In this document: positions 1 to 64,000 of the stretch, one piece after another | Layout of the letters: every line of letters starts with the position of its first letter | How positions within the stretch are numbered: the stretch's first letter is position 1 | Assembly: GCA_017936745.1 (NCBI GenBank) | Contig: JAGBEY010000016.1 | Coordinates: forward strand, 192 to 64,191 | Direction: 5' to 3' | Length of the DNA: 64,000 nt | Origin: Clostridia bacterium | Lineage (GTDB): Bacteria > Bacillota > Clostridia > UMGS1840 | Notes under the pieces: generated by a model | What the model saw: the letters and a program-made list of their open reading frames with translations, nothing else | Told to the model about the DNA's origin: nothing | Database searches by the model: none | Program-made: the position numbers and the translations under genes

Positions 1-100
1 TTTTAAGTGGATCAAGCTCTCGTTCTATACATTCGACAGAAGCATAAAACGATTTCAAGTCAATACAAAGATAAGTTCGGTTTTTTCTTTGATTATCCAT
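1..100 (-). CDS. Y-family DNA polymerase (DinB/UmuC-like), first 33 codons only; the gene runs off the left edge
   Basis: Reverse complement of 1-100 reads MDNQRKNRTYLCIDLKSFYASVECIERELDPLK. IDLKSFYASVE is the N-terminal catalytic motif of Y-family polymerases. An AGGAG (108-112) lies 7 nt upstream of the ATG. Confidence 0.75.
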   Translation of the reverse strand, partial: MDNQRKNRTYLCIDLKSFYASVECIERELDPLK

Positions 101-165
101 TTTTATGCTCCTTTCGATAGATTTAAGTACAGATATACCGTGATACAGATTCGGAGATTTCGGCA

Positions 166-2439
166 TTGTATGTCACAGAGGCGATAATCAACAGGAGGAA
201 GGTTCCATACACTTTATATGTTAATCCGGTTTGTAAGCTTACTGTCGACGGAGGAACTTATGGACTTAGAACGCGTATTGTTCAAGTGGGTATGGGTACC
301 GACGACAAGAGTTGCAATTATCGCGGTACTGTGATAGCTGACCGTGTGGGTACCATTGAAATCAACGGAGGTTCCTTCTGTGCCTATGACCTTGGCTTTG
401 ATTATGGAATGCCGGGAGATGAATGGGGAACTTACGGTGTCAGTGACAGAGAGCTTACAGCTTTCGGCACTTGCTGTTACAATGGTAGCGCCACGGTTGG
501 TGTAAGTCCTATGAATCTTACCATCAACGGCGGTCTGTTTAATTCTTCAGGATATTCTATTCATCATTTTTTCAGCGCTTTGAGTGAGGCTTACGCCGGC
601 GAAGATGTGATTGAAAAGCTGACCTTCCCCACCATCAACGGCGGTGTGTTTGAAGGTGCAATCGGATATATCGGCAGAAGCGGGGTGGAATGTGCATTCG
701 GTAACCCGATTGCCGAGCTGAAAGAAAGAACACTTGACACAATGATCAGCGAAGACTCTTTTGTTCATATTACCATTGATGACGGCTACCATAACTATAT
801 TCTTAAGCCGGATAATGTAACTTTTGATGAAGCAAACTGCCATGACTTCTGGATGATGGTAATTGGAGAAAACTTAATTAACCTTGAAACAACACCGGCT
901 ACCGACGGACAAACAACATATCTTACCCGCAATACCAGTCAGATTGATCACTTCACAGTAACCTACACCATTCCCGACTATCTCGGCACCAGGATTTATA
1001 TTAATCCTTTTATTTACGTTTTTGAGGATAGGTATTCCGGATACGGGCAGGACTACGTGGAGGTCTACTATGGTAACTATCCCGACCTGACTGTTTCGGT
1101 CCAAGCGGGGATTGAGGTAATCAGCATTGATGACACCCGTTCGGGTATGACTTTCTATAACACCTATGAAATCACAGTCGAAGCGCCTAATCCACCGTCA
1201 ATTGTCACGCAGCCTGCCATGTGCAGAGTAGAACCGGGAGAATGGGCAGAAATGACGGTGAAGGCCAATCACGCCGAATCCTATCAGTGGTATATGATAG
1301 ATGATACCTTTGGGAAAATCCCCTTCGGAGATAATGTATTCACGTCCATGATTGACGGAATTGAAGGGTATCAGTCCGAAACCTTAAGAATTATGATGAA
1401 GGAGCCCTGCAAGATCAGTCTTTACTGTGTCATTACAGGCATAGACGGTACTGAAAAAAAGACATCGACAAGAAATATGTATTTCGGCGCTGCTCCGAGC
1501 GTTCGCGTCTTTAGCGGCGGAGAATATGAAGAGGGCGGCGATGCCACCTTTATCATCTGGGCAGACTACGCGGATCGACTCACCTGGATGGTAGTAGACA
1601 GAGGAAGCGGCAGTGCAAGCTTTTATAACCTCGAAGACTTTGCCGAAGAATCGGGATTCACCTACACAGAGACTCATCAGAAGATGCCTTCGGGAATTTA
1701 TAAAGCAACCGTTACCTTCCATAATGTCACCCAAGCAAGCGTAAATAAAATTTTTGTGGGCTATGAAATGAGCAACGCCATAGACACAACGGAATTCAAT
1801 CCGGAAAATGTGCTTCCGTTTACCCGAAAGGAAATCAGGCCCCAAATCACCAAGGAGCTGGAACCCGCAAGCTGCCTGGATGGCGACAGTCTGACATATA
1901 CCATTCAGGCAATGAATATGACAGATGCGGAATGGAGGTTCGAAAAGCCTGACGAGGACGGAATTGCGATAGCTTATGGCATAGATGAACTGCGTGAAGC
2001 ATTTCCGGAATCCTCGTTCATCCCGTCCTTTGAAACAGACAGCGAAACCGGCGAAAGCACGGCAACCCTTGTCATCGAAAAGGCAAGATATGAGATGTTT
2101 GATTACACCCTTTATGCCTATGCAAGTTCTTCCAGCGGAATCTATCTGGCAGGTTATGCACAGTTGGAAGTAATTCCTGTCAAGGATTTTGAAATTACCG
2201 ACTGTCAGAACTCCAGCAGCTATATCACCGTGTGCTGTCCCGAAGCGGGAGATTACACGCTGTATATTGCAGGCTACGATTCGTTTGGAAAATTGGAAGC
2301 TGTAGAGATTGCACCCTTGCATTTTACCAGAGGAAAAGCAAGCTACAACACACAAAAGCCATTGGCAGATTATCCAGATATCAGGGTAATGCTTTGGGAC
2401 AATCTTATCAGCCCGCTATGTTCTTTATATCAAAAATAA
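166..2439 (+). CDS. Large surface-protein-like ORF with no signal peptide and a TTG start in the track; possibly N-terminally truncated
   Basis: 757-aa ORF. The N-terminal part has recurring xINGGxF / VDGGTY motifs (beta-helix-like repeats), followed by Ig-like segments. There is no signal peptide and no convincing RBS. It begins 66 bp from the divergent polymerase gene. Confidence 0.5.
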   Translation: MYVTEAIINRRKVPYTLYVNPVCKLTVDGGTYGLRTRIVQVGMGTDDKSCNYRGTVIADRVGTIEINGGSFCAYDLGFDYGMPGDEWGTYGVSDRELTAFGTCCYNGSATVGVSPMNLTINGGLFNSSGYSIHHFFSALSEAYAGEDVIEKLTFPTINGGVFEGAIGYIGRSGVECAFGNPIAELKERTLDTMISEDSFVHITIDDGYHNYILKPDNVTFDEANCHDFWMMVIGENLINLETTPATDGQTTYLTRNTSQIDHFTVTYTIPDYLGTRIYINPFIYVFEDRYSGYGQDYVEVYYGNYPDLTVSVQAGIEVISIDDTRSGMTFYNTYEITVEAPNPPSIVTQPAMCRVEPGEWAEMTVKANHAESYQWYMIDDTFGKIPFGDNVFTSMIDGIEGYQSETLRIMMKEPCKISLYCVITGIDGTEKKTSTRNMYFGAAPSVRVFSGGEYEEGGDATFIIWADYADRLTWMVVDRGSGSASFYNLEDFAEESGFTYTETHQKMPSGIYKATVTFHNVTQASVNKIFVGYEMSNAIDTTEFNPENVLPFTRKEIRPQITKELEPASCLDGDSLTYTIQAMNMTDAEWRFEKPDEDGIAIAYGIDELREAFPESSFIPSFETDSETGESTATLVIEKARYEMFDYTLYAYASSSSGIYLAGYAQLEVIPVKDFEITDCQNSSSYITVCCPEAGDYTLYIAGYDSFGKLEAVEIAPLHFTRGKASYNTQKPLADYPDIRVMLWDNLISPLCSLYQK

Positions 2440-2443
2440 TCAG

Positions 2444-3952
2444 GTGATAATGATGAAAATGAAAAAAATTGTAACTGTTTTATTAAGCGTAGTCATGATA
2501 GCATCAATGATTCCTACAGCTGTTTTTGCGACAGATTATATCCAGTCTGTAGTTGTGCTTGGTATTGATGATCCTGTAGACGGTGCACCGTATGACCGTT
2601 TTGCAAGTCTGCCATCAAATGCTACATATACAATTTTCAGCCAGCCGGAATGGTATGACGAAACCGACGAAAGATTCCTGGAAGCAGGCGATTCTTTTGA
2701 AAGTGGACACAGTTACACAGTAAGTGTGTGGCTGGAACCGAATAACGGATATGAGTTTGCCTCTACTACTACAACAACAGATGTAAAGGCATCCATAAAT
2801 GGAAAAACTGCAGAAGCAGGAAAAGCTTATGAATATCAACGATGGGCAATGGTTGTTGTGTCTTATACATTCCCAGCGGTTGAGAAGGCAAAACCGGTTG
2901 GCAGAGTTGAAATAGAAATATCCAAACCAAAGGCAGGTGAAACTGTATCCTACGATGCAAAACTTACAGGTGAGGGCGTTAGACTCATGACTCGTATTCC
3001 TGACCTTAAAGATGTATATAAAAATGCTATTAACGGTATAGAATGGGATGACGAAACCGCAAATCATAATATGAAAAAGGGAGAAACCTTTACGGTCGGT
3101 CACGAATATGGACTCAGCGTATTTATTGAGCCTGAAGCCGGGTACAAGCTTGATAATACAAACAAGGATTATTCTGTCACCATAAACGGTTCAAATGCAT
3201 TACCTATTGACGGATTTGGAGAGGATCGTCGGGGATATTATATCAGTTATGATTGTATAGGTGAGATTGGTGCTGTAAATTTCAACATTGTCGAACCGGA
3301 AGTTGGCTCTACTCCGTTTTTTAAAGGCTATGCGGAAAATGGCAATGTGGATTGGGAGGTAACAGAACTTTCCTATTTTGATAAGAGTACGAGAGAACAT
3401 CTTGAAGCATACGATACATTTGAAGAAGGACACTATTACGAAATTTATTTCCGTATGCAGGCAAAAGACGGATATGATTTTACCAAAGATGAAAATGGTA
3501 ATTTTGACCAAAGCAAAATTACCATAAACGGACACACGCCAAGCGACTCAGGCTATTTCTCCAATGTGTGGAGAACAGGTTTTGTTAAAAGCTGTTATGG
3601 TCCGCTTAAAAAGAATAGCGAGAATCTTCCGCTCACCCTGCGCGATGATGAACTCGTTAATGATATAGTGCAATCTATCTATCTCTATGATCTTGAAAAA
3701 CCCAAAGTGGGAGCCACTCCGGATTATATTACGGTATGGTTTAGTGAATACTATTATCCTGTGATGTCATCTACAGAAGTTGAAAAATGGGGAGTTTGTT
3801 GGAAAAACGTAACTGCCGGAAAAGACCTTGCGGTTGAAGACTCTGTCTTTGAGGAAGGTAATGAGTATGAAGCTCATATCAGAGTTACAACCAACTATAA
3901 AATGAAATCAAACGGAATCAAGGCATGTTTAATTCTAAAAAGAAGGTGCTAA
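2444..3952 (+). CDS. Secreted repeat protein with four to five roughly 100-aa modules
   Basis: Signal peptide MKMKKIVTVLLSVVMIASMIPTAVFA. Recurring module pattern: P(V/K)xGATP ... W.DE ... FE.GH.Y ... GY.F. The likely true start is the ATG at 2450-2459, after AGGTGA. Confidence 0.6.
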   Translation: MIMMKMKKIVTVLLSVVMIASMIPTAVFATDYIQSVVVLGIDDPVDGAPYDRFASLPSNATYTIFSQPEWYDETDERFLEAGDSFESGHSYTVSVWLEPNNGYEFASTTTTTDVKASINGKTAEAGKAYEYQRWAMVVVSYTFPAVEKAKPVGRVEIEISKPKAGETVSYDAKLTGEGVRLMTRIPDLKDVYKNAINGIEWDDETANHNMKKGETFTVGHEYGLSVFIEPEAGYKLDNTNKDYSVTINGSNALPIDGFGEDRRGYYISYDCIGEIGAVNFNIVEPEVGSTPFFKGYAENGNVDWEVTELSYFDKSTREHLEAYDTFEEGHYYEIYFRMQAKDGYDFTKDENGNFDQSKITINGHTPSDSGYFSNVWRTGFVKSCYGPLKKNSENLPLTLRDDELVNDIVQSIYLYDLEKPKVGATPDYITVWFSEYYYPVMSSTEVEKWGVCWKNVTAGKDLAVEDSVFEEGNEYEAHIRVTTNYKMKSNGIKACLILKRRC

Positions 3953-4100
3953 AATGCAGAAAAATGAAATGAGAGCTGCCTTGCCCGGTATTTCTGTGCA
4001 GCGTAAAGGCGGAACAAGCACTACCACCTTTAGCCCCGATGCAAATTGCACCAGAGCACAGGTAGTAACATTCCTGTATAGATTTATCAACGCCGGGTGA
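3939..4100 (+). pseudogene. Out-of-frame SLH-like C-terminal fragment (remnant wall anchor)
   Basis: The open frame 3939-4100 reads ...GGTSTTTFSPDANCTRAQVVTFLYRFINAG*. TFSPD..TRAQ..TFLYR is the second half of an SLH-type motif. It is in a different frame from 2444-3952, and the two frames overlap at an A5 run (3937-3941). Confidence 0.35.
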
Positions 4101-4211
4101 ATGCGAACCAAAAAATTCTATATGAACGACTGCGGCTGTAAGAAGTGATAACGAAGCAATAGCTCAAATGAAAATCATCGAAACTGTTGTTGTTTTTTAG
4201 TGATACAACAA

Positions 4212-4244
4212 AACAGGCTGAATCCTACTCGGATTCAGCCTGTT
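4212..4244. terminator. Bidirectional stem-loop between convergent genes
   Basis: caggctgaatcc / ggattcagcctg is a 12-bp stem with loop tactc. It is flanked by an A-run and a T-run. Confidence 0.6.
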
Positions 4245-4252
4245 TTCATATA

Positions 4253-5224
4253 TTATTTCTTTTTCCGGTATCTGATACAACCCACAACTCCCAATACCGC
4301 AATCACGCCTACGGCAACTGACAGTGCGGGAATCCACAAGGAAGTGATTGGCGAAGTTTCTCCCGTATTTTTTGCATACAGTTCTTTTTGTACTCCATAC
4401 GGAAGAAACTCATACAAGGTTGCTAAATCCTCCCATTTCATGGTAAAATCGCAACCGGGGAGTCTTCCCATCATCTGATGGTAGTGATCCACCTCGCAAA
4501 ACCGAGATACCGAGGCGAAAGCTGTTTTGGAAAAGCCGTCATACAAGGTGTCCTGCCTGTGTGTTACTGTAATGTAAAGCATATCGTCTTCCCAATCCTC
4601 AGCTCCCATTCTTTTTAAAATGGTATTTTTCACGTCGGTAATCAACACATTGTCGGAAAACTTAAAAAAACGGTCTACATTGATATCATACTCCACACCG
4701 TTTAAGGAAATCGTGACTTTTTCAGCAATCTCACGACTGGTTTCCATATATTCACTTAAAGTGATTTTTCTTCCCACATTCACACGGGCAATTTCTGACA
4801 TTTCATATAAGCCTTCCTCTAAGTACGCTTGAATCCGTTCGGAAAATTCATCGGTAATCTGTAAGACGATTTCCCCATCTGTACGGCTTTTGACCTCATA
4901 GGCATAAACCACATCCCCGGGAAGAAAGCCAAAGAAATATTCTGCTCCCTTTTTAGGAGTATTTTTTGAAAAATAGCAGACCGGATAGGATTGCTCCACC
5001 TGAACCTCCACTTCCCCTTTAATTTTTAAAACAGGAAGCACAGTCACCTCTTTCACATCGGAACGATTTTCTTCTTTGGAGTCTGCAAAATCCACAAGCG
5101 TTCCGATAAAGACTTTCGCATCGTCTTCATAGCTAAAAGCTTCCGGAATATCTCCCGCCAATGCAGGCACACACAATGAAACAAGCATACAAATGATACC
5201 AAGTATTGAAATAATTTTTTTCAT
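4253..5224 (-). CDS. Hypothetical exported protein with a C-terminal membrane anchor
   Basis: N-terminal signal peptide MKKIISILGIICMLVSLCVPALAG. C-terminal TM helix WIPALSVAVGVIAVLGVVGCI followed by RYRKKK. Confidence 0.6.
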   Translation of the reverse strand: MKKIISILGIICMLVSLCVPALAGDIPEAFSYEDDAKVFIGTLVDFADSKEENRSDVKEVTVLPVLKIKGEVEVQVEQSYPVCYFSKNTPKKGAEYFFGFLPGDVVYAYEVKSRTDGEIVLQITDEFSERIQAYLEEGLYEMSEIARVNVGRKITLSEYMETSREIAEKVTISLNGVEYDINVDRFFKFSDNVLITDVKNTILKRMGAEDWEDDMLYITVTHRQDTLYDGFSKTAFASVSRFCEVDHYHQMMGRLPGCDFTMKWEDLATLYEFLPYGVQKELYAKNTGETSPITSLWIPALSVAVGVIAVLGVVGCIRYRKKK

Positions 5225-5244
5225 AGCATTGCCTCCTGATTCTG

Positions 5245-5934
5245 TTATAAAAGAGATTCCAGTTCCCGCAAATCGGAAATTTCGTAAGTAACGGGGATAC
5301 CAAGGGTATTTTCTTCTCCGGTCGGATTATACCAAACAGTATCAATCCCCATATTCAAACCGCCTTGTATATCCGAGGTGAGAGAATCGCCGATGATGAC
5401 TGCCTCTTCTTTGTTAAAGTCCGAAATTTTGGAAAATACAATCTCAAAATAGGCTTTTTCCGGCTTTTGAAATCCGATTTCTTCGGAAATGAAAATGCCG
5501 TCTGCCAATGATTCAAGTCCTGATTTTCTGAGCCTTGGCCACTGCACCTCACGGGTACCGTTGGTGACATAATAAATTTGAAAGCCTTTTTGTTTCAAAC
5601 GAATCAACAGCTTGTCCGCCCCGTCAATTAACTCTGCGATTTTAGAAAGCTCATTACGATAGTAACGGTCAAATGCCACACTGTCTCCCGAAAAACCAAA
5701 TTCCCGGAATAAATCGTCAAATCGTGCCGATAAAAATTTGGACTTCTCGATTTTCCCTTTCTCAAATTCTTCCCAATAGTATTGATTGATGGCTTCATAT
5801 CGGGCACGAATCTGTTCACTGTAGGAAAAGGAAAAATCCTCCAGTGATTTTTTCAGGGCAATTTGTTCAGATTTTTTGAAATCAAGCAGTGTACGGTCTA
5901 CATCAAACAATAAAAAATGTTTATTCAACAGCAA
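5245..5934 (-). CDS. HAD-superfamily hydrolase (subfamily IA, YjjG-like nucleotidase type)
   Basis: The DxDxT motif is present as FDVDRTLLDF. A late GDSLTSDIQGG motif is also present. Confidence 0.8.
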   Translation of the reverse strand: MLLNKHFLLFDVDRTLLDFKKSEQIALKKSLEDFSFSYSEQIRARYEAINQYYWEEFEKGKIEKSKFLSARFDDLFREFGFSGDSVAFDRYYRNELSKIAELIDGADKLLIRLKQKGFQIYYVTNGTREVQWPRLRKSGLESLADGIFISEEIGFQKPEKAYFEIVFSKISDFNKEEAVIIGDSLTSDIQGGLNMGIDTVWYNPTGEENTLGIPVTYEISDLRELESLL

Positions 5935-5969
5935 CCCCTCCGTATCCTATTAAAAACCTTTAATATCTG

Positions 5970-6845
5970 TTATAAAAACAACAATGTACCAGCAAAGCAG
6001 ATGATAATACCTAACACCTGTCTCCCGGAAAGTCTTTCCTGAAACACTAGTGTTCCGGCAAGAGAAGTTAATATCACGGAACCTCCTGTTACCATCGGAA
6101 AGAGCACTGAGGCAGGAACTGTTGATGCACCAGCCAATTGCAATACATAAGAGAGTCCATCTGAAACTGCCGCAAACAGAATGACCCAAATTGCTGTTTT
6201 CATCGGCAGCTTTACAATTTTTTCACCGGGACATCTTTTTCCGATTACAAGCAAGGATATTGAGCACAGAACCACTTTCCAAACCACTACAAGAAAGGCA
6301 TAATCAGAGGATGTAATCAGCTCGCTTGCAGGGCTAATTTGATGCAATTTACTAACGATACTACACAATCCATTTAAAACAAAAACCGCAATACATAATA
6401 AAAGTGGCTTTCTGCCGAGCTTTTTCTCTCCGGTGTTAGAAATAGCAATTGCCGCAACAATCGCTACGAGACCAATGGTGCGCAAGAGAGTTAATTCTTC
6501 GTTTAAGAATAAAACCCCAAAAATGTATGGAAGTACCATACCGCCCGACATAAGGAAAAATGTGTAATGAGCCACATTCCCCATTTCCAGAATTTTAAAT
6601 CCGATAAAAACATATAACATCCCCGTAATGGTAGAAAATGCCGACATCATCACGGAATATGCAGTAAGATTGATACGAAAATTATTCATCACGAAAAACA
6701 TAACGGCGCAAAATATTCCCATCCAGGTGTTATAGGTTAACCCCGCTTTGAGTGTTGTGCCTGCTGTCTTTTGATACTTTTTTTGAAAAACAAAACTGGT
6801 TGCAAGAAAAAAATCTGCAACAACAATCATCAAATATGAATTCAT
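5970..6845 (-). CDS. DMT/EamA-type polytopic transporter
   Basis: 291 aa, about 10 hydrophobic helices, with a two-halves organisation. Confidence 0.6.
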   Translation of the reverse strand: MNSYLMIVVADFFLATSFVFQKKYQKTAGTTLKAGLTYNTWMGIFCAVMFFVMNNFRINLTAYSVMMSAFSTITGMLYVFIGFKILEMGNVAHYTFFLMSGGMVLPYIFGVLFLNEELTLLRTIGLVAIVAAIAISNTGEKKLGRKPLLLCIAVFVLNGLCSIVSKLHQISPASELITSSDYAFLVVVWKVVLCSISLLVIGKRCPGEKIVKLPMKTAIWVILFAAVSDGLSYVLQLAGASTVPASVLFPMVTGGSVILTSLAGTLVFQERLSGRQVLGIIICFAGTLLFL

Positions 6846-6873
6846 TGTATGATATTCCTCCTAGCAATGGTTA

Positions 6874-7323
6874 TTACAAAACTTCTCTGCTATCCAACAC
6901 AATGGTAAACGGGCCGTCGTTGATAAGAGATACTTTCATATCGGCACCAAATTCACCGCATTCCACTTGCCCGAACAGCTCTTTGCACTTGTCCAGCATA
7001 TAATGATAGAGTTCCTTCGCCATATCGGGTGCACCTGCACCGATAAAGCTGGGACGGTTGCCTTTTTTACAGTCGGCATACAAGGTGAACTGAGAAACTG
7101 CCAGAACCTCACCACCCACATCCGAAATACTTAGATTGGTTTTTCCGTTTTCGTCTTCAAAAATGCGGAGCTTCGCAATTTTGGTGAGAAGCTTGTCTGC
7201 AATTTCCCGGGTATCCTCATTGGATATGCCAATCAAAAGAAGATACCCTTTCCCAATGGCTCCTTTGATGTTACCATCAATAGAAACACTTGCCTCTGAC
7301 ACTCTTTGTATTACAATTTTCAT
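6874..7323 (-). CDS. dtd: D-aminoacyl-tRNA deacylase
   Basis: MKIVIQRV start, and SQFTLYAD and GEFGADM motifs. 149 aa. Confidence 0.92.
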
Positions 7324-7339
7324 AGCATATTCCTCTTTT

Positions 7340-7864
7340 TTAAAGTTTCTTTTCCAATAACACCATATTGATGCCCGTCATGGAATGAAAGGTGCAAGGC
7401 ACAATTCCAATTTCACGGTAGCCCAGTTTTCGATACAGATTTCTGGCACGGACATTTCGTTCATTAGTATCCATCCGAAGATAAGGACACTCGTTTTCCA
7501 GGGCATACTGCTCATAAAAATCGACAAATTTCCTGCCATAGCCCTTTCCTGAAGCTCTGGTGGAAATCACAAGAGTGTGCAGTACCATAACCCTATCCGG
7601 CGGAGCATCATACTGCCAGTTTCCCAATGGGTATACGTCCATTTGCTCGTGATTGATAACAGCAGTACCCACCACCCCTGTTTCGTCCTCCGATACAAAT
7701 AAATCGTTTCGCAAATATGCCTCTTCGGCTGTTTTACGGGTGGGATAAATATTCCGGTTCCAACCGATGACTGCTTTCCCTTCTTCTTCCAAGATATGAT
7801 TTTCTAAATAAATTTCCCAGATTCTTTCAATATCTGTTTCTTGTGCTTTTCTGAATGTAAGCAT
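7340..7864 (-). CDS. GNAT family N-acetyltransferase
   Basis: Acetyl-CoA pocket-like [11 protein letters not shown]. 174 aa. Confidence 0.75.
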
Positions 7865-7867
7865 AGA

Positions 7868-8401
7868 TTACTCCGTGATTGGTTTATTTTTTTCGCATTG
7901 TGAAATTACATTTTGCATTTCTAATATTGCCAGAGTATCAATATCATTTTTTCCGATATCTGTTACACGGTCTGTAAACTGACGCGGAAAAACAGCTCGG
8001 ATTTCCTCTGTATCCCGGGGATAACTTCCCCGTGCCGTCATCACGCCTTGTTCATCGGCAGATACCACCACAACTGCAGGCATTGCATCAATGCCTGCAA
8101 GCTTCGTAAGCTCCCCGTCCTTGTCAGCATATACCCCATAGGATGCCAGCAAATAGAAATAAACATCCCCTGCTTTTTCTTCGTTGCCTAAAATGATATG
8201 CCCGGAAGCAGTATACTCCGATGGTGGAAACTTCCCGTTATAATCACGGAGAATAGTGTCTGCCAGAACAGTATGTACTTCGCGAGGATAATCCTTTAAT
8301 TCTGCTATAGCTGGCGGCTGTTCAACAGAACAAGCTGTGCATAAGAAAAAAATTGCAAACGCCAACATTCCTGACAAAAATGATTTCATTAAATTATCCA
8401 T
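7868..8401 (-). CDS. Hypothetical lipoprotein or exported protein
   Basis: Hydrophobic N-terminus ending FFLCTAC|S, a lipobox-like Cys. Confidence 0.5.
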   Translation of the reverse strand: MDNLMKSFLSGMLAFAIFFLCTACSVEQPPAIAELKDYPREVHTVLADTILRDYNGKFPPSEYTASGHIILGNEEKAGDVYFYLLASYGVYADKDGELTKLAGIDAMPAVVVVSADEQGVMTARGSYPRDTEEIRAVFPRQFTDRVTDIGKNDIDTLAILEMQNVISQCEKNKPITE

Positions 8402-8957
8402 TCTGATGAACCTTACACAGAATGTCGCTTAGTTTTTCATCGTCAATACTGTCCACCACGTCGAACAGCTTCAGAATTTTTTCTCCTGCTGCACCTTGTC
8501 TGATTAAATCGTGCAGCAAAGCAATCAGGCTATCATAGAAACCATCCAGATTCAGAACCACAATGGGAGTATCCATCTGCTGTAAATATTTCAGAGTAAG
8601 AATCTGGAAAAATTCGTCCATTGTTCCGATTCCGCCGGGAGCGATAAGGTATACATCCGCATGCTTTTCCATCAGTGTTTTCCGTTCTGCCATAGTATCC
8701 ACCAAAAGGGTGTTGTCACAATTAAAAATGGTTTCAAATTCACCCATAAAACGCGGAGTGACCCCCATAATATAGCCATCATTTTTTCGGAAGCCTCTGG
8801 CAATTGCCCCCATACAGCCGGTTGCACCTGCTCCATACACTAAGGAAAAGCCTTTTTCTGCTAAGGTTGCTCCTAAGGTTTCGATTGCATTCTTATGAGC
8901 CTCCGAAATTGTTTCTGACGCTCCTCCATATAAACAAACAAAATATTGATGTGACAT
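8394..8957 (-). CDS. LOG family (TIGR00730) nucleotide phosphoribohydrolase
   Basis: Motifs GAGATGCMG and PGGIGTMDEF. Confidence 0.85.
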   Translation of the reverse strand: MSHQYFVCLYGGASETISEAHKNAIETLGATLAEKGFSLVYGAGATGCMGAIARGFRKNDGYIMGVTPRFMGEFETIFNCDNTLLVDTMAERKTLMEKHADVYLIAPGGIGTMDEFFQILTLKYLQQMDTPIVVLNLDGFYDSLIALLHDLIRQGAAGEKILKLFDVVDSIDDEKLSDILCKVHQNG

Positions 8958-8967
8958 TTCTATTCTC

Positions 8968-9495
8968 CTATTCTTTTACATAATCTAACAATTCTTTGAT
9001 TGCCTTACGGTCGGTAAAATCACCGTCACAATCACACAATGTAACCAAGAGACGTTCCATCTCAGAAGGGTTTTCTTTTTCGCTCATCAGCTTTTTCAAT
9101 GCCTTTAAAGCAGTGCGATGAACCAGCGACAGCTCACTCATCAACATTTTCCCCATAAAGTTAAACACCTTAACTTTGGTTTGTGTATCGCCCTTGAAAT
9201 TTTTTTCCATCACCATTTTATCATAATAATCACGACAATCAAGCGGTGTGATACCTGTGGTAAAGACCACAAGCTTCTTCCCCTCTAATTTGGATATGTT
9301 TTTGGTAATGAGAGTCACTCCTGCGATGACCTCTGCATACAGCCCACCACCGTAAATAATGGTGTCATAATCGCTTAAATCCTCAGCCTTCAAGCCCTTG
9401 TTTTCTATGGCTTCGCAAGATAATTCCTCAGCAATCCATTGTGCATAGGCTTTGGTGGAACCGTATTTTGATTTATAAATCACGATTGGTTTCAT
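8968..9495 (-). CDS. Flavodoxin-domain protein
   Basis: MKPIVIYKSKYGSTKAYAQWIAEEL is a flavodoxin-like phosphate loop. 175 aa. Confidence 0.7.
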   Translation of the reverse strand: MKPIVIYKSKYGSTKAYAQWIAEELSCEAIENKGLKAEDLSDYDTIIYGGGLYAEVIAGVTLITKNISKLEGKKLVVFTTGITPLDCRDYYDKMVMEKNFKGDTQTKVKVFNFMGKMLMSELSLVHRTALKALKKLMSEKENPSEMERLLVTLCDCDGDFTDRKAIKELLDYVKE

Positions 9496-9610
9496 TCTGT
9501 ACTCTCTCCCTATATTTTATGTTACCATAATACTATATGATTTGTGTGTCAGACTTGTGAATGATAACAAGTTTATGGTATCATAAACGAAAGAAAAAGT
9601 CAACGATTTC

Positions 9611-9644
9611 AAAAATAAAAAAATAGACTTTGCAATCTGCAAAG
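9611..9644 (-). terminator. Rho-independent terminator-like hairpin (minus strand)
   Basis: ctttgca-atc-tgcaaag (9628-9644). On the minus strand a T-rich run follows it (the complement of 9611-9623). Confidence 0.45.
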
Positions 9645-9732
9645 CCACCCTGACTGATGCCTGATTCTCCACCGGTCACCTTTTTAAAAACTGACAAGTC
9701 TATTATGAAAATAATAAAAAAAGGATTGATTT

Positions 9733-9764
9733 CAAAAAAAAAAGCACTTGCAATTTGCAAGTGC
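9733..9764 (-). terminator. Strong rho-independent terminator (minus strand)
   Basis: Near-perfect palindrome agcacttgcaa-t-ttgcaagtgct (9742-9764). On the minus strand a T9-10 run follows it. Confidence 0.7.
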
Positions 9765-9807
9765 TCTTCTTTGGGACAGCAGAATGATTAAGCTATTTGA
9801 CATTGAA

Positions 9808-9972
9808 TGAAATATCAACTTCGTTGATATGAAATAATCCTGACGGATTATGAAATATTTTTCTTTCAGAAAAATGTGAAATAAAATTTGCCTTTTCATA
9901 TTGCGTAGCAATATTTCATACACGGAGTGTATTTCATAGCGAAGCTATTTCACTTGCCAAAGGCAAATTTCA
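9808..9972. repeat. Mirror iteron-hairpin array A (TGAAATA x4, then TATTTCA x4-5)
   Basis: TGAAATA occurs at 9808, 9830, 9851 and 9877. Its reverse complement TATTTCA occurs at 9912, 9930 and 9946, with degenerate copies at 9892 and 9966. Spacers are individual hairpins: 9812-9830 (loop TTC), 9834-9851 (TGAC), 9857-9875 (TTTCA), 9898-9914 (GTA), 9918-9932 (GGA), 9936-9948 (GAA) and 9954-9966 (AAA). Confidence 0.8.
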
Positions 9973-9975
9973 TTG

Positions 9976-10007
9976 AAAAAGCGACTTGTCGAAACAAGTC
10001 GCTTTTT
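9976..10007 (-). terminator. Terminator of tRNA-Thr (bidirectional hairpin)
   Basis: gcgacttgt-cgaa-acaagtcgc is flanked by A5 and T5. It sits directly 3' of the tRNA on the minus strand. Confidence 0.75.
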
Positions 10008-10008
10008 C

Positions 10009-10084
<76 letters not shown>

Positions 10085-10095
10085 CAACAAATGAT

Positions 10096-10124
10096 ATTAT
10101 AATATATAACTTTCGATTTGTCAA
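10096..10124 (-). promoter_or_regulatory. Sigma-A-type promoter of tRNA-Thr
   Basis: The minus strand reads TTGACA (10124-10119), a 17-nt spacer, then TATAAT (10101-10096), 11 nt before the mature 5' end. Confidence 0.7.
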
Positions 10125-10211
10125 TACTTTTTTCTAATTTTTTTTATTTTTTTTGAACGGAAAGGTTTCAGGCTGAATGAACGAATCCAATCCAGCCTGA
10201 AACTGCTGAAA

Positions 10212-10913
10212 TTACACTAAAAAATCGGGTAATCGTTCGGGAGTATCATCAATCTGCCAGTCGATGGGAGTCTGCCCTGTCATACGCAAAAATTTATTGG
10301 TCTGAGAAAAATGCTTACAATCCCAAAATCCGTTATAGGCAGACAGCGGACTTGGGTGAGCAGCCTTCAGCACCAAATGATGCGGTGCGGTTATCAGGCT
10401 TTCTTTGGCTTTCGCATTTGCTCCCCAAAGTATAAATACAATCGGTTTTTCTCTGTTGTTCAGCAGAGAAATCACACGGTCGGTAAAAATTTCCCAACCG
10501 CAGCCCTTATGAGAATTTGGCTGATTTGCCCGAACCGTCAATACATTGTTCAGAAGAAGCACGCCCTGCTTTGCCCATTTTTCCAAAAAACCGTGGCTGG
10601 GGATGGTGCAACCTAAATCATTATGTAATTCTTTATAAATATTCATCAGTGACGGCGGAATGGCAACTCCACGCTTTACCGAAAAAGACAACCCGTGTGC
10701 CTGCCCTTCTCCGTGATAAGGGTCCTGCCCGAGAATCACTGCTTTTACATCGGTGTAGGAGGTCAGCTTTAAACTGTTAAAAATATCATACATATTGGGA
10801 TAGACAGTGTGATGTGAATATTCCTCCACCAAAAAGCTGCGGAGTGTCTGATAATAGGGCTTGTCAAACTCTCCCTTTAATACGATATCCCATTCATTGT
10901 TAAATGTTATCAT
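10212..10913 (-). CDS. ung: Uracil-DNA glycosylase
   Basis: Motifs GQDPYHG and HPSPLSA. Confidence 0.93.
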   Translation of the reverse strand: MITFNNEWDIVLKGEFDKPYYQTLRSFLVEEYSHHTVYPNMYDIFNSLKLTSYTDVKAVILGQDPYHGEGQAHGLSFSVKRGVAIPPSLMNIYKELHNDLGCTIPSHGFLEKWAKQGVLLLNNVLTVRANQPNSHKGCGWEIFTDRVISLLNNREKPIVFILWGANAKAKESLITAPHHLVLKAAHPSPLSAYNGFWDCKHFSQTNKFLRMTGQTPIDWQIDDTPERLPDFLV

Positions 10914-10934
10914 ACCAGCAATACCTCCCCCGTT

Positions 10935-11369
10935 TTAATCTCTGTTAAGCAGATGGATTCCCATTGCCACAAGAGTTCCTACAACGGAACCCACCGGTAG
11001 TATGGTAATGAAAAAATAAAGGGAATCCCACCCGACAAAGGGACACCAGCCGGGACTGATGGTAAACCAGATTGCCAAAGCAGAACCACACAACCAAAAC
11101 AATGTAAACAGGCTAATCGGAATATAAGCAAAAAGAAATTTTATTTTTTCATAACGAAGGGTGCAAACAGGAACGAGAGAAATTAAAATCAGCCCTGCAA
11201 CAGCTGCTATTTCCCAACTAAACAGGGTCGGTGTTTCACTCAATAAAATTCCGTTCCAATTTGTTCCCAATCCAATCAGAACCAAAAACCAGAGAATATA
11301 TATTCCAAAGGAAATTGCCCCTGATATTATTCCCATTTTCAGTGATTGTTTCCAAGAATTCTGTAACAT
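10935..11369 (-). CDS. Hypothetical four-TM membrane protein
   Basis: 144 aa, highly hydrophobic. No motif recognised. Confidence 0.5.
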   Translation of the reverse strand: MLQNSWKQSLKMGIISGAISFGIYILWFLVLIGLGTNWNGILLSETPTLFSWEIAAVAGLILISLVPVCTLRYEKIKFLFAYIPISLFTLFWLCGSALAIWFTISPGWCPFVGWDSLYFFITILPVGSVVGTLVAMGIHLLNRD

Positions 11370-11531
11370 ATCTTTCCTCCGAATGTATCTTTATTTTCTA
11401 TACGGACATTGACATACGATTCCTTATTTTACAATTAAGTATAGCACATATTGCAAACAATGTCAAATAAAATAAGAAAAACCGCAATCAGAACATCGTT
11501 CTGACTGCGGTTTTATCAGACAAGAAACAAA

Positions 11532-13328
11532 TTATTTGGTGATAACGATGGTCTGTGCTTCGAATACACCGTTAGACAATACACCGATACAAGTAATGTT
11601 GTCTCCAACTTTGATATCTCTCAGGGTTTTGGAAACAGCACTGGTAGAATTGTTGTCGATGATTTTGGTTTTTGTATTGCTTACATAGATTACAACAGAA
11701 TTTCCGTCAGTATTCAGAACGGTAATCAGGTTTGCAGTGGTGTTTACAGACTGAACAACACCGGTAGCATTCGCATTCTGAGACTGGGTGGAAACTTCGA
11801 TTTTAGAAACGGTTGCACCGTCTAAAGTAACTTTTGCATACTGTGCCAGTCTTAAATCGTAAATAGTGGCAACATCGCCAAATACATAAAATTTGGTATC
11901 TTTTCCGATTGCAAAGGTGCTGGGCACGTTACCATCCATCAAAGTTACGGAAGACTCGGAAGAAATACGGATTTCGGAAATAGTGCCGGAGGTGGATTTA
12001 ATCTGAGAAAATGCTTCGATTTCTGTAATTCTGTTATACTTCAAAATAACGCTGGACAGCTTGTCTCCAACTCCCAGAGAAGAAAACTCAACCTTTGTAC
12101 CATTTTTCTTAATGCTGAGGCTATTGGAATTGATGGAATAAGATTCTACATTGCCTAAGCTGTCTTTCAGTTCCAAAGTAACATAGGTATCGTCAATGAT
12201 AATATCAGAAATGGTTACATCAGACAGTTTTTCATTTGCTTCGGACACAGTCAGGGAAACAATTTTATTATACTTATTGAGTCCAAGCACTGCATAATCT
12301 CCGGTTCTGACATTTGCTAAAGAGCTATCTACACCGTTGATAATCACAACTGCATTTTCAGCCATTTCATAAGTGCTTACCAAAGTGGTATCAGGATTTC
12401 TCAGCTGAACGGTCTGATTTGCAGTCTGCACGCTTCTCACTTCGCCGTCAACGGTGGAAACCACTTCCGGTTTTTCAAAAAAGGTATCTATGGAAACAAT
12501 TTTATTATCTACCATAGAAACCACTGCATTTGCACCTTTGAACAACTCTCTGGGTGCAATTTCTTCTCCGCGGTTTCTGATTCTTACATCAGAGTCGATA
12601 TCATAGGTTTTGGTTACCACAAAGATTTTTGCAGTATTTTCTGATACATTGACACTGTCGATAGTCCCTTTGGTGATGGTAATGTCAATATTCTGCATCA
12701 TACGATACAGCAAGGTTGCCATCTGTGCACGGGTTACGGTTGCTTTGGGAGAGAATTTATTATCACCGGTGCCGTTCATCAGCTCCTTATCTCTTACATA
12801 GTATACTGCTTTTCTGAAAGATTCACTGATATCAGAATCATCTGCGTAAGAATTCAATACAACAGAAATATTTTTCATATCTTCCACGCCGTCTGCCGCT
12901 TTGGTGATATACAATGCAGCTTCTTCACGGGACAAAGTTGCTTCCAGCTTTGTATCAAGAATTTCGTCCACGGTGAAAACATCTCTGAAAATTAAGTATG
13001 CAAGCTCTTTCTTATAAATGGTGGTTAAAGAAGACAAATCTTCTTCGTAAACAGAATAAATGCTGTTAATATTGTCAGTAACAGAAGTGGTATTATAGCC
13101 CAAAATTCTTGCAATGAGAAGCATTGCCTGCACTTTGGTAACATTCACATCCGGTGCAAACTCAGTGGCGGAAATACCATTGATGATGCCTTTATCTGCC
13201 ATATCGTAGATTGCATCGTATGCCCAGCTGTGGCTTTCTTTGGTAACATCCTGAAAAGATGCACCAAATGCAACGGTGCTCATAATCATCATGACGCAAA
13301 GAACAAATGATAAAACTTTTTTTGCCAT
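11532..13328 (-). CDS. SLH-domain cell-wall or S-layer protein (N-terminal SLH repeats)
   Basis: A signal peptide is followed by FQDVTKESHSWAYDAIYDMADKGIINGISATEFAPD...; a later SLH reads NGTGDNKFSPKATVTRAQMATLLYRMM. The C-terminal region is beta-rich and repetitive. Confidence 0.8.
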   Translation of the reverse strand: MAKKVLSFVLCVMMIMSTVAFGASFQDVTKESHSWAYDAIYDMADKGIINGISATEFAPDVNVTKVQAMLLIARILGYNTTSVTDNINSIYSVYEEDLSSLTTIYKKELAYLIFRDVFTVDEILDTKLEATLSREEAALYITKAADGVEDMKNISVVLNSYADDSDISESFRKAVYYVRDKELMNGTGDNKFSPKATVTRAQMATLLYRMMQNIDITITKGTIDSVNVSENTAKIFVVTKTYDIDSDVRIRNRGEEIAPRELFKGANAVVSMVDNKIVSIDTFFEKPEVVSTVDGEVRSVQTANQTVQLRNPDTTLVSTYEMAENAVVIINGVDSSLANVRTGDYAVLGLNKYNKIVSLTVSEANEKLSDVTISDIIIDDTYVTLELKDSLGNVESYSINSNSLSIKKNGTKVEFSSLGVGDKLSSVILKYNRITEIEAFSQIKSTSGTISEIRISSESSVTLMDGNVPSTFAIGKDTKFYVFGDVATIYDLRLAQYAKVTLDGATVSKIEVSTQSQNANATGVVQSVNTTANLITVLNTDGNSVVIYVSNTKTKIIDNNSTSAVSKTLRDIKVGDNITCIGVLSNGVFEAQTIVITK

Positions 13329-13380
13329 AGCGAAAATCCTCCGAAATTTATATTTAAAATTTTATTAACAATGCTGTGAT

Positions 13381-14394
13381 TTACTCCTCGTAACCGTTGG
13401 GATTTTGTTTTTGCCAGTTCCACGCATCGCGGCACATATCCACGATATCTCTTTCTGCTACCCAGCCAAGCTCTTCTTTTGCCTTGGACGGGTCTGCATA
13501 ACATTCTGCGATATCTCCGGGACGACGGTCAACCAACCGATAGGGTACTTTGATGCCGTTGGCTTCTTCAAAGGCTTTTACCAAATCCAACACGCTGTAG
13601 CCTGTGCCGGTACCTAAGTTATGCACAAACACACCGGTTTTATCCTGAATATATTCGATGGCTTTCAGATGCCCCATAGACAAGTCCATAACATGAATAT
13701 AGTCTCTGACACCGGTTCCGTCGTGGGTGTTATAATCACTGCCAAAGACACTGAGCTGCTGAAGCTTTCCGGATGCTACCTGGGTGATGTAAGGCATCAG
13801 GTTGTTGGGAATGCCCTTCGGATTTTCCCCGATTCTGCCGCTCTTATGTGCACCGATGGGATTAAAGTAACGAAGCAAGGAAATGGAAAACTCGTGGTCG
13901 GATACATACACATCGGATAAAATCTGTTCTAAAAACAGCTTGGTTCTGCCGTAAGGATTGGTAGCAGAATTGGGCATATCTTCTGTAATGGGAACTTTAT
14001 ACGGGTCTCCGTATACGGTTGCTGAGGAAGAAAACACCATTTTCTTCACGTTGTGTTTTTTCATAACCTCCAGTAAGGTGAAAGTTCCGGTCAGGTTGTT
14101 TTCATAATATTTAAGCGGAATAGAAACTGATTCCCCAACTGCTTTCAAGCCTGCAAAATGAATCACAGAGTTGATATCGTGCTGAGAAAAAATCTGATCC
14201 AGCTGATTGTAATCGTTAATATCACATTCGTAAAAATCAACAGTTTTTCCGGTAATTTCCATCACGCGCTTCAACGATTCAAAACTGCTGTTGCAAAGGT
14301 TGTCTACCACCACCACATCATAGCCGTTTTCCAACAGCAATAACACGGTGTGGCTTCCGATATATCCGGCACCGCCGGTAACTAAAATTTTCAT
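13381..14394 (-). CDS. galE: UDP-glucose 4-epimerase
   Basis: [15 protein letters not shown] Rossmann motif and the YGRTK catalytic YxxxK. The start is set at the internal ATG (14394) of the longer ORF. Confidence 0.9.
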
Positions 14395-14618
14395 AAGTAC
14401 CTCCGTTAAATGTCTGTATATTTTTATACGATTACATTGTAGCACAAACTTCGTAAAAAGTAAATATAAATCAAAAAAAAAACTTTACTTTTTAATCAAA
14501 TTGTTATATAATTGAAACATAACTCCATTCCATTGCCGATTTTTTGCCCTTTCCCTGGCAACTCGTTAAAATTTCGGCATATATTTTATAATGTAATCCA
14601 TCAGGAAAGGATGTTTTT

Positions 14619-15215
14619 ATGAAAAAAATTATCGCTATTAACGGCAGCCCCAATGCAAGCGGAAATACATATGAGTTACTTTCCCGTCTGGGAGCTGAAA
14701 TTGAAAAAAACGGAGTCAGCTTTGAATTGATAACCATTCAGGAAGCATTATCGGATTTGAAAATCCCCTATTGTGTCTGCTGCTCCTCTCCTTGTAACCA
14801 ATCCTGTTATCAAGGCACGAAAATGGAAGCGGTTTTGCAAAAATGTATGGAGGCAGACGGCATCGTTTTCGGAAGTCCTGTTTATTTCGGAAGTATGTCG
14901 GCACAGCTCAAATGCTTCTTTGACAAAACCAGAGATGCCCGTGGGAAAAAAGCATTTTTAGGCAAACCTGCCTGTGCAGTCAGTGTAGGTGCAACTAAAT
15001 ACGGCGGTCAGCAGTCAACGCTTCGTTCCATACAGGATTGCTGTATGGTGCTGGGCTTCAGCATTGTCACCGATGCCGAGGAAGAATTCGGCTGCGGTCA
15101 TTTCGGATTAAGTGCTCAAAAGCCTGCCTGTGAAGATGCTTATGCACTGGCACGCATTCCCGTATTGGCAAAAAGAATGTGTCGCGAAGTTTTAAAATCA
15201 TCTTCCGGAAAATAA
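14619..15215 (+). CDS. Flavodoxin-like NAD(P)H-dependent FMN reductase or iron-sulfur flavoprotein
   Basis: MKKIIAINGSPNASGNT, a Cys cluster CVCCSSPCNQSC, and GSPVYFGS. Confidence 0.7.
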   Translation: MKKIIAINGSPNASGNTYELLSRLGAEIEKNGVSFELITIQEALSDLKIPYCVCCSSPCNQSCYQGTKMEAVLQKCMEADGIVFGSPVYFGSMSAQLKCFFDKTRDARGKKAFLGKPACAVSVGATKYGGQQSTLRSIQDCCMVLGFSIVTDAEEEFGCGHFGLSAQKPACEDAYALARIPVLAKRMCREVLKSSSGK

Positions 15216-15226
15216 GAGGGTTTGAT

Positions 15227-16351
15227 ATGAAGTTATTGATTTTATCCATTACCGCCGGTCAGGGACACCACCAGACCGGGCTGGCTGTGGCAAATTATTT
15301 TGAAGAAAACGCTCATCAGGTTACCCAGCTCGATTGCTACGAATACTTAAGTCCCGCTATGAAGGACATGGTGTCTCACGGGTATCTGGTGTCCACCAAG
15401 TATTCTCCCAAGCTTTACGGGAAGATGTACCGTCTGGCAGAAAAAGCAGACAAAACAGATCATTACGCCACCTTATTTCAATTAACCAACACATTATTTC
15501 ATCACAAAATGGCAAGATATCTGGAGGAAGCTGCTCCTGATGCGGTGGTTTGCACGCACGTGTTCGCTGCGATTCTGATGAGCTACCTTGCCGAAAAAGG
15601 TTACTACTACCCCACCGTCGGTATTATCACCGATTTTAAAGCGCATCCCTATTGGGAATCTACCCGTTTGGATTATTATGTCACCCCGAACGAATTTATG
15701 ATTCCCTCCCTGATAAAAAAAGGAATCCGAAAGGAACAGATTCTTCCCATCGGGATTCCCATTTTTCAAAAATTCAGTCAAAAGACAAGCAAGGAAGCTG
15801 CAAGAGAAGCCTTACAGATTGATAACATCCCCACCATTTTAGTTATGAGCGGAAGTATGGGCTTCGGCAATGTATATAAAATTTTACAAAGCATTGACGC
15901 TGTTATGGAAGATTTTCAGCTGATTACCGTTTGCGGCAATAACGAAAAGCTTTATAAAAAAATCCAAAAAAAGCGCTGGAAGCATACTGTTCACAATTTT
16001 GGCTATATCAATTTTGTGGACAAGCTGATGGATGCAGCAGATTATCTTGTTACAAAACCGGGCGGACTAACAGTGTCGGAAGCTTTGGCAAAAGAGCTGC
16101 CTATGCTGATTTCCAAACCCATTCCGGGACAAGAAGAAAGAAATCTGGAATTTCTTTTAAATTTTGGATGCTGTATGCGAATCTCCAAAACAAGTCCTGC
16201 AGACGAAATCATCGCACAGCTTATGATGAATCCGAAGAAAACAGAACTGATGCTGGAAAATGTGAAAATACTAAAAAAACCGGATTCCACCAAACAATTA
16301 TACGAACATATTATGAACATGATATCCAAACAGAAGGAGATAAAACAATGA
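15227..16351 (+). CDS. MGDG-synthase-family (GT28) diacylglycerol glycosyltransferase, UgtP-like
   Basis: MKLLILSITAGQGHHQTG motif and the C-terminal TKPGGLTVSEALA. ATG at 15227 after GAGGG. Confidence 0.8.
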   Translation: MKLLILSITAGQGHHQTGLAVANYFEENAHQVTQLDCYEYLSPAMKDMVSHGYLVSTKYSPKLYGKMYRLAEKADKTDHYATLFQLTNTLFHHKMARYLEEAAPDAVVCTHVFAAILMSYLAEKGYYYPTVGIITDFKAHPYWESTRLDYYVTPNEFMIPSLIKKGIRKEQILPIGIPIFQKFSQKTSKEAAREALQIDNIPTILVMSGSMGFGNVYKILQSIDAVMEDFQLITVCGNNEKLYKKIQKKRWKHTVHNFGYINFVDKLMDAADYLVTKPGGLTVSEALAKELPMLISKPIPGQEERNLEFLLNFGCCMRISKTSPADEIIAQLMMNPKKTELMLENVKILKKPDSTKQLYEHIMNMISKQKEIKQ

Positions 16352-16800
16352 TAGCAATTGGTAACGACCACGTAGGATTTGAATTAAAGGAAGCTGTAAT
16401 CGAGGTGTTAAAAGCGCACAATCTGGAATATAAAGATTTTGGTGCTTATTCACCCGACCGCGCCAATTATCCCGTTTACGGACAAAAGGTAGCAATGGCA
16501 GTTGCCAGTGGAGAATGTGACAGAGGAATTCTCCTCTGTGGCACAGGTGTAGGCATTTCCATTGCTGCAAACAAGGTAAAAGGAGTTCGTTGTGTTGTGT
16601 GCTCCGAGCCGTATTCCGCAAAGCTCGCAAAGGAGCATAACAATGCCAATATATTATCCATGGGGGCAAGAGTCGTTGGTCCTGAGCTGGCAAAAATGAT
16701 TGTGGAAAGCTGGTTGACCGCAGAATTTCAGGGTGGCAGACACGCAGAACGGGTTGCTATGCTTGATGAAATCGAAAACGGCGTAATCCTTTCGGAGTAA
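16348..16800 (+). CDS. rpiB: Ribose-5-phosphate isomerase B
   Basis: MIAIGNDHVGFELK, CGTGVGISIAANK and GARVVG motifs. ATGA overlap with the upstream stop. Confidence 0.9.
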   Translation: MIAIGNDHVGFELKEAVIEVLKAHNLEYKDFGAYSPDRANYPVYGQKVAMAVASGECDRGILLCGTGVGISIAANKVKGVRCVVCSEPYSAKLAKEHNNANILSMGARVVGPELAKMIVESWLTAEFQGGRHAERVAMLDEIENGVILSE

Positions 16801-16824
16801 TTTTTTCATATCATAGGAGTTGCA

Positions 16825-17712
16825 ATGCGGTATTTTATTGTTTTCATATGTATGCCGGTGATTCAGAAAATTGTTTCCAGGCTGCTTGGATGGGTTACCC
16901 CCTACCTGATACCCTTGTTCTCAATCACCGGAGCTGCTTCGTTCTGGCTTTCTATCTTCGGTGTTTTTCTTAAGCAATTGATAGCCAATTGTCTGTTCGT
17001 TATGGTATTATACCGTAAAGAACGGTATTTACCAAAAAAAGAACTGCAAACCAACAAGCCAGGCGGGATTCTTTACTTTGCAGCAGTTGGATTTCTGCTT
17101 CAGTTTATCGGCATTGTGTGTAATGCAGTGATGGCTGTTTTCTTAAAAAAGCTGGGGCTGACAGTCCCCTCGTCTCCCCTGATGATTCCGCAAACCGTAT
17201 GGCAATACACAGCACAGATTGCAGTTGCCTGCTTAGCGCCTGCCGTGTTTGAAGAAGTGTTGTTCCGGCGGTTTGTATTTGACCATATCAGGGGCTATTC
17301 CAGGGCTTCTGCCGTGATATTTTCCGCCCTCTTTTTTGCAACGGCACACTACGACTTCTTCAATTTTCCCGCAACCTTTCTTGTGGGGCTTGTGTTAGGG
17401 GTATTCCGTGCCGGCGGTGCACCGCTATTGTATTGTATCACAACACACTTCGCCACCAACTGCTGTGCAACCATTCTGAATGTGGCACTGGAAAATGCGG
17501 TCATCGCCTCGTTTTTTAACAGATATCTGATTTTGATATTTGTTCTCGCACTGGTATTTATATTACTTCTGTTACCCAAGCATAAAAATTTTTGTATCTC
17601 ATCAGAAGAGTTTTGTTCAGAAAAGCAATCTTATATAAAGGTGTTGCTGGTCAATCCGTTGTTTTATGTATACATATTTTGTTTTCTTGTTTTAGGAGTG
17701 AAAAGCCTATGA
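16825..17712 (+). CDS. CPBP (CAAX-type) intramembrane glutamic endopeptidase
   Basis: EEVLFRR and FFATAHY motifs in a polytopic protein. Confidence 0.75.
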   Translation: MRYFIVFICMPVIQKIVSRLLGWVTPYLIPLFSITGAASFWLSIFGVFLKQLIANCLFVMVLYRKERYLPKKELQTNKPGGILYFAAVGFLLQFIGIVCNAVMAVFLKKLGLTVPSSPLMIPQTVWQYTAQIAVACLAPAVFEEVLFRRFVFDHIRGYSRASAVIFSALFFATAHYDFFNFPATFLVGLVLGVFRAGGAPLLYCITTHFATNCCATILNVALENAVIASFFNRYLILIFVLALVFILLLLPKHKNFCISSEEFCSEKQSYIKVLLVNPLFYVYIFCFLVLGVKSL

Positions 17713-18692
17713 AACGAATTTATCCTATCTTTTATACCATACTTCTTATCATAATCGGAATTTTCTGTTACGATGTATTCGGTTGGGGTAACTCTGCCGA
17801 AACCATTCAGATTTCCATTTCCGAAAACGATAATTTGTCTGTTTTATCAGACAAGCTGAAGGAAGAAAAGGTCATTTTCAGCAAGCACCTTTTCAAGCTG
17901 TTTTATCAGTTTAATACCCATTCCACTACTATCCATCCTGGAACGGTTACCCTCCATAAAAACGATTCTTACCAGCAGATTTCAAAGGCAATTTCCGATT
18001 CTAAAAAGGGAACGGTAACCATTACTATTCCAGAGGGATTTGAGGTTCGCGAAATTGCTGAAAGGCTTTTGAAAAACGAACTGATTTCTTCGGAAAATGA
18101 CTTTTATACGGCATTGGAGAATTATTCGTTTCAAACCAATCAGGGAAACATCATCACAGGAGAGGCACTGAACGGATTTTTATTCCCGGACACCTATGCC
18201 ATCCCCCAAAGCACAACCCCAAAAGCCATTATCACGATGATGACCAATCACTTTAATACAAAATGGACAGACGAATTCCAGAAAAAGGCAGATGCTCTCA
18301 ATATGGATGTTACAGAAGTCATCACCCTTGCCTCCATTGTGGAGCGTGAAGCAAGAAAAGAAACAGATTTTCCGCTGGTTGCCTCCGTGTTTCACAATCG
18401 GCTGCAGCAAGGAAAAAAGCTGGAATCCTGCGCCACAGTGCAATATATTTTAAAAGAGCGAAAAGCAGTGCTTTCCGTTGCAGATACCCAAATCGACTCC
18501 CCCTATAACACCTACCGGTATGAGGGATTGCCACCAGCACCCATTGCCGTTCCCGGAATGCTGGCAATCGAAGCGGTGTTATCCCCTGCTAACACAGATT
18601 ATCTGTATTTCTTCACCGATAAAAACGGTAACAACCATTATGCAAAAACCTACGCAGAGCACAATGCACTCATCAATCAATACGGGTTATAA
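17709..18692 (+). CDS. mltG: Endolytic murein transglycosylase (YceG family)
   Basis: N-terminal TM helix. Motifs ASIVEREA and SPYNTYRYEGLPPAPIAVPG. Confidence 0.88.
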   Translation: MKRIYPIFYTILLIIIGIFCYDVFGWGNSAETIQISISENDNLSVLSDKLKEEKVIFSKHLFKLFYQFNTHSTTIHPGTVTLHKNDSYQQISKAISDSKKGTVTITIPEGFEVREIAERLLKNELISSENDFYTALENYSFQTNQGNIITGEALNGFLFPDTYAIPQSTTPKAIITMMTNHFNTKWTDEFQKKADALNMDVTEVITLASIVEREARKETDFPLVASVFHNRLQQGKKLESCATVQYILKERKAVLSVADTQIDSPYNTYRYEGLPPAPIAVPGMLAIEAVLSPANTDYLYFFTDKNGNNHYAKTYAEHNALINQYGL

Positions 18693-18695
18693 TAA

Positions 18696-18734
18696 CAAAA
18701 AAGCTTGTAACAAAAAATGTTACAAGCTTTTTTA
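18696..18734. terminator. Bidirectional terminator between convergent mltG and prfA
   Basis: aagcttgtaac / gttacaagctt is an 11-bp stem flanked by an A-run and a T-run. Confidence 0.7.
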
Positions 18735-18798
18735 TTGTTTCAAAAACTTTAATCCGCTCTTTCCTGATTCTATACTGCCATTGCAGGTTTCAGGAAAA

Positions 18799-19869
18799 TC
18801 AGCTTTCGCTCATCAGAAGTTTTGCACTGCGGTCTGCCGTAATCAAAGCTTCCACAAAGGCATCGATATTTCCATTCATAATATTGGGAAGCTGTTGAAT
18901 AGTCAACCCGATTCTATGGTCGGTCACACGCCCCTGAGGATAGTTGTAGGTACGGATTCGTTCACTTCGGTCGCCGGTACCAACCTGAGATTTTCTTTCT
19001 GCTGCAATTTTGCTGTTCTGCTCCATAATTTTAATATCATAAAGCTTGGAACGCAGCATTTTCATCGCCATATCACGGTTTTTATGCTGGCTTCGTTCGT
19101 TCTGACATGCCACTACAATGCCGGTAGGCTTATGCGTAATACGAATTGCAGACTCCGTTTTATTGACATGCTGACCACCGGCTCCTGATGCACGGTAGGT
19201 ATCAATTTCCAAATCATCGGGGTTGATTTCCACCTCAACATCTTCTACCTCAGGCAACACCGCAACCGTAACGGTGGAGGTGTGGATTCTGCCACCGGAT
19301 TCCGTTTCGGGGATTCTCTGCACACGGTGAACACCGCTTTCAAATTTCAGCTTGGAATATACCCCTTTCCCCTCAATAGAGAAAGAAATTTCCTTATATC
19401 CGCCAATGCCGATTTCTGTTTCAGAAATGACTTCTGTTTTGAAGCGCTGATTCATGGCATACATAGAGTACATACGGTACAAATCGCCGGCAAACAGCGC
19501 AGCCTCGTCACCCCCTGCACCTGCGCGGATTTCCACGATAACGTTTTTCTCGTCATTTTCATCTTTGGGGAGAAGAAGAATTTTAATTTCTTCCATAATC
19601 TGTTCGCTCTGGTCCCGCTTATCATAATATTCTGCTTCCGCCATTTCCCGAAGGTCGTGGTCAGACTCGGTATCCATCATTTCTTTGGCATCTGCCATTT
19701 CCTGCTGTGCCTGCTTATATTCCCGATATTTTTCCACAATAGGCTCCAACTCGGAAATTTCCTTCATCACACTGCGGAACTGGTCCTGATCGCTGATAAT
19801 GGAGGGGTCTGCCGCTTTTTGGTTGAGTTCAATATATTTCTGCTCTAAAAAACCTAATTTTTCAAACAT
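18799..19869 (-). CDS. prfA: Peptide chain release factor 1
   Basis: PET tripeptide context [18 protein letters not shown] motif [12 protein letters not shown]-terminal [15 protein letters not shown]. The stop codon is TGA. Confidence 0.93.
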
Positions 19870-19871
19870 TA

Positions 19872-21024
19872 TTATTTATTTCCTTTCGCTTGCTCTTTCA
19901 GATAAGCATTGATGAACTGATCCAGCTCTCCATCCATCACAGCAGTAACATTTCCTGTTTCGGTTAAGGTTCTGTGATCTTTCACCATACTGTAAGGATG
20001 AAACACATAAGAACGAATCTGACTGCCCCAGCCGATATCCAACTGTTCCCCTTTTAAATCGTCAATTTTATCCTTATGTGCCTGCTGCTGCAGCTCCAGA
20101 AGCTTGGCATACAACATTTTCATCGCGGTATCACGGTTTTTGTGCTGACTCCGTTCGTTCTGACAAGACACAACAATTCCCGTGGGAATATGTGTGATAC
20201 GGATGGCGGATTCGGTTTTATTGATATGCTGACCGCCTGCTCCGGATGCACGATAGGTATCCACCTTTAAATCCTCCGGATTGATATCAATTTGAATATC
20301 ATCAGGAAGCTCGGGCATTACTTCTAAGGAGGCAAAAGAGGTATGACGTCTGCCTGAGGAATCGAAAGGCGAAATCCGCACCAGACGGTGCACTCCCTTC
20401 TCGGCTTTTAAGTAGCCATAGGCATTCACACCGCTGACAAGCAGTGTGACACTCTTAATGCCAGCCTCGTCTCCATCTAAATAATCAAGCACTTCCGTTT
20501 TATAGCCTTTCTTTTCTGCCCAACGAAGATACATTCTGTAAAGCATCTGCACCCAGTCCTGTGCCTCAGTTCCGCCTGCACCGGAATGGAGGGAAATAAT
20601 CGCATTATTTCCGTCATATTCTCCCGAAAGGAGAGTTTCCAAAAGCATTTCCTCCAGCTTGGAATTGAGTTCCTTTTCCATAAAAAGAGCTTCCTCCAGC
20701 ATAGATTCCGCTTCCTGTTCATCCTCAGCCAACTCAATCATCGCCAGAATATCTTCATAACTGCTCTCTAAAGCTTGAAAGCTCTGCAATTTATCTTTTA
20801 AATGCTTGAGCTTTTGCAATACCTTTTGAGAATTTTCCAAATCCTCCCAAAAGGTAGGCTCTGAAGATTGACGGTCCAACTTCGAAATTTCGCTTTCTAA
20901 TTTTGCGACATTAAAGTGAATCCCTCAATTCGTTAATTTGTTCTTTGGAATTTGTTAAACGAAGCTTTAATTCTTCAAATTCTAACAAATCTATCACATC
21001 CTTTTTCTGTTGAATTTCATTCAT
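19872..21024 (-). CDS. prfB: Peptide chain release factor 2, requiring a programmed +1 frameshift at 20911-20916
   Basis: The frame-0 leader ...[19 protein letters not shown] ends at TAA (20913-20911). The +1 frame continues [24 protein letters not shown]... with the SPF motif ([14 protein letters not shown]) and GGQ. The start is uncertain: an ATG at 21024, or an in-frame TTG about 12 codons downstream with a better SD. Confidence 0.88.
20910..20926 (-). promoter_or_regulatory. prfB recoding site: SD-like AGGGA, 4 nt, then CTT TAA T
   Basis: The minus strand reads TTG AGG GAT TCA CTT TAA TGT. It is collinear with the E. coli AGGGGG-TAT-CTT-TGA-C site, but the stop is TAA and the next base is T. 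Confidence 0.8.
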
Positions 21025-21028
21025 TCTG

Positions 21029-23767
21029 TTACGGTCTGCAGCATTTTTTATATTTTTTTCCGCTTCCGCAGGGACATGGGTCATTCGGACCAACTTTTTC
21101 GCCGGAACGAACCGGTGTTTTTTTCACACTTCCATCTCCGTGCGTTGCCATCTGAGGCATTGCCACCTGACGGCGTTCTACCTGCTTCTGGACTGATACA
21201 TTAAGCACTGTTTTTGCGGTTTCGTCAGAAATGCTCTGAATCATCGCTTCAAACATATCATAGCCCTCGAATTTATATTCCATAACCGGGTCATGCTGAC
21301 CGTAAGCACGCAGATTGATGCCGTTTTTCAACTGGTCCATATCATCAATATGGTCCATCCAATGGCTGTCAACCACACGGAGCAGAACTACCCGTTCCAC
21401 TTCACGAATCGCATCTCCCAGCTCTTCCTCTTTGGCTTCATATTTTTCCAGTGCCATATCGGTAATAATATTCAACAGGCGGTCTTTTGTAACCTCCTCC
21501 AAATCCAGTTCCTCAGCGGAAAACGGATTTTCAGGAGTGGTATAGTACGCATTCACGGCATCGGCTAATCCTTTTAAGTTCCAATCATCGGGATACTCAC
21601 TGCCGCCACAATACTGTTCTACAGTTGAAGAAACGCTGTCGCGAATCATTTTTAAAATGGTATCACGAATGCTTTCTCCGTTTAACACCTGCTGACGCTG
21701 AGAATAAATAATTTCTCTTTGCTGATTCATAACATCGTCAAACTGAAGCACATGTTTACGGATGCCGAAGTTTCTGCCCTCAACCCGCTTTTGTGCACTT
21801 TCAATGGCCTTGGTGAGCATATTATGCTCAATCGGTTCATCCTCCGAAAGCCCTAAGGTATCCACCACGGCACGAACCCGTTCAGAACCGAACAGCTTCA
21901 TCAGCTCATCCTCTAAAGAAAGGAAAAACTTGGTGTAGCCCGGGTCACCCTGACGGCCTGCACGACCACGGAGCTGATTGTCAATTCGTCTGGATTCGTG
22001 ACGCTCTGTACCGATGATACACAAACCGCCTGCATTAACAACTGCTTCTTTTTCTTCCTTTAATTCTTCCGAATATTTTTTGAGAGCCGCGGTATATTCT
22101 TCTCTTGCTTTTAAAATTTCCTCATTATCAGTATGGGCAAAGCCGGTTGCCTCGGAAATAATGCGTTCCTCATAGCCTGCTTTTACCAAATCGGTTCTTG
22201 CTAAATATTCCGCATTTCCGCCCAGCATAATGTCAGTACCACGCCCTGCCATATTGGTGGCGATGGTAACTGCATTCTTTTTCCCTGCCTGAGCGATAAT
22301 CAGCGCTTCTTTATCGTGATTCTTTGCATTCAACACCTCGTGTTTTACGCCACGGCGTTTTAACAAAGAGGATAACGCTTCGGATTTTTCAATAGAAACC
22401 GTACCCACCAAAATAGGCTGACCGGTGGCATGGCGTTTTACAATTTCTTCAATGACTGCTTTGTACTTTCCTGCCTCGGTTTTATATACGGAGTCTGCCG
22501 CATCTTCTCTTAAGAGCGGTTTATTGGTGGGAATTTCAATACAGTCTAATTTATAAATTTCCTGAAATTCTTCTTCCTCGGTTTTAGCAGTACCGGTCAT
22601 ACCGGAAAGCTTTTCATAAAGACGGAAATAATTTTGGAAGGTGATGGTTGCCAGTGTTTTAGATTCCCGTTCCACTGTTACCCCTTCTTTTGCTTCAATC
22701 GCCTGATGAAGTCCTTCGGAATATCTTCTTCCGAACATCAAACGGCCGGTAAACTCGTCAACAATAATTATTTCGCCGTCTTTTACCACATAATCGCGGT
22801 CTACTCTCATTAAACCGTTCGCACGAAGCGCCTGATTGATGTGATGAACCAGAGTTAAGTTATCCGGGTCGGATAAATTTTCTACATTGAAATGCTGTTC
22901 CGCTTTCCAGACACCCTGTGCGGTAAGGTTGGCAGTTTTTGCTTTTTCATCAACGATATAATCGGCATCGCCCTCGTCTATATGAACTTTGGTGTCCTCA
23001 TCAATAATCGTTTTTCGTTTCAATCCTTTAACGAAACGGTCAGCATACTGATAAATATCGGTGGATTTATCTCCCGCACCGGAAATAATCAGCGGCGTTC
23101 TCGCCTCGTCAATCAGGATACTGTCCACCTCGTCCACAATGGCAAAATAGTGACCTCTTTGCACCATCTGCTCCTTGTAGATTACCATATTGTCTCGAAG
23201 ATAGTCAAAACCAAATTCGTTATTGGTACCATAGGTAATGTCACAAGCATAGGATTTGTGACGGTCTTTTGGGTCAACGGCGTGAATGACAAGCCCAACA
23301 GTTAATCCTAAAAACTGGTATACCTTTCCCATCCATTCACTGTCACGTTTTGCCAGATAATCGTTTACGGTAACAATATGAACGCCCCGTTTCGTCAATG
23401 CATTCAAATATGCAGGCAAGGTGGCAACCAGGGTTTTTCCTTCCCCGGTTTTCATTTCTGCAATTCTGCCCTGATGAAGCACAATACCACCGATAATCTG
23501 CACAGGATAATGCTTTAATCCAATCACACGCCAGGATGCTTCACGAACGGTTGCAAAAGCTTCGGGCAGAATATCATCCAAGGTTTCTCCCGCTTGCAGT
23601 CTGGAAATAAATTCAGGCGTTTTTGCTTTCAACTGGTCATCGGTCAATTTGCTGTACTGTTCATCGTAAGAAAGCACCTTCTCCACCAGGGGACGAATGC
23701 GTTTAATCTCCCGCTCGGAGTAAGAGCCGATGATTTTTTCTATCAAAGCTGTAAACATAAAAATCAC
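21029..23767 (-). CDS. secA: Preprotein translocase ATPase
   Basis: [20 protein letters not shown] Walker A. DEAD-like [20 protein letters not shown]-terminal zinc finger [13 protein letters not shown]. Confidence 0.95.
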
Positions 23768-23876
23768 ATCTTTCTGTTATATTTTTTCTTTTGAGCAAGG
23801 CTCAAAATCGGAATCCGCACAATATCTTAACAAGTATACCATATTTTTTCCAATTCTGCAATAGAATTTATCAAAA

Positions 23877-25142
23877 TTATATGTAATTTTTGTGTATTTT
23901 CAAGGAATTTTCTTTAGAGTCTTTTTTCTCCTCTGTTCCAATTTCACAAAGAAGCTCTAAAAACCTTTCCTCCGTAATCCGATTCACATTGTAAATCACC
24001 GTAATTCCCATATCCGATGCCCTATCCAGAAAGCTTTTACGTTTGGTGGGAGAATTGCTTAGCTCTGCAGTAATCAGCACTTTTTTTGCATATTCCCCGC
24101 CATAATGCTCCGCTACGGTATGAAGCTCATACAAGGCCTCTTTCAGCACCTCACCGTGTTTACAGGAAATAAATATCGGAATGGCATTTTTCGTTACCAT
24201 CAAATCAATTTCATTTCTCGTTCCGCTGTAGCAGCGAGGAATCATTTTGCCATCCCAATCTGCAAGCACTCCCATCCGCATATCTCCAAATAAGCCGGGA
24301 TGTGCCTTAGACAGCTCGTTTAACAGCATATAGCTGTAGATTTCCAATATATTCCCTGCTTTGGACATACACTGATGCACCTGCTCGTTTTTATATTGGA
24401 AAAACAGCTTCCCGTTTTCTTCCTTGTACCCCAGAATCAACCCGGCATCGGAAAGCTGGTCAAAATAATTATAGTCAGTCAGTTTTTTATATTGTGTTTC
24501 TGAAATTCCCGAAAGATCTGCATACACTTTTAATTCCGGTGTCACCCGTGCGCAGTTTAAAAGCCCCTCCAAGGCAATGGCAAACTGATTCCAAAGCTTT
24601 GGCTTCTGTTTACTGATTGCAAACAGACTACGGATTTCCTTACAGAACGAGGGAGTCAGTTGTTGAGGTGAGAGATAATTTTGGGGAGAAATCACTTCCC
24701 CTCCGTTTAACACCACACTCTGACGGACCGTGATGATTGCCGGCGTGGGAATGGGGATATGCTGTGCATTTTTTATACGAAGCATCTTCCCGGTAGACAC
24801 ATCAAACCGAATCAGGGGAAGATTATGACAATACGCCGCTTCTCCCAATACCGTAAGCACCATTTCTCTGCCTCCGGTAATATCAATGCAGACATCCTGA
24901 TTCATAGATAAAACCCGTTCCATCTTTGTTAAGATGTCACTGTAGGAGTCAATTTTTACGGAAATGTATTCCAATTTTACTGTTTGCTTTCTCATACGAA
25001 AAAAACGGTCCAGTGCATCCCTCCGGTCCTGATTCATCACTTCCGCGTCTCCCAGAAATATAATTTTTTCCGGCAGACAGCTGATTCCTGCAATCACATT
25101 GGTCAGCTGACAGGTATCAAATAATTCCACTAATGTTTTCAT
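23877..25142 (-). CDS. Card1/Can2-like protein: N-terminal CARF-like domain plus C-terminal PD-(D/E)xK nuclease (DUF1887 type)
   Basis: The N-terminal Rossmann-like part has the IDITGG motif. The C-terminal part reads KAGNILEIYSYMLL ... NEIDLMVTKNAIPIFISCKHG, an E/D...xK restriction-endonuclease-fold pattern. Start set at ATG 25142 after GGAGAAG. Confidence 0.6.
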   Translation of the reverse strand: MKTLVELFDTCQLTNVIAGISCLPEKIIFLGDAEVMNQDRRDALDRFFRMRKQTVKLEYISVKIDSYSDILTKMERVLSMNQDVCIDITGGREMVLTVLGEAAYCHNLPLIRFDVSTGKMLRIKNAQHIPIPTPAIITVRQSVVLNGGEVISPQNYLSPQQLTPSFCKEIRSLFAISKQKPKLWNQFAIALEGLLNCARVTPELKVYADLSGISETQYKKLTDYNYFDQLSDAGLILGYKEENGKLFFQYKNEQVHQCMSKAGNILEIYSYMLLNELSKAHPGLFGDMRMGVLADWDGKMIPRCYSGTRNEIDLMVTKNAIPIFISCKHGEVLKEALYELHTVAEHYGGEYAKKVLITAELSNSPTKRKSFLDRASDMGITVIYNVNRITEERFLELLCEIGTEEKKDSKENSLKIHKNYI

Positions 25143-25193
25143 ATTCTTCTCCAAAATTGATTTCCTTTTCAATCACATATTTTATTTCCAAAA

Positions 25194-25234
25194 TACGACA
25201 TTTTTATTATATAATAAATCAGAAAAAAGTGCAA
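25194..25234 (-). promoter_or_regulatory. Candidate promoter of the Card1-like gene, with a 6/7 0A-like box at the start site
   Basis: The minus strand reads TTGCAC (25234-25229), 17 nt, TATAAT (25211-25206), then AAAAA and TGTCGTA (25200-25194; TGTCGAA is the Spo0A box consensus). Confidence 0.4.
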
Positions 25235-25367
25235 TAGTTGTAATGCAAATGTCAAATGAAAAAGACAAAAAGACTGCACACTTTGATTGTGATACAGCCT
25301 TTTTGCCTTGGGAAAAGAATTATATAGAATGGATACAGGCATTGCTATGGGGATGTTCCCCGCTTTG

Positions 25368-26168
25368 TTATGCAGATAACCGAAGCAGAATATTATCGGC
25401 TATCATAGCTAAAAATTCCGAATTGGTGGGCTTTCCTCTGGAGGAAAGAACGGTGCATCCAAACACCTTGGCAATATTATCAGCATCGCCTCTGGTCCAC
25501 GCCACTTCAATGGCATGACGGATGGCACGTTCCACCCGGCTGGGCTTGGAATCAAATTCCTTGGCAGTCATCGGATATAGCTCTTTGGTTACACTGTGAA
25601 GCAGTTTTCTGTTTTCCAGCACCCGTAAAATTGCATAGCGGAGATATTCATAGCCTTTGATATGTGCCGGCATACCCAGCTCGTGAAAAATATTGGTAAC
25701 CATCTGCTCCAGCATAGGATTTTCCTTGGAGGTTGCAATATTGGCAATTTTACCATTCGTATTCAGCTCGTTGTTGAGCTTATTTTCTTGCTTTCCGCTT
25801 TCCGAAACTGCTTTAATCTGCAAAATGGTAGACGGGATATCAAAGGGCTTCATCACAAAATAATCGGCTCCCATTTCCACCACTAATTTTTCGATGGCGG
25901 GAATTTTAATATCCATCATAAACACGATGGTCATATCCTCCCGAAGCAGTGCTTCCTTTTGCATACTGTCTAACAGCCAGATGCCGTCACCGTTTGGCAT
26001 TGCAATATCGGTAAGCACAATGTCCGGCTGATGGGAACGGATTAACTCCAGTGCTTCCTTGCCCTCTTTCGCCTGATACACTTCGCCAAAGTAGCTGTCT
26101 GCAGCCAGGCAGGTTTCCAGTTCTTCCAATAAGGTTTCGTTATCTTCTATCACTATAATCTTTTTCAT
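25368..26168 (-). CDS. spo0A: Sporulation master response regulator Spo0A
   Basis: A receiver domain (DIVLTDIAMPNGDG) plus the diagnostic Spo0A C-terminal domain: PAHIKGYEYLRYAI, SRVERAIRHAIEVAWTRG and GKPTNSEFLAMIAD. Confidence 0.93.
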   Translation of the reverse strand: MKKIIVIEDNETLLEELETCLAADSYFGEVYQAKEGKEALELIRSHQPDIVLTDIAMPNGDGIWLLDSMQKEALLREDMTIVFMMDIKIPAIEKLVVEMGADYFVMKPFDIPSTILQIKAVSESGKQENKLNNELNTNGKIANIATSKENPMLEQMVTNIFHELGMPAHIKGYEYLRYAILRVLENRKLLHSVTKELYPMTAKEFDSKPSRVERAIRHAIEVAWTRGDADNIAKVFGCTVLSSRGKPTNSEFLAMIADNILLRLSA

Positions 26169-26355
26169 AAGGTTCTCCCTGCTCTTTTCTCTTTAATGTT
26201 TTTTTGGAAAAGAATGAGCTTGCGCCGGCTCCTTCTTTTTTAAGATTTTTTGTGATATGCATATTCAAAAAAAGATTCTTTTCATCTTCTGGGCATAATA
26301 TATCACATAATTTTCAAAAAATCAAGCTATTTTTGGAAAAATTTTCCAATTTTTA

Positions 26356-26379
26356 CACGACATTCTTCGACATCCGACA
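26356..26379 (-). promoter_or_regulatory. Cluster of three 0A-type boxes upstream of spo0A
   Basis: The plus strand reads cACGACAttcTTCGACAtcCGACA. There is one perfect TGTCGAA on the gene strand (26372-26366), flanked by TGTCGTG and TGTCGGA, about 190-210 bp upstream of the start codon. Confidence 0.55.
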
Positions 26380-26461
26380 AACACCAATAAAAACCACCAA
26401 AAAGCAACACAGAACGCTGTCAAAAAAAGGGAGAAAACGGGCGATTTTGTCCCGATTCGCA

Positions 26462-26494
26462 AAAACAAAAAAACGCAGAATTTTTTCTGCGTTT
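26462..26494 (-). terminator. gdhA terminator
   Basis: aaacgcagaa / ttctgcgttt stem. On the minus strand a T-run follows it. Confidence 0.75.
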
Positions 26495-26523
26495 CTTGTA
26501 TTTTTTATGTAGAAGAAATGATA

Positions 26524-27885
<1,362 letters not shown>

Positions 27886-27920
27886 TCACATTTATCACAT
27901 AATTTTTTAACTGAATTTAG

Positions 27921-27958
27921 CTGTAAATCATGAGGTGCGACCACACCTCGACTTACAG
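27921..27958 (-). other. 5'-proximal stem-loop in the gdhA leader
   Basis: The minus strand reads CTGTAA-gtc-GAGGTG-tggtcg-CACCTC-atgat-TTACAG. It starts about 7 nt after the -10 element. Confidence 0.5.
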
Positions 27959-27964
27959 AAAATC

Positions 27965-27993
27965 ATTATACACCATCTTTCTCTTTTTTGCAA
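27965..27993 (-). promoter_or_regulatory. gdhA sigma-A-type promoter
   Basis: The minus strand reads TTGCAA (27993-27988), 17 nt, then TATAAT (27970-27965). Confidence 0.7.
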
Positions 27994-28101
27994 GTTTTTT
28001 CAAGAAAAATTTCATATTTTTTCAAATTTCTTACAATTTATTAAAAAAACAGGGAAAATTTGGGTGAGGATTGTGAAAATGTTTCATATTTTAATAAAAC
28101 G

Positions 28102-29796
28102 CTATCGTTTCAGCTGCAAGGTTTTCCGAAGCAGATGTGCCATTTCGCCACGGGATAAATACTGTTCGGGACGAAAGGTATTGTCGGGATAGCCGGTTAA
28201 GAGTCCGCTTCCGATGAGTGCGGTGATTTCATTGTAAGACCAGCGGTCCTGTGAAACATCAGGAAAAGAAACCGCTTTCTCTCCCGTATATTCATATTGC
28301 AGAATCCGTTGTAATATCACTGCAATTTCTTCCCGGGTAACGGCACGGTTTGGCTGAAAGGTTCCATCCGGATATCCTTTTAAAACGCCAAAATCTGCCG
28401 CAAGACGGATTTCTTTTTCTGCCCAGTGTCCGAAAATATCGGAAAATTCCGCCTTTGGTGATGGCTCGTTCAAGTCAAGATATCGGCATAAAATAGCTGC
28501 CGCCTGCCCTCGTGTCAAGCCGTCAGACGGACTGAAGGTATGTTGAGAGGTTCCCTCCATCCATCCTTTCTGATTTGTAACTATAATATCATCCTTTGCA
28601 AAATGAGAAAAGGTATCGGAAAAATATTTTCCGTTGAGCCACAAGCTGTAATAGTCCCACACGTCACGGGTTTCCTGACCCACACTCCAGCTGCCCGCCC
28701 CTTTTAAGCCGTATTTATCCACCAAGCTCAGTTTATATTTCAGGGTATCGCTGTTATCATACCACACAGTATATTTCCCCGGCTTCAGCTTTTGTCCGTT
28801 GACGGTAACGGAATGATTATTCCCTACCGTAAGCCGTGCTGTCACACTTTTGGAAGTCCCGTCAATTTTAGAAATTCCACCCGTTTTTTGCAAAGCGGAT
28901 TTAATTTGCTTATTGGTAATACCAACACCACGGATACTGCCGTCATCACTCCAGATACGACCAAAAAACGGAACACCAAGCACAATTTTTTCTTTGGGGA
29001 CATACCTTAAAGCATATTGAATGGACTTTTCCACAAAGGAAACGCTGGCTACCGGTCCGACTTCCCCACCGTTATAATGCTCGTCATACGCCATAATAAA
29101 AATATGGTCTGCAACCTTGCCCAACGCCTCGTAGTCATAAGAACCGTGCCAGCCTAAATTCCATCCATTCGGATTGGCAGCAACAGCTACAGAGACCTCC
29201 TTATGCTTCGGAATTTTTTCACGCAGGAGCCGTACCAGCTTCGTATATGCATCCCGGTATTCGTGAGTGACATTTTCGATATCCACATTGACCCCGTCCA
29301 GATTATATGTGTCGATAGCAACAGCAATATCCTGTGCCAGTGTTTCTACATTCTGCATTGCTTTATTTCCTACGGCTCTATCCCAGTGATTGCTTAAAAA
29401 TGGTACAATTTTCACGTTTTTTCGATGCATCGCATCCACATACCCCGGACTGATTTCCTCCAGCTGCAAATTGCCCTCTCTTGTCAGGTTGAAATAGCTT
29501 GGCGATAGCACCGAGAACCCTCCATTGGACATTGCCACATATTCCAATTGCTTATCAAAGCTCCCGTAAGACAGATAGGTCATAGAATAACGGGAATTTG
29601 CATCTGTCAGCTTTGAAAAAGGAATACTCACGGAAAGTATTCCTGTCAGAAGCAGTGTTACCATTCGGATATTCACGGGCTTTCCGAACAATTCCAACGA
29701 AAATTCCACATCAGACGATTCAACACCGTACCGGGGCAAAATCAAAACATCATAAGTATCCCGGGAAATGGGTTCCAGTTTGAATTGATAATACAT
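28102..29796 (-). CDS. GH18 (chitinase-like, YaaH/SleL-like) glycoside hydrolase with three C-terminal SLH domains
   Basis: GH18 catalytic motif DGVNVDIENV. Three C-terminal SLH repeats (e.g. FSDIFGHWAEKEIRLAADFGVLKGYPDGTFQPNRAVTREEIAVIL). An internal TM helix lies near residue 45. ATG 29796 follows AAAGGAG. Confidence 0.85.
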   Translation of the reverse strand: MYYQFKLEPISRDTYDVLILPRYGVESSDVEFSLELFGKPVNIRMVTLLLTGILSVSIPFSKLTDANSRYSMTYLSYGSFDKQLEYVAMSNGGFSVLSPSYFNLTREGNLQLEEISPGYVDAMHRKNVKIVPFLSNHWDRAVGNKAMQNVETLAQDIAVAIDTYNLDGVNVDIENVTHEYRDAYTKLVRLLREKIPKHKEVSVAVAANPNGWNLGWHGSYDYEALGKVADHIFIMAYDEHYNGGEVGPVASVSFVEKSIQYALRYVPKEKIVLGVPFFGRIWSDDGSIRGVGITNKQIKSALQKTGGISKIDGTSKSVTARLTVGNNHSVTVNGQKLKPGKYTVWYDNSDTLKYKLSLVDKYGLKGAGSWSVGQETRDVWDYYSLWLNGKYFSDTFSHFAKDDIIVTNQKGWMEGTSQHTFSPSDGLTRGQAAAILCRYLDLNEPSPKAEFSDIFGHWAEKEIRLAADFGVLKGYPDGTFQPNRAVTREEIAVILQRILQYEYTGEKAVSFPDVSQDRWSYNEITALIGSGLLTGYPDNTFRPEQYLSRGEMAHLLRKTLQLKR

Positions 29797-29921
29797 ATTG
29801 TTTCTCCTTTTCATACATTTATATATAATATTCCCAAAATGTATTGCTATTTTGCACATAATATGTTAAAATGAAATTTAATGGCTTTGTAAGCTATCCA
29901 TCAAACAGAAAGGAAGAACCA

Positions 29922-30899
29922 ATGAAGTATTTCAACAGTGTTTCTATCCCTTGTTACAAGGGAATCAGACAACTGAACATTGATAAATTTTCTTCCGTAA
30001 ATATAATCACCGGCCCTAACGGAAGTGGAAAAACCACATTGTTGCACAGCCTGGATATTCTTTCCAATCCTGCGGATTTTTCTCATTATACTTCCGTTTC
30101 AGGGCAAGACCTTATCTCGTTTTCCAATTCTTTTGACAAACGGGAACCCAATCCCCGTACTAAAATTTCCGGCACAATACTGAATCAAACATATACGGTG
30201 GAAATTTCCTCTCCACTGCCGCTAACAAAGGATGCATTTCTCGGCACGCACAGTTTCACATATCCGAAAAACGGTGAGCAAAAGCAAGTAACCACTTCCA
30301 CACGATACTGTTACGATGAGTCTCCCGCTCCCGTGAAAAATCCGTTGCTTCGCTTCCGCTCAGTTTCCGCCAACAGCAGGCCGCCTTGTCTGAAAAAGAT
30401 TAAAGAGGATGAAGCAATCAGCCGGAAGGTAATTTCCTTTCTGTCCCTGTATGATGAAGAAATTGTGGGATTTCACACGGATGATTTTCAAGAATTTTAT
30501 ATCTGCCATCAAACATACGGAGCTCTTCCGGCAACCTTTTTCAGTGATGGCATCCAATTCTTTTTGAAAATTGCAGAGGCATTTTCAAACTTTTCGGACG
30601 GTGTGTTAGCCATCGACGGGTTTGAATCCCAATTTGCGAAAAACACGATACCGGAGGTTGTAAATTTTGTTTACCAGCTTGCAAAAGAACGGCAAATCCA
30701 GTTATTTCTCACGACGCAAAGTGCAGAGCTAATAGACGAATGGCTGGATTTACTTCACTTTTACAACGAACTTGACAAGCTATGCATAATCCGTCTGCGT
30801 TCCGACAAAAACTCCACAACCTGTCAATTGACAGAGGGAAAACGGGCTTATGAGCTGCGAATGGAGAGGCAGACCGATTTTCGTGATGAAAATAAATAA
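29922..30899 (+). CDS. Stand-alone ABC/SMC-like AAA ATPase (AAA_21-type) with atypical catalytic positions
   Basis: Walker A ITGPNGSGKTTLL. Signature-like FSDGIQFF. Walker B region VLAIDGFES (DG instead of DE). TTQS where THS is usual. ATG 29922 follows AAAGGAAG. Confidence 0.65.
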   Translation: MKYFNSVSIPCYKGIRQLNIDKFSSVNIITGPNGSGKTTLLHSLDILSNPADFSHYTSVSGQDLISFSNSFDKREPNPRTKISGTILNQTYTVEISSPLPLTKDAFLGTHSFTYPKNGEQKQVTTSTRYCYDESPAPVKNPLLRFRSVSANSRPPCLKKIKEDEAISRKVISFLSLYDEEIVGFHTDDFQEFYICHQTYGALPATFFSDGIQFFLKIAEAFSNFSDGVLAIDGFESQFAKNTIPEVVNFVYQLAKERQIQLFLTTQSAELIDEWLDLLHFYNELDKLCIIRLRSDKNSTTCQLTEGKRAYELRMERQTDFRDENK

Positions 30900-30908
30900 G
30901 GAGGACCC

Positions 30909-31454
30909 ATGAAAGAGTATTTTGATTTATTTTTGACCTTTGCCAGAATCGGCGGATTCACCTTTGGCGGTGGCTACGCCATGCTTCCCATGATGCAACG
31001 GGAGCTGGTGGAAAAGAAACAATGGACCACAAACGAAGAACTGTTAAACTATTATGCAGTCGGGCAGTGTACTCCCGGCATTATTGCGGTAAATACCGCT
31101 ACGTTTGTAGGTTCAAAGCGAAAAGGGATTTTGGGAGCAGCATTTGCCACATTGGGAATGGTTACCCCGTCGGTTATCATCATTATGCTGATTGCATCCT
31201 TTCTGAAAAATTTTGCCGATTACCCGGTGGTACAAAATGCCTTTTCAGGAATCCGGATTGCGGTTTGTGCAACCATTTTGGTATCTATCTGGAATTTATG
31301 GAAAAAATCGGTGAAAAAACCGTTGGATTACATTTTCTGCATTGTGGCATTTCTCCTCAGTGCATTTACCCCCATCTCTCCGGTCTGGATTGTGTTATTA
31401 GCGGCGGCAGGGGGCATTTTCACCAATCTCAAAAAGGAGGATAACAAAGAATGA
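30909..31454 (+). CDS. Chromate transporter family protein (half-size, N-type)
   Basis: GGFTFGGGYAMLPMMQRELVEKKQWTT is typical of ChrA halves. Confidence 0.8.
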   Translation: MKEYFDLFLTFARIGGFTFGGGYAMLPMMQRELVEKKQWTTNEELLNYYAVGQCTPGIIAVNTATFVGSKRKGILGAAFATLGMVTPSVIIIMLIASFLKNFADYPVVQNAFSGIRIAVCATILVSIWNLWKKSVKKPLDYIFCIVAFLLSAFTPISPVWIVLLAAAGGIFTNLKKEDNKE

Positions 31455-32008
31455 ATTTGTGGTTACTCTTTTTTGAATTTTTCAAAATCGGATTATTTTC
31501 CGTGGGCGGTGGATTAGCCACCCTGCCTTTCTTAAACAAGCTGGTAGAAAAATACGATTGGTTTACCTCGGGAGACTTAGCAAACATCATTGCGGTTTCT
31601 GAGTCCACTCCCGGCCCGTTGGGAATCAATATGGCAAGCTATACCGGCTTTACAGGTGCCGGAATCATGGGCGGTATCATTGCCACTGTAGGGATTGTAC
31701 TCCCCTCGTATCTTGTGATTTTAATCATTGCAAGCATGCTTCAGAAATTTAACGAAAACCGTTATGTTCAGACTGCATTTGCCGGTCTTCGTTCCTCTGT
31801 GGTGGGGCTGATATCCGCAGCGGTGCTTGGCATTATGGAGCTGAGCTTTATCCAATCGGGCGGTTCAGGCTTGTTGGAATTATTCAACTGGAAAGCCATT
31901 GCTGCATTTCTGGTTTTGGTTTTGCTGCGTTTCCGGTTTCAAAAGGCACATCCCATTATTCTGATTGTCATTGGTGCAGTGGTAGGTATGGCAGTTGGCG
32001 GATTTTAG
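31451..32008 (+). CDS. Chromate transporter family protein (half-size, C-type)
   Basis: SVGGGLATLPFLNKLVEKYDWFT. It overlaps the previous gene by 4 nt. Confidence 0.8.
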   Translation: MNLWLLFFEFFKIGLFSVGGGLATLPFLNKLVEKYDWFTSGDLANIIAVSESTPGPLGINMASYTGFTGAGIMGGIIATVGIVLPSYLVILIIASMLQKFNENRYVQTAFAGLRSSVVGLISAAVLGIMELSFIQSGGSGLLELFNWKAIAAFLVLVLLRFRFQKAHPIILIVIGAVVGMAVGGF

Positions 32009-32020
32009 AAAGGAACAAAT

Positions 32021-33619
32021 ATGATTACAGTTACAAACCTAAGCTTAAATTTTAACGGAACCAGTCTGTTTAAAAATGCAGACCTAAAATTCACTCCCGG
32101 AAACTGTTATGGTGTGATTGGTGCAAATGGTGCAGGAAAATCCACATTTTTAAAAATCCTTTCGGGAGAACTGGAACCCTCCACGGGAGAAGTGGTGATT
32201 CCAAACCATCTGCGGATGTCCGTATTAAAGCAGGACCATTTTGCTTACGATGAATTCACCGTTTCCGATACCGTTATTCAAGGAAACCAGCGTCTTTACG
32301 ACATTATGAAAGAAAAAGAGGTTCTCTATGCCAAGCCTGATTTCAACGATGACGACGGAGTTCGTTTAGCAGAATTAGAGGGTGAATTTTTAGAATTAAA
32401 CGGATGGGAAGCGGAAAGCGATGCCTCCAAGCTGTTGCAGGGGCTGGGACTTCCCGAAAGTATTTTATATGACCAAATGAGCACCTTAGACGGGAAACAA
32501 AAGGTGAAGGTACTCCTTGCACAGGCATTATTCGGAAACCCCGACATTATTCTGTTAGACGAACCGACCAACCATCTGGATGTAGATTCCATCAACTGGC
32601 TGGAAGATTTTCTTCTGGATTATGAGGGCTTGGTTATTGTGGTTTCTCACGACCGTCACTTTTTAAATACAGTCTGCACCAACATTGTGGATATTGATTT
32701 CTCACAAATCAAGATGTTTGTCGGGAACTATGAATTCTGGTATGAGTCCAGCCAGTTAATTCAAAAAATGATTCGTGACCAGAACAAAAAGAATGAAGAA
32801 AAGGCAAAAGAACTGATGAGCTTCATTCAGCGATTCTCTGCAAATAAATCAAAATCCCGTCAGGCAACTTCTCGTAAGAAGTTACTGGAAAAGCTGACCA
32901 TTGAAGAACTCCCGGTCTCCTCCAGACGATATCCCTTTGTAGGCTTTCAGATGGACAGAGAAGCCGGAAAAGACATCCTGTTTGTTGATGGCATTTCCAA
33001 AACGATTGACGGTGTAAAGGTGCTGAACAATGTTACATTTACACTGAACAAAGGTGACAAGGTTGCTTTCTTAGGAGAAAATGAAACAGCTGTTACCACA
33101 ATGTTTCAGATTTTAGCCGGAGAAATAGAGCCGGATGAGGGAAGCTATAAATGGGGTGTTTCCACCACACAATCCTACTTTCCCAAGGATAACTCCGCTT
33201 TCTTCAACAACTGTGACTTAAATTTGCTTCGCTGGCTGGAGCAATATTCCAAAGATACCACCGAAACCTTTCTCCGGGGATTTTTAGGCAGAATGCTTTT
33301 CTCCGGGGATGATGTGTTAAAGCCGGTAAAGGTGCTTTCCGGTGGAGAAAAGGTGCGTTGTATGCTGTCGCGAATGATGTTATTCGGCTCTAACGTACTG
33401 ATGCTGGACCAGCCTACCAACCATCTGGATTTGGAATCCATCACCTCCGTGAACAACGGCTTAAAAGAATTTAAAGGAAACATTCTGTTTGCCTCTCACG
33501 ACCATGAGTTTATTTCTACGGTTGCAAACAGAATCATTGAATTTACCGAAAACGGTATTATAGACAGGAATGATAATTATGACGAATATCTCCAATGGAA
33601 AAAAGAAAACAAAGCGTAA
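32021..33619 (+). CDS. ABC-F family ATPase (two NBDs, no TMD)
   Basis: NBD1 has GANGAGKST, LDGKQKVKV (atypical signature) and LLDEPTNHLD. NBD2 has LSGGEKVR and MLDQPTNHLD, but its Walker A is degenerate (LGENETAVTT). Confidence 0.88.
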   Translation: MITVTNLSLNFNGTSLFKNADLKFTPGNCYGVIGANGAGKSTFLKILSGELEPSTGEVVIPNHLRMSVLKQDHFAYDEFTVSDTVIQGNQRLYDIMKEKEVLYAKPDFNDDDGVRLAELEGEFLELNGWEAESDASKLLQGLGLPESILYDQMSTLDGKQKVKVLLAQALFGNPDIILLDEPTNHLDVDSINWLEDFLLDYEGLVIVVSHDRHFLNTVCTNIVDIDFSQIKMFVGNYEFWYESSQLIQKMIRDQNKKNEEKAKELMSFIQRFSANKSKSRQATSRKKLLEKLTIEELPVSSRRYPFVGFQMDREAGKDILFVDGISKTIDGVKVLNNVTFTLNKGDKVAFLGENETAVTTMFQILAGEIEPDEGSYKWGVSTTQSYFPKDNSAFFNNCDLNLLRWLEQYSKDTTETFLRGFLGRMLFSGDDVLKPVKVLSGGEKVRCMLSRMMLFGSNVLMLDQPTNHLDLESITSVNNGLKEFKGNILFASHDHEFISTVANRIIEFTENGIIDRNDNYDEYLQWKKENKA

Positions 33620-34229
33620 ACCGTTTCCAAAAAATCAAATAAATAAAACTGTCCCCCTTTCCTATTCCAAAAAACAGCACTGGAAAGGCGGCACACTGTT
33701 AGCTCCTATCCCCCCTGCCCTGGTAACAGTGGGAACGATGGAACACCCCAATGTTCTGACGGTTGCCTGGACCGGAATTTTAAACACCATTCCACCGAAA
33801 ACCTACATTTCGGTACGAAAAGAACGGTATTCCTACCCGATGCTGGTAGAACAAAAAGAATTTGTAATCAATCTGCCCAGTGCCAATCTGGTACGAGCAG
33901 TTGATTTTTGCGGTGTGCGAAGCGGAAAAGATATAGATAAATTTAAGGAAATGAACCTCACGTCCGTTCCTGCAGAAAAAGTATCTGCACCGTTGATTTC
34001 GGAATGTCCACTTCAGTTGGAGTGTAAGGTGACCGACACGGTAGATTTAGGCACGCACACCATGTTCGTTGCGGATATTGTAGGAATGGATGTAGCAGAA
34101 GAATGCATTAACCAATCAGGCAAGCTGGAAATTGAAAAATGCAATCTTTTGGCATTCGCTCACGGAGAATATTTTACTCTTGGAAAAAAAGTAGGCACCT
34201 TTGGCTATTCTGTCCGAAAGAGAAAATAA
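33570..34229 (+). CDS. Flavin reductase-like (FMN-binding split-barrel) protein
   Basis: LLAPIPPALVTVGT...NVLTVAWTG pattern. The start is uncertain, because the ORF overlaps the ABC-F 3' end. Confidence 0.7.
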   Translation: MIIMTNISNGKKKTKRKPFPKNQINKTVPLSYSKKQHWKGGTLLAPIPPALVTVGTMEHPNVLTVAWTGILNTIPPKTYISVRKERYSYPMLVEQKEFVINLPSANLVRAVDFCGVRSGKDIDKFKEMNLTSVPAEKVSAPLISECPLQLECKVTDTVDLGTHTMFVADIVGMDVAEECINQSGKLEIEKCNLLAFAHGEYFTLGKKVGTFGYSVRKRK

Positions 34230-34241
34230 TTTCAAAAAAAA

Positions 34242-34271
34242 AATGCAGAAGCATATTGCTGCTTCTGCATT
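34242..34271. terminator. Bidirectional hairpin terminator
   Basis: aatgcagaagc / gcttctgcatt is an 11-bp stem. An A-run lies before it and a T-run after it. Confidence 0.7.
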
Positions 34272-34280
34272 GTAGATTTT

Positions 34281-34433
34281 TTATAAATCGTCTGCGTCCT
34301 GCACCGGCTGAACATTCTGTTCCACAGGCTGACCGGTGTAACTGCCCTGGGGATCTGTTTTTTGACCTACCTCATGAAAAGCACGGATAACCGCTTCCGT
34401 TTTCGGCAGTTTTTTCTTTTTTCTTTGTTTCAT
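34281..34433 (-). CDS. Small basic/acidic 50-aa protein, below the 60-aa cutoff of the ORF track
   Basis: The minus strand has GAGGTG, 7 nt, then ATG, reading MKQRKKKKLPKTEAVIRAFHEVGQKTDPQGSYTGQPVEQNVQPVQDADDL*. A terminator lies immediately downstream. Confidence 0.5.
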   Translation of the reverse strand: MKQRKKKKLPKTEAVIRAFHEVGQKTDPQGSYTGQPVEQNVQPVQDADDL

Positions 34434-34478
34434 TTACAATCACCTCATAAAAGAGTATGCACAAAAAGGAGCGTTTTT

Positions 34479-35276
34479 ATGTTACGGTGTCCCGTTTGTC
34501 GTGAACCCATTCAAAAAACAAACGATAAAACCTATGTATGCCCCAACCGACATAGTTTTGACATTTCCAAAAAAGGATATGTCAATTTTTTGCTGTGTCA
34601 GAATATGCGTTCCAAGCTGCCGGGTGATAACAAAGATATGGTAGAAGCCAGGGAACAGTTTTTATCGAAAGGATATTATTTTTCTTTTCTTCGCGAATTA
34701 AAAAACATAATAGACCAATATCAGCCAACCGATATTCTGGATGCAGGCTGCGGCGAGGGTTACTACACAAGTGGCGTATATTCTACCGACAGAAACATCA
34801 TTGGAATTGATATTTCAAAAAGTGCTCTGCAAAAGGCTGCTCCGAAAAACCGAGACATCACGTATATTGCGGCAAGTCTGTTTGATTTACCCATGAAAGA
34901 CAATTCTGTGGAGCTGCTATTCAGTTTATTTGCCCCCTATGCAGGGGAAGAATTTTACCGTGTGCTAAAAAAAGACGGCATTATGATTTTGGGCATTCCC
35001 GGTGCCGACCATTTATTTGAGCTGAAATCCGTAATTTACGAGACTCCTTATAAAAATCAGGTAAAAGAATATGAATTGGAACACTTCACCTTTTTGGAAG
35101 CCAGAAAAATACATAAAAAAATTAAACTGCAAAATAAAAACGACATTTTAAATTTGTTTCAAATGACTCCCTATTATTATCGCACAAGAAAGGAAGATTT
35201 AGAAAAAATCCATTCACTGGAACAATTTGAAGTGACCATTTCTTTTGAGCTTCTGGTTTATCAAAAGCAATCATAA
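34479..35276 (+). CDS. rlmA: 23S rRNA (guanine-N1)-methyltransferase, RlmA type
   Basis: N-terminal zinc ribbon CPVC...CPNRHSFDISKKGYVNFL and SAM motif ILDAGCGEGYY. ATG 34479 follows AAGGAG. Confidence 0.85.
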   Translation: MLRCPVCREPIQKTNDKTYVCPNRHSFDISKKGYVNFLLCQNMRSKLPGDNKDMVEAREQFLSKGYYFSFLRELKNIIDQYQPTDILDAGCGEGYYTSGVYSTDRNIIGIDISKSALQKAAPKNRDITYIAASLFDLPMKDNSVELLFSLFAPYAGEEFYRVLKKDGIMILGIPGADHLFELKSVIYETPYKNQVKEYELEHFTFLEARKIHKKIKLQNKNDILNLFQMTPYYYRTRKEDLEKIHSLEQFEVTISFELLVYQKQS

Positions 35277-35301
35277 TTTTGACATTTCCTTTGACAAATA
35301 T

Positions 35302-35336
35302 AAAAAAACGCACCCTCCGAGGAGGGTGCGTTTTTA
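35302..35336. terminator. Bidirectional terminator
   Basis: acgcaccctcc-ga-ggagggtgcgt is flanked by A7 and T5. Confidence 0.8.
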
Positions 35337-35357
35337 ATTTAACTTTGAGTAAGAAAC

Positions 35358-37646
35358 TCAGGATGCATTAAATCTTTCCTGATAGAAAATATCAGTCCAG
35401 CTTTCCTGGTTGTTTTCCACTTTGTGGTCATGCCAGTTACTTGCTTCTAAGATTTCGTAGTATGCCCAGTGAGATTCATCAATATCCGGGTAATCCAGAA
35501 CTTTTTCGTAGTTTGCTTCGATGTAAGCTTTATCTGCAGCACGGTTCAGCATTCTGTTAACAATGGTAACCGCTTCGCTACGTTTGATTGCCTGGTCGGG
35601 TTTAAAGGTGCCGTCTTCATAACCTTTCAGCCAGCCTTTAATAACCGCGGAATCAATATATTCTTTTGCCCAATGGCTGTCAGTTACATCAACAAAGGTG
35701 TTTTCTGCACCTTTTTCCAGTTCAAAGAATCTGGAAGCGATGGTTGCAAATTCTGCACGGGTAATCGGTGCATCGGGTTTGAAGGTACCATCTTCATAAC
35801 CGTTGATGATTTTCACGTTAGACAGATATTTGATATAGGGAGTATGCCAAGCACCTTCCACAACATCGGTAAACTGGCTTACGCTATCATCTTTGAATAC
35901 CATTTTCTTCACCAGTAATCTGGAGAACATTGCAGACACTTCGCCTCTGGTAACATTGTCATCCGCATCGAAGTTACCGGTATCTCTACCGTGAACGTAA
36001 GCGATATGTTCACCAGTTAAGGTGGGAGTCAAGCCTCCCTGCAGGTCAATTTTATCGGTGGTAACATAACTGTCGATATATCCGTTCTTCACTGCGAATG
36101 CTTTGATGGTTGTGCCGTCTTCCACCTGGAAAGGACCTTCGTATTTCTGAGATTTTTTAGTGGGAGCAGTACCGTCGGTGGTGTAGTAAATGGTTGCGCC
36201 ATTGGTAGCAGTTTCTAAAGTAACGGTAATGTTTTTGTCACCGTCAACTTCAAAAGTGATGGTAGGTGCTTCTACACGGGAAATTGCTCCACCACCGGTG
36301 GAGGGAGGTGTAGTCTGAACAGTCAGGTTTAATTCCATAAACAGTTCTTTATCATTGTGACGGGTAGGATCATTAAATAAGAATGCGCTATTGGTGTCTC
36401 TGTATAATTTTAAGATACCGCTACCTGCAGCAGAACCGGTTACTTTCAGTAAGCCGGACTGTCTGTCAACAGTTGCATAAGTCAAAAGATTGTCATCGGC
36501 ATCAACCAGCGCAGCATCCAGACTTGCAGATAAGCTGGGATTGAAAGTTGCCAATCCGCCGAGAGATTCTTCGCCGCTTCCATGTTCAAACAGTTTTGCA
36601 AACTCATTGGAAACAACTTTTAAGTACACGGTGCTGCCAACATTCAAGGTAGCCACCAGATTGTTAGGCTCTACGGTTGCGATTTTCTGAGTAGCTGCTG
36701 CATCTGCATATACTTCAACTACTGCATCCATTACGCCGGACATAACAGTGTTCATTACAACTGCTGCTACATCGGCATCAAAATTTTTCAATTCATTAAT
36801 TGCATGAACTAACAGTTTGATAAAGTGAGAGTTTTCCTTATCGACATTAGATAAATCTAAAACCAGCATTCCGTTTGCAGGATTGAGCATTGCAGTTTTC
36901 GCTGCGAAAAGCTGGTCTCCCACTGTTGCAGAATCGTCAAATGCCTTCGCTGCTGCATTTTTTACATAAGGAATAATTGCATCCACATAAGCAGCTGCCC
37001 CGCCCGTTACATAAGCAGTTAAGAAGCTTCCAATGTTGGCTGCAGCCTCTGCTCTTAAGTTTTTCTGGAAATCAATGACAAATGCGCCTAATGCATTTTT
37101 GGTCATATTGTAGCCGGTGGCTTTGTTCAGAACATCAGCGGGGTTTGCTGTGGTTGAACCAACAGTCACATCGGTGTAAAATGCAGCAACCGCTCTGTCG
37201 ATATCATCGTTGATAGTTGTTGCATCGTTAGACACATAGTAATTGCTGTCAAATGCAATTTCATTCACGCTGGTTTTAACTTTTCCGTTTTCAACCTGAC
37301 CGGATTTTGCATCAGGGAAAGTCATCAGTTTGATGAAACCATATGCCAGAATTACTTCTTCATCATCGGTCATTGCAGGAACGGCAGAAGGCATAGGAGA
37401 CACATCACCAGCATCAAACCCTGTTGTTCCGTTATAGAACGATCTTAATGCATCCAACTGGTCCTGAGAAATATTTCTGTAGGCTCTGATTAAGCCTGCT
37501 CCGTAGTGGTTTACACTCGAAGTGGTTTGTTCCCCTAACAGGACTTCTTGAAATTCTTGTTCTGTCATAGTTGTGGCAGCCTGAGATACCACAGTGAAAA
37601 TGGGTAACATCATGATTGCCAAAAGCAAAGCAATGATTTTTTTCAT
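35358..37646 (-). CDS. Large SLH-domain surface protein (three C-terminal SLH repeats)
   Basis: Signal peptide MKKIIALLLAIMMLPIFTVVSQA. C-terminal repeats FTDVVEGAWHTPYIKYL..., FVDVTDSHWAKEYIDSA... and YPDIDESHWAYYEILEA... Confidence 0.8.
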   Translation of the reverse strand: MKKIIALLLAIMMLPIFTVVSQAATTMTEQEFQEVLLGEQTTSSVNHYGAGLIRAYRNISQDQLDALRSFYNGTTGFDAGDVSPMPSAVPAMTDDEEVILAYGFIKLMTFPDAKSGQVENGKVKTSVNEIAFDSNYYVSNDATTINDDIDRAVAAFYTDVTVGSTTANPADVLNKATGYNMTKNALGAFVIDFQKNLRAEAAANIGSFLTAYVTGGAAAYVDAIIPYVKNAAAKAFDDSATVGDQLFAAKTAMLNPANGMLVLDLSNVDKENSHFIKLLVHAINELKNFDADVAAVVMNTVMSGVMDAVVEVYADAAATQKIATVEPNNLVATLNVGSTVYLKVVSNEFAKLFEHGSGEESLGGLATFNPSLSASLDAALVDADDNLLTYATVDRQSGLLKVTGSAAGSGILKLYRDTNSAFLFNDPTRHNDKELFMELNLTVQTTPPSTGGGAISRVEAPTITFEVDGDKNITVTLETATNGATIYYTTDGTAPTKKSQKYEGPFQVEDGTTIKAFAVKNGYIDSYVTTDKIDLQGGLTPTLTGEHIAYVHGRDTGNFDADDNVTRGEVSAMFSRLLVKKMVFKDDSVSQFTDVVEGAWHTPYIKYLSNVKIINGYEDGTFKPDAPITRAEFATIASRFFELEKGAENTFVDVTDSHWAKEYIDSAVIKGWLKGYEDGTFKPDQAIKRSEAVTIVNRMLNRAADKAYIEANYEKVLDYPDIDESHWAYYEILEASNWHDHKVENNQESWTDIFYQERFNAS

Positions 37647-37672
37647 AGTTTTTTGCTCCTTTTTATTTAAAA

Positions 37673-38707
37673 TTATTTATTAACATATTGATAACAATTG
37701 TATAGCATTTGTGCAGCCTCTGCCCTGGTAGCGGTCATTGTGGGGTTGAAACAATTCAACTCGTTTCCGTTAATGATGCCCAGCTCTTTTAAGGTGACTA
37801 CCGCAGTTTTTGCATAGGATGCAATGTAACGGTCATCCTCAAAGCCGGAGGTTCTTAAGCTGCTTTGGTCCATTACCCCCAGCATCTCGCCAATCCGGAA
37901 CATCAGAACCGCCATATCCTGACGGGTAATATTCCGACCGGAGCCGAACATTCCGTCTCCGATTCCCAAAATCAGCTTTCTGCTTGCCATTGTGGTAACA
38001 TAAGGATAGAACCAATCAGTTTCTCTCACGTCGGAAAAAACAGGCTTTTCAGCCGAAGCTTCAATATTGAATGCAACACACATCATTTTTGCAAATTGTT
38101 CCCGGGTTACATTGGCAGCCGGCATAAAGGAAAAGTCGCTGACTCCGTTTAAAATATCTTTATCAAACAAATAGGCAATCGCTTTTTCTGCCCAGAGGTG
38201 ATGTTCCAAATCGTCAAACACATGAGTGGGTTCCCTATCTTTTCCAAAGCCTAAAATGATATATGCTTCACTGGCAATGGCATTGTAAAGGGGTTCAAAC
38301 TCCAGAGGAATGTTACCATCCAAAAGCGATGCAACCGTTTCTTCGGAAAAGGCATCGGTACAAAGTGCGATATAAACCGCCTCCATGGAAGCCGCCGTGT
38401 TAATGGTAATTGTTTTCAACCTGCTTTTTAAATTAGACTCGATTAACGAGCCATTTGCTTTTTCTGCTTCCGCAATGGTCAGCACGGTGTGAATGGTTTC
38501 TTTAAACTTTGCATTCACCGATGCATTGGTAACACCGAGTTCTTCATACAAAGGAACTGCACTGTAAAGCTGAGGTAAAAAGGCAGGGTCCTCACATACT
38601 TTTTTGAACACCCGAACAGTATCCGCATTGGAAATAGCAGCTGCAGTGGCAGTGAATAATGAAAGCACCAGCAAAAGCACCGGGATACATTTTTTCAACA
38701 ACCTCAT
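37673..38707 (-). CDS. SLH-domain surface protein
   Basis: A signal peptide. C-terminal SLH repeats (FDDLEHHLWAEKAIAYLFDKDILNG..., FSDVRETDWFYPYVTTM..., FEDDRYIASYAKTAVVTL...). Confidence 0.8.
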   Translation of the reverse strand: MRLLKKCIPVLLLVLSLFTATAAAISNADTVRVFKKVCEDPAFLPQLYSAVPLYEELGVTNASVNAKFKETIHTVLTIAEAEKANGSLIESNLKSRLKTITINTAASMEAVYIALCTDAFSEETVASLLDGNIPLEFEPLYNAIASEAYIILGFGKDREPTHVFDDLEHHLWAEKAIAYLFDKDILNGVSDFSFMPAANVTREQFAKMMCVAFNIEASAEKPVFSDVRETDWFYPYVTTMASRKLILGIGDGMFGSGRNITRQDMAVLMFRIGEMLGVMDQSSLRTSGFEDDRYIASYAKTAVVTLKELGIINGNELNCFNPTMTATRAEAAQMLYNCYQYVNK

Positions 38708-38870
38708 TTTGTACTCCTAACTTTGGATTGATATCTGTAACAAAAACACTAATCCACTCTTTAGTATGATAACATATCAGAAAAAAAATGTCAAGTTATT
38801 TTTCAGGGAAACCGCTGTTTTTTCAAGGAATTTTTTCATCCCCCAGGCTTTCTCGTGAAACTTCACAAAT

Positions 38871-39128
38871 TTATTTTATTTTTTTGTGAATTTCTTCCAT
38901 TTCCACTAAAATGATATCGTCTCCGATTTTTTTAATTTGGTCAAAAGAAATCACCAGTTCCTCATATTTCCAGAACAGACGAAAAAACCGGTTTTGCCCC
39001 GGAACAATGACAGAAATCACTTTTCCCTGCTCCAAATCAACCTCCACGTCATACACAAAGCCGAGCCGTCTGCCGTTGACTAAATTGATCACTTCTTTTT
39101 TCTGTAATTCTCCCACACGTTCTGTCAT
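38871..39128 (-). CDS. YlmC/YmxH family sporulation protein (PRC barrel)
   Basis: 85 aa, with LQKKEVINLVNGRRLGFVYDVEVDLEQGKVISVIVPG. Confidence 0.88.
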   Translation of the reverse strand: MTERVGELQKKEVINLVNGRRLGFVYDVEVDLEQGKVISVIVPGQNRFFRLFWKYEELVISFDQIKKIGDDIILVEMEEIHKKIK

Positions 39129-39229
39129 AAAAAAAACCTCCTGAAACTGTATTTTCTACATCCTATGCAGGAGGGCTTACACACTATGGCAAAAAAAGAC
39201 GGGATTTTTCAGAAAATCCCGTCTTTCTC

Positions 39230-40609
39230 TTACGATAAAGGTCTTATTTTTTTGTTCCAGATATACTGCATAAAGATAACCGACAACAACAGAGAAATCA
39301 CTTCTGCCAGAGGAAATGACCACCATACGGCATCCAATCCGAAAAAGTAGGACAACAAAAATGCTGACGGCACTAACACAACCAGCTGTCTGCCCAGGGA
39401 GACCAGCAAGCTGTATACACTGCTCCCAACTGCCTGGAAGAAGGAAAGGAAAATAATACAAACACCGGCAAACAAATAGTGCAGGCTGATAATACGAAGT
39501 GCAGAAAGCCCCATAACATACATATCCGCAGAGGCATTAAACATTCTGAGAAGTCCCCCCGGAAACAGATGAAATATCGCAAGCCCCAAAAACATAATAC
39601 CACAGGCAATATAGCAGCTCAAACGAACCGTTGCCTTGATTCGTTCCTTATTCTTTGCACCGTAATTGTATGCAATAATCGGTACCATACCGTTATTCAA
39701 CCCGGAAACGGGCATAATCAGAAAGCTTTGCAGTTTAAAGTACACACCAAATACAGCAACCGCTGCCGCAGAATACTGAATGAGAATTTTATTCATACAT
39801 AAATTCATGACAGAACCAATAGACATCAGTAAAATAGACGGTACTGCAATAGCATAAATTGCTCCAACGGTTTTTCTGTCGGGTCGGTATTTCATAATTG
39901 AGATGGTTAATTCCTTATTATAACGGATATTCATGAAAATACCAATCCCCATAGACACAAACTGTCCCATAACAGTTGCCAGTGCTGCTCCGGCAACCCC
40001 CATTTTCGGGAAGCCGAAATATCCGAAAATAAGAATAGGGTCGAAAATCAGATTGACAATTGCTCCGGATAGCTGCACCAGCATAGAAAGAAAGGATTTA
40101 CCTGTTGACTGAAGCAATCTCTCCATAGTAATCTGCATAAAAATTCCAAGAGAACCAATGCAAATAACCTTCATATATTCCACACAATACTTCACAATTT
40201 CTGTATCTTTTGTTTGGAAATTGGCATAAGCATCCACTCCAAATATTCCAAACAAGAAGAATGCCAAAAAGCTGAAAAACCCAAGATAAATTCCGGTATT
40301 TCCAATTTGATTTGCTTTCTCGAAATTCTTTTCGCCCAGACTTTTGGAAAGCAGTGCATTGATACCGACTCCGGTCCCCGCTCCCACTGCAATCATCAGA
40401 TTTTGCACAGGAAAGGCAAGGCTGACTGCCGTGAAGGCTTTGTTATATTCATCCACCTGCGATACGAAAATGCTGTCAACAATGTTATAAAGTGCTTGCA
40501 CTAACATTGAAATAATGATAGGAAGCGACATCGTAATTAGTAATTTAGGTATGGGCATTACGCCCATTTTATTTTCTGCACGATTGTGCTCGGTCAGAGT
40601 TTCTGCCAT
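39230..40609 (-). CDS. MATE family efflux transporter
   Basis: 459 aa and 12 TM helices. The N-terminal MGVMPIPKLLITMSLPIIISMLVQALYNIVDSIFV is typical of MATE proteins. Confidence 0.85.
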   Translation of the reverse strand: MAETLTEHNRAENKMGVMPIPKLLITMSLPIIISMLVQALYNIVDSIFVSQVDEYNKAFTAVSLAFPVQNLMIAVGAGTGVGINALLSKSLGEKNFEKANQIGNTGIYLGFFSFLAFFLFGIFGVDAYANFQTKDTEIVKYCVEYMKVICIGSLGIFMQITMERLLQSTGKSFLSMLVQLSGAIVNLIFDPILIFGYFGFPKMGVAGAALATVMGQFVSMGIGIFMNIRYNKELTISIMKYRPDRKTVGAIYAIAVPSILLMSIGSVMNLCMNKILIQYSAAAVAVFGVYFKLQSFLIMPVSGLNNGMVPIIAYNYGAKNKERIKATVRLSCYIACGIMFLGLAIFHLFPGGLLRMFNASADMYVMGLSALRIISLHYLFAGVCIIFLSFFQAVGSSVYSLLVSLGRQLVVLVPSAFLLSYFFGLDAVWWSFPLAEVISLLLSVIFMQYIWNKKIRPLS

Positions 40610-40704
40610 AGTGTATCCCTCCGTTTTTTGTTTCGCAACAAAAAGAGATTATAACACACTATCGAAGAAAAGTCAATTTTTTACAACATTTTTCTTAGAA
40701 AAAA

Positions 40705-41397
40705 TCAAGAAACCCCTTGCACTCCTGCAACAATTGCTCCAACCAATGCATCCTGATAGGATTCATCCATCAATTTTTTTGCATCCTCCTCGTTAGACAA
40801 AAAGCCACATTCTACCAGCACTCCCGGTACTTCCAATTTCCGGAAAGTCAAATTTGGATTGGGCAAGGGCTTTTGCACCCGATGATTCTCCGTATCCAAT
40901 TTTCTTAGCTCCGACATAATGCTTTTTGCATATTGCTCTCCTATCTTATCTGAGGACTTATAAAACACTTGCCCTCCCTTTACTTCGGGACTTTCAAATT
41001 TATTCATATGAATACTGAGAAACAGCCCTGCATTTTGATGATTGGCAACAGCAGCACGATTTTTCAGGTCGGAATTTTTTTGTTCCCGTACTGTTTGTTT
41101 ATCCTCGTCGTGTAAAGAAACATCCTCTGTTCTGGTCATAACCACCTGATATCCCTTTGCAACCAATGCCTGCTCCAGCTTTTTGGCAACTGCTAAATTC
41201 AAATCTTTTTCCAATGTCTGCAGCACTCCCACGCCTCCGCCGTCCATTCCTCCGTGACCTGCATCCACAACAATCAGCTTTGCATTTAATTCCACGGGTT
41301 GAGAAGCAAAATTGAGAAACGCACTCATAAGCGTCACACTCATTGCAACTCCGGAAAGCAGCATGATAAGAACCTTGCGGCGAAACACCATAAACAT
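40705..41397 (-). CDS. cwlD: N-acetylmuramoyl-L-alanine amidase, CwlD type (germination-specific)
   Basis: N-terminal TM helix. Motifs VVDAGHGGMDGGGVG, EKDLNLAVAKKL, MTRTED and SIHMNKF. ATG 41397 follows AAGGTGG. Confidence 0.85.
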   Translation of the reverse strand: MFMVFRRKVLIMLLSGVAMSVTLMSAFLNFASQPVELNAKLIVVDAGHGGMDGGGVGVLQTLEKDLNLAVAKKLEQALVAKGYQVVMTRTEDVSLHDEDKQTVREQKNSDLKNRAAVANHQNAGLFLSIHMNKFESPEVKGGQVFYKSSDKIGEQYAKSIMSELRKLDTENHRVQKPLPNPNLTFRKLEVPGVLVECGFLSNEEDAKKLMDESYQDALVGAIVAGVQGVS

Positions 41398-41462
41398 AAA
41401 AATCCCACCTTTTTTCTTGATAATACAATATATCAAGCAGGTGGGATTTCTATTCCATTTTC

Positions 41463-42092
41463 TCAAAGCTTACGGCAAACCTGAATTTCTTTGTTCACCA
41501 ATGGCTCAAATTCGTCTGCATCCTCCGGTTTCCCCACTAAGGTTCCGTAGTGAGTGGGAATCACTGCTTTGGGCTTCAGTCCGTTGACAAGCTCTGCTGC
41601 CTCAGAAGCATTCATAGTATAGGTTCCGCCGATGGGAAGCAGTGCAATATCACATAGGACTGCTCTTGCTTCCTCTGTAACATCTGTATCGCCTGCCACA
41701 TAAACGGTTGTGCCGTTCACGTTCACCACATAACCCAGCCATCCGTTTTCTTTGGGATGCATAGGCTTATTGGTATTGTATGACGGGACTGCCTGCACCG
41801 GATATCCAAAAACAGATGTGATATCATTTGGACTAAGCCACAGTACACGGCTTTTAGACTTAAGAAGCTTTTCTTCCTCCCCTTTCATACTTTGGGGCAT
41901 TACAAAAAGCGTGGTTTCTTTTTGCAATTTCACAATATCCTCCGGGGAAAAGTGGTCGTAGTGTGCATGTGTGATAAAAATAATATCCGCATCGTGCGTT
42001 TCGTTTGTAATGCGGTAGGGGTCAAAATAAATGATATGATTTCCGTCAATGCGAATGCTGCTATGTTCGTTTATGGTAATATTTGAAAGCAT
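41463..42092 (-). CDS. MBL-fold metallo-hydrolase
   Basis: ITHAHYDHF (HxHxDH) motif. 209 aa. It starts 3 nt after the stop of the upstream GTPase-NYN gene. Confidence 0.8.
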   Translation of the reverse strand: MLSNITINEHSSIRIDGNHIIYFDPYRITNETHDADIIFITHAHYDHFSPEDIVKLQKETTLFVMPQSMKGEEEKLLKSKSRVLWLSPNDITSVFGYPVQAVPSYNTNKPMHPKENGWLGYVVNVNGTTVYVAGDTDVTEEARAVLCDIALLPIGGTYTMNASEAAELVNGLKPKAVIPTHYGTLVGKPEDADEFEPLVNKEIQVCRKL

Positions 42093-42094
42093 CG

Positions 42095-44665
42095 CTATTC
42101 TCCTTTCGGGATGTTTTCCAGTAAATCACGGATGCTTTGTTCTGCTTCTTCCACTTCCTTCAAAAAATGTTCTGCAGATATCCTCAGTGCCCCGTGCCCT
42201 AATATAATAAGCTGTTCTAAATTGTCCGAAGTTGCTACCCGTACCCGGTGATGCTTGCCAAGCTGCTTGGTCACTTTTTCAATATACATATCAGCCGTTT
42301 CTGCCTCTTTGGTATACACCACGCTGATATTATGAACTTTTTCCACCTCACCGGGATTATTTTTCACCTTATAGGCATCAAACACCAGTATCAATTCACA
42401 TTGAGAAAAGCCCTGATAATTGCACAACCGGTCAATGAGATGCTCTCTGGCAATGGCAGGACTTTCTGCCACCAGCTTTTTCAAATCCTCCCAGGCAAAA
42501 ATGATGTTGTAACCGTCTACCAAAAGATATTCAGGGCCTTCGGGAATGGGCTTCGCCGGTTTTGGTTTATACTCTTTTTCCACCTTTTTTGCACGGGGAC
42601 GAAATGCATCATACTCCCGACGGCGGATAGGCCCGTAGGTTCTCTCAAATACTGCCAGCAATTCTTCATCGTCATACACACGTTCCAGGTATCGTCTGGC
42701 TTGTTGGACAGGTTTTTTTGGTATTTCTTCTTTGGAAAAAGCACTCTCCAAGTGCATATATTTGGGAACATCGTTCCACTTAACCGTAAAGCCTGCTCCG
42801 TGAGAACAAAAAACAGAATCAGGCGTATTATCCAAATCCTGCTCAGGCTGATAGCCCATCTCAGCAATGACACTTTCCGCTTCCTCACAGGGAGAATATC
42901 CCGCTACCCGACAGCTTAACCGCCCCAGCCCGTGGGTATATCGAACAACCTCCATCTGATAGTCCCGCATTTTGGATACGGGAGCAGTTCCCGTAAGCAC
43001 CGTATTTTCTCCCTGCATTCCTTTTTGTTCAAAGGTGCCTCCCATCTGCCCGATGTCGGTCATCGCTCTGCCCACGGCATCTGAGGGAAGCTCCAACTCA
43101 AACTCATACCAAGGCTCTAACAGCTGACTTTTTGCACACATCAACCCCTGACGAACGGCACGATAGGTTGCCTGGCGGAAGTCACCGCCCTCTGTATGCT
43201 TTATGTGTGCTTTCCCTGCAATCAGAGAAATTTTTATATCAGTGATAGGTGAACCGGTCAACACACCAAGATGATTTTTTTCCGCTAAATGGGTTAAAAT
43301 CAGCCGTTGCCAGTTTTTATCCAGCTTGTCCTCAGGAAGGTTGGTGGTATACACCATCCCGCTTCCTTGGGGCAGAGGCTCTAACAACAAATGTACCTCG
43401 GCATAATGGCGCAAGGGTTCATAATGCCCTACCCCTTCTACCGCCTCCAAAATGGTTTCCTTGTAGGAGATACTGCCGTGACTGAAAGAAATTTCCATCC
43501 CAAAGCGCTCTTTGGCAATTCGTTTTAAAACCTCCAGCTGCACTTCCCCCATCAGCTGAACATGAATCTCTTTTAGTTGTTCATTCCAATATAAATGCAG
43601 ACACGGATCTTCCGCTTCCAGCTGACGAAGCTTTCCCAAAGCAACCGAAACGTCGGTGCTGTCACAAAGCTCCACCTTATAATTCAAAACCGGCTCAGTA
43701 TACAATTCTGTGCCGTCTGGCTCTACACCGAAGCCGTCCCCCACCCGGGAATTGGAAAGACCGGTAACGGCACAGACGGTTCCGGCATACACTTCCTCTG
43801 CTGTTTCGTAGCCTGCACCGGAATAAATCCGAATCTGATTGATTTTTTCACTCCATACTTCCGTCTCGTTCCTGATTTTTCGAAGCAAGGATTTCACTTT
43901 CAGGCTACCACCCGTAATTTTCAGGTAGGTCAGGCGGTTGCCCTGCTCATCCTCCGCAATTTTAAATGCTTTTGCACCAAATTTCTGCAAACGCTCCGGT
44001 TCTTTTGCATAGGTTAAGATTCCATTCACCAATGTATCAATTCCCACAGTTTTTAATGCAGAACCAAAAAAGCAAGGATATAGCTTTCTTTTTTTGATTG
44101 CCCGGGAAATACTTGGTTCGCAAACCGAACCATTTTCCAAATATTCCTCCATCAAGCTTTCGTCACAAAGTGCAATTTCTTCCATATCGGGAGACGCGGA
44201 AAAATCCACACAGGAAGTATCCAGTTTTTCTTTCAGCTGTTGCAATACTGTTTCTTTATCCGCACCCTCCAAATCCATTTTATTCACAAACAAAAAGGTG
44301 GGAATGTTGTACTGATGAAGTAGTTTCCACAAGGTGATTGTATGGCTTTGCACTCCGTCTGTCCCGCTGATGACCAAAATTGCGTAATCCAGCACACTGA
44401 GTGTTCGCTCCATTTCAGTGGAAAAATCAACATGACCGGGCGTGTCCAGCAAGGTGATAATCGTGTCGTCATATTTTAAGATGGCTTGCTTGGAAAAAAT
44501 GGTAATACCACGATCTTTTTCGATAGAATGGGTATCCAAAAAAGCGTCTTTATGGTCAACACGCCCCAATTTCCGGATTTGCCCCGCATGATATAACAGC
44601 CCCTCGGATAAGGTGGTTTTTCCCGAATCCACATGAGCTAAAATGCCAAATACCAATCTTTGCAT
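42095..44665 (-). CDS. TetM/EF-G-family translational GTPase fused to a C-terminal YacP/Rae1-like NYN nuclease domain
   Basis: G motifs AHVDSGKT, DTPGH and NKMD, with collinearity to TetM/TetO over about 640 aa. A K/R/E-rich linker follows. The last 145 aa (42098-42532) read EYLLVDGYNIIF...LVFDAYKV...VVYTKEAETADMYIE...VATSDNLEQLIILGHGA, which are the YacP NYN hallmarks. Confidence 0.8.
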   Translation of the reverse strand: MQRLVFGILAHVDSGKTTLSEGLLYHAGQIRKLGRVDHKDAFLDTHSIEKDRGITIFSKQAILKYDDTIITLLDTPGHVDFSTEMERTLSVLDYAILVISGTDGVQSHTITLWKLLHQYNIPTFLFVNKMDLEGADKETVLQQLKEKLDTSCVDFSASPDMEEIALCDESLMEEYLENGSVCEPSISRAIKKRKLYPCFFGSALKTVGIDTLVNGILTYAKEPERLQKFGAKAFKIAEDEQGNRLTYLKITGGSLKVKSLLRKIRNETEVWSEKINQIRIYSGAGYETAEEVYAGTVCAVTGLSNSRVGDGFGVEPDGTELYTEPVLNYKVELCDSTDVSVALGKLRQLEAEDPCLHLYWNEQLKEIHVQLMGEVQLEVLKRIAKERFGMEISFSHGSISYKETILEAVEGVGHYEPLRHYAEVHLLLEPLPQGSGMVYTTNLPEDKLDKNWQRLILTHLAEKNHLGVLTGSPITDIKISLIAGKAHIKHTEGGDFRQATYRAVRQGLMCAKSQLLEPWYEFELELPSDAVGRAMTDIGQMGGTFEQKGMQGENTVLTGTAPVSKMRDYQMEVVRYTHGLGRLSCRVAGYSPCEEAESVIAEMGYQPEQDLDNTPDSVFCSHGAGFTVKWNDVPKYMHLESAFSKEEIPKKPVQQARRYLERVYDDEELLAVFERTYGPIRRREYDAFRPRAKKVEKEYKPKPAKPIPEGPEYLLVDGYNIIFAWEDLKKLVAESPAIAREHLIDRLCNYQGFSQCELILVFDAYKVKNNPGEVEKVHNISVVYTKEAETADMYIEKVTKQLGKHHRVRVATSDNLEQLIILGHGALRISAEHFLKEVEEAEQSIRDLLENIPKGE

Positions 44666-44726
44666 TTTTCAATCTCCATCTTATTTCTTGTTTGTTATTA
44701 TACTAAAAAACAGTGGTTCTGTCAAT

Positions 44727-44769
44727 AAAAAAAGAATGGAAACCGATATTCGGCTTTCCATTCTTTTTG
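44727..44769 (-). terminator. Terminator after the 44777-45343 gene
   Basis: agaatggaaa / tttccattct outer stem with an inner ccga-tat-tcgg. On the minus strand a T7 run follows it. Confidence 0.75.
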
Positions 44770-44776
44770 TTTTCGC

Positions 44777-45343
44777 TCAGGATACTTTTACACAATAAAC
44801 AACTGTTCCCTGTGGGTATTCCACCGTAATTTCCAAAATATGCTCCTTTCCGTTGCTCTCAGGAACACAAACCGAAGAATCCGTATAGGGAATGTGAGTT
44901 TTCATCATATCGTAAGGATCTAAACGAAACCATCTTGTCCTTACGATTTTTCCATATGTATTATCTATAAAATACTCCTGATAAACCGCTTCAGTCTCTC
45001 CGGTTTTCAAAACATTTTCCTCTGCATACTCTCTGTTATTATGAGAAGGGTAATCTGACATCATAGTCTGATTACCATAGCTCCAGTCATTGGTACTGGT
45101 AAGGCAGGTAGCCTGTACGATTCCCTCTTTGTCTTTCAGACCAAGAACCGGTGGTTCCGTCAAGCTTTGCGATACCCCTTCCGGTTCTTCGGAAATAACC
45201 GGCGGAGCATACGGATATCCCCAGGTAGAAAAGATAACCGGTTTATTTTCATGCATCCGATATCTGTCAATGCCAAACATTCCACCCGTTACCACCAGAC
45301 AAAGCATCACAATGACTCCCAAAACAAATATTCTTTTTTTCAT
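44777..45343 (-). CDS. Hypothetical membrane-anchored extracytoplasmic protein
   Basis: N-terminal TM helix or signal anchor MKKRIFVLGVIVMLCLVVTGGMF. No motif recognised. Confidence 0.5.
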   Translation of the reverse strand: MKKRIFVLGVIVMLCLVVTGGMFGIDRYRMHENKPVIFSTWGYPYAPPVISEEPEGVSQSLTEPPVLGLKDKEGIVQATCLTSTNDWSYGNQTMMSDYPSHNNREYAEENVLKTGETEAVYQEYFIDNTYGKIVRTRWFRLDPYDMMKTHIPYTDSSVCVPESNGKEHILEITVEYPQGTVVYCVKVS

Positions 45344-45441
45344 TTGGTTTCCACCGCCTTTCTTGTGATTAGACAGTTTTTGGTAATAAAATGTTCCTCA
45401 CGAAAAAGAGAAGCCTTCGAAGAAAGGCTTCTCTTTTCTCT

Positions 45442-46866
45442 CTATAAATTATAATACTTTTCAAATTCTGCCGGATGAGGAATTTTAGATAATTCCCGAA
45501 CTTCTTCCCGTTTGGATTTGATGAAGTTTGCCAAAAGCTCTTCCGGGAACACTCCGCCTGCGGTTAAATAGTCGTGGTCTTGCTCCAACGCATCCAGCGC
45601 TTCCTCTAAAGAGGTTGGCAAATGCTTCAGCTTCGCTTTTTCTTCCTCAGGCAGATGGAACAAATTCATATCGTAAGGACCCCAGCCGTTTTCGTGAGGG
45701 TCAATCTGATTTTTAATACCGTCAATCCCAGCCATTAAGATTGCCGCATAACAGAAATACGGATTACAGGTTGCATCCGGGTTGCGAAGCTCAAAACGGC
45801 GCAGTTTTGGCTCTTTTGCATAAGCAGGAATCCGGATAACTGCACTGCGGTTTGAGGTGGCATAGCCAACGGTAACAGGAGCTTCAAAGCCCGGCACTAA
45901 CCGCTTAAAGGAGTTGGTGCTGGGGTTGGTGATAGCACATAACGATGCGATATGTTTTAAGAGACCGCCCATAAACCAATGCGCCTCTTTACTCAGATTA
46001 GAATAACCGTTATCATCAGAAAATACGGGTTCGCAGTCTTTTAACAAAAGCATATGCACGTGCATCCCGTTCCCTGCTTCTCCCATAATGGGCTTGGGCA
46101 TAAAGGTAGCAGACAAGCCATATTTTTTTGCGGTGTTATGAATAATGTACTTAATCATCATGGTAGCATCAGCCATTTCGGACATTTTGCCAAGCTCGGG
46201 TTCGATTTCAAACTGACCGCCTGCTCCCACCTCGGGATGATGATAATTCAACTTGATACCTGCATCCTCCATGAGCAGGCACATTTCACTTCTTGCTTCG
46301 TAAGAGGTATCAAAAGGTTTTGCAATATGATAATTCTTCTGTTTGGGAACTACATTTCCAAGCCCCTCGCTGTAGCTGTTCCAGTGTGCCTGCTGGGCAT
46401 CTACAGAAAATCCGACAGAATTTGCAGAAACTTCCCAGCCCGCCTGATTAAACAGATAAAATTCAAATTCAGGCAGAATCAACATGGTATCTGCAATGCA
46501 ACTGTCTTTTAAGTACTGCTCTGCCGCTTTCACAATATTTCTGGGATACTGTGCCAGAGGTCTGTTTTGCGGAGAGTCGATAATCATAGCATTCCCCGTC
46601 ATAGAGAGTGTGGGAATTTCACAAAACGGGTCAATGAGTGCAGTATCCGGGTCAGGAATAAACACCATATCACTTTTTTCCACCACAGCATAGCCGTAGT
46701 TAGAGGCGTCAAAACCAATCCCGTTTTTCATAGTTTTTTCCGAAAAATTCTTAGCAGGAATGGTTACATGGCGGAACTGTCCGTTCACATCCACCATTTT
46801 AAAGTCCACCATCTTGATGTCATTTTCTTTGATGAGTTGCAAAATGTCTTGCACTGTTTTTTTCAT
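45442..46866 (-). CDS. glnA: Glutamine synthetase, type I
   Basis: FMPKPIMGEAGNGMHVHM, NPSTNSFKRLVPGFEAP and RIPAYAKEPKLRRFELRNPD motifs. Confidence 0.93.
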   Translation of the reverse strand: MKKTVQDILQLIKENDIKMVDFKMVDVNGQFRHVTIPAKNFSEKTMKNGIGFDASNYGYAVVEKSDMVFIPDPDTALIDPFCEIPTLSMTGNAMIIDSPQNRPLAQYPRNIVKAAEQYLKDSCIADTMLILPEFEFYLFNQAGWEVSANSVGFSVDAQQAHWNSYSEGLGNVVPKQKNYHIAKPFDTSYEARSEMCLLMEDAGIKLNYHHPEVGAGGQFEIEPELGKMSEMADATMMIKYIIHNTAKKYGLSATFMPKPIMGEAGNGMHVHMLLLKDCEPVFSDDNGYSNLSKEAHWFMGGLLKHIASLCAITNPSTNSFKRLVPGFEAPVTVGYATSNRSAVIRIPAYAKEPKLRRFELRNPDATCNPYFCYAAILMAGIDGIKNQIDPHENGWGPYDMNLFHLPEEEKAKLKHLPTSLEEALDALEQDHDYLTAGGVFPEELLANFIKSKREEVRELSKIPHPAEFEKYYNL

Positions 46867-46899
46867 AAAAACAATCTCCTTTTATCTAAAATAATTATG

Positions 46900-47421
46900 C
46901 TACATTTTGTTCTGATGTTTCTGAATCAGTAGCATCAATGTGGGAATGAGTAACAGCTGAATCACGATGCCGGGAACAGCATCCAGAAATCCACCCGCCA
47001 AAAATGCACCAAAGGAAAAGGGTTTCCCTCCAAGCCCCAAAAGTAATGTTTTGGAAAGTCCCCACACAATTCTGCCCGAAATCATTGCAGTTACAAGTGA
47101 AATATATATGCTTCCCAACGTTTTTTGGGATTTTCGGTACAAGATTCCTATCACAAAGCCATAGGTGGCAAGCTCCAAAGCCATCCACACTGCATTGGGA
47201 TAAATGGGAGGCATCGAAAACAAAATGCTTCTGAAAAAGGGCAACATCAGCCCCACACCCAAACCGTACCACGGACCGCACACCAAACCGCAAAGAAGAA
47301 TCGGAAAATGCATAGGAAGAAGTGTATCCCCAATTTCTTTTATTTGTGCAGTAAACAACGGAAGTACCATTCCGATTGCCAGAAACATTGCAGAATAAAC
47401 CATTTTTTTACTGTTTTGCAT
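46900..47421 (-). CDS. ECF-transporter S component-like membrane protein
   Basis: About 173 aa and 5-6 TM helices, with the LLPMHFPILLCGLVCGPWYG pattern. ATG 47421 follows AAAGGAG. Confidence 0.65.
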   Translation of the reverse strand: MQNSKKMVYSAMFLAIGMVLPLFTAQIKEIGDTLLPMHFPILLCGLVCGPWYGLGVGLMLPFFRSILFSMPPIYPNAVWMALELATYGFVIGILYRKSQKTLGSIYISLVTAMISGRIVWGLSKTLLLGLGGKPFSFGAFLAGGFLDAVPGIVIQLLLIPTLMLLIQKHQNKM

Positions 47422-48178
47422 ATTGATCTCCTTTCTCAACCTGTTTTCTCAGCTTTCTGCAATACTGAGTACACAGCTTGTCGGTACATTCCGAGCACCG
47501 AAGTGCCATATTGCTGTTTTCCCAAAACCGTTCAGGGTACAAAAACACACAAAGCTCCCACACGAGCCAAATGGAGACAGAAAGACCCACCAGAGACCAG
47601 GAAAAGAAGCTGTTCACCGAAACAATGGGCAAAAACATCATCAGGTGGTCCCAATTAAAGATTCTGCAGGTGGTACAGCATTTGTTTTTCATAATCAGCC
47701 GGAACGGGCACCAGATTAAGACACAAATCAAATCGCAAACATAAAAGAATGTAGCAACGAGAACCATCCCCGCTGTAGTGACTATGCCCAGAATATGTAG
47801 CAGGCTGAGAACGAACGTTACCATTACCCACAAAATCATCACACGATATGCACTTGCAGTAGTTGCCTTGATATATGCTCTCAGATTTTGGTAATTCACC
47901 TTTTCTTTGATAGGGCGAAACACAGACTCAAATACTTTTTGCGAACCAATGGAAATATGTGCCTTAACAGGAATCAACTGTAAAATCATATCTACCATCC
48001 AGATTCCCCACAACAAATGAAGGGGGGAAAATGTGCGAAAAAATTTCCATCCTTCTGCAATGAAAAAGGCATCTTTCTCAAGGAAATACAAAAAAATTAC
48101 AATGATAAATACAGCAATTCTGCCAATCAGCCTTAAAAAATAAATTCCTCTTGTTTTGGAAATGGGTTCCCTCTGCAT
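47408..48178 (-). CDS. Hypothetical polytopic membrane protein with Cys-rich segments
   Basis: 256 aa. KNKCCTTCRIFNWDH lies between helices, and the C-terminal tail reads LRCSECTDKLCTQYCRKL. Confidence 0.5.
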   Translation of the reverse strand: MQREPISKTRGIYFLRLIGRIAVFIIVIFLYFLEKDAFFIAEGWKFFRTFSPLHLLWGIWMVDMILQLIPVKAHISIGSQKVFESVFRPIKEKVNYQNLRAYIKATTASAYRVMILWVMVTFVLSLLHILGIVTTAGMVLVATFFYVCDLICVLIWCPFRLIMKNKCCTTCRIFNWDHLMMFLPIVSVNSFFSWSLVGLSVSIWLVWELCVFLYPERFWENSNMALRCSECTDKLCTQYCRKLRKQVEKGDQYAKQ

Positions 48179-48358
48179 ATTCTTCTCCTTAGCGATGCTA
48201 ATTTCGGGTTTGCTTTTCCCGACACATTTTATGGTGATAAAAAATCGAATGAACGGTATATTCTTTTATTTATAATTTCTCCGGCTCTTCGAGCTACCTT
48301 CCTTTACAGAAGGGTGGCTTTTTAGTTTTTCAAAATTCGACCTTGCGACACATAAGGT

Positions 48359-48868
48359 TTAAATGCAACTTGCTTTGTCAATATAATCTTCCAAATTTTG
48401 ACTATACGGAAAGCATCGCATAAAAGAACTTACTAATTCTTTATCTTCGCTTAAAATCAAAGTCAATGAACTGTCCCAAGGCACAATTTCTATCTTTGAT
48501 AAAGGATGTTGAAGTGTTAGCGGTTTGTTCCAGAATCCTGTATATCCATTTGCATAAGGCAAATCATATTTTAAAATATCAGCTAATTCAACACTTTTAT
48601 CAAATCCTGACAACACAGCCCATATCCATTGAAAATCTTCCTGATTGACCATTTCAGTTAATTCTTCACCTGATAACCAACAATATTCTTTGTCTAATAA
48701 TTCTTTTATTTTTTGATTATTGGGATAACATTCACAATCTGTTATTAACCAGTTGTATTCTTTTTGCTTATTACCAATCGCATCAAATATTTTTTTCAAA
48801 TATGTATAATACTTTTCGCCTTTTTCGTTAATTGCTCCATAAACCACATAATCACTTCCTTTCGACAT
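48359..48868 (-). CDS. Orphan small cytoplasmic protein (cassette 1)
   Basis: The ORF reads MSKGSDYVVYGAINEKGEKYY...NWLITDCECYP...FQWIWAVLSGF... By analogy with cassette 2, the true start may be the GTG at 48847, 7 nt after AAAGGAAG. Confidence 0.55.
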   Translation of the reverse strand: MSKGSDYVVYGAINEKGEKYYTYLKKIFDAIGNKQKEYNWLITDCECYPNNQKIKELLDKEYCWLSGEELTEMVNQEDFQWIWAVLSGFDKSVELADILKYDLPYANGYTGFWNKPLTLQHPLSKIEIVPWDSSLTLILSEDKELVSSFMRCFPYSQNLEDYIDKASCI

Positions 48869-48899
48869 TTTTCGACATATCCATATAACTCGTGTCAAG
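48857..48899 (-). promoter_or_regulatory. Conserved 43-nt leader with two tandem perfect Spo0A boxes (cassette 1)
   Basis: The minus strand reads CTTGACACGAGTTATATGGATATGTCGAAAAATGTCGAAAGGA. TGTCGAA lies at 48877-48871 and 48867-48861 with a 10-bp register. The second box abuts the SD. Confidence 0.6.
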
Positions 48900-48946
48900 T
48901 CAGGAGAACGGCAAAGAATGGCACCTGCTATTCTTTCCTTTTATTC

Positions 48947-48984
48947 GGGATGTCGAGGACGCCATCCCCTACATTTCCCCTACA
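48947..48984. repeat. GC-rich hairpin plus CCCCTACA direct duplication (REP-like element)
   Basis: gggatg-tcgaggacgc-catccc (48947-48968), followed by cccctaca at 48966-48973 and 48977-48984. It is a GC-rich patch in an AT-rich spacer. Confidence 0.4.
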
Positions 48985-49105
48985 GCATTTTTCCTTAGAA
49001 CCCGCAAGAATACTGGATTTTCTCGCTCCAATAGTATATGTAAATGTAATAAATCGGCAAACTAATCTTTTAAATTATATAGACTTGACACAAGTAAAAT
49101 TTTAA

Positions 49106-49687
49106 TTACTTATATGAGTTTTCTATCTGTTTTGAATACTCCCATTTTATTATACGAATATTATATCTTTCCAAGGCTTCATCAGCAGTAAATGCACTAT
49201 AACCCTTTTTCCCTTCTGGAGTAATGTATAAATAGTCAATCATATTGTCTTCTTCCGGTAAACGATTAAAATAACTATCAGGATCATTCATATAATACTC
49301 AGCATGTCCTGGATAAGAGCACAATTCTAAAACCTGATTACCCCAATCCGTGAAATCATTTTCATTGCTTAAATCTTTTAGACTAATCATCTCTTTTCCT
49401 GTACTTTTTATATACAATTTCCATTTTCGTTCTTTGCTACCACTATTAGTCCATTCAATACCATCATATTCGCATATAACTACATCTTCAATGGTTTTTA
49501 TTTCACCATCAAGCTCATATGTTAAAACAAACGGAAATTCGCCGTATGTAATTTCTGGTTCTGGCGGATTAGGTGCAAAATATGTAAGCATCAAAAATGC
49601 ACCTGAAATAACAAATAGATAAAACAAAGCGATTAACACACAGGCTACCGCTCCAATAATACCCGTTATAACCAATGTTTTTTTCAT
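49106..49687 (-). CDS. Orphan small membrane-anchored protein (cassette 2)
   Basis: MKKTLVITGIIGAVACVLIALFYLFVISGAFLMLTYF (one or two TM helices), then a soluble domain. ATG follows AAAGGAG. Confidence 0.6.
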   Translation of the reverse strand: MKKTLVITGIIGAVACVLIALFYLFVISGAFLMLTYFAPNPPEPEITYGEFPFVLTYELDGEIKTIEDVVICEYDGIEWTNSGSKERKWKLYIKSTGKEMISLKDLSNENDFTDWGNQVLELCSYPGHAEYYMNDPDSYFNRLPEEDNMIDYLYITPEGKKGYSAFTADEALERYNIRIIKWEYSKQIENSYK

Positions 49688-49694
49688 ATTTTAC

Positions 49695-49737
49695 TCCTTT
49701 CGACATTATTCGACATATCCATATTACTCGTGTCAAG
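49695..49737 (-). promoter_or_regulatory. Conserved 43-nt leader with two tandem perfect Spo0A boxes (cassette 2)
   Basis: The minus strand reads CTTGACACGAGTAATATGGATATGTCGAATAATGTCGAAAGGA, 41/43 identical to 48857-48899. TGTCGAA lies at 49715-49709 and 49705-49699. Confidence 0.6.
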
Positions 49738-49755
49738 ACTGGATAAAAATTCAAT

Positions 49756-49793
49756 ATGATATAATGATTTCAACTCTTATGAAATCATTATAT
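49756..49793. promoter_or_regulatory. 14-bp-stem hairpin built from two copies of the ATATAATGATTTCA module; contains an extended -10 on each strand
   Basis: atataatgatttca (49759-49772), actctta, then tgaaatcattatat (49780-49793). The plus strand reads TGaTATAAT at 49757-49765. The minus strand reads TATATAAT at 49793-49786. Confidence 0.5.
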
Positions 49794-49824
49794 AATTAGG
49801 TGACAGAAAAGATGCACCTTGTTG

Positions 49825-49996
49825 TCGATATGCAAACTTCGTTTGCTCGATATTTTTGCTACCGCAAAATCGATATGTTTTCGCTATGCTCAAACTCGAT
49901 ATGATATGAATTCTTGTCGCGTTAGCGACATATCGAGTGCGACAGCACATATCGAGTCCGCAAGACATATCGAGAATTCGTCAGAATTCATATCGA
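49825..49996. repeat. Mirror iteron-hairpin array B (TCGATAT x4, then ATATCGA x4)
   Basis: TCGATAT occurs at 49825, 49847, 49870 and 49896. ATATCGA occurs at 49930, 49949, 49967 and 49990. Spacer hairpins: 49832-49846 (loop TTC), 49854-49869 (TACC), 49915-49930 (GTTA), 49937-49948 (GACA), 49956-49966 (weak) and 49974-49989 (GTCA). A further hairpin, aagc-ttc-gctt, lies at 50004-50014. Confidence 0.8.
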
Positions 49997-50020
49997 CGAT
50001 TTCAAGCTTCGCTTAAAATC

Positions 50021-50049
50021 ATTATATCATACCAAAATCAAAATAGCAA
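50021..50049 (-). promoter_or_regulatory. Strong sigma-A-type promoter firing leftward into array B
   Basis: The minus strand reads TTGCTA (50049-50044), a 17-nt spacer that ends in TGa, then TATAAT (50026-50021). TATAATGATTTT is identical to the -10 and discriminator of the gdhA promoter in this window. Confidence 0.65.
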
Positions 50050-50074
50050 TGTTTTTCCCGAAAATAACCATATA

Positions 50075-50108
50075 CAAAAAAACAGAGAGACGTGCTCTCT
50101 GTTTTTTT
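50075..50108. terminator. Terminator of the 50111-52345 SLH gene (bidirectional)
   Basis: aacagagag-acgtg-ctctctgtt is flanked by A7 and T7. Confidence 0.8.
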
Positions 50109-50110
50109 CG

Positions 50111-52345
50111 TTAATTCGGTTTTTTTACCGCAACCAGCACACGGATTCTTCCGCCTGCAGATTGCGATTTATCGTAATAAGCATGTATGGTGTAGCTGTC
50201 CTGCTGCTCCATCAAATCATCTTTTGCCATTTTTAAATACTGATAATCGGCATTTTTCTGATACACCACAACTCTGTCACTCATCAGATATTCGGTATCG
50301 TTGCACACAACACTAAAGTCGTTAATCTGGCTGACCGGGCTACTGATTTTAAACAGTGATGTAATACTGTCAATGGTGTTTCCCGAAAATACAAACCGCG
50401 CAGGAGCTCCGGTGGACACCGAGGTGAAAATAGAGCCGTTCATGGTGGTGGTATTGCCGTCAATATCGTAGGTGTAGGTTCTCATATTGGAGCGCTCGTT
50501 ATATTCGGAGGCATAGGTGACAATGCCGTATTTATGGGCGTCTCCCGTTACATTATGCAAAAAGAGAGTATCAATTTCTCCGGCTTGGTTTTTTTCCGAA
50601 TATAGCACCGAGGAGGCAGACAGGTTCATTCCATCAAGACGCTGGGGATAGATTTTTACATAACTGCCGGTTTCCAGTTTGTCAATTGTGGAGACATCCA
50701 AAATGGAAACCTCCTCTGCCAGCCGGTGGTTTCCGATGGTTTTTGTGTCATAATCAACTGTTCCGCTGACAGAAGAAGCTGTATTCAAGGTGTTCAGCTT
50801 TACTTTCTGATTTTGAAAAGAAAGTTTTACAATTTTATTCTTGCTTGCAGAATAATCAGAAGATGTGGGATATTCCAACACTTCTCCGGATGCAGTAACA
50901 AGGGAAATATAATTGGAGGAATATTCACTGCCGTCTCCGTTTTGGAAGGTTTTCTTTCCCGTTGCCTGAAGATATCCCACAACAGAATCAGGAGTGCCGC
51001 TGAGGACATCCGCAATTTTTCCGTCTCTGCCTAAAAGCACAGTCACCGAATCACCCAGCTTCACAGTTCCTTTAGAGGAAAGCTTATAAAAGGCTTCTGC
51101 CCCCTCCAATGCATAGGTCGTGCCGGAAATCACTACCGAAGTGGGATTATCCCGATTGGGGGATGCACTTTCGTACACACCGGATACCTTTTTGGAATAT
51201 GCCCAAACGGTATTGAGCTTTTCGGAATAGTATAAAATATCATTGAGTTCATATCCGGTTGCCTGAGAACCGTTTCGGATAAAGGTGGTGTTTTCGTCTG
51301 TCTGTACCACTGTTTTTGAGGTAGCGGTAACCGGACCTTTTAACAAGTCGGTGGAAAGCACACCGTAATCGGTAACCATATCCATGGTTTTATAAATTTT
51401 CAAGGTATCGCCGATAGAAATACTTGCCAGAGAGTTTTTCAGACTGGTGGTTTGAGATTTGTTATATACCGTCAGATTTTTGTCAACAGAAAGGGATTTC
51501 AGCGTTCCGTTTTGCGAAACAACAATATCATCATCCAAAACCTGATAAACCAGATATTCTTCAACATATTGATTGGAGGGAATAAAGCCTACTGCCTCAT
51601 TGGCATTTTTTAAAATCAAATCTCCTTTTTTTCCAACAGCATCTTCCAGTGTAAGTGAAGTTCTGTAATTGCCGGAGGTGGTGTTGACTCTGCCGCTTCC
51701 CACCGAGGTATCCGTAAGCGGTGTACCGAGAATAATCACATCCTCCAGAATTTTATAGTTCAGAGTTTCAATATAATGAGCAGTGCTGTTTTTTGGTTCC
51801 GTATTCAAAAGGTTATAGGTAAGATACGCCACATCACGACGGGTCATCAACTCACCGATGGATTTCTCCAATCCTTCCGTTAAGCCGCAATTGATTGCCA
51901 GTCCAACCTGACCGTAGGGCCAGGAGCTTCCGAAATCGGTATCATCATACCCTAAAAGCTTTAAGAATACATTCAGTGCTTCCTCATAGAGCACAGTGTT
52001 GTCCGGCTGAAAGGAGCTGTCCGGATATCCTGTTACCAGCTTATGGTCACTGGCTAACTTGATATAAGGTGACGCCCAATGCTGATGGGTCACATCCTTA
52101 AATGGTGATATTTTCAAATTCAGTGCCACTGTATTTTTATGTTTGGAGGCAGTAATGGCAATTTTTGCAAACTCTGCACGGGAAACATAATCGTCCAGAC
52201 GAAGATTGCCGTCGGTGTCTCCCTGCATAATTTTCATTTCTCCCAGAAGCGGAAGAATGTTGGTTTGTAATTCCTCTGCAGATACGGGCAAGGTAACCAG
52301 TAGGGCACAGAGTAATAATAGAATTATTTTTTTCATTGGTTTCAA
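50111..52345 (-). CDS. Large SLH-domain surface protein (N-terminal SLH repeats)
   Basis: Signal peptide MKKIILLLLCALLVTLPVSA. SLH repeats read DDYVSRAEFAKIAI... and FKDVTHQHWASPYIKLASDHKLVTGYPDSSFQPDN. A long beta-rich C-terminal region follows. Confidence 0.8.
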   Translation of the reverse strand: MKPMKKIILLLLCALLVTLPVSAEELQTNILPLLGEMKIMQGDTDGNLRLDDYVSRAEFAKIAITASKHKNTVALNLKISPFKDVTHQHWASPYIKLASDHKLVTGYPDSSFQPDNTVLYEEALNVFLKLLGYDDTDFGSSWPYGQVGLAINCGLTEGLEKSIGELMTRRDVAYLTYNLLNTEPKNSTAHYIETLNYKILEDVIILGTPLTDTSVGSGRVNTTSGNYRTSLTLEDAVGKKGDLILKNANEAVGFIPSNQYVEEYLVYQVLDDDIVVSQNGTLKSLSVDKNLTVYNKSQTTSLKNSLASISIGDTLKIYKTMDMVTDYGVLSTDLLKGPVTATSKTVVQTDENTTFIRNGSQATGYELNDILYYSEKLNTVWAYSKKVSGVYESASPNRDNPTSVVISGTTYALEGAEAFYKLSSKGTVKLGDSVTVLLGRDGKIADVLSGTPDSVVGYLQATGKKTFQNGDGSEYSSNYISLVTASGEVLEYPTSSDYSASKNKIVKLSFQNQKVKLNTLNTASSVSGTVDYDTKTIGNHRLAEEVSILDVSTIDKLETGSYVKIYPQRLDGMNLSASSVLYSEKNQAGEIDTLFLHNVTGDAHKYGIVTYASEYNERSNMRTYTYDIDGNTTTMNGSIFTSVSTGAPARFVFSGNTIDSITSLFKISSPVSQINDFSVVCNDTEYLMSDRVVVYQKNADYQYLKMAKDDLMEQQDSYTIHAYYDKSQSAGGRIRVLVAVKKPN

Positions 52346-52354
52346 CCTCCCTTT

Positions 52355-53536
52355 TTAATCATACCGCAAAGCATCAATGGGACTCATACGAGACGCTTTT
52401 TTCGCGGGGAAATAGCCGAAAATCATACCGATTCCCACAGAAACAGAAAATGCAACTGCAACCGCTCCGAGGGAGGGCTTCGCAGGTAAATCCATCAGTT
52501 TTCCGGCAAAAAGTGCGGCGGCGATTCCCAGGGCAATCCCCAAAAAGCCGCCAAAGGAGCTGGTGGTAGCCGCCTCCACCACAAACTGACTCATAATATC
52601 CCAGGGCGTTGCTCCCAGAGATTTTCGGATGCCGATTTCCCGGGTTCTCTCCGTTACCGAAACCAGCATAATATTCATAATTCCAATACCGCCCACCAAC
52701 AACGAAATCGCAGCAATTCCAACCAGAACCATAGTGATTGTTCCGGTGATATCATTGACCATTTCCAAAATTTCCGACTGATTTATGATTCGATATGCAT
52801 TGGTATCGTTAAAGACAGAATACAAATAATTGGTGATACGTTTTTCTGCATCGTCTACCAATTCCTTTTCTGCAGCACTGAATGCGTAGCTGGAAATTCT
52901 GCCGTTCCAGGAAAGTCCGGTTGCTAAGGTATAGGGCAGATAAACGATATCATCCGCTCCCCCCTCATCGCCATCCTGAACCTCCTCCAGCACACCGACG
53001 ATGGTATAGGAAATGCCATTCACTTTCAACTGATTTCCTACTGCATTCTGTGCACTTCCATAAAGTTCTTTTGCAATATATGTACCCACAACACAGCTTT
53101 TTTGGCGGCGTTCCACATCCACATATTCCAAAAATCTGCCGTGTTCTACTTCCAGACCTCTGATTTCGGGATAAAACTCATTGGTTCCCGTAGCCGTGGT
53201 ATCAATACTGTCGGCACCGTTTTTTACAGTCAGGTTCGATACATTCACCACCGGCGACATATAGGCTAACACATCGGCATTTTCTACGGAAAAATCCATC
53301 ATATCCTCCGGCGTGACATTGCGGTTTCCTCCTCTTCCGGGAATAGAAACTGAAATCAGATTTGTTCCCATAGATTCAAACTGACCCACAATCTGAGCTT
53401 TTAATCCATCTACCAGGGAAACCAAAACAATCACAGCAGCTACCCCGACAATAATTCCAAGCATAGTCAAAAATGACCTCATTTTGCTGGCAGAAAGGCT
53501 CTTAACTGCTAAAATAAATGCTTGCTTCATACTCAT
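52355..53536 (-). CDS. ABC transporter permease, FtsX/MacB type
   Basis: N-terminal TM helix, a large extracytoplasmic domain, and a C-terminal FtsX-like three-TM bundle (REIGIRKSLGAT). Confidence 0.85.
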   Translation of the reverse strand: MSMKQAFILAVKSLSASKMRSFLTMLGIIVGVAAVIVLVSLVDGLKAQIVGQFESMGTNLISVSIPGRGGNRNVTPEDMMDFSVENADVLAYMSPVVNVSNLTVKNGADSIDTTATGTNEFYPEIRGLEVEHGRFLEYVDVERRQKSCVVGTYIAKELYGSAQNAVGNQLKVNGISYTIVGVLEEVQDGDEGGADDIVYLPYTLATGLSWNGRISSYAFSAAEKELVDDAEKRITNYLYSVFNDTNAYRIINQSEILEMVNDITGTITMVLVGIAAISLLVGGIGIMNIMLVSVTERTREIGIRKSLGATPWDIMSQFVVEAATTSSFGGFLGIALGIAAALFAGKLMDLPAKPSLGAVAVAFSVSVGIGMIFGYFPAKKASRMSPIDALRYD

Positions 53537-54216
53537 TTTGCCACCACCTCATCCGAAATGATTTTCCCGTCCTGAAGCTTTACCACACGGTCTGCCTGAT
53601 AAGCGATGCTGTTGTCGTGGGTAATGAGAACGATGGTGGTGCCGTCCTCACGGTTTAACTGCTTAATAAATTCCAACACCTCAATGCCGGTTTTGCTGTC
53701 CAATGCACCGGTGGGTTCGTCGGCTAAAATCAGCTTAGGGTCTCCTGCTAAGGCACGGGCAATGGACACTCTTTGCTGCTGACCGCCGGATAACTGTTTG
53801 GGATATTTTTTCATACGGTCCAAAAGGCCAACCTTTTCCAGAGCATGCTCTACCCGTTCCCGTCGTTCTTTTGGTTCTATTCGCTTATAAATCAGAGGTA
53901 ATTCCACATTTTCAAACACCGAGAGCTTGGGAATCAAATTATATTGCTGAAAAATAAATCCCAAGGTTCTGCTTCGGATACTTGAAAGCTCATATTCCCC
54001 CATTTTACTTACGTCTTCTCCGTTTAACAGATACGTCCCCGAAGTGGGAATATCCAAACATCCGATAATATTCATTGCTGTGGATTTTCCCGAGCCGGAT
54101 TGACCGATAATCGAAACAAATTCCTTTTCCTTCACATGGAGATTCACCCCGTCAAGCGCACGGATTTCACTGTCTCCGTCGGAATATATCTTATAAATGT
54201 CTTTTAACTCTATCAT
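53533..54216 (-). CDS. ABC transporter ATP-binding protein (MacB/LolD type)
   Basis: Motifs GQSGSGKST, LSGGQQQRVSIARAL and LADEPTGALD. Confidence 0.9.
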   Translation of the reverse strand: MIELKDIYKIYSDGDSEIRALDGVNLHVKEKEFVSIIGQSGSGKSTAMNIIGCLDIPTSGTYLLNGEDVSKMGEYELSSIRSRTLGFIFQQYNLIPKLSVFENVELPLIYKRIEPKERRERVEHALEKVGLLDRMKKYPKQLSGGQQQRVSIARALAGDPKLILADEPTGALDSKTGIEVLEFIKQLNREDGTTIVLITHDNSIAYQADRVVKLQDGKIISDEVVAK

Positions 54217-54227
54217 TTGCTCACCGC

Positions 54228-55937
54228 CTATCTTCCACCGGGCATACCACTGCCCGGCATACCTCCGCTTGGCATACCTCCGCTTGGCATGCCCTGGGGC
54301 ATTGCGCCCATATTCTGGAAAATACTTGCAGAAGGAGCATCCTCAGCCGTTACCTTGACTACGTCTCCCTCGGAAATTCCTTCCATAATTTCCACATAAT
54401 CTTCATTGGAAAGCCCCACCTTTACTTTTACCAGTTTGAATCCGTCGGGAGCGGTGTTCATCATCATTTTACTGTTTTTAGGCATTTCTCCCCCATCAGC
54501 AGGCACTTTTTCAGGTGCTTTTTCGCCGTCTTTTAACTGCACGGCAACCTGATTACCACGCATCAGGGCAGATGCCGGAATCCGAACCACATTTTCTTTT
54601 TTCTCCACGATAATATCTGCACTTACATTCATACCGGGAATCAAGCCTTCAGGTTCGTTGACTACCACCGTAACCGGATAAGTGGTAACTCCGTTGGAGC
54701 TTGTGCCAATCACGCTGACTGTTTCCACATAACCGCTGAACACCTTGTCTTCCAGTGCATCCGCTGTAATCACAGCAGTCTGCCCCACTTTGATTTTTGA
54801 AATATCCAGTTCATCTACCGACATTTCAAATAAAATTTTTGACATATCTGCAATGGTTGCCATTACTTTTGTATTATTGGTATTATCCAGAATATCTCCC
54901 TGCTTGGAATTTTTCTGAATGACCGTTCCGTTAATGGGAGAAGTGATGTTATAATTTTCCAGCTGTTCGTATTGGTTTTCCAGGGATAACTGTGCTTCTC
55001 TTAAGGACAGTGAACTGCTTTTTCCGTTTTGCTCTAAGGAGGTGCTGGAAAGCTTCACCAGAACACTGCCGGCTGAAACATAGTCCCCCTCCATTACATA
55101 AACCTCTTCTACCTCACCGGAAACCTCTGCAGTAACAGTATCCGAACCGGGATAAGAAAAGCTGCCCAAATCGTTACAGGAAACCTCTCCGACAATAGCA
55201 GTTGCAGTATCTCCTTCTAAAATATTTCCCGGATTTTCCACTTCAATTTCCACATTTTTTACAATGATGCCGGCTTCGGATACCAATTCCCCGGAAGAAA
55301 TACGGCTGACTGTACCATACAGAGTGCCACCTCCCGACTGCAAGGTGATTTCCGCAGTTTCTCCCGTTGATATCTGCTCCGCATGTTCAGAAATAAAGGG
55401 AATTTTCAAAATCAGCTGATGGGAATTTACCACATCTGCAATTTTACTTCCGGCAGAAACCTTATCTCCTTTTTTTACATGCAGAGCGGTGATATTTCCG
55501 CTTTCTTTACTGCGAACACTTAATTTGGAAATGTCATCCATATTCTGATTGTATGTATCCTGCGACCGTTCCAACGAAAGCTTGGACCGTTCAATGGAAT
55601 TTTCCACATCTGCTGTGTCAATCCGGTAAAGAAGGTCTCCTTTTTCCACCACAGTTCCTTCTTCAAAAGGAGCTTCTATAATTTCCCCTTTCACTAATGC
55701 GGTTACCTCGTAGGAAGCATTAGGCTCTATCATACCTGTCCCGCTGATAATAACCTCTACATCCCCCGTATCTGCTACAGCCGTGAGAATCTGTTCTTCC
55801 TGCTGATGATTTCTGCCAAACAGTGTCACAAGGACTATCGCAATTACAATTGCCAGAGCAATTCCTGTAATCACAAGCCATTTTTTCGGCATTTTTTTCG
55901 GATGTAATACTTTGATTTTTTCCAATAGATTTTTCAA
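54228..55937 (-). CDS. Efflux adaptor (HlyD/MacA-type membrane fusion protein) with a GMPxG-repeat tail
   Basis: N-terminal TM helix, then coiled-coil and beta-barrel regions. The C-terminal tail is GAMPQGMPSGGMPSGGMPGSGMPGGR. Confidence 0.8.
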   Translation of the reverse strand: MKNLLEKIKVLHPKKMPKKWLVITGIALAIVIAIVLVTLFGRNHQQEEQILTAVADTGDVEVIISGTGMIEPNASYEVTALVKGEIIEAPFEEGTVVEKGDLLYRIDTADVENSIERSKLSLERSQDTYNQNMDDISKLSVRSKESGNITALHVKKGDKVSAGSKIADVVNSHQLILKIPFISEHAEQISTGETAEITLQSGGGTLYGTVSRISSGELVSEAGIIVKNVEIEVENPGNILEGDTATAIVGEVSCNDLGSFSYPGSDTVTAEVSGEVEEVYVMEGDYVSAGSVLVKLSSTSLEQNGKSSSLSLREAQLSLENQYEQLENYNITSPINGTVIQKNSKQGDILDNTNNTKVMATIADMSKILFEMSVDELDISKIKVGQTAVITADALEDKVFSGYVETVSVIGTSSNGVTTYPVTVVVNEPEGLIPGMNVSADIIVEKKENVVRIPASALMRGNQVAVQLKDGEKAPEKVPADGGEMPKNSKMMMNTAPDGFKLVKVKVGLSNEDYVEIMEGISEGDVVKVTAEDAPSASIFQNMGAMPQGMPSGGMPSGGMPGSGMPGGR

Positions 55938-56083
55938 GAGACAATTCCGCCTTTCTGATGAAATGATGTATTCTTGTCTTGTATTATATGCTACTGTTGT
56001 GTTTCGTTTGTGAAAAAAATAATTTTTTTTATTTTTGAATGCTTTTTTTAAAATCAGAAATACTATAAAAAAAAGAAAGGATT

Positions 56084-57385
56084 ATGTTTATGATAAAAAA
56101 ATTATCGCCTGTTTTTATGATGTTCTGTCTCCTTTGCGGTATGGTATCAGCACAGGAACTAACCCTCGGAAACATCCACCTGACACAGAATCAAAACACT
56201 GTTTATCAACTGAAAAAGGAGGACATCGTCTCCGCCTTGGCAGACAGCTTCCCGCCTGACAGCATCACCATTACAAAGCTACCTCCTATAACCTCTGCCA
56301 CACTTACAAAAAACGGACAAGCTATTTCCGAAAACACGATTGTTTCTATCGCAGAGGTTACACAGCTTTCCCTTATCCCTACCACTGATTTTCTTGGGAA
56401 AGCTACCTTTTCTTTTTCTGTTACTTCCGGTACAAGAGTTTCCAACGAAGCCGACTTCACTGTAGAATATATCGCAGTACAGAAAGCACCGGTTCTTTCT
56501 GATTTATATTACGGAACGGAAAAAAACATTGCCCGGGAACTGCCCTTGTATCCTGCCACCTACAACGGACACCTCCGACTGACCATCCCCACACCGCCAG
56601 CACACGGCACACTCACTGCCAAGGATGAAAACTACCACACCGTGATTTATACTCCCGACCGTGATTTTGTGGGACAGGACAGTTTTACCTATCAGGAAAT
56701 GGGAAATGCCGATAATGTTGCCACTGTTACAGTAACAGTAACGGAATCCGTCACACCGCTGCCTGCTTTTGCTCACGAAGATTTAAAAAATCACTGGGTC
56801 AATTATTCTGCCGGAAATTTAGCGGACAGAGGTATTTTGCACGGGGAAATGGTTGGTGGAAAATATTATTTTCACCCCGACCAAAAAATGACCCGTTGGG
56901 AATATCTTAATTATCTCTTAGCCTCGGGAGGCTTTAATCTGGATACAGCAGAGACGGGCTATGCAGACCGCTATGAGGATGCACAATATCTTCCCGAATA
57001 TATCCGAAAAATTGCGGCTCTCGCCACGCAAATGGAAATCTTAGACGGTGTCAGAGAGGGAGAACACCTCTATATTCACCCCTATCAGGAATTAACCCGT
57101 GCCCAGGCAGCTACCATGCTGGGAAAAATGATAACAAGTGAGATAGAATCTGAGGACAAGCTTTATTTTTCCGACAGAGATGAAATCCCCTCCTGGGCAA
57201 GAAAGCATATCATCAATCTGGTGAACTTCGGTATTATGCAAGGCTTTCCGGATAACACCATCCGCCCCTATTCTCCGCTTAATAAAGCACAAACGGCTGA
57301 AATGCTGTATCAAGCCATCAAGCTCACCGAAAAAGAGCCTGAAATTTTACGAGATTTAAAACACGCACATCAGTATTACAAATAA
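56084..57385 (+). CDS. SLH-domain surface protein with N-terminal Ig/cadherin-like repeats
   Basis: Signal peptide MIKKLSPVFMMFCLLCGMVSAQE. Ig-like modules (GTLTAKDENYHTVIYTPDRDFVGQDSFTY). C-terminal SLH repeats (FAHEDLKNHWVNYSAGNLADRGILHG..., FSDRDEIPSWARKHIINLVNFGIMQGFPDNTIRP...). Confidence 0.75.
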   Translation: MFMIKKLSPVFMMFCLLCGMVSAQELTLGNIHLTQNQNTVYQLKKEDIVSALADSFPPDSITITKLPPITSATLTKNGQAISENTIVSIAEVTQLSLIPTTDFLGKATFSFSVTSGTRVSNEADFTVEYIAVQKAPVLSDLYYGTEKNIARELPLYPATYNGHLRLTIPTPPAHGTLTAKDENYHTVIYTPDRDFVGQDSFTYQEMGNADNVATVTVTVTESVTPLPAFAHEDLKNHWVNYSAGNLADRGILHGEMVGGKYYFHPDQKMTRWEYLNYLLASGGFNLDTAETGYADRYEDAQYLPEYIRKIAALATQMEILDGVREGEHLYIHPYQELTRAQAATMLGKMITSEIESEDKLYFSDRDEIPSWARKHIINLVNFGIMQGFPDNTIRPYSPLNKAQTAEMLYQAIKLTEKEPEILRDLKHAHQYYK

Positions 57386-57409
57386 AAAAGAAGAAAGTTG
57401 AATTACGGT

Positions 57410-58084
57410 TCAACTTTCTTCTTTTTTTCTAAAATGGCTGACACACACTTTCATACAAATTCCGCAAACTGAGCCTCTCCCAATATGCATAAAATGCTTT
57501 TTCATATAATCAGAGCAAGCTTTTCTATCTAAAAGAGAATCCTCCGGATTCTCCCGGGAAAACTCCTTGCCGTACAAAGCCTGGGCAGGACAATGCTTCA
57601 CACAGAGATTACAACCGTCACATAAATTTTCACCCAGCGGTTCTCCCGTTTCCAGCGGAAGATTGGTAAACACTGTCCCTAATCGGACAGCAGGGCCGAA
57701 ATCACGATGTAAAAACAATGCATTTTTTCCAATGGTACCAAGCCCCGCATACACTGCCGCTTTCTTATGAGAAAATTCTCCGGCGTATGTGTTATGACCA
57801 TTGACCGTCTGAGAGGCAGGAATGGGCATATAAAGTCCACCCTTTTTCTCTATCATTTGCCCGCACAAAAGCCCCAATCGGTCAATCAGCGCGTTTGCGG
57901 TTTTATAATGGTTAAAATAAGTATAAGTAGGTGCAGTATCAATCTGAGAAACCACAAAATCCGACAATTTTACCACAATGGACACGGCATAGTCCAACCT
58001 GTCATACGACACACGGGAAAAGCCTACATCACTTGCACCGTTTGCCAGCAAATATTCCCGAAGTGTGTTGGTAAATTCTTTCAT
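57410..58084 (-). CDS. 4Fe-4S cluster protein, QueG/reductive-dehalogenase-like
   Basis: Ferredoxin-type motif CDGCNLCVKHCP and a second Cys cluster CGICMKVC. The start is set at ATG 58084, so the gene does not overlap yraN. Confidence 0.6.
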   Translation of the reverse strand: MKEFTNTLREYLLANGASDVGFSRVSYDRLDYAVSIVVKLSDFVVSQIDTAPTYTYFNHYKTANALIDRLGLLCGQMIEKKGGLYMPIPASQTVNGHNTYAGEFSHKKAAVYAGLGTIGKNALFLHRDFGPAVRLGTVFTNLPLETGEPLGENLCDGCNLCVKHCPAQALYGKEFSRENPEDSLLDRKACSDYMKKHFMHIGRGSVCGICMKVCVSHFRKKEES

Positions 58085-58092
58085 ATTCTTCC

Positions 58093-58461
58093 TCACTGCA
58101 TTACATTTTTTAAATGATTGACGGTTGCGTGCCAAAACAGACCTTGTTTTTTCAAAACAACTTCAATCACATCAAAACGACATTCCAATTCCCTATCAAA
58201 CTGCAAAAGATAATATCGGGCACTTTTGAGCATATGCCTTTGCTTATACACTGAAACCGCTTCCGCCGGCGTGCCGTATTCCTCATTGGTTCTGGTTTTC
58301 ACTTCCACAAACACAATACAATCCTGCTGTTTTGCGATGATATCCAGTTCACCACCTTTGGTGCGGTAGTTACATTCTAAAATCTGATACCCACGGCGTT
58401 TTAAATAAGCTTGCGCTTTTCGCTCTCCCAGGATTCCGATTTTCTGACGGTTTGTTTTCAT
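58093..58461 (-). CDS. YraN family (UPF0102) endonuclease-like protein
   Basis: GERKAQAYLKRRGYQILECNYRTKGGELDIIAKQQDCIVFVEVKTR is the classic YraN PD-(D/E)xK pattern. Confidence 0.85.
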   Translation of the reverse strand: MKTNRQKIGILGERKAQAYLKRRGYQILECNYRTKGGELDIIAKQQDCIVFVEVKTRTNEEYGTPAEAVSVYKQRHMLKSARYYLLQFDRELECRFDVIEVVLKKQGLFWHATVNHLKNVMQ

Positions 58462-58462
58462 T

Positions 58463-59071
58463 TTATTGCTCCAACAGCTTTTTTAAGAAAGATTTTCTGT
58501 GAATGGGAGTGATTCCATAAGCCGCAATAGCCTCGTAATGAGCTTTTGTCCCATATCCCTTATGCTTGGAAAAGCCATATCCGGGATATTCTTTCTCATA
58601 TTCGTCCAGCAAGCGGTCTCTCGTTACTTTGGCAAGAATGGAAGCGCAGGCAATGCTGTAAGACTTGGCATCCCCCTTTACCACTGTTTTATTGGGGGTG
58701 GTGATACCGCGGTTTTGATTGCCGTCAATCAGTGCAAATTCTGCTTTCACCGATAAGCCGTTAATTGCCTCTTCCATTGCTTTTAAGGTGGCGTTTAAAA
58801 TATTGATTTTATCAATTTCATCATTATCAATGAGACAAACCGAATATGCAACTGCTTCCTTTATAATTTGCTCATATAAGGCTTCTCTCTTTTTTTCGGA
58901 TAGCTTTTTAGAGTCGTTGACACCCTCAATGAACGAATGTTTCGGCATAATTACTGCCGCCGCAGCAACCGGACCGCAAAGAGGCCCTCTGCCGGCTTCA
59001 TCAACACCGCAGATATAAGTGTAGCTTTTGCCGTCTCCAATCAGCTCCAAATCGTCAATAAACCGGTTCAT
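58463..59071 (-). CDS. rnhB: Ribonuclease HII
   Basis: GVDEAGRGPLCGPV and ASILAKVTRD motifs. Confidence 0.92.
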   Translation of the reverse strand: MNRFIDDLELIGDGKSYTYICGVDEAGRGPLCGPVAAAAVIMPKHSFIEGVNDSKKLSEKKREALYEQIIKEAVAYSVCLIDNDEIDKINILNATLKAMEEAINGLSVKAEFALIDGNQNRGITTPNKTVVKGDAKSYSIACASILAKVTRDRLLDEYEKEYPGYGFSKHKGYGTKAHYEAIAAYGITPIHRKSFLKKLLEQ

Positions 59072-59919
59072 AATTCCTCCGGAGATTCCAAGGAAATTTT
59101 GCCGAAACGGGCATTTTTGAAATCATCCAACACGGCGTTGGCACACCGCTCGTAATCGGGGTCATTTTTCTTGAAAATATACCCCCGTTTGATAGCAATT
59201 TTATCGTATAAGGTGAGCTTATCGTCAAACTCCTCAATCTCAATTTTATAGCGTTCTTCCAGTTTTTCTTTGTGATGAGAAAGCAGATAATCAATGAGAT
59301 GAACACCAAGCTCCTCCACATCCAAAATCTGACTTTTGATTGCACCGGTAAAAGCAAGATGCAGTGCTACTTTCTCATCCCCGAGCTTCGGCCACAAAAT
59401 ACCGGGAGTGTCCATAAGTTCAATTTCATTGGAGATTTTCACCCACTGCTTATGCACTGTCACACCGGGACGGTCCTCGGTTTTTAACCGCTGCTTATTT
59501 GCCATACGGTTAATAAAGGAGGATTTTCCTGAATTGGGGATGCCCACCACCATAATACGGATGGGCTTGAAAATTCCTTTTTCCCGGTTTCTGTTCAGCT
59601 TTTCTTTCAAAAGCTCTTTCAAATCGGAAGAAATCCGTTTCAGTCCCTCTCCGGAGGAGCAGTTCACCTTAAGAGCCGGAATATTCTGTTTTTTATAGTA
59701 GGAAATCCACTGCTCGGTTACACTGTCATCTGCCATATCGGCTTTATTGAGCAACACAATTTTCGGTTTATTCTGACACAAAGCATCAATATCGGGATTT
59801 TTGGAGGAAATGGGGATTCTGGCATCCAGCACTTCCACCACTGCATCCACCAGCTTCAAATCCTCCGCAATCAGACGCTTTGTTTTCGCCATATGCCCCG
59901 GATACCAGTTGATATTCAT
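59068..59919 (-). CDS. ylqF: Ribosome biogenesis GTPase YlqF/RbgA
   Basis: MNINWYPGHMAKTKR. The GTPase is circularly permuted, with LNKADM (G4) before GIPNSGKSS (G1). Confidence 0.92.
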   Translation of the reverse strand: MNINWYPGHMAKTKRLIAEDLKLVDAVVEVLDARIPISSKNPDIDALCQNKPKIVLLNKADMADDSVTEQWISYYKKQNIPALKVNCSSGEGLKRISSDLKELLKEKLNRNREKGIFKPIRIMVVGIPNSGKSSFINRMANKQRLKTEDRPGVTVHKQWVKISNEIELMDTPGILWPKLGDEKVALHLAFTGAIKSQILDVEELGVHLIDYLLSHHKEKLEERYKIEIEEFDDKLTLYDKIAIKRGYIFKKNDPDYERCANAVLDDFKNARFGKISLESPEEL

Positions 59920-59936
59920 AAATCGTTCTCCAAATA

Positions 59937-60635
59937 TTATTTCAGGTTATAATTGTTATACAAGCCGCCAATTTCGTTAAAGGGGAAAACTCGAAACAGA
60001 GCTTTTCCCACGATGGATTTTTCTTCCACCATTCCAACTCCTGCTTCGTCGCGGCTGTCTCTGCTGGCATTTCGGTTATCGCCCAGCACAAACACACAGT
60101 CCTCCGGAACGATTTTGGGGTACTGACCCGGATAGTCGGACATAATTTTTGCAGCGATATAGCTTTCGTTGAGCTTTTTACCGTCTACATATACATCGCC
60201 GTTTTCAATATTTACGGTCTGACCCTCGGTTGCAATCACTCGTTTTACATAATACTGCTTGGGAGCACCCTTGGGTTCAAACACGATGATATCCCCATTT
60301 TCCGGCTCATAGCCCAAACGGTACACAAACAAACGGTTTCTGTCGTGGAGGGTAGGCTCCATCGAGCTTCCGCTTACCACAACAAAACGGAACACAAAAT
60401 TCGTGAGCAGCAGCACCACAATAATTGCAATTCCCAACGATTCAATCCATTCCAACAGTTCTCGTTTCCATCCTTTTTTCGATTTTTCCACCGGCTCAGC
60501 TTCTGCCTCGGCAGGCTCCGCAGCCGCTTCCTCCACAGGAGTTTCCCGGATAATTTCTTTGGAGACGGGCTCTTTTTGTTCTGCCACCTGCTCTACATTC
60601 TGTTCTTCCTGATTCATTTCAGGTTCAAAATTCAT
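59937..60635 (-). CDS. lepB: Signal peptidase I
   Basis: SGSSMEPTL (catalytic Ser), YVKRVIA (Lys) and GDNRNASRDSR motifs. ATG 60635 follows GAAGG. Confidence 0.88.
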   Translation of the reverse strand: MNFEPEMNQEEQNVEQVAEQKEPVSKEIIRETPVEEAAAEPAEAEAEPVEKSKKGWKRELLEWIESLGIAIIVVLLLTNFVFRFVVVSGSSMEPTLHDRNRLFVYRLGYEPENGDIIVFEPKGAPKQYYVKRVIATEGQTVNIENGDVYVDGKKLNESYIAAKIMSDYPGQYPKIVPEDCVFVLGDNRNASRDSRDEAGVGMVEEKSIVGKALFRVFPFNEIGGLYNNYNLK

Positions 60636-60762
60636 ATTGTATGCCTTCTTTCTATCATCCGAATCAATATCACACGGATTTTTTATTATTGTAATTTTAA
60701 CAAAATCCACACGGAATGTCAACTGATTTCAAATATTTTTCGGATTTTATTTCATATTTTTG

Positions 60763-60791
60763 TTGACTAATCTTCCATTTTATTGTAAAAT
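60763..60791 (+). promoter_or_regulatory. Candidate promoter of the citrate synthase gene
   Basis: TTGACT (60763-60768), 17 nt, then TAAAAT (60786-60791). Confidence 0.5.
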
Positions 60792-60877
60792 GTACTGTAA
60801 GGTATTTTTAAATAAGAAACTACTTTGATTTCTTTTTTGATTCGCACCTAAATTATCACCAAAGGAGAAATAATGCA

Positions 60878-62230
60878 ATGGAAAAAAGAGAACTTACACA
60901 AGAATATATTGACCATTTATCTCATAAAGTAGACGAATTTTCGCAGGTAGACCCCTCTTTGTATGGTAAATACGACGTAAAAAGAGGTCTTCGTAACGCA
61001 AACGGAACCGGTGTTCTCGTAGGGCTGACAACGGTTGGCAATGTCAGCAGTTATATTATTGAAAATGATGAAAAAGTGGCAATCCCCGGTAAACTTTCCT
61101 ACCGCGGCATTGAAATCCGTGATATTATTGCGGGGCTGAAAGGCAGAAGAATGGGCTTTGAAGAAGTCATTTTCCTGCTGCTTTTTTCCAAGCTTCCCAA
61201 CAAGGAAGAATTTGAAACCTTCTGCGACACCATTGCTTCCTACCGCGAACTGCCTTACGGCTTTACCGAAGATATGATTTTAAAAGCTCCCAGTAAGGAT
61301 ATTATGAACAAGCTTGCCAGAGGGGTTTTATCTCTGTATTCTTATGACAACAATCCCGATGATACCAGTATTCCCAATGTCATCCGCCAGATTATTCAGC
61401 TGATTGCCCGCCTAAGCACCATTGCAGCGTACGGATATCAGGCGAAAAAGCACTACTTTGACGGAAAAAGTCTGGTGCTGCACCGTTGCAAGGATGAATA
61501 TTCCATTGCAGAAAATTTCCTGCACTTAATCCGCACCAACAGAAAATTTACACCCTTAGAAGCAGAAATTCTCGATTTGATGCTGATTCTTCACGCAGAG
61601 CATGGCGGCGGTAACAACTCCACCTTTACCACTCATGTTGTAACTTCTTCGGGTACTGATGTGTATTCTGCCATCGCAGCAGCAATCGGTTCGTTAAAAG
61701 GACCCCGTCACGGTGGTGCCAACATCAAAGTGGTGGAAATGATGGAAGATTTATGCGAAAATGTGGCAGATTGGGAAAGTGATGAAGAAATCATGAACCA
61801 CCTGGCAAAAATTCTGGATAAAAAGGCTTATGACCACAGTGGTTTAATCTATGGTATGGGTCACGCCGTTTACACTATTTCCGACCCCCGTGCAGAGTTG
61901 CTTCGGGAAAAAGCAAGAGAGCTTGCAGAAGAAAAAGGTGCAATGAAGCAATTCCGCGTTTATGAAGCGGTAGAACGACTGGCGCCGGTTGTTATCAACA
62001 GAAAAACCAATAAAATCATTTGTGCCAATGTGGATTTGTATTCCGGCTTTGTGTATCAGATGTTGAATATTCCGAAAGAGCTGTTTACTCCGCTGTTTGC
62101 CATTTCCCGAATTGCAGGCTGGAGTGCACACATTCTGGAAGAAATTTCTATGAACAAAAAAATTATGAGACCGGCTTATAAATGTGTTTCTAAAGATACC
62201 ACTTACACCCCCTTAGAAGAAAGAGAATAA
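60878..62230 (+). CDS. Citrate synthase (citrate/2-methylcitrate synthase family)
   Basis: Motifs HAEHGGGNNSTF, GPRHGGAN and GMGHAVY. Confidence 0.9.
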   Translation: MEKRELTQEYIDHLSHKVDEFSQVDPSLYGKYDVKRGLRNANGTGVLVGLTTVGNVSSYIIENDEKVAIPGKLSYRGIEIRDIIAGLKGRRMGFEEVIFLLLFSKLPNKEEFETFCDTIASYRELPYGFTEDMILKAPSKDIMNKLARGVLSLYSYDNNPDDTSIPNVIRQIIQLIARLSTIAAYGYQAKKHYFDGKSLVLHRCKDEYSIAENFLHLIRTNRKFTPLEAEILDLMLILHAEHGGGNNSTFTTHVVTSSGTDVYSAIAAAIGSLKGPRHGGANIKVVEMMEDLCENVADWESDEEIMNHLAKILDKKAYDHSGLIYGMGHAVYTISDPRAELLREKARELAEEKGAMKQFRVYEAVERLAPVVINRKTNKIICANVDLYSGFVYQMLNIPKELFTPLFAISRIAGWSAHILEEISMNKKIMRPAYKCVSKDTTYTPLEERE

Positions 62231-62289
62231 TTTACAAATACGTGAAATTGAATTTTGGAAAGGAACTGTGATTTTCACAGACGGCTGCT

Positions 62290-63774
62290 ATGAATTTAAG
62301 CATTTCCTACATTTTGATGGTAGTGGGGATTCTTCTGGCAAAGGCCATGGGCTTTGTGCGGGAGCTGTTTTTGGGAAACAACTTCGGCACCGGGCTCACC
62401 ATGGATATTTATGCTCAGGTTTTCTCTGTTGCCAGTGTAATTTTCACTGCATTCGGTGTGGCACTCTCCACATTTGTCATCAAAAGCATCAACAATAAAA
62501 TGATTCAAAACGAAACCGAAGAACGGGAATTTGTGGGATTCTTTTTTAAGTATGCAATGATATTCTCGCTCCTTTTTACGGTGGTTTTATATGCTCTTTC
62601 TTACCCTATCACAAAATTGCTGTTACCCGGGCTGTCGGAGGCTGATTTTTCGGTAGCACTGAAGCTGTTCTGGATTATGCTCCCCTCCCTCACCTTTATT
62701 GTTCTGACCTACACAGCTATGGGACTGCTTCAGAATAAAAACAAGTTTTTTATCACCTCCGTGGTCAGCTTTCCCTTTAATGCAATCCTGATTCTCAGTA
62801 TGATTTTAGAAGTTCGGGACATTTACACCTTAGGAGCGGTAACCACCATAGGCTGGGCGGCACATTTTCTGTTTTTACTGCCCTCTCTCTTAAAACAAAA
62901 CTACAAGCTCTGGAGCAATACCAATCAGAAAGACAAGCTGAGCTTGGGAAATCCTGCGGAAATACTGTTCATTCTCATTTCCAATATGGTGTTTCAGCTT
63001 CTCTTTATCATCGACAAAGCCTTTGCCAGTGTCAGCGAGGGATTCCCCTCCGCCATCCATTACGGCAGCACATTGTTTACGACTGTATCCAGCATCTTTT
63101 TGGTGGCAATGTCGGCAGTGTTTTTCCCCTCTGTCACCAAAGCGATGAAGGTGAATGATACCAACACCATCAACCGTTTAATCCGCTATGCGCTGACCTT
63201 TATGTTTGCGATATTTGTGCCGTTTTTAATGATTGTTGGAATTTACCACAGAGACATTATTACCCTCTTGTATCTTCGCGGTGAATTTACGATGGAATCG
63301 GTAAATCTGGTGGCACCGGCATTTTTACTCTATGCATTCTGTGTGTTTGGATACATTACTCAAGAGCTATTATTCAAAATTTTCTACGCAAAAGGAAAAT
63401 ATAAGCTGACGGTGATTTCCGCCATTTCCATTTTACTTCTGAATCTTATTGCAAACTGCATATTCCGAAATTCGTTCTTCGGAATTGTAGGTTCTACAAC
63501 TGTGATATGCATTATTTTCGCCATTGTAATGTTTTGGTGGCTGGCAAAGGAATGTAACGGTTTTATTAACAAAGACTTCTTCAAAAATGTGGGAATCATT
63601 GTCCTTTCTTCTCTCGTTTTCGTTGTTGTTCATCTAATATTCAAGCACACATGCGGATATCATAACAAGCTGATGTTTATTCTGCCTGTTGTAACCGGTG
63701 CTTTGATTTATCTGGCAGTGTTATATCGCACAAACATTCTCAAGCTTATTTTAACAGCAAAAGAAGAAAAATAA
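62290..63774 (+). CDS. murJ: MurJ/MviN-type (MOP superfamily) lipid II flippase
   Basis: 494 aa and about 14 TM helices. The N-terminal [20 protein letters not shown]...DIY pattern is present. Confidence 0.8.
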
Positions 63775-63799
63775 AAATTTAATATACAAAAGGAAAAGA

Positions 63800-64000
63800 A
63801 TGATTATGAAAAAAGCAGTAGAAAAAGCAGGCACTTTTTTGGGCGAATTCAAAAAATTTGCATTAAAAGGTAACGTGTTGGATATGGCTGTCGGTGTTGT
63901 AATCGGCGGTGCATTCGGAAAAATTGTTACCTCTTTGGTTGCAGATATCATTACTCCCGTAATCGGCTTACTCTTAGGCGGCGTTGATTTCAAAAATCTT
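63800..64000 (+). CDS. mscL: Large-conductance mechanosensitive channel, 5' part (runs off the right edge)
   Basis: [64 protein letters not shown]. The [17 protein letters not shown] motif is present. The frame is open to position 64000. Confidence 0.88.

Follow-up and report, generated by a model that had tools for sequence, protein, structure and literature searches.

Two described systems come close to the locus reported here. The Gut-1 motif, a 77-nt Rfam model (RF01706) from gut Firmicutes sequence (Weinberg et al. 2010, PMC2864571), is classed by Weinberg and by Rfam as a non-coding RNA on the grounds of covariation (PMC2864571), and has since 2010 been an orphan, a "certain RNA" to which no organism, context or function was attached. 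The REP, BIME and REPIN sequences of Proteobacteria (PMC6006769) are extragenic, multi-copy small inverted palindromes at the 3' ends of transcription units, with several sequence classes per genome and some near-identical paralogues. The locus, array A, lies in a 64-kb stretch of DNA, which we refer to in its entirety as the window, and turns out to resemble both. Through it and its relatives, Gut-1 becomes a larger, polar, mirror-built unit with hosts, a precisely defined place in the genome (either tRNA-CCA and terminator or a 3' UTR) and repeat-like copying.

With REP sequences, Gut-1 elements share extragenic, multi-copy palindromic units in inverted pairs, the position at 3' ends, the multiple classes and the near-identical paralogues. 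In REP, however, the hairpin is conserved and the linkers vary, whereas here conservation lies in the words and hairpin sequence varies freely; a conserved hairpin with a 5' GTAG foot was not found, and in 2.47 Mb of loci no linked RAYT gene was recognised beyond one Y1 match in an Akkermansiaceae locus. The Gut-1 element also differs from REP in carrying its own terminator and in having a fixed internal order.

Array A is a genuine hairpin array

Array A is confirmed as a genuine hairpin array. The original prediction had described short repeated words, direct in one half and inverted in the other, separated by unrelated mini-hairpins, and every coordinate it gave for the array is correct. 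TGAAATA occurs at 9808, 9830, 9851 and 9877 on the forward strand and at 9912, 9930 and 9946 on the reverse strand, the step from one word to the next being 22, 21 and 26 in the first half but 18, 16 and ~20 in the second; these are 7 of the 25 copies in the window, all inside 145 bp. Direct reading also recovers the degenerate copies at 9892 (cttttca) and 9966 (aatttca), as well as GCGAAGC at 9939-9945 and gcttcgc at 50006-50012. The long-range inverted repeat is real, although the 9 bp proposed for it were too few: 9880-9895 pairs with 9959-9974, over 16 nt and at 94%. Adjacent palindromes are separated by 3 bp only (GAA/TTC).

Chance in AT-rich spacers had been named as a possible source of the pattern, with shuffling as the appropriate check. 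We defined a minimal array as at least three identical 6-mers, 16-32 nt apart, with a hairpin in every spacer. Of 200 shuffles of the window with dinucleotides preserved, only 5 contained even one such array, and shuffled local AT-rich sequence (63 kb) contained 0.15 on average, while in the real window the pattern is found at array A and at a second locus, array B, only. The real arrays exceed this minimum, having four words per half, both halves, and two loci. On folding, array A has z-scores of -3.7 and -4.3, and array B has -8.0 on either strand.

Gut-1 membership and architecture of the element

The tRNA-side half of array A is a member of Gut-1: on the reverse strand, 9908-9975 aligns to model positions 1-77 with a score above the gathering score of 50 bits (Table 1), and both the model alignment and the hairpin detector find three variable hairpins with UGAAAU-type linkers. 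The convergent half, matched at 9801-9861 on the forward strand, scores below this cut-off and represents a second, weaker Gut-1-like module; among the elements scanned with Rfam, only the P-1-side half on the tRNA strand passed it. The structural RNA family with free hairpin sequence, which the original prediction had offered as an alternative, is essentially Rfam's existing Gut-1.

The architecture and polarity of the complete element are shown by Weinberg's flanked alignment together with 37 convergent elements in Clostridia MAGs. Over ~170-210 nt, the element runs from a predicted bidirectional terminator hairpin (P-1), frequently adjoining tRNA-CCA, through four word-plus-mini-hairpin units and a centre to three or four hairpin-plus-reverse-word units. 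The word is 7 nt long, the spacers are palindromes of 9-19 nt, and the centre is complementary to the first word and first hairpin arm, with which it forms helix P0. Word classes vary by locus (GTGAAAT, GTGATAT, TCGATAT in array B, CTAAAT), and several occur together in one genome, as arrays A and B do in the window. The mirror half and the word variants are already present in the flanking sequence of Weinberg's alignment, and in one of Weinberg's subgroups the hairpin half is replaced by five AUUUUCA heptads in direct succession. By comparison, the Rfam model takes in less than half of the element. Missing from it are the terminator hairpin, P0, the mirror half and the tRNA-CCA context, as are the remaining word classes (it gives array B no score) and the idea of duplication. 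The family also extends beyond the human gut, to ruminant, horse and chicken MAGs. The first description of the array is supported in part; it missed the polarity, the terminator hairpin as a part of the unit, and the nature of the long-range repeat as a conserved closing helix.

Table 1 Features of arrays A and B (positions are those of the window)
Feature	Position	Strand	Sequence or pairing	Basis
tRNA-Thr(GGT)	10009..10084	-	CCA encoded	ARAGORN; Rfam tRNA 67.3 bits
tRNA-Thr promoter	10124..10096	-	TTGACA-17-TATAAT, perfect	Promoter scan 12/12
P-1, predicted symmetric bidirectional terminator hairpin	9975..10008	-	GAAAAAGCGACTTGT-ttcg-ACAAGTCGCTTTTTC, then AATGAAAT	
5' half (Gut-1 proper)	9908..9975	-		Rfam RF01706 56.4 bits, full-length model
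Units of 5' half		-	CAA-TGAAAT, H1 ttgcc-ttt-ggcaa, GTGAAAT, H2 agc-ttc-gct, ATGAAAT, H3 acac-tcc-gtgt, ATGAAAT, start of H4	
H4	9900..9912	-	attgc-tac-gcaat	Direct reading; hairpin detector
Degenerate fifth word, after H4	9899->9893	-	ATGAAAA	Direct reading
Centre	9880..9895	-	Complements first word and 5' arm of H1 (9959-9974), giving closing helix P0	
3' half	9807..9882	-		Words; hairpin detector; Rfam Gut-1 42.8 bits read on +
Units of 3' half		-	ATTTCAC, H5 attttttc-tgaaa-gaaaaat, ATTTCA, H6 aatcc-gtca-ggatt, ATTTCA, H7 atcaac-gaa-gttgat, ATTTCAT	
T2, second predicted terminator hairpin	9736..9772	-	AGCACTTGCAAATTGCAAGTGCT then T10	Terminator scan; direct reading
Putative remnant, directly 3' of T2	9723..9733	-	GAAATCAATCC	Resembles first word and H1 arm
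Array B	49825..49996	- (forward strand of the element)	Word TCGATAT	Same architecture as array A
Array B, 5' half	49996->49930	-		
Array B, P0	49983-49994 with 49903-49914		12 nt, 100% complementary	
Array B, H5			GUUUGAGC-AUA-GCGAAAAC, tandem G.A mismatches	

At array A, P-1 begins directly after the CCA of tRNA-Thr, its 15-nt arms are 100% complementary, and its CCAGAAAAAGC..GCTTTTTC pattern is found once in the whole window. Judged by a GC-rich stem-loop with a U-tract 3' and an A-tract upstream, P-1 and T2 are predicted bidirectional intrinsic terminators; the stem of T2 was scored by the scan on the forward strand, and its T10 run is read on the reverse strand. The junction between CCA and P-1 recurs in 26 of 41 elements of the family, 6 of which are without an intact tRNA. 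P-1 hairpin sequence families are common to different genomes, and the hairpin family of T2 acts as P-1 elsewhere, as GCACTTGC..GCAAGTGC (L190, L225, L235, L268, L295 and L359). P0 of array A competes with H1. The sequence next to T2, which we judged by direct reading against the family consensus CGAAATAAATCC, is probably the remnant of a second, degenerate tandem element; the Rfam scan gave no match at that position. The window thus holds two arrays and this putative remnant.

Array B contains TCGATAT four times on each strand, with the steps of 22, 23 and 26 that had been claimed for it. As proposed at the outset, the two arrays constitute one family with a common blueprint and different words, and the architecture recurs with all four word classes; the TCGATAT class in the layout of array B is also seen in L399, L404, L435, L440 and L421. 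The Rfam scan of array B gave no Gut-1 match, its sole match, to a CRISPR-DR model, being at chance level (E = 9). Inward-facing TGnTATAAT boxes lie on both flanks of array B.

Selection on hairpins, loops and P0

Every hairpin, as well as P0, is selected for pairing. Across 196 distinct hairpins, 1063 of 1088 interior pairs (97.7%) are Watson-Crick, with stem sequences that are unrelated both within and between copies; the conserved part is the linker word. For H1 and P0 we counted pairs from anchors, the MAFFT full-unit alignment having been set aside with its 5' half mis-registered. H1 covaries (96% Watson-Crick vs 57% for shuffled partners), as does P0 (87% vs a mean of 52%). The P0 rule holds in ~30 elements, where the matches are 10-12 nt long and are mostly spaced ~75-86 nt apart. 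G.U pairs make up 6 of the 1088 interior pairs on the word-sense strand; in the 3' half, read on the tRNA strand, there are 6 G.U against 0 A.C. H5 carries tandem G.A mismatches in family sequences and in array B.

The loops obey a strand-specific rule, C[UNC]G on the word-sense strand and C[GNA]G or C[GNNA]G on the other. They are mostly triloops, and in the GNNA tetraloops the third position is not biased towards purines. Since the two halves have their GNA hairpins on opposite strands, no single strand carries all of them.

Iterons or a centromere with a cognate binding protein had been the first interpretation of this arrangement. Plasmid iterons and centromeres (parC, parH, omega sites) do repeat short words in direct and inverted orientation, but the Gut-1 element differs from them in its palindromic spacers, its many chromosomal copies, and the lack of helical phasing and of an adjacent rep or par gene. 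Word spacing in array A varies between 16 and 26 nt and is neither fixed nor phased (our family parser accepted unit lengths of 14-36 nt), the spacers are self-complementary, and there is no adjacent cognate gene: Pfam assigns the neighbours to flavodoxin, Lysine_decarbox, GNAT, UDG and SLH, several ORFs having no family, and found no Rep, Par or ribbon-helix-helix protein among them. Genomes moreover carry many copies of the element, placed behind tRNA genes, and convergent pairs with two different words argue against the notion that the two halves form one cognate site set. A replication or partition site is not supported.

Hosts and genomic address

Our survey collected 120 loci, mostly from gut and rumen Clostridia MAGs, several contigs bearing 2-3 copies each. 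The arrangement was always convergent, and none of the loci listed in full had a clean divergent (----++++) cluster. The hosts are Oscillospiraceae, Ruminococcaceae, Christensenellaceae and other Clostridia, and similar arrays exist in Akkermansia. Elements follow immediately on a tRNA CCA or on a stop codon. A tRNA gene lies 40-150 nt away in 21 of 34 loci, always transcribed toward the element and always on its Gut-1 side, and at least 12 isoacceptors are represented.

Seven elements are situated after a stop codon but ahead of the first U-tract terminator, and in two (L435, L359) a gene begins right after the last word with no promoter between; from these we infer transcription on the tRNA-sense strand. 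Arrays frequently adjoin the -35 box of the next promoter. Promoter scans revealed no consistent sigma-70 promoter on either array flank, and the -10-like boxes beside the last word are those of genes further downstream. Many copies are preceded by a strong terminator or have one on each side; at array A a strong predicted terminator precedes the element, and any RNA would thus depend on read-through. Judged by inspection of their translations, the downstream genes are diverse across the family, and PF05635 alone recurs: in ~10 elements an Avd-like four-helix-bundle gene of this family is immediately downstream. A single search returned >8000 close homologues of the PF05635/TIGR02436 family.

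Copies, paralogues and relatives

Within a genome, paralogous copies share ~99% identity, end sharply and have flanks that are unrelated. In two such pairs (L190a/b and L160a/b) the identity begins at the A-tract of P-1, in L190 already at the CCA before it, and extends to ATTTCACT; a hairpin lies close to each end, and long terminal inverted repeats are absent. Identical units of array plus PF05635 gene are found with different left flanks, and L504, compared with L506, has a 424-bp block with a second element sitting between two CCA copies. Near-identical paralogues could also stem from gene conversion rather than transposition.

A lack of conservation in relatives had been put forward as evidence that would speak against the array. 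The family is widespread in Clostridia, but the intergenic context of array A itself is not conserved: relatives whose flavodoxin is 86% and 80% identical have a different upstream context, and the Gut-1 search gave no match there. One of these relatives (L515) has tRNA-Ser-CCA and a plain terminator with no element, showing that CCA plus terminator is a normal tRNA 3' configuration also without an array. Assemblies break inside arrays, and same-strain contigs are 100% identical, so that no variation could be drawn from them.

No linked transposase or recombinase was found. A search for Y1 (PF01797, IS200-type) transposases, made with an approximate query sequence and covering 2.47 Mb of the collected loci, gave one match, in L135 (Akkermansiaceae), where the gene lies ~220 nt from the array and is itself flanked by other REP-like hairpins.

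Interpretation of the element

The reading we favour, with doubt and confidence in about equal measure, is that array A represents a modular extragenic repeat present in many copies in gut Clostridia, the "Gut-1 hairpin-array element", REP/BIME-like and located at transcription-unit boundaries. Such an element would duplicate to new sites, working and spreading as a single-stranded nucleic acid, in which strings of mini-hairpins would leave the words unpaired as recognition sites, and some factor would read the words and copy the unit. On the tRNA-sense strand it may be transcribed as a read-through trailer or 3'-UTR RNA. By analogy with REP/BIME, array A may in practice bound or insulate transcription in both directions, with the very strong tRNA-Thr promoter on one side and the flavodoxin operon on the other. 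Several observations speak against this reading. The flanks offer no consistent promoter, and an RNA of array A needs read-through past the terminator; a linked transposase or recombinase is missing; gene conversion is an alternative source of the paralogues; and the stems differ within and between copies, which those of REP sequences do not. The conserved word, together with P0 and the H5 motif, points to a specific folded molecule that does more than form a boundary, and the mirror loop rule, with UNC in one half and GNA in the other on the same strand, fits no single-transcript model.

The hypotheses thereby opened are the boundary or insulator effect, recognition of single-stranded words, and binding by the PF05635 protein, through which a second orphan, the PF05635/TIGR02436 four-helix-bundle family, may be linked to the first. 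On the practical side, the arrays break metagenome assemblies, can be mis-annotated as sRNA genes, and mark tRNA flanks that are rearrangement hot spots.

Possible, though clearly less probable than the boundary repeat, is a dedicated trans-acting sRNA, as Gut-1 was first proposed to be, whose single-stranded GAAAU-type words would bind or titrate a multimeric RNA-binding protein or an RNA, the repeat-like spread being secondary. The model here would be CsrB/RsmZ and 3'ETS-leuZ, which also carry a short motif repeatedly along a scaffold of hairpins, the tRNA 3'-trailer location matching 3'ETS-leuZ; in Gut-1, however, the motif is between the hairpins rather than in their loops, and after the terminator rather than before it. 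The covariation on which Rfam and Weinberg base their classification argues for an RNA, and H1 and P0, mutually exclusive and both conserved, are typical of a conformation-switching one. The G.A mismatches of H5, the G.U pairs on the tRNA-sense strand, the conservation of the word across Clostridia families, the similar arrays in Akkermansia, and the inward-facing boxes of array B point the same way. Yet G.U pairs are rare on the word-sense strand, and the dominance of triloops and the GNNA loops lacking a third-position purine preference make the hairpins more like DNA mini-hairpins than RNA tetraloops. An sRNA gene also fits poorly with the absence of a consistent promoter, with the many copies behind or between terminators, with different word classes in one genome, and with copies gained and lost between relatives.

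We consider it unlikely that the element is an unrecognised class of miniature mobile element that lands 3' of tRNA CCA, brings its own terminator and is read via GNA hairpins and words, with PF05635 as cargo or accessory factor of autonomous-looking copies; if true, this would be a new way of moving or copying DNA, and would give a function to an orphan protein family of very large size. The IS200/IS605-derived PATEs similarly have sharp ends, a hairpin near each, a constant short 5' flank (here CCA) and no long terminal inverted repeats. Gut-1 loci differ in that no linked TnpA/TnpB was found and in having an ordered hairpin array rather than insertion-sequence remnants as their interior, and their CCA plus terminator is also the native tRNA flank.

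More doubtful still is a strict ssDNA element, for which RNA would be irrelevant: mini-hairpins of the d(C-GNA-G) type would arise on the lagging-strand template or be extruded under supercoiling, and an HUH/Y1 enzyme (RAYT or IS200/IS605-like) would recognise them along with the neighbouring word and cut and paste the unit 3' of CCA. The loop rule with its C-G closing pair is that of the extra-stable DNA mini-hairpin family, to which the GCGAAGC of array A belongs; d(GCGAAGC) mini-hairpins and the phage N4 hairpin promoters share the 4-8 bp stems, GNA triloops and closing pair, while Gut-1 hairpins differ in forming arrays with conserved linkers, on bacterial chromosomes. The sharp, hairpin-bearing ends without a long terminal inverted repeat, the CCA at the 5' flank of most elements, the block between CCA copies in L504/L506 and the Y1 gene beside the Akkermansiaceae array are all consistent with this mechanism. 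That single Y1 match is, however, about the chance expectation for the sequence searched, the GNA hairpins are split over opposite strands, P0 and H5 are more elaborate than transposon ends require, and CCA followed by a terminator needs no array.

By far the least probable is a dsDNA protein-binding array in which the words are iterons, a centromere, operators or ParB/omega-type half-sites loading protein on both arms: the convergent direct repeats, the Weinberg subgroup of contiguous heptads and the frequent proximity to a -35 box would suit it, but unit length varies without helical phasing, the spacers are strongly selected for a self-complementarity and a strand-asymmetric loop rule that a duplex site does not need, only 3 bp remain between adjacent palindromes, and no replication, partition or regulator gene is consistently near. 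The words may also resemble known half-sites, namely parS GTGAAACA, Noc GGGAAATA and the omega heptad WATCACW; these and possible resemblances to the 16S 690 loop, to sigma-D -10 boxes and to Spo0A boxes are leads only.

Three further candidates were rejected. A rod of stacked four-way junctions, with first-half words pairing second-half words, appears in MFE folds, but convergent pairs with different words and tandem same-direction modules exist, and we do not regard it as a conserved feature. Hairpin+AUUU units as weak terminators would have just 3 U residues after each hairpin. A CRISPR array would have repeats of 23-55 nt as against 7-nt words, non-palindromic spacers about as long as the repeats, and cas genes close by, and here the spacers are short palindromes and the CRISPR-DR match is insignificant. 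In viral contigs, a three-word scan with TGAAAT returned chance hits and tandem repeats only, and the same scan with GTGAAAT returned mostly chance hits together with five real arrays.

Identity of the arrays

Direct reading of the sequence bore out all the array coordinates of the original prediction, and likewise the degenerate word copies, GCGAAGC at 9939-9945 and its complement at 50006-50012. Array A, in which a 7-nt word alternates with mini-hairpins beside tRNA-Thr, holds 7 of the 25 TGAAATA copies of the whole 64 kb window, and array B carries TCGATAT four times per strand, in steps of 22, 23 and 26. A detector requiring at least three identical 6-mers, 16-32 nt apart, with hairpins in all spacers, matched only these two arrays in the window. 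When checked against chance, a concern raised at the outset, 5 of 200 dinucleotide-preserving shuffles contained at least one minimal array, and shuffled local sequence (63 kb) contained a mean of 0.15; the arrays are a real feature, far above chance expectation.

Features of arrays A and B and their surroundings in the window
Feature	Position	Strand	Remark
tRNA-Thr		-	perfect consensus promoter; followed by CCA, then P-1
P-1 of array A (terminator hairpin)	9975-10008	-	
Array A, Gut-1 match	9908-9975	-	full model covered
Array A, second half	9801-9861	+	
TGAAATA	9808, 9830, 9851, 9877	+	
TGAAATA	9912, 9930, 9946	-	
P0 of array A (closing helix)	9880-9895 with 9959-9974	-	array A followed by 30 nt spacer
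T2 (second terminator)	9772->9736	-	hairpin family (GCACTTGC..GCAAGTGC) used as P-1 in other genomes
GAAATCAATCC	within 9723-9772	-	directly after T2
Inter-terminator stretch	9626-9735	-	next terminator hairpin 9646->9626
Array B	49825-49996	-	canonical TCGATAT-class element
P0 of array B	49903-49914 with 49983-49994	-	12/12 nt
Inverted repeat around array B	49755-49773 and 50013-50031		19-nt arms
Leader ATGTCGAATAATGTCGAAAGGAG	49694-49716, 48856-48878	-	

Array A matches Rfam Gut-1 (RF01706) with 56.4 bits, where the gathering score is 50; its second half scores 42.8 bits. Because both halves score against Gut-1, array A comprises two convergent Gut-1-like modules; it adds a new member to an Rfam family already on record, of unknown function. 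Array B is without any Rfam match. The original description of Gut-1 presents it only as a candidate non-coding RNA of human-gut metagenomes and gives neither organism nor function (Weinberg et al. 2010, PMC2864571). The flanks in the Stockholm file of that study already make the mirrored half visible, and its flanked alignment includes a GUGAUAU/AUAUCAC word variant and one locus 3' of a tRNA and terminator. The extended architecture of the element, its word classes, its linkage to tRNA-CCA and a terminator, its duplication and its PF05635 association turned up nowhere in the searchable literature. A subgroup of the published loci (BAAY01013587, hgutS8_s8_175002, BAAZ01023714) is without the mirrored hairpin half and has five contiguous heptads, AUUUUCC AUUUUCA AUUUUCA ACUUUCA AUUUCCC, about 200 nt downstream.

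Architecture of the element family

A pattern scan over species-representative genomes yielded 120 loci, most of them in MAGs of Clostridia from gut and rumen (Oscillospiraceae, Ruminococcaceae, Acutalibacteraceae, Christensenellaceae, Faecousia), and within these loci 37 convergent elements. The full listing of surveyed loci contains no clean divergent (----++++) cluster, and the sole mixed cluster (L229) looks like two arrays side by side. The element opens with P-1, a GC hairpin that in most cases is a bidirectional terminator of perfect symmetry (GAAAAAAGC...GCTTTTTTC), and continues with (C)AA(C/T)GAAAT and the first hairpin, H1. GTGAAAT with a hairpin then follows three times. The centre has the reverse complement of the first word together with the H1 5' arm (10-12 nt matches, spacing mostly ~75-86 nt), and a hairpin with ATTTCAC, three or four times over, completes the element. 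Among the elements scanned with Rfam, the match above cut-off lies only on the P-1-proximal half, on the forward (tRNA-sense) strand, which is the minus strand for both arrays of the window.

This layout, P0 and the motif of the fifth hairpin (H5) included, also occurs with the words CTAAAT (L207), TCGATAT (L399, L404, L435, L440, L421 and array B) and GTTATAT/GTGATAT (L504 and Weinberg loci); further array words are ATGATG, GTGAAT and GTGAAG, and CGAGAT in Akkermansia. Pairing between the halves dominates the minimum-free-energy folds; as a conserved feature it is ruled out by convergent pairs with a different word in each half (L129, L133, L233) and by tandem modules in one direction (L131). 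GC-rich arrays sharing this grammar are found in Akkermansia (L131, L135). One MAG has TGAAAT three times and then CGAGAT four times, in one direction, within a 440-bp tandem repeat (L131, 2250-3350), and in an Akkermansiaceae MAG (L135, 6985-7875) 220 nt separate an array from the gene of an IS200-like Y1 transposase (PF01797), a gene with other REP-like hairpins on its flanks.

Probable folding as single strands

Across 196 distinct hairpins with unrelated stem sequences, 1063 of 1088 interior pairs are Watson-Crick, and 64% of the loops are triloops. The loops follow a rule: C[UNC]G on the strand that reads the word as GTGAAAT, C[GNA]G or C[GNNA]G on its complement. When the element is read forward, UNC triloops on short stems make up the 5' half, and the 3' half has longer stems with GNA/GNNA loops (G.U versus A.C, 6 versus 0). 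H5 contains tandem G.A mismatches (AUCGAAC-GAA-GUGAGAU), which direct reading also finds in array B (GUUUGAGC-AUA-GCGAAAAC). An anchor-based test over six different arm sequences gave 96% Watson-Crick pairs for H1 versus 57% for shuffled partners, and 87% versus 52% for P0, which shows that both covary. Unit length is variable and without helical phasing (16-26 nt in array A), and adjacent palindromes of array A have GAA/TTC alone between them. Pairing, loop rule, G.A mismatches, covariation, unphased units and GAA/TTC gaps together point to elements that fold as single strands, RNA or single-stranded DNA, rather than to a duplex protein site.

The scarcity of G.U pairs and the loops of GNA/GNNA type look DNA-like, or would fit a constraint on both strands, and P0, H5 and the 3'-UTR copies look RNA-like. 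The best-supported reading, to which we give about an even chance, takes array A for one copy of a modular extragenic repeat made of hairpin arrays, which duplicates to new sites, folds single-stranded and sits at transcription-unit boundaries. Such a repeat would resemble REP/BIME in lifestyle but is built oppositely, from constant linkers and free hairpins. A dedicated sRNA with sponge action is possible though doubtful; an HUH-mobilised, strictly single-stranded-DNA element seems unlikely. The duplex protein-binding array originally proposed from the iteron-like repeats is highly improbable on the pairing, loop, covariation and phasing evidence.

Genomic context and probable copying

A tRNA gene lies 40-150 nt from the element in 21 of 34 loci, with at least 12 isoacceptors represented, and the polarity is constant: transcription is always toward the element, and the tRNA is always on the Gut-1 side. 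CCA stands directly 5' of P-1 in 26 of 41 elements, six of which are without an intact tRNA. Seven elements are preceded instead by a stop codon and a hairpin without U-tract, which places them, on the forward strand, within a 3' UTR. The element is often followed by a second terminator or by the -35 box that belongs to the promoter of the next gene. In the window, GAAATCAATCC appears to be what is left of another element, arranged in tandem and now decayed. As a hairpin-array repeat, the element would be transcribed as read-through or 3'-UTR RNA, may act as a boundary between the strong tRNA promoter and the flavodoxin operon or insulate one from the other, and could spread via some word-reading factor.

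Paralogues are sharp-ended. The pair L190a/b is identical from CCAGAAAAAAGC to ATTTCACT (~215 nt with 3 differences) between unrelated flanks, the pair L160a/b from the P-1 A-tract through ATTTCACT, and families of P-1 hairpin sequences are common to several genomes. Other assemblies of the window strain break within arrays A and B; short-read assemblies seem to fall apart at the arrays, as they would at multi-copy repeats in general. Three contigs of this strain from other samples (L123, L126, L127) begin within one array or the other. The window comes from a "Clostridia bacterium" MAG. Relatives whose flavodoxin-operon homologues are 86% and 80% identical differ in what lies upstream and show no Gut-1 match; array A is therefore missing from the corresponding place, although these are not callable as strict empty sites, upstream synteny being too different. 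One of the two has tRNA-Ser-CCA and a plain bidirectional terminator. Compared with L506 (~725), L504 (497-925) has an extra 424-bp block exactly between tRNA CCA and P-1. This block contains, besides another terminator, a complete element of the GTTATAT/GTGATAT class and ends in ..GCCA, so that CCA stands on both sides of the insert.

A linked PF05635 gene

In at least 10 elements, a PF05635/TIGR02436 four-helix-bundle gene starts at most ~60 nt past the last word, at measured distances of 15-54 nt. The loci that bear on this link are L134, L168, L184, L182, L196, L153 (7186-7330), L435, L440, L359/L363 and L484-L513; the window itself lacks the gene. This 23S-rRNA-IVS protein family is related to the DGR accessory protein Avd, and a protein-side search gave more than 8000 close homologues. 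The full unit of P-1, array, promoter and gene recurs in nine of nine distinct upstream contexts examined (three protein clusters), with tRNA-CCA before P-1 wherever the flank is intact. An identical protein is found beside different flanks, and the units have a second P-1 hairpin copy 3' of the gene. Among the contigs with PF05635 genes, many measure no more than 0.5-2 kb.

Other features of the window

The short stretch between the terminator hairpins at 9626-9735 has a weak promoter-like site (9735..9708), a G-rich core and no Rfam match, and could be a small RNA or micro-ORF. Each arm of the inverted repeat around array B has an inward-facing TGaTATAAT extended -10 box, and these boxes would drive convergent transcription into the array. 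The conserved leader ATGTCGAATAATGTCGAAAGGAG, also at L514 1575-1600, comprises two TGTCGAA repeats, which we take to be Spo0A-box-like, and ends in the ribosome-binding site. Two small genes next to each other have this leader upstream, as does a DUF7336 gene in a relative, and the leader belongs to a 52-bp repeat of 90% identity.

Follow-up and report, generated by a model that had tools for sequence, protein, structure and literature searches.

CARF nucleases have been studied almost exclusively as cA4-activated accessories of type III CRISPR systems. Can2 and Card1 (SthCan2 7BDV, TsuCard1 6WXW, TbrCan2 8Q3Z and DysCan2 8BAO) are ancillary nucleases of this kind, assigned to DUF1887 and to the CARF4 clade, a label taken here from PADLOC model names and from papers that cite the Makarova 2020 CARF classification. 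Cdn1 (8Z4I/9U49), another DUF1887-family nuclease, is activated by both cA4 and cA6, and CARF4 pockets thus accept more than cA4 (PMC12825302). VC1899 of Vibrio cholerae (PDB 1XMX) is an orphan DUF1887 protein that does not respond to cA4 (PMC7969007).

Since the family has been catalogued (DUF1887, CARF4) and orphan members such as VC1899 are already known, the gene described here is a useful lead and not a surprise. It belongs to a large, unstudied branch, termed here the SCK subclade, in which the catalytic triad carries a fixed change, the ligand pocket is re-lined and the genes usually lie far from cas genes. The activator and the cutting ability of SCK proteins would reveal either the extent of Cas10 signalling in trans or a rewiring of these effectors to other signals. 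The reading preferred here, which is given about an even chance of being correct, is that of a ligand-gated nuclease, encoded by an accessory defence gene and activated by a Cas10 product supplied in trans.

A Card1/Can2-type gene between spo0A and secA

The gene occupies positions 23877–25142 of the window (the whole 64-kb stretch of DNA that was analysed) on the minus strand, as do all its features located below, and encodes 421 amino acids, with the ATG start at 25142 and the stop codon at 23877–23879. A putative ribosome-binding site, GGAG (25149–25152), can be read 6 nt 5′ of the ATG. An alternative TTG start at 25172 would give a product of 431 residues; the ATG is favoured because MKTL is the N-terminus of the homologues. 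Translation and Pfam matches on the flanks agree with the earlier note in placing this reading frame between two core genes, spo0A (PF00072+PF08769, 25368–26168) and secA (21029–23767), and the motifs quoted there are all found in the product: CIDITGG at residues 85–91, GNILEIYSYMLL at 263–274, NEIDLMV at 310–316 and IFISCKHG at 323–330. Nine contigs carry the identical protein, labelled by NCBI as “DUF1887 family protein”.

The product is a CARF and PD-(D/E)xK protein of the Card1/Can2 type, and the DUF1887 layout first proposed for it is upheld by profiles and structure alike. PADLOC CARF4--CARF_PDDEXK profiles match it end to end (E 3e-30), placing it in the CARF4–PD-(D/E)xK family and in no unrelated one, and a profile of its clade matches both the CARF domain of Can2 7bdv (E 3.7e-10) and VC1899 (E 1.7e-6). 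The top PDB neighbours of the AF2 monomer model (pLDDT 92.3) in Foldseek are VC1899, SthCan2, Cdn1, DysCan2, Card1, TbrCan2 and Can1, with TM-scores of 0.33–0.82 over the listed chains, normalised by query or target length, and with matches spanning both the CARF and the nuclease domains. VC1899 ranks first among them (E 1.8e-21; TM 0.70 by query and 0.77 by target), and Cdn1 has the same fold (E 6.9e-20). The likeness to Can2 and Card1, whose structures share only about 11–17% identity with the protein in the Foldseek alignments, extends from architecture and fold to the xTGG motif of the CARF domain and, in the nuclease domain, to the E-helix and the N-E-x-D and x-C-K strands, with the spacing unchanged.

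Altered active site and ligand pocket

The restriction-endonuclease-like C-terminal domain spans approximately residues 256–405 (23928–24377); PADLOC CARF_PDDEXK models cover residues 245–390 in this region, and PF09002 (Card1_endonuc) is matched by most homologues. The acidic E267 of the GNILE helix (24342–24344), whose aligned counterparts are GGWFE in Can2 and GEWLE in VC1899, does not vary in either set of sequences compared (49/49 and 79/79). The predicted catalytic ExD strand, N310-E311-I-D313 (24204–24215), is also invariant and aligns with NELDV of both proteins, E311 and D313 being the equivalents of E276 and D278 in SthCan2, whose E276A/D278A variant is inactive (PMC7969007). Unlike Can2 and Card1, every clade member checked has Ser at the Glu position of ExK. 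This motif reads S326-C-K328 here (24159–24167), at the same D+13 spacing as in Can2, VC1899, DysCan2 and Card1, and the PDB relatives have VIECK, IIECK or FVECK, so that the full E-x-D … E-x-K signature is kept only in its first half. The S-x-K variant noticed earlier in this single gene is therefore real and clade-wide (259/259 members).

A further difference from Can2, and from VC1899 as well, is the clade-specific motif D295-W-D-G298 (24249–24260), absent from both; W296 is invariant, D295, D297 and G298 are conserved at 90% or more in the clade alignment, and a motif of the DWDG type occurs in 225/263 sequences. Conservation among homologues covers nuclease and CARF-motif residues alike: in sets of 49 and 79 sequences there is no variation at eleven residues, D87, G90, G91, E267, W296, N310, E311, D313, S326, C327 and K328. 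Such invariance in both domains suggests that function is maintained.

The absence of the ExK Glu counts against nuclease activity, since dead variants of Card1/Can2 have been obtained by mutating this very residue (E302A/K304A in TsuCan2). The domain might be catalytically dead and exapted as a ligand sponge, a regulator or a DNA-binding factor, like the nuclease-like domain of Can1. The replacement of the mutated Glu by S326, its fixation throughout the clade and an HTH_56 match in the middle region of one homologue, between the CARF and nuclease domains (P0111, residues 194–246), are all in line with this idea, which nevertheless appears quite unlikely. E267, E311, D313 and K328 are invariant and the clade has gained an invariant W and an acidic DxDG motif, unlike what would be seen at a site in decay, and some clade members hold effector positions in type III operons. 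Nor does Ser at ExK need to abolish catalysis, because activity is documented for PD-(D/E)XK enzymes whose Glu has moved: in Cfr10I and Bse634I (PD-XXK-E) and in EcoO109I (EPD-XXK) the third-strand carboxylate is absent and an acid elsewhere keeps catalysis (PMC3424549). These are sequence-specific restriction enzymes and, unlike the present protein, have no CARF domain. With E311 ahead of D313 the protein resembles the EPD-XXK enzymes in this respect, and E311, E267, D295 or D297 are candidate carboxylates that may compensate for the lost Glu.

The N-terminal, Rossmann-like CARF domain (approximately residues 1–150; 24693–25142) is modelled as strands that alternate with helices. Pfam CARF_Card1 (PF23400) scores 20.8 bits on residues 24–92, under its cut-off of 24.6; the [DN]x[ST]GG-type CARF motif is present as D87-I-T89-G90-G91 (24870–24884), in which the clade shows no variation at D87, G90 or G91. 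VC1899 differs in having SCG, not TGG, in this motif together with a canonical E-C-K (IIECK), and Cdn1 in having NVTGGTK with a conserved Lys and in being encoded in a type III-B locus. In sequence, the SCK subclade is marked by ExD…S-C-K, the DWDG motif and a CARF motif of the form D-x-T-G-G-x-[E/D].

The cA4-contact residues common to Can1 and Can2 are S19, T42, K99 and Y118 of SthCan2 (PMC7969007). In a sequence alignment anchored on NVI and TGG these fall on D9, D32, E93 and R112, so that none of the four is conserved; E93 occupies the position of the cA4-binding Lys99, and D9, D32 and E93 give the pocket an acidic lining. VC1899 likewise has acidic residues at the Can2 cA4-contact positions (PMC7969007). 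Because the Can2 contacts are not conserved, the messenger need not be cA4, and the earlier remark that such proteins are switched on by cA4 in type III systems applies to this one only with reservation. Judged by its aligned residues, the protein is a non-canonical Can2, altered both at the ExK Glu and at the cA4 contacts.

The variable slot and its transcription

At this position sister species carry CARF-nuclease alleles that are only 64% or 42% identical, whereas the flanking genes are far better conserved (gdh 97%, secA 85–87% and spo0A 75–77% identical). This difference between slot and flanks fits an accessory defence gene that turns over fast in a variable position between core genes. 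The wider distribution points the same way. At least 493 species genomes, mostly from gut and rumen, contain relatives, and all those seen are Clostridia. Clustering of 1058 neighbour ORFs from 80 loci gave no conserved operon partner, the commonest cluster being present at only 15/80 loci; the top clusters are ABC transporters and AraC regulators, and some loci adjoin matches to defence-type families, for example IetA and subtilase. So many carrier species, no conserved neighbour and neighbours of defence type suggest accessory, defence-like behaviour. A phage origin was set aside, as no relative was found among IMG/VR viral contigs. A scan of metagenomes with Spo0A, aimed at presence/absence polymorphism of the slot, gave three close relatives and no more, and these lie on short contigs with different synteny.

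A hairpin with a U-rich tail between the two genes (25262–25309, minus strand; fold −24.8 kcal/mol, z −7.3) is likely the intrinsic terminator of spo0A, and the strength of this element makes co-transcription with spo0A unlikely; the equivalent hairpin at locus L013 reaches −28 kcal/mol. Next to it lies a putative promoter (25206–25234) composed of TTGCAC (−35, 25234–25229, 3/6 consensus positions), a 17-nt spacer and TATAAT (−10, 25211–25206, 6/6). A consensus scan missed it because the −35 element matches at only 3/6 positions, and four species share the two hexamers unchanged. With a terminator after spo0A and a promoter so conserved, the gene is probably a transcription unit of its own with its own promoter, as had been proposed.

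The possibility that the gene is sporulation-linked and under Spo0A control is very remote. It draws on adjacency to spo0A in five species-level genomes and on TGTCGTA (25194–25200), a putative Spo0A box matching at 6/7 positions, at the predicted transcription start and 5 nt downstream of the −10 element; at the homologous site locus L011 has a perfect TGTCGAA. The box reported in the earlier note is thus present, but the developmental control read from it finds no support. Matches of this quality are at or below chance frequency in the 64-kb window (153 found vs 196 expected), and the seven positions of the box, which read TGTCGAA, TGTTGAA or TGTCGA- in relatives, vary more than the adjacent promoter with its invariant hexamers and are no better conserved than their surroundings. 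Moreover, 75 of the 79 other clade loci are not beside spo0A, and at L026 the slot contains the 42%-identical allele together with an unrelated LUD-domain gene.

CRISPR-linked relatives and a possible source of the ligand

The gene is a local orphan within 64 kb. TRF, Rfam and a k-mer scan found no CRISPR array in the window, no Cas or cyclase family was matched among its 55 proteins with PADLOC (E<2.8e-7), no CBASS-type CD-NTase, SMODS or other nucleotide cyclase was seen among them, and Pfam calls across the window genes are housekeeping. The absence of cas10, other cas genes, array and CBASS-type cyclase asserted earlier is thereby confirmed. That neither Cas10 nor a cyclase nor an array is found within 64 kb, or within roughly 72 kb of scaffold, counts against the Cas10-fed reading. 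So does the clade at large: unlike Can2 and Card1, the present gene and 77/80 relatives do not lie beside cas genes, the count referring to type III genes related to those of loci L033 and L063 within about ±10 kb.

The other three loci (3/80) resemble Can2 and Card1 in being part of type III operons. At L063 the nuclease gene is co-oriented with a type III-D operon, Cas6-Csx20-Csx1-Cas10d-Cas7/5, and at L033 and L053 it is co-oriented with a type III-B operon, Cas10b-Cmr3-4-6-CorA-Cas6, of which it is the first gene. The three proteins have the same pocket and active-site residues as the orphans, and the CRISPR-operonic members are nested at two places in the clade tree. Because genes for proteins with these pocket residues occur in operons of type III-B/CorA or III-D systems, the pocket is compatible with a Cas10 product, and such a product acting in trans is the leading ligand candidate. 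The idea of a stand-alone protein with an obscure ligand source holds for the locus and can be narrowed for the source, for which there is now this candidate.

In the preferred, Cas10-fed mechanism, a homodimer would bind a nucleotide messenger across its paired CARF domains, most likely supplied in trans by a type III CRISPR Cas10 elsewhere in the genome. Binding would open or activate the nuclease cleft, and non-specific degradation of nucleic acid would follow, through an active site that would use E267, E311, D313 and K328. The loss of the cA4 contacts and an acidic pocket like that of the cA4-unresponsive VC1899 also count against this mechanism.

VC1899 provides the model for a different reading, in which the protein is a stand-alone orphan whose CARF domain binds another cellular or phage small molecule, or none, and which serves as an autonomous nuclease or defence sensor. 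VC1899 has no CRISPR association either and is the top structural neighbour; D9, D32 and E93 parallel its D9 and D34; and type III cas genes are absent from the window and from the vicinity of the 77/80 loci. About ten clade loci adjoin RyR-domain proteins and six adjoin an AAA-AAA-M41 protease, which would also suit an autonomous sensor. However, CRISPR-operonic members share the pocket residues, the strongly conserved CARF motif favours a common ligand, and E-C-K is kept in VC1899 but not in the SCK clade. VC1899 and the clade also differ in phylum, and the clade still has members in CRISPR operons. This reading is possible, though doubtful. Among 131 immediate neighbours of homologues, no CD-NTase, SMODS or other cyclase was seen in the 25 most frequent families per library.

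It is also conceivable, if unlikely, that the SCK subclade is a Card1/Can2 offshoot re-tuned to a non-cOA product of Cas10 such as SAM-AMP, serving as a second effector activated by SAM-AMP or else as a signal-degrading partner. The suggestion arises because CorA effectors are reportedly almost always paired with NrN, DEDD or SAM-AMP lyase (PMC10600005; PMC11229360), and no such domain was recognised among the ORFs tested at the two CorA loci. A pocket lined with invariant acidic residues, its phosphate-binding Lys replaced by Glu, would repel cA4 and might accommodate SAM-AMP with its cationic sulfonium and amino groups. Many orphans, the present gene included, would then be SAM-AMP sensors that act in trans or are independently wired. 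The three CRISPR-operonic members offer an experimental entry point, two of them from the CorA loci that have no recognisable SAM-AMP-degrading enzyme. A small ORF beside these loci, considered as a SAM lyase, appears instead to be HPr-like when its sequence is judged by eye.

Family, active site and ligand pocket of the CARF nuclease

Between spo0A and secA lies the gene of a locally orphan protein from a variant of the Card1/Can2 family that is uncharacterised and restricted to Clostridia; the orphan CARF nuclease reported here by the earlier note is real and was correctly identified. VC1899 of Vibrio cholerae is an earlier example of an orphan DUF1887 protein, and NCBI places the present one in that family as 'DUF1887 family protein [Clostridia bacterium]'. 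Its reading frame runs on the minus strand from ATG 25142, with a ribosome-binding GGAG 6 nt 5' of it, to the stop at 23877-23879 (421 aa). An alternative start, TTG 25172, would add 10 residues, but the ATG is favoured because homologues start MKTL(I/V)ELFD. The translation contains the quoted motifs IDITGG, GNILEIYSYMLL, NEIDLMV and IFISCKHG, and nine contigs from several samples carry an identical protein.

Membership of the Card1/Can2 family is near-certain, and the CARF4-type fold and CARF–nuclease architecture are secure, because several lines of evidence come together. PADLOC CARF4--CARF_PDDEXK models match residues 1-398 end to end (E 3e-30); the sole Pfam match, CARF_Card1, lies below threshold (20.8 vs 24.6 bits), and PF09002 (Card1_endonuc/DUF1887) is annotated in most homologues. 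A profile of 49 homologues recovered from the PDB Can2 (7BDV, 3.7e-10) and VC1899 (1XMX, 1.7e-6), with weaker matches to DysCan2 (8BAO) and Cdn1. The AlphaFold2 model built from the same alignment (pLDDT 92.3, pTM 0.89) retrieved VC1899, SthCan2, Cdn1, DysCan2, Card1, TbrCan2 and Can1 from the PDB with Foldseek (E 1e-21 to 3e-10, TM 0.33-0.82).

In the nuclease domain, N-E311-I-D313 aligns on the NELDV strand of solved relatives, E311 and D313 being the counterparts of SthCan2 E276 and D278, whose double mutant is inactive (PMC7969007). S326-C-K328 occupies the E-C-K position of Can2, VC1899 and DysCan2 at identical D+13 spacing. The S-x-K third motif, noticed earlier in this one protein, is clade-wide: serine replaces glutamate in 49/49 aligned homologues, and SCK occurs in 259/259 family members from two protein searches, the remaining 4 of 263 retrieved sequences being motif-pattern mismatches and no counter-examples. 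An exhaustive search of representative proteins gave 3006 matches at E≤1e-3 and 820 at E≤1e-30, and all 150 top matches were SCK proteins. This SCK clade also has a DWDG motif with an invariant W, which Can2 and VC1899 lack, and keeps E267, E311, D313 and K328 throughout its alignments. The missing third-strand glutamate does not prove inactivity: Cfr10I (PD-XXK-E) and EcoO109I (EPD-XXK) cut DNA with their glutamate relocated (PMC3424549). The protein is moderately likely to be a competent nuclease; a role as a catalytically dead sponge or regulator, to which the lost glutamate might point, is quite improbable.

Some SCK nucleases are fused to other domains: P0010 (L015:9998-12097, 699 aa) has a C-terminal metallo-beta-lactamase domain (PF00753, 4e-22), and P0208 (833 aa) has TPR/Sel1 repeats. 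A second short ORF with NExD…SCK (L035:1253-1660), ~8 kb from a full-length homologue, may be a gene fragment or duplicate.

The cA4 contacts common to Can1 and Can2 (S19, T42, K99 and Y118 in SthCan2; PMC7969007) align with D9, D32, E93 and R112 of the query, and the CARF motif has the clade consensus D-L-T-G-G-[K/D/E]-[E/D], whereas Can2 and Cdn1 have N-V-T-G-G-T-K. The acidic character of these positions resembles VC1899, an orphan unresponsive to cA4 with D9, D34, R96 and V115 at the contact positions (PMC7969007). By alignment, both catalytic motif and ligand pocket are altered relative to canonical Can2/Card1.

A variable slot between core genes

The flanking genes are, as had been stated, a Spo0A orthologue (Response_reg + Spo0A_C) and SecA, with a glutamate dehydrogenase gene upstream and two release-factor genes downstream of secA. 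The order gdh-spo0A-X-secA-prf, X being the studied gene or its homologue, recurs in L011-L013 and L026, four further genomes at species level. Compared as proteins with their window counterparts, gdh is 97% identical, secA 85-87% and spo0A 75-77%; X reaches 64% in L011-L013 and 42% in L026, where only ~100 nt around the catalytic motifs are still alignable as DNA. A LUD-domain gene is inserted in the slot of L026 (L026:8046-14095), between flanking genes 77-97% identical, which gives the slot the look of a variable hotspot. The tree puts the L026 allele with the '40%' subclade, close to the CRISPR-linked pair L033/L053 and away from the query. The pattern resembles allele replacement, or else very rapid divergence, at a fixed position. 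Accessory defence genes typically behave in this way; a housekeeping or sporulation gene does not fit. The adjacent PCRF/RF-1 release-factor genes (18799-19869 and 19872-20879, both minus; 356 and 335 aa) are also conserved among relatives, with identities of 94-96% and 88%.

A strong hairpin with a U-rich tail follows spo0A (25309-25262; -24.8 kcal/mol, z -7.3; -28 kcal/mol for its L013 counterpart), and X therefore needs its own promoter. The one proposed earlier, TTGCAC-17-TATAAT, held up, being invariant in all four alignable species, with the hairpin upstream; its -35 matches 3/6 and the site was not picked up by a consensus promoter scan. The suggested developmental control through TGTCGTA, by contrast, is unsupported. 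Spo0A-like boxes of the 6/7 type occur in the window at chance frequency (153 found vs 196 expected), and the neighbouring promoter bases are invariant while box positions vary: the L011 homologue is a perfect TGTCGAA, and the other sequences each deviate at a different position. Despite that one perfect site, a sporulation function under Spo0A control is barely plausible, given the box frequency and a slot behaviour unlike that of a sporulation gene. Better candidates for real 0A sites are two pairs of perfect TGTCGAA boxes with 10 bp spacing (48861-48877 and 49699-49715, both minus), near two small genes of unassigned function or with a DUF2691 match, and TGTCGAA and TGTCGGA back to back upstream of spo0A (26366-26379, minus).

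Relatives, type III operons and a candidate messenger source

The claim that the 64 kb hold neither CRISPR-Cas nor a cyclase was borne out by array, PADLOC and Pfam scans. No array was picked up in the window by TRF, by Rfam or by k-mer repeats, and none of 55 window proteins matched Cas10, Csm/Cmr or CD-NTase families (PADLOC, E<2.8e-7), the matches obtained being generic ATPase-type models. Over ~72 kb of the source scaffold, precomputed Pfam annotation shows housekeeping genes, and across this stretch the gene is an orphan. The ATPase-type matches of some window proteins include AbiLi (5e-21), AriA (1.5e-14), PDC-M38A (8e-45) and mad3 (2e-37), for which an AAA_15/AAA_21 ATPase (29871-30899, plus), conserved in the sister species, is a likely source.

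A pattern scan with one genome per species found relatives in 493 genomes, mostly gut or rumen MAGs; the carriers listed are all Clostridia (Oscillospiraceae, Acutalibacteraceae, Lachnospiraceae, Coprococcus intestinihominis and others), and IMG/VR viral contigs yielded no relative. The best 80 loci, surveyed up to ±10 kb each, hold no CRISPR-like arrays and, after clustering of 1058 neighbour ORFs, no conserved partner (commonest cluster 15/80). Genuine type III operons occur in 3/80: X-Cas6-Csx20-Csx1/Csm6-Cas10d-Cas7/5 fusion-Cas7-Csx19-Cas7 in C. intestinihominis (L063), and the III-B arrangement X-(unannotated ORF)-Cas10b-Cmr3-Cmr4-(Cmr5)-Cmr6-CorA-Cas6 in L033 (1485-11202) and L053 (10046-19649). 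Since these three proteins share their pocket and active-site residues with the orphans, and a neighbour-joining tree nests them in two separate places, the SCK variant is compatible with a type III ancillary effector role, and within the clade linkage to CRISPR is labile.

The ligand source is uncertain. In the overall model, whose chances we judge about even, the protein is expected from its homology to Can2/Card1 to work as a dimer; a nucleotide messenger bound in the CARF domains would switch on a metal-dependent nuclease formed by E267, E311, D313 and K328. The gene would serve as an accessory in defence, with a Cas10 encoded elsewhere as the best candidate messenger source. A truly autonomous orphan, as the VC1899-like pocket might suggest, is a lesser but serious possibility; the operonic proteins share that pocket.

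CorA effectors are SAM-AMP-activated and reportedly almost always paired with NrN, DEDD or a SAM-AMP lyase (PMC10600005, PMC11229360). No such domains were detected among the ORFs tested in the L033/L053 operons; around L053, Pfam matched nothing in a 318-aa ORF, a 341-aa ORF or the ORF that separates X from Cas10. Because two of three operonic members lie in CorA III-B loci whose tested ORFs showed no degrading-enzyme domain, and the pocket is acidic, the clade could sense or degrade SAM-AMP rather than cOA. This is improbable; the Csx1/Csm6-type CARF-HEPN effector of L063 suggests ordinary cOA signalling there and counts against it.

In about 10/80 loci (L014, L016, L020, L021, L029, L038, L042, L044, L081, L087) a small RyR-domain protein adjoins or stands near X (PF02026, E 1e-32; examples at L014:9692-9967 and at L087:3300-5873 and 5875-6159). 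Some of these loci add a ~850-aa protein without Pfam match but with what resembles, by eye, a RyR-type C-terminal motif. The orientation differs from locus to locus, a hint of a functional link. Directly upstream of X, 6/80 loci encode a ~1170-aa AAA_2 + AAA + Peptidase_M41 (FtsH-like) protein (L063:1-807, in the type III-D locus; L080:2237-5731; L081:6435-9932; L084:6594-9983; L087:6389-9895; L089:6591-9983). A few of the genes directly beside X resemble IetA or subtilase defence models.

Elsewhere in the window, an unusual 856-aa fusion joins EF-G-like GTPase domains to a C-terminal NYN_YacP nuclease-type domain (42095-44665, minus). Near the scaffold end, proteins of 757, 502 and 323 aa (166-2439 and 2444-3952, plus; 4253-5224, minus) have no Pfam match, nor has the 757-aa protein a PADLOC match. 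A Gut-1 RNA (RF01706, 56.4 bits; 9908-9975, minus) adjoins a tRNA gene at 10012-10084.

Follow-up and report, generated by a model that had tools for sequence, protein, structure and literature searches.

What does a protein do in which a translational GTPase of the EF-G/Tet type is joined, in one polypeptide, to a Rae1/YacP-type endoribonuclease? The question is raised by a gene on the minus strand of a 64,000-nucleotide stretch of DNA from a Clostridia bacterium (the window), whose reading frame at positions 42095-44665 comprises 856 codons with zero internal stops. A Pfam search of the translated protein returns GTP_EFTU at residues 4-221 (6.2e-51), EF-G_D2 at 232-313, EFG_III at 324-394, EFG_IV at 397-511, EFG_C at 514-595 and NYN_YacP (PF05991) at 714-850 (1.9e-48, 165 bits against a gathering cut-off of 24.6). 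The GTP_EFTU, EFG_III/IV/C and NYN_YacP domains that the first-pass annotation expected of an HMM scan thus all lie on one polypeptide. The gene and its modules are as follows.

42095-44665 (minus strand): complete fusion gene, 856 amino acids plus a TAG stop codon (open reading frame)
44003-44665 (minus strand): G domain, residues 1-221 (Pfam, alignment, AF2)
43727-43978 (minus strand): domain II, residues 230-313 (Pfam, AF2)
43484-43696 (minus strand): domain III, residues 324-394 (Pfam, AF2)
43133-43477 (minus strand): domain IV, residues 397-511, predicted to reach the A site (Pfam, AF2)
43394-43438 (minus strand): clade-specific motif of domain-IV loop 1, GVGHYEPLRHYAEVH, residues 410-424 (alignment)
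43142-43216 (minus strand): clade-specific motif of domain-IV loop 3, G..H.KHTEGGDFRQAT.RAVRQGL, residues 484-508
42881-43126 (minus strand): domain V, residues 514-595 (Pfam, AF2)
42746-42880 (minus strand): clade-specific C-terminal mini-domain, residues 596-640 (AF2, alignment)
42533-42745 (minus strand): flexible basic tether, residues 641-711 (AF2, family alignment)
42629-42673 (minus strand): conserved tether element DDEELLAVFERTYGP, residues 665-679 (alignment)
42098-42532 (minus strand): Rae1/YacP-type NYN endoribonuclease domain, residues 712-856 (Pfam, PDB match, alignment)

The same architecture is common to all 120 of the closest database proteins, and the frame is contiguous in all 80 genome loci examined, which take in the cultured isolates R. 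flavefaciens ND2009 and I. butyriciproducens An565. Closed records of Monoglobus and A. rectalis carry the fusion uninterrupted, and a 99% identical protein is known from independent assemblies. A single 856-codon frame joining a GTPase to an NYN nuclease, as initially proposed, is therefore upheld by the ORF, the Pfam matches and the 80 loci; the near-identical independent protein and the contiguous loci exclude a frameshift or missed stop. The fusion is found in about 470 clusters at 50% identity, and the survey of its phyletic spread counts at least 592 species genomes that encode relatives, with family members only 41-55% identical to the query. Its hosts include genera that dominate the gut of humans and ruminants, such as Faecalibacterium, Ruminococcus, Oscillibacter, Intestinimonas and Agathobacter. 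Conservation is broad, with about one copy per locus, and the distribution across these species looks chromosomal and vertical. The GC and GC3 contents of the gene are unremarkable and alike in its GTPase and NYN halves, and a horizontal-transfer island is rejected on these grounds. The architecture, for which the first-pass annotation knew of no functional description, had already been noted in the surveys of Atkinson 2015 (PMC4342817) and Matelska 2017 (PMC5499597), where its function was left aside.

The G domain contains the P-loop AHVDSGKT (residues 10-17), the switch-I residue T55, DTPGH (74-78) with the catalytic His78, NKMD (128-131) and SAL (202-204). Across 73 sequences reaching down to 41% identity to the query, motifs G1-G5, His78 included, vary little or not at all, and all the motifs quoted in the first-pass annotation (AHVDSGKT, DTPGH, NKMD, LVDGYN, VFDA, ETAD and TSD) are present and conserved across the family. 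The AF2 model of the fusion (pLDDT 89, pTM 0.70) combines an EF-G-like body and a folded NYN domain with a disordered tether between them, and Foldseek matches it to EF-G/EF-2 structures over 680-750 columns. EF-G shares the domain order, the GTPase motifs and the overall fold, and His487 of the fusion aligns with the conserved domain-IV histidine in EF-G SYHDVDSS. However, the two are only 27% identical, the fusion lacks the GGRGQYG loop 1 and has extra C-terminal modules, and its score on the EF-G equivalog TIGR00484 is 304.6 bits (cut-off 659.4).

The tip of domain IV is the most conserved clade-specific feature of the fusion family. Its loop 1 reads GVGHYEPLRHYAEVH in the fusion, as opposed to YTIHIEVPPNPFWAS in Tet RPPs and KQSGGRGQYGHV in EF-G, while the loop-3 motif replaces both the tetracycline-displacing YYSPVSTPADFR of TetM and SYHDVDSS of EF-G. 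Such strong conservation implies that the tip makes a specific contact with the decoding centre. Domain V is followed by a mini-domain made up of a helix, a β-hairpin (SVFCSHGAGFTVKW) and a second helix, modelled with pLDDT above 90 and found in fused and unfused clade members, but not in Tet RPPs or EF-G.

The clade to which these features belong, comprising fused proteins of Clostridia and unfused proteins of Lactobacillaceae, is defined in the present analysis. The query, 73 aligned fusions and the unfused proteins share its three signatures, GxGH[FY]EPLRHYAEV in loop 1, H[TS]xGGDFR[QE]A..RA.RQGL in loop 3 and SVFCxHGAGxxVxW in the C-terminal mini-domain; Tet RPPs and EF-G have none of them. 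The query groups with the fused and unfused proteins at a bootstrap of 96/100, the Tet proteins are monophyletic without it at 100/100, and the grouping of fused, unfused and Tet proteins is again found at 100/100. By these alignments and trees, the GTPase is a separate sister clade to the Tet RPPs and not a member of the TetM/TetO family. Of the TetM/TetO likeness first described, the collinearity (residues 4-593) stands, whereas family membership does not (435 against 775 bits, own clade at 96/100).

The unfused members, such as that of L. salivarius pMP118 (WP_164920261.1, 644 aa), are 51% identical to the fusion over its residues 1-640 and fall in the same clade (96/100). They have the same domain-IV motifs, GVGHFEPLRHY[AS]EV and HTxGGDFRQA..RAVRQGL, and the C-terminal mini-domain, but end 13-27 residues past the latter without a tether, an IFERTY element or an NYN domain. 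Their genes have no recurrent neighbour; the contexts are variable and include HflX, an RsgA-like gene or rpsN. As unfused orthologs exist, the GTPase has a role that is independent of a covalently attached nuclease. The unfused proteins are labelled inconsistently in databases, as EF-G, GTP-binding protein, TetM family or ‘translation factor GTPase family protein’.

The nuclease at the other end of the polypeptide has the NYN_YacP fold and all acidic catalytic motifs of B. subtilis Rae1/YacP. Residues D717 (in LVDGYN), D763 (VFDA), D792 (ETAD) and D814 (TSD) are fully or almost fully conserved in 73 sequences; with the 165-bit match (cut-off 24.6), these four conserved motifs confirm the early assignment of the last 145 residues to NYN_YacP. 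The PDB matches of the domain are the Rae1 entries 5MQ8/5MQ9 (6e-27), and its identity to B. subtilis Rae1 is 44-47% (47% over 119-137 residues). Standalone orthologs are 46% (Sau), 48% (Lcur) and 41% (Cdif) identical to the same protein, so that, measured by sequence identity, the fused domain is as close to Rae1 as its true orthologs are. The query has 42 residues after D814 and covers profile positions 1-139 of 166, as compared to a full Rae1 tail of about 66 residues with an E.IRRG motif; about 27 residues of this tail are missing in the query sub-lineage. Loss of the basic Rae1 tail as a general outcome of fusion is ruled out, as a long C-terminal tail persists in 28 of 68 diverse fusions and E.IR[RL]G in 8 of 71.

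Rae1 is an mRNA endonuclease whose activity has been found experimentally to depend on translation; recent work (2025-2026) places its cut 12 nt upstream of the A-site codon in stalled ribosomes and shows that it passes collided ribosomes on to tmRNA (PMC12407103, PMC13622287). Its own proposers have withdrawn the model of cleavage in the A site, on which the first-pass annotation drew; that model is superseded by a cut upstream of stalled or collided ribosomes (PMC12407103, PMC13622287). Rae1 is a standalone protein of 170 residues encoded beside rlmB and sigH, whereas the fused domain is the C-terminus of an 856-residue GTPase, behind 711 N-terminal residues, at an unrelated locus, and its recruitment to the ribosome presumably proceeds via the GTPase. 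Coexistence of the two forms was compared on chromosome fragments within a plasmid collection. Standalone rae1 adjoins rlmB in 12 records (Bacilli, Peptostreptococcales) and is missing at the rlmB locus in three incomplete genome records, those of Monoglobus, Vescimonas and Subdoligranulum; the sole NYN match in the Monoglobus record is the fusion. On the basis of these three records, the fusion probably takes over in these Clostridia the role that standalone Rae1 has in Bacilli.

What had been described as a single linker of about 70 residues between the two modules begins with the folded 45-residue mini-domain (596-640), and only then comes a low-confidence tether of about 70 residues, for which AF2 gives a pLDDT below 50 at residues 647-658 and 677-701. 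Between the hairpin motif and the start of the NYN domain lies a median of 81 residues (IQR 80-84, n=161), or 84 in diverse representatives, and these values point to a constrained tether length across the family. The element DDEELLAVFERTYGP lies about 42 residues ahead of the NYN domain; 38 of 71 diverse fusions carry it, as against 0 of 116 unfused proteins. The tether motif EELLAVFERTYGP was also considered as a relocated form of the Rae1 tail motif SEEVLKTFEKWRRG; the likeness is superficial, and both occur together in 5 proteins.

Three elements lie upstream of the gene.

44730-44756 (minus strand): intrinsic terminator of the gene upstream, GAATGGAAA...TTTCCATTC and then a T run
44697-44725 (minus strand): sigma-70 promoter TTGACA-17-TATAAT, 12/12 consensus matches
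44674-44677 (minus strand): GGAG ribosome-binding site, 8 nt 5' of the ATG

The terminator isolates the transcription unit of the fusion gene from the gene upstream. Judged by its consensus match, the promoter is strong, constitutive and of the vegetative type. The 5'UTR of about 25 nt contains no leader peptide or attenuator, and an Rfam search for regulatory RNA at the gene gave zero matches; control by a regulatory RNA or leader is thus ruled out.

Both modules are intact and under selection, as judged from their conserved residues, and the best hypothesis for their union is GTPase-mediated delivery of an mRNA nuclease to ribosomes. We put the chance that the fusion is a ribosome rescue and quality-control factor, acting by GTPase-docked, tethered mRNA cleavage of the Rae1 type, at a little under one half (about 0.48). 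The five-domain EF-G/Tet-type body would dock in the ribosomal factor-binding site and place its clade-specific domain-IV tip in or near the A site, while the constrained basic tether of about 80 residues would hold an active Rae1-type NYN endonuclease. The latter would cut mRNA on or beside the docked ribosome, stalled or collided, leaving a truncated message that could be resolved by trans-translation (tmRNA), and GTP hydrolysis would release the factor. Ribosome binding, the mRNA substrate, the recognised ribosome state and the tmRNA link are inferred. The AF2 model does not reliably position the NYN domain against the body, and a tether of about 80 residues could span most of the 30S surface, so that no cleavage site can be read from the geometry. 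Functional analogs are the collision-triggered mRNA endonucleases SmrB of E. coli and Cue2/NONU-1 of eukaryotes, whose SMR nuclease fold is unrelated to NYN, and the GTPase-family factors Hbs1-Dom34 and Ski7, which couple stalled ribosomes to mRNA decay; no homology to any of them is claimed. Here, in contrast to all of these systems, nuclease and GTPase are covalently joined.

The substrate is not fixed by sequence alone, and the GTPase could instead dock the NYN domain to cut rRNA (e.g. at the decoding centre or factor-binding site) or tRNA, for ribosome inactivation, recycling or maturation in starvation or stationary phase. Early genomic-context work proposed a role for YacP in rRNA/tRNA processing, from its operon with mrnC and rlmB, and the tether would give access to rRNA around the factor site. 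Yet experiments on Rae1, the sole member so characterised, show translation-dependent cleavage of mRNA, the fused domain is as near to Rae1 as true orthologs are, and the promoter matches the constitutive sigma-70 consensus and is not of a stress type. We therefore regard rRNA or tRNA as an unlikely target.

Ribosomal protection against tetracycline or another A-site drug, with the nuclease assisting, is an improbable function. A novel resistance mechanism with RNase activity was suggested by Atkinson 2015 (PMC4342817), the clade is sister to the Tet RPPs (100/100), and NCBI labels of family members are often TetM, TetW, TetO or TetS. The Tet RPPs (TetM, TetO, TetS and TetB(P)) are five-domain EF-G-like GTPases with intact G motifs and give the best PDB and NCBIfam sequence matches of the fusion. 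Nevertheless, the top NCBIfam match, tet_protect (NF012153), scores 435 bits against a cut-off of 775 (unfused ortholog 374 bits, A. rectalis fusion 389 bits), identity to TetM/O/S/B(P) is only 29-32% (29-33% to the Tet RPPs), and the short C-terminal helix of the RPPs is replaced by the mini-domain, tether and nuclease. In TetM-70S structures, the proline at the tip of loop III (YYSPVSTPADFR) displaces tetracycline. All four reference RPPs have [YF][YF]SP[VA]STPADFR in this loop, whereas the query has AHIKHTEGGDFR, in which HIKHT replaces the YSPVS/Pro509 segment. Unlike tet(M), which has a leader peptide, the fusion is chromosomal and leaderless; it is found on large non-mobilizable records only, is absent from mobilizable plasmids, and appears as one fragment among 2.9 million viral contigs. 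The vertical-looking pattern across at least 592 species also argues against resistance, as does L. salivarius, which can carry a real tet(M) alongside the unfused paralog. The earlier statement that this is not a plain tetracycline-resistance gene thus agrees with the tet_protect score, the replaced YSPVS segment and a position outside the RPP clade.

Two genes follow the fusion in the window, both with lineage-local linkage to it.

41463-42092 (minus strand): MBL-fold hydrolase
40705-41466 (minus strand): CwlD-like amidase that overlaps the stop codon of the MBL gene

The MBL gene starts 2 nt past the fusion stop, not 3 nt as first given, and its AGGAG ribosome-binding site lies inside the last codons of the fusion. 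Its neighbour, called cwlD in the first-pass annotation, scores 200 bits on TIGR02883, just below the cut-off of 221.55, and is better described as a CwlD-like amidase. This pair is kept in the closest relative only (74% identity); cwlD recurs in one further locus, and the linkage is absent from the other 78 loci. Members of the family also occur in genera generally described as non-spore-forming. The suggested link to sporulation is not supported by the 80-locus synteny, these hosts and the unfused form in Lactobacillaceae, and the MBL/cwlD linkage is local synteny outside any conserved system. All-against-all clustering of flanking ORFs gave no cluster in more than 6 of the 80 loci, i.e. no conserved operon partner, so the fusion protein is self-sufficient.

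The same loci bear on whether the fusion is a toxin or abortive-infection effector, an mRNase triggered by GTP or the ribosome to halt translation in response to phage infection or stress. Ribosome-dependent mRNases occur commonly as toxins, and the A. rectalis fusion adjoins a BrnT/CopG toxin-antitoxin pair. However, no antitoxin or immunity neighbour is conserved in the 80 loci, a PADLOC search for anti-phage defence at the fusion gave zero matches, and no defence-island or phage association was seen; a defence system or phage cargo is rejected on the empty PADLOC result and the single edge fragment in viral contigs. The strong constitutive promoter, the GC content, which is not anomalous, and the broad conservation at about one copy per locus also make a toxin very improbable. 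An artefact, be it two misjoined neighbouring genes or a decaying pseudogene, has nothing in its favour but the prior possibility for a metagenome-derived sequence and is already refuted by the uninterrupted architecture in 120/120 top matches and 80/80 loci and by the conserved active sites of both the GTPase and the NYN domain.

Delivery of an mRNA nuclease by the GTPase permits a tentative and rather doubtful extension, namely that the Tet-sister clade is a dedicated sensor of stalled or collided ribosomes with Rae1 as its effector, in cis in Clostridia, where the fusion replaced the standalone protein, and possibly in trans in Lactobacillaceae. Such a sensor would parallel eukaryotic GTPases of the Hbs1/Ski7 type. 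If true, the fusion would be a Rosetta stone for the factor and mechanism that recruit Rae1 to ribosomes, and the GTPase clade, including its unfused Lactobacillaceae members, is a candidate Rae1 partner. Resistome counts in gut metagenomes are inflated by annotation pipelines, which label many family members TetM, TetW, TetO or TetS although these pass none of the RPP-specific tests applied. The fusion is a natural experiment in which a Rae1-type nuclease has been permanently joined to a factor-site GTPase in hundreds of species, and it offers a concrete model of GTPase-gated mRNA cleavage on bacterial ribosomes.

The fusion is encoded by one open reading frame of 856 codons with an ATG start (window 42095–44665, minus strand).

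Pfam domains of the fusion protein.
Residues 4–221: GTP_EFTU (6e-51)
Residues 232–313: EF-G domain II
Residues 324–394: EF-G domain III
Residues 397–511: EF-G domain IV
Residues 514–595: EF-G domain V
Residues 714–850: NYN_YacP (PF05991; 1.9e-48)

These matches and the structure alignments, far above chance, confirm the claim of the first-pass annotation that a GTPase and an NYN nuclease share a single polypeptide. Residues 4–593 align with the solved structures of TetO (1e-73), TetM (2e-72) and, nearly equally, EF-G (7e-70), and residues 713–849 with B. subtilis Rae1/YacP (PDB 5MQ8/5MQ9; 6e-27, 47% identity). In an alignment of 73 full-length fusions, reaching down to 41% identity with the query, the invariant or nearly invariant residues comprise the P-loop V12, D13, G15, K16 and T17, switch-I T55, DTPGH 74–78 with the catalytic His, K129/D131 and the SAL motif of the GTPase, as well as D717-G718-Y719-N720, F762-D763-A764, T790-A791-D792 and S813-D814 of the NYN domain, whose acidic residues are kept in the query and in (nearly) all aligned members. 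Since both motif sets are so conserved, the predicted GTP hydrolysis and the predicted nuclease chemistry are both maintained by selection.

The AlphaFold2 model built from the 73-member alignment (mean pLDDT 89.1, pTM 0.70) consists of an EF-G-like body of five domains, which Foldseek matches to EF-G/EF-2 across 680–750 columns, and a well-folded NYN domain (residues 712–851). The linker of about 70 residues described previously is present as a region, but in the model it is a mini-domain plus a tether. The mini-domain (residues 596–640) has a confidently predicted helix, β-hairpin, helix fold, and the segment that follows contains one long helix and is modelled with low confidence (pLDDT below 50 at 647–658 and 677–701). 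From the hairpin motif to the start of the NYN domain, the tether has a median length of 81 residues (interquartile range 80–84, range 66–147, n = 161; median 84 among diverse representatives). It is rich in E, K, R and P, with a median net charge of +5 in the last 35 residues before the NYN domain. A conserved element, [LIVMF][FYW]ER[TS]Y (DDEELLAVFERTYGP in the query), lies a constant ~42 residues ahead of the NYN domain in 38 of 71 diverse fusions and is absent from all 116 unfused relatives, which have no NYN domain. Both this element and the constrained length point to a set reach, or to a contact that serves docking or autoinhibition.

The fusion is real, ancient and widespread. The best 120 database matches (842–907 residues, 61–99% identity) all share this domain set with PF05991. 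When the C-terminal 261 residues, which are specific to the fusion, served as query, an exhaustive search retrieved 473 representatives of 50%-identity clusters at E ≤ 1e-30, the top 150 of which are nearly all fusions of 830–1156 residues or fragments thereof; longer variants have the same architecture with G-domain insertions or longer tethers. With one genome scanned per species, relatives occur in at least 592 genomes, and the frame from domain IV into the NYN domain is contiguous in all of the best 80 loci, which, together with the shared domains, makes an artefact exceedingly improbable. These 80 loci range over Oscillospirales and neighbouring orders and include the isolates Ruminococcus flavefaciens ND2009 and Intestinimonas butyriciproducens An565 and MAGs labelled Faecalibacterium, Oscillibacter, Dysosmobacter, Lawsonibacter, Anaerotruncus, Monoglobus and Acutalibacteraceae. 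Further members come from Agathobacter rectalis (Lachnospiraceae, 933 residues), Monoglobus pectinilyticus and an Anaerovoracaceae MAG. The genome closest to the source is an uncultured ‘Clostridia bacterium’ MAG (locus L001).

The GTPase body is collinear with TetM, as the first-pass annotation held, the match with TetM and TetO covering residues 4–593, but it is not a Tet ribosomal protection protein (RPP). Its best NCBIfam model, tet_protect, gives 435 bits where the cut-off is 775, and it misses the cut-offs of the EF-G models too. True TetM, TetO, TetS and TetB(P) are 29–32% identical to it, with the match confined to residues 1–590. At the tip of domain IV, loop III of TetM/TetO (YYSPVSTPADFR) is replaced by AHIKHTEGGDFR, and loop 1 reads GVGHYEPLRHYAEVH, compared with YTIHIEVPPNPFWAS in Tet RPPs and KQSGGRGQYGHV in EF-G. 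Score, identity and both loops rule out a Tet RPP. The gene is, as proposed, not a plain tetracycline-resistance gene. The tree likewise argues against RPP membership: in a neighbour-joining analysis of the GTPase body (586 columns, 100 replicates), the fused proteins group with the unfused ones (96/100); the Tet RPPs, themselves monophyletic (100/100), are the sister group of this clade, and EF-G branches outside both. Mean identities are 43% (fused–fused), 45% (fused–unfused), 30% (fused–Tet) and 27% (fused–EF-G).

A tblastn search of plasmid records found the unfused WP_164920261.1 (644 residues) on the Ligilactobacillus salivarius megaplasmid pMP118. It is 51% identical to the fusion over residues 1–640, carries both domain-IV motifs and the mini-domain, and ends 7 residues past the alignment. 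Chromosomal unfused proteins of 640–660 residues are common across Lactobacillaceae (Companilactobacillus, Levilactobacillus, Paucilactobacillus, Pediococcus, Lactiplantibacillus, Limosilactobacillus) and have annotations that vary between EF-G, GTP-binding protein and TetM family. The unfused proteins are monophyletic (100/100), at no point lying outside the fused ones. Secondary loss of the nuclease would fit this placement, a reading weakened by a divergent basal fusion, P0164 (848 residues). P0164 lacks the clade domain-IV motifs (loop 1 ENGAFVQIH, loop 3 HRKCTP-YHLYEA), has a degenerate mini-domain, keeps the NYN domain and may be an early or degenerating form. Because L. salivarius strains can hold a genuine tet(M) on a small plasmid plus the unfused clade gene, the two are distinct paralogs. 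Many fused and unfused members bear the label ‘TetM/TetW/TetO/TetS family tetracycline resistance ribosomal protection protein’ or ‘TetM from transposon Tn916’ and score far under the RPP cut-offs; resistome surveys are likely to pick up false positives from such mislabelling.

The fused NYN domains are 44–47% identical to B. subtilis Rae1, in the same range as standalone orthologs of S. aureus (46%), Latilactobacillus (48%) and C. difficile (41%), and fused–standalone identity equals standalone–standalone identity (36%). The standalone gene directly adjoins rlmB in Bacillus, Listeria, Paenibacillus, Staphylococcus, Latilactobacillus, Aerococcus, C. difficile and Acetoanaerobium records. No NYN match was found at the rlmB loci of M. 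pectinilyticus, Vescimonas fastidiosa and Subdoligranulum variabile; in V. fastidiosa, rlmB is followed by a gene for a 718-residue hypothetical protein. The sole NYN match in any of the Monoglobus records, which are incomplete genome records, is the fusion. This is partial evidence, from incomplete records, that in these lineages the fusion has taken the place of standalone Rae1. The window contains no second NYN domain or rlmB–sigH locus. At the M. pectinilyticus rlmB locus (L096, 4750–5529), a TIGR00282-family metallophosphoesterase, which belongs to the family of B. subtilis YmdB, lies where Bacilli have yacP, followed by pgeF; this may be functional substitution or coincidence.

Neighbours of the fusion gene in the window.
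35358–38707, minus strand: two SLH-domain proteins, one of 762 residues (also with chitobiase/Fn3-associated domains; outside the compared set) and one of 344 residues (37673–38707; syntenic in L001)
38871–39128, minus strand: YlmC/YmxH-family sporulation protein (86 bits, cut-off 44)
40705–41466, minus strand: CwlD-like amidase (200 bits, slightly under the cut-off of 221.55)
44777–45343, minus strand: 188-residue ORF directly upstream; hydrophobic segment at its N-terminus; Pfam, NCBIfam and PADLOC gave no match; not present in L001, in which glnA is the immediate neighbour of the fusion

In the window, the fusion gene has transcription signals of its own. The upstream ORF closes with a strong terminator hairpin, which is followed by a perfect TTGACA-17-TATAAT promoter, a 5′UTR of ~25 nt and a GGAG ribosome-binding site. 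Unlike tet(M), which has an annotated leader, the fusion gene has no leader peptide in its 5′UTR and no Rfam element. An MBL-fold gene lies directly downstream, as reported, but starts 2 nt, not 3, past the TAG stop, with its AGGAG ribosome-binding site within the last codons of the fusion; the CwlD-like amidase gene overlaps the MBL stop. Given this spacing, co-transcription of the three genes in the window is plausible. The proposed sporulation linkage is only local, however: among the best 80 loci, the arrangement of MBL, cwlD, MATE, YlmC/YmxH, SLH protein and glnA is shared only with L001 (74% identity), cwlD alone occurs at one further locus, and the arrangement is absent from the other 78. 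The YlmC/YmxH protein and the CwlD-like amidase suggest that the source organism is an endospore-former.

Clustering of flanking ORFs found no family in more than six of the best 80 loci, and the unfused genes have no constant neighbour. Ribosome-related genes recur loosely beside the latter, none of them conserved: on pMP118 (L081, NC_007930.1 226083–228474) the unfused gene is divergent from an extra rpsN (ribosomal protein S14) copy and a tiny ‘putative metal homeostasis protein’, and others lie near an HflX-type (L083) or RsgA-like (L084) GTPase. In A. rectalis (L082, NZ_CP143948.1, 4310–4818), a divergent BrnT toxin/CopG antitoxin pair immediately upstream of the fusion is not found beside other family members and is probably coincidental. 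PADLOC gave no match for the fusion, 2.9 million viral contigs contained it only as one edge fragment, the plasmid-collection records with it are solely large and non-mobilizable, and its GC content is unremarkable. Several PLSDB ‘plasmid’ records are evidently chromosomes or fragments with core ribosomal genes (NZ_OY725736/OY725739, Monoglobus; NZ_OL790696, E. coli, 4.8 Mb; NZ_OY725757, Parabacteroides, rpsG-fusA-rpsJ), so mobility inferences from this collection need care. By context, the gene resembles neither a member of a sporulation operon nor a mobile resistance gene, toxin–antitoxin module or defence system; given these searches, it behaves as a self-sufficient chromosomal gene of the housekeeping type.

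The most conserved private features of the clade are the domain-IV tip loops. Among characterised proteins, the clade is closest to factor-site GTPases that reach into the A-site region with domain IV. From these two points we infer that the body would dock on the ribosome like EF-G and TetM and recognise stalling from a feature of the decoding centre. If Tet RPPs are a guide, this feature may be a vacant A site; if EF-G binding is, the target could instead be a collided, rotated ribosome. The NYN domain would then cleave mRNA next to the ribosome, and the factor would be freed by GTP hydrolysis. The idea that Rae1 cleaves in the A site, from which the first-pass annotation argued, has been superseded: Rae1 cuts 12 nt upstream of the A-site codon, at the tail of stalled ribosomes, and collision-induced tmRNA tagging, in a pathway named CART, needs it (PMC12407103, PMC13622287). 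The reading of docking and mRNA cleavage by the fusion remains tentative as a whole, at a probability of about 0.48; mRNA as the nuclease target is its best-supported step and the recognised ribosome state the least supported. An activity directed at rRNA or tRNA is unlikely, drug protection more so, and a toxin or defence role would be quite surprising; the rest of the probability is assigned to functions outside these readings.

The architecture is already recorded twice (Atkinson 2015, PMC4342817; Matelska et al. 2017, PMC5499597), the former suggesting a new kind of resistance in which RNase activity takes part, the latter noting TetM–NYN_YacP fusions in some Clostridia and calling their role unclear. 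A functional study was, as the first-pass annotation supposed, not found in the full-text literature, and recent Rae1 papers do not mention the fusion. The original observation is thus confirmed and its interpretation partly supported. Both parts are of known kinds; new here are the scale of the family, the placement of its GTPase in a separate clade that is sister to the Tet RPPs and has unfused orthologs, the traits of domain IV and the mini-domain that define this clade, the constraint on the tether, the lack of partner genes, the local nature of the link to cwlD, and a first hint of the fusion substituting for standalone Rae1.
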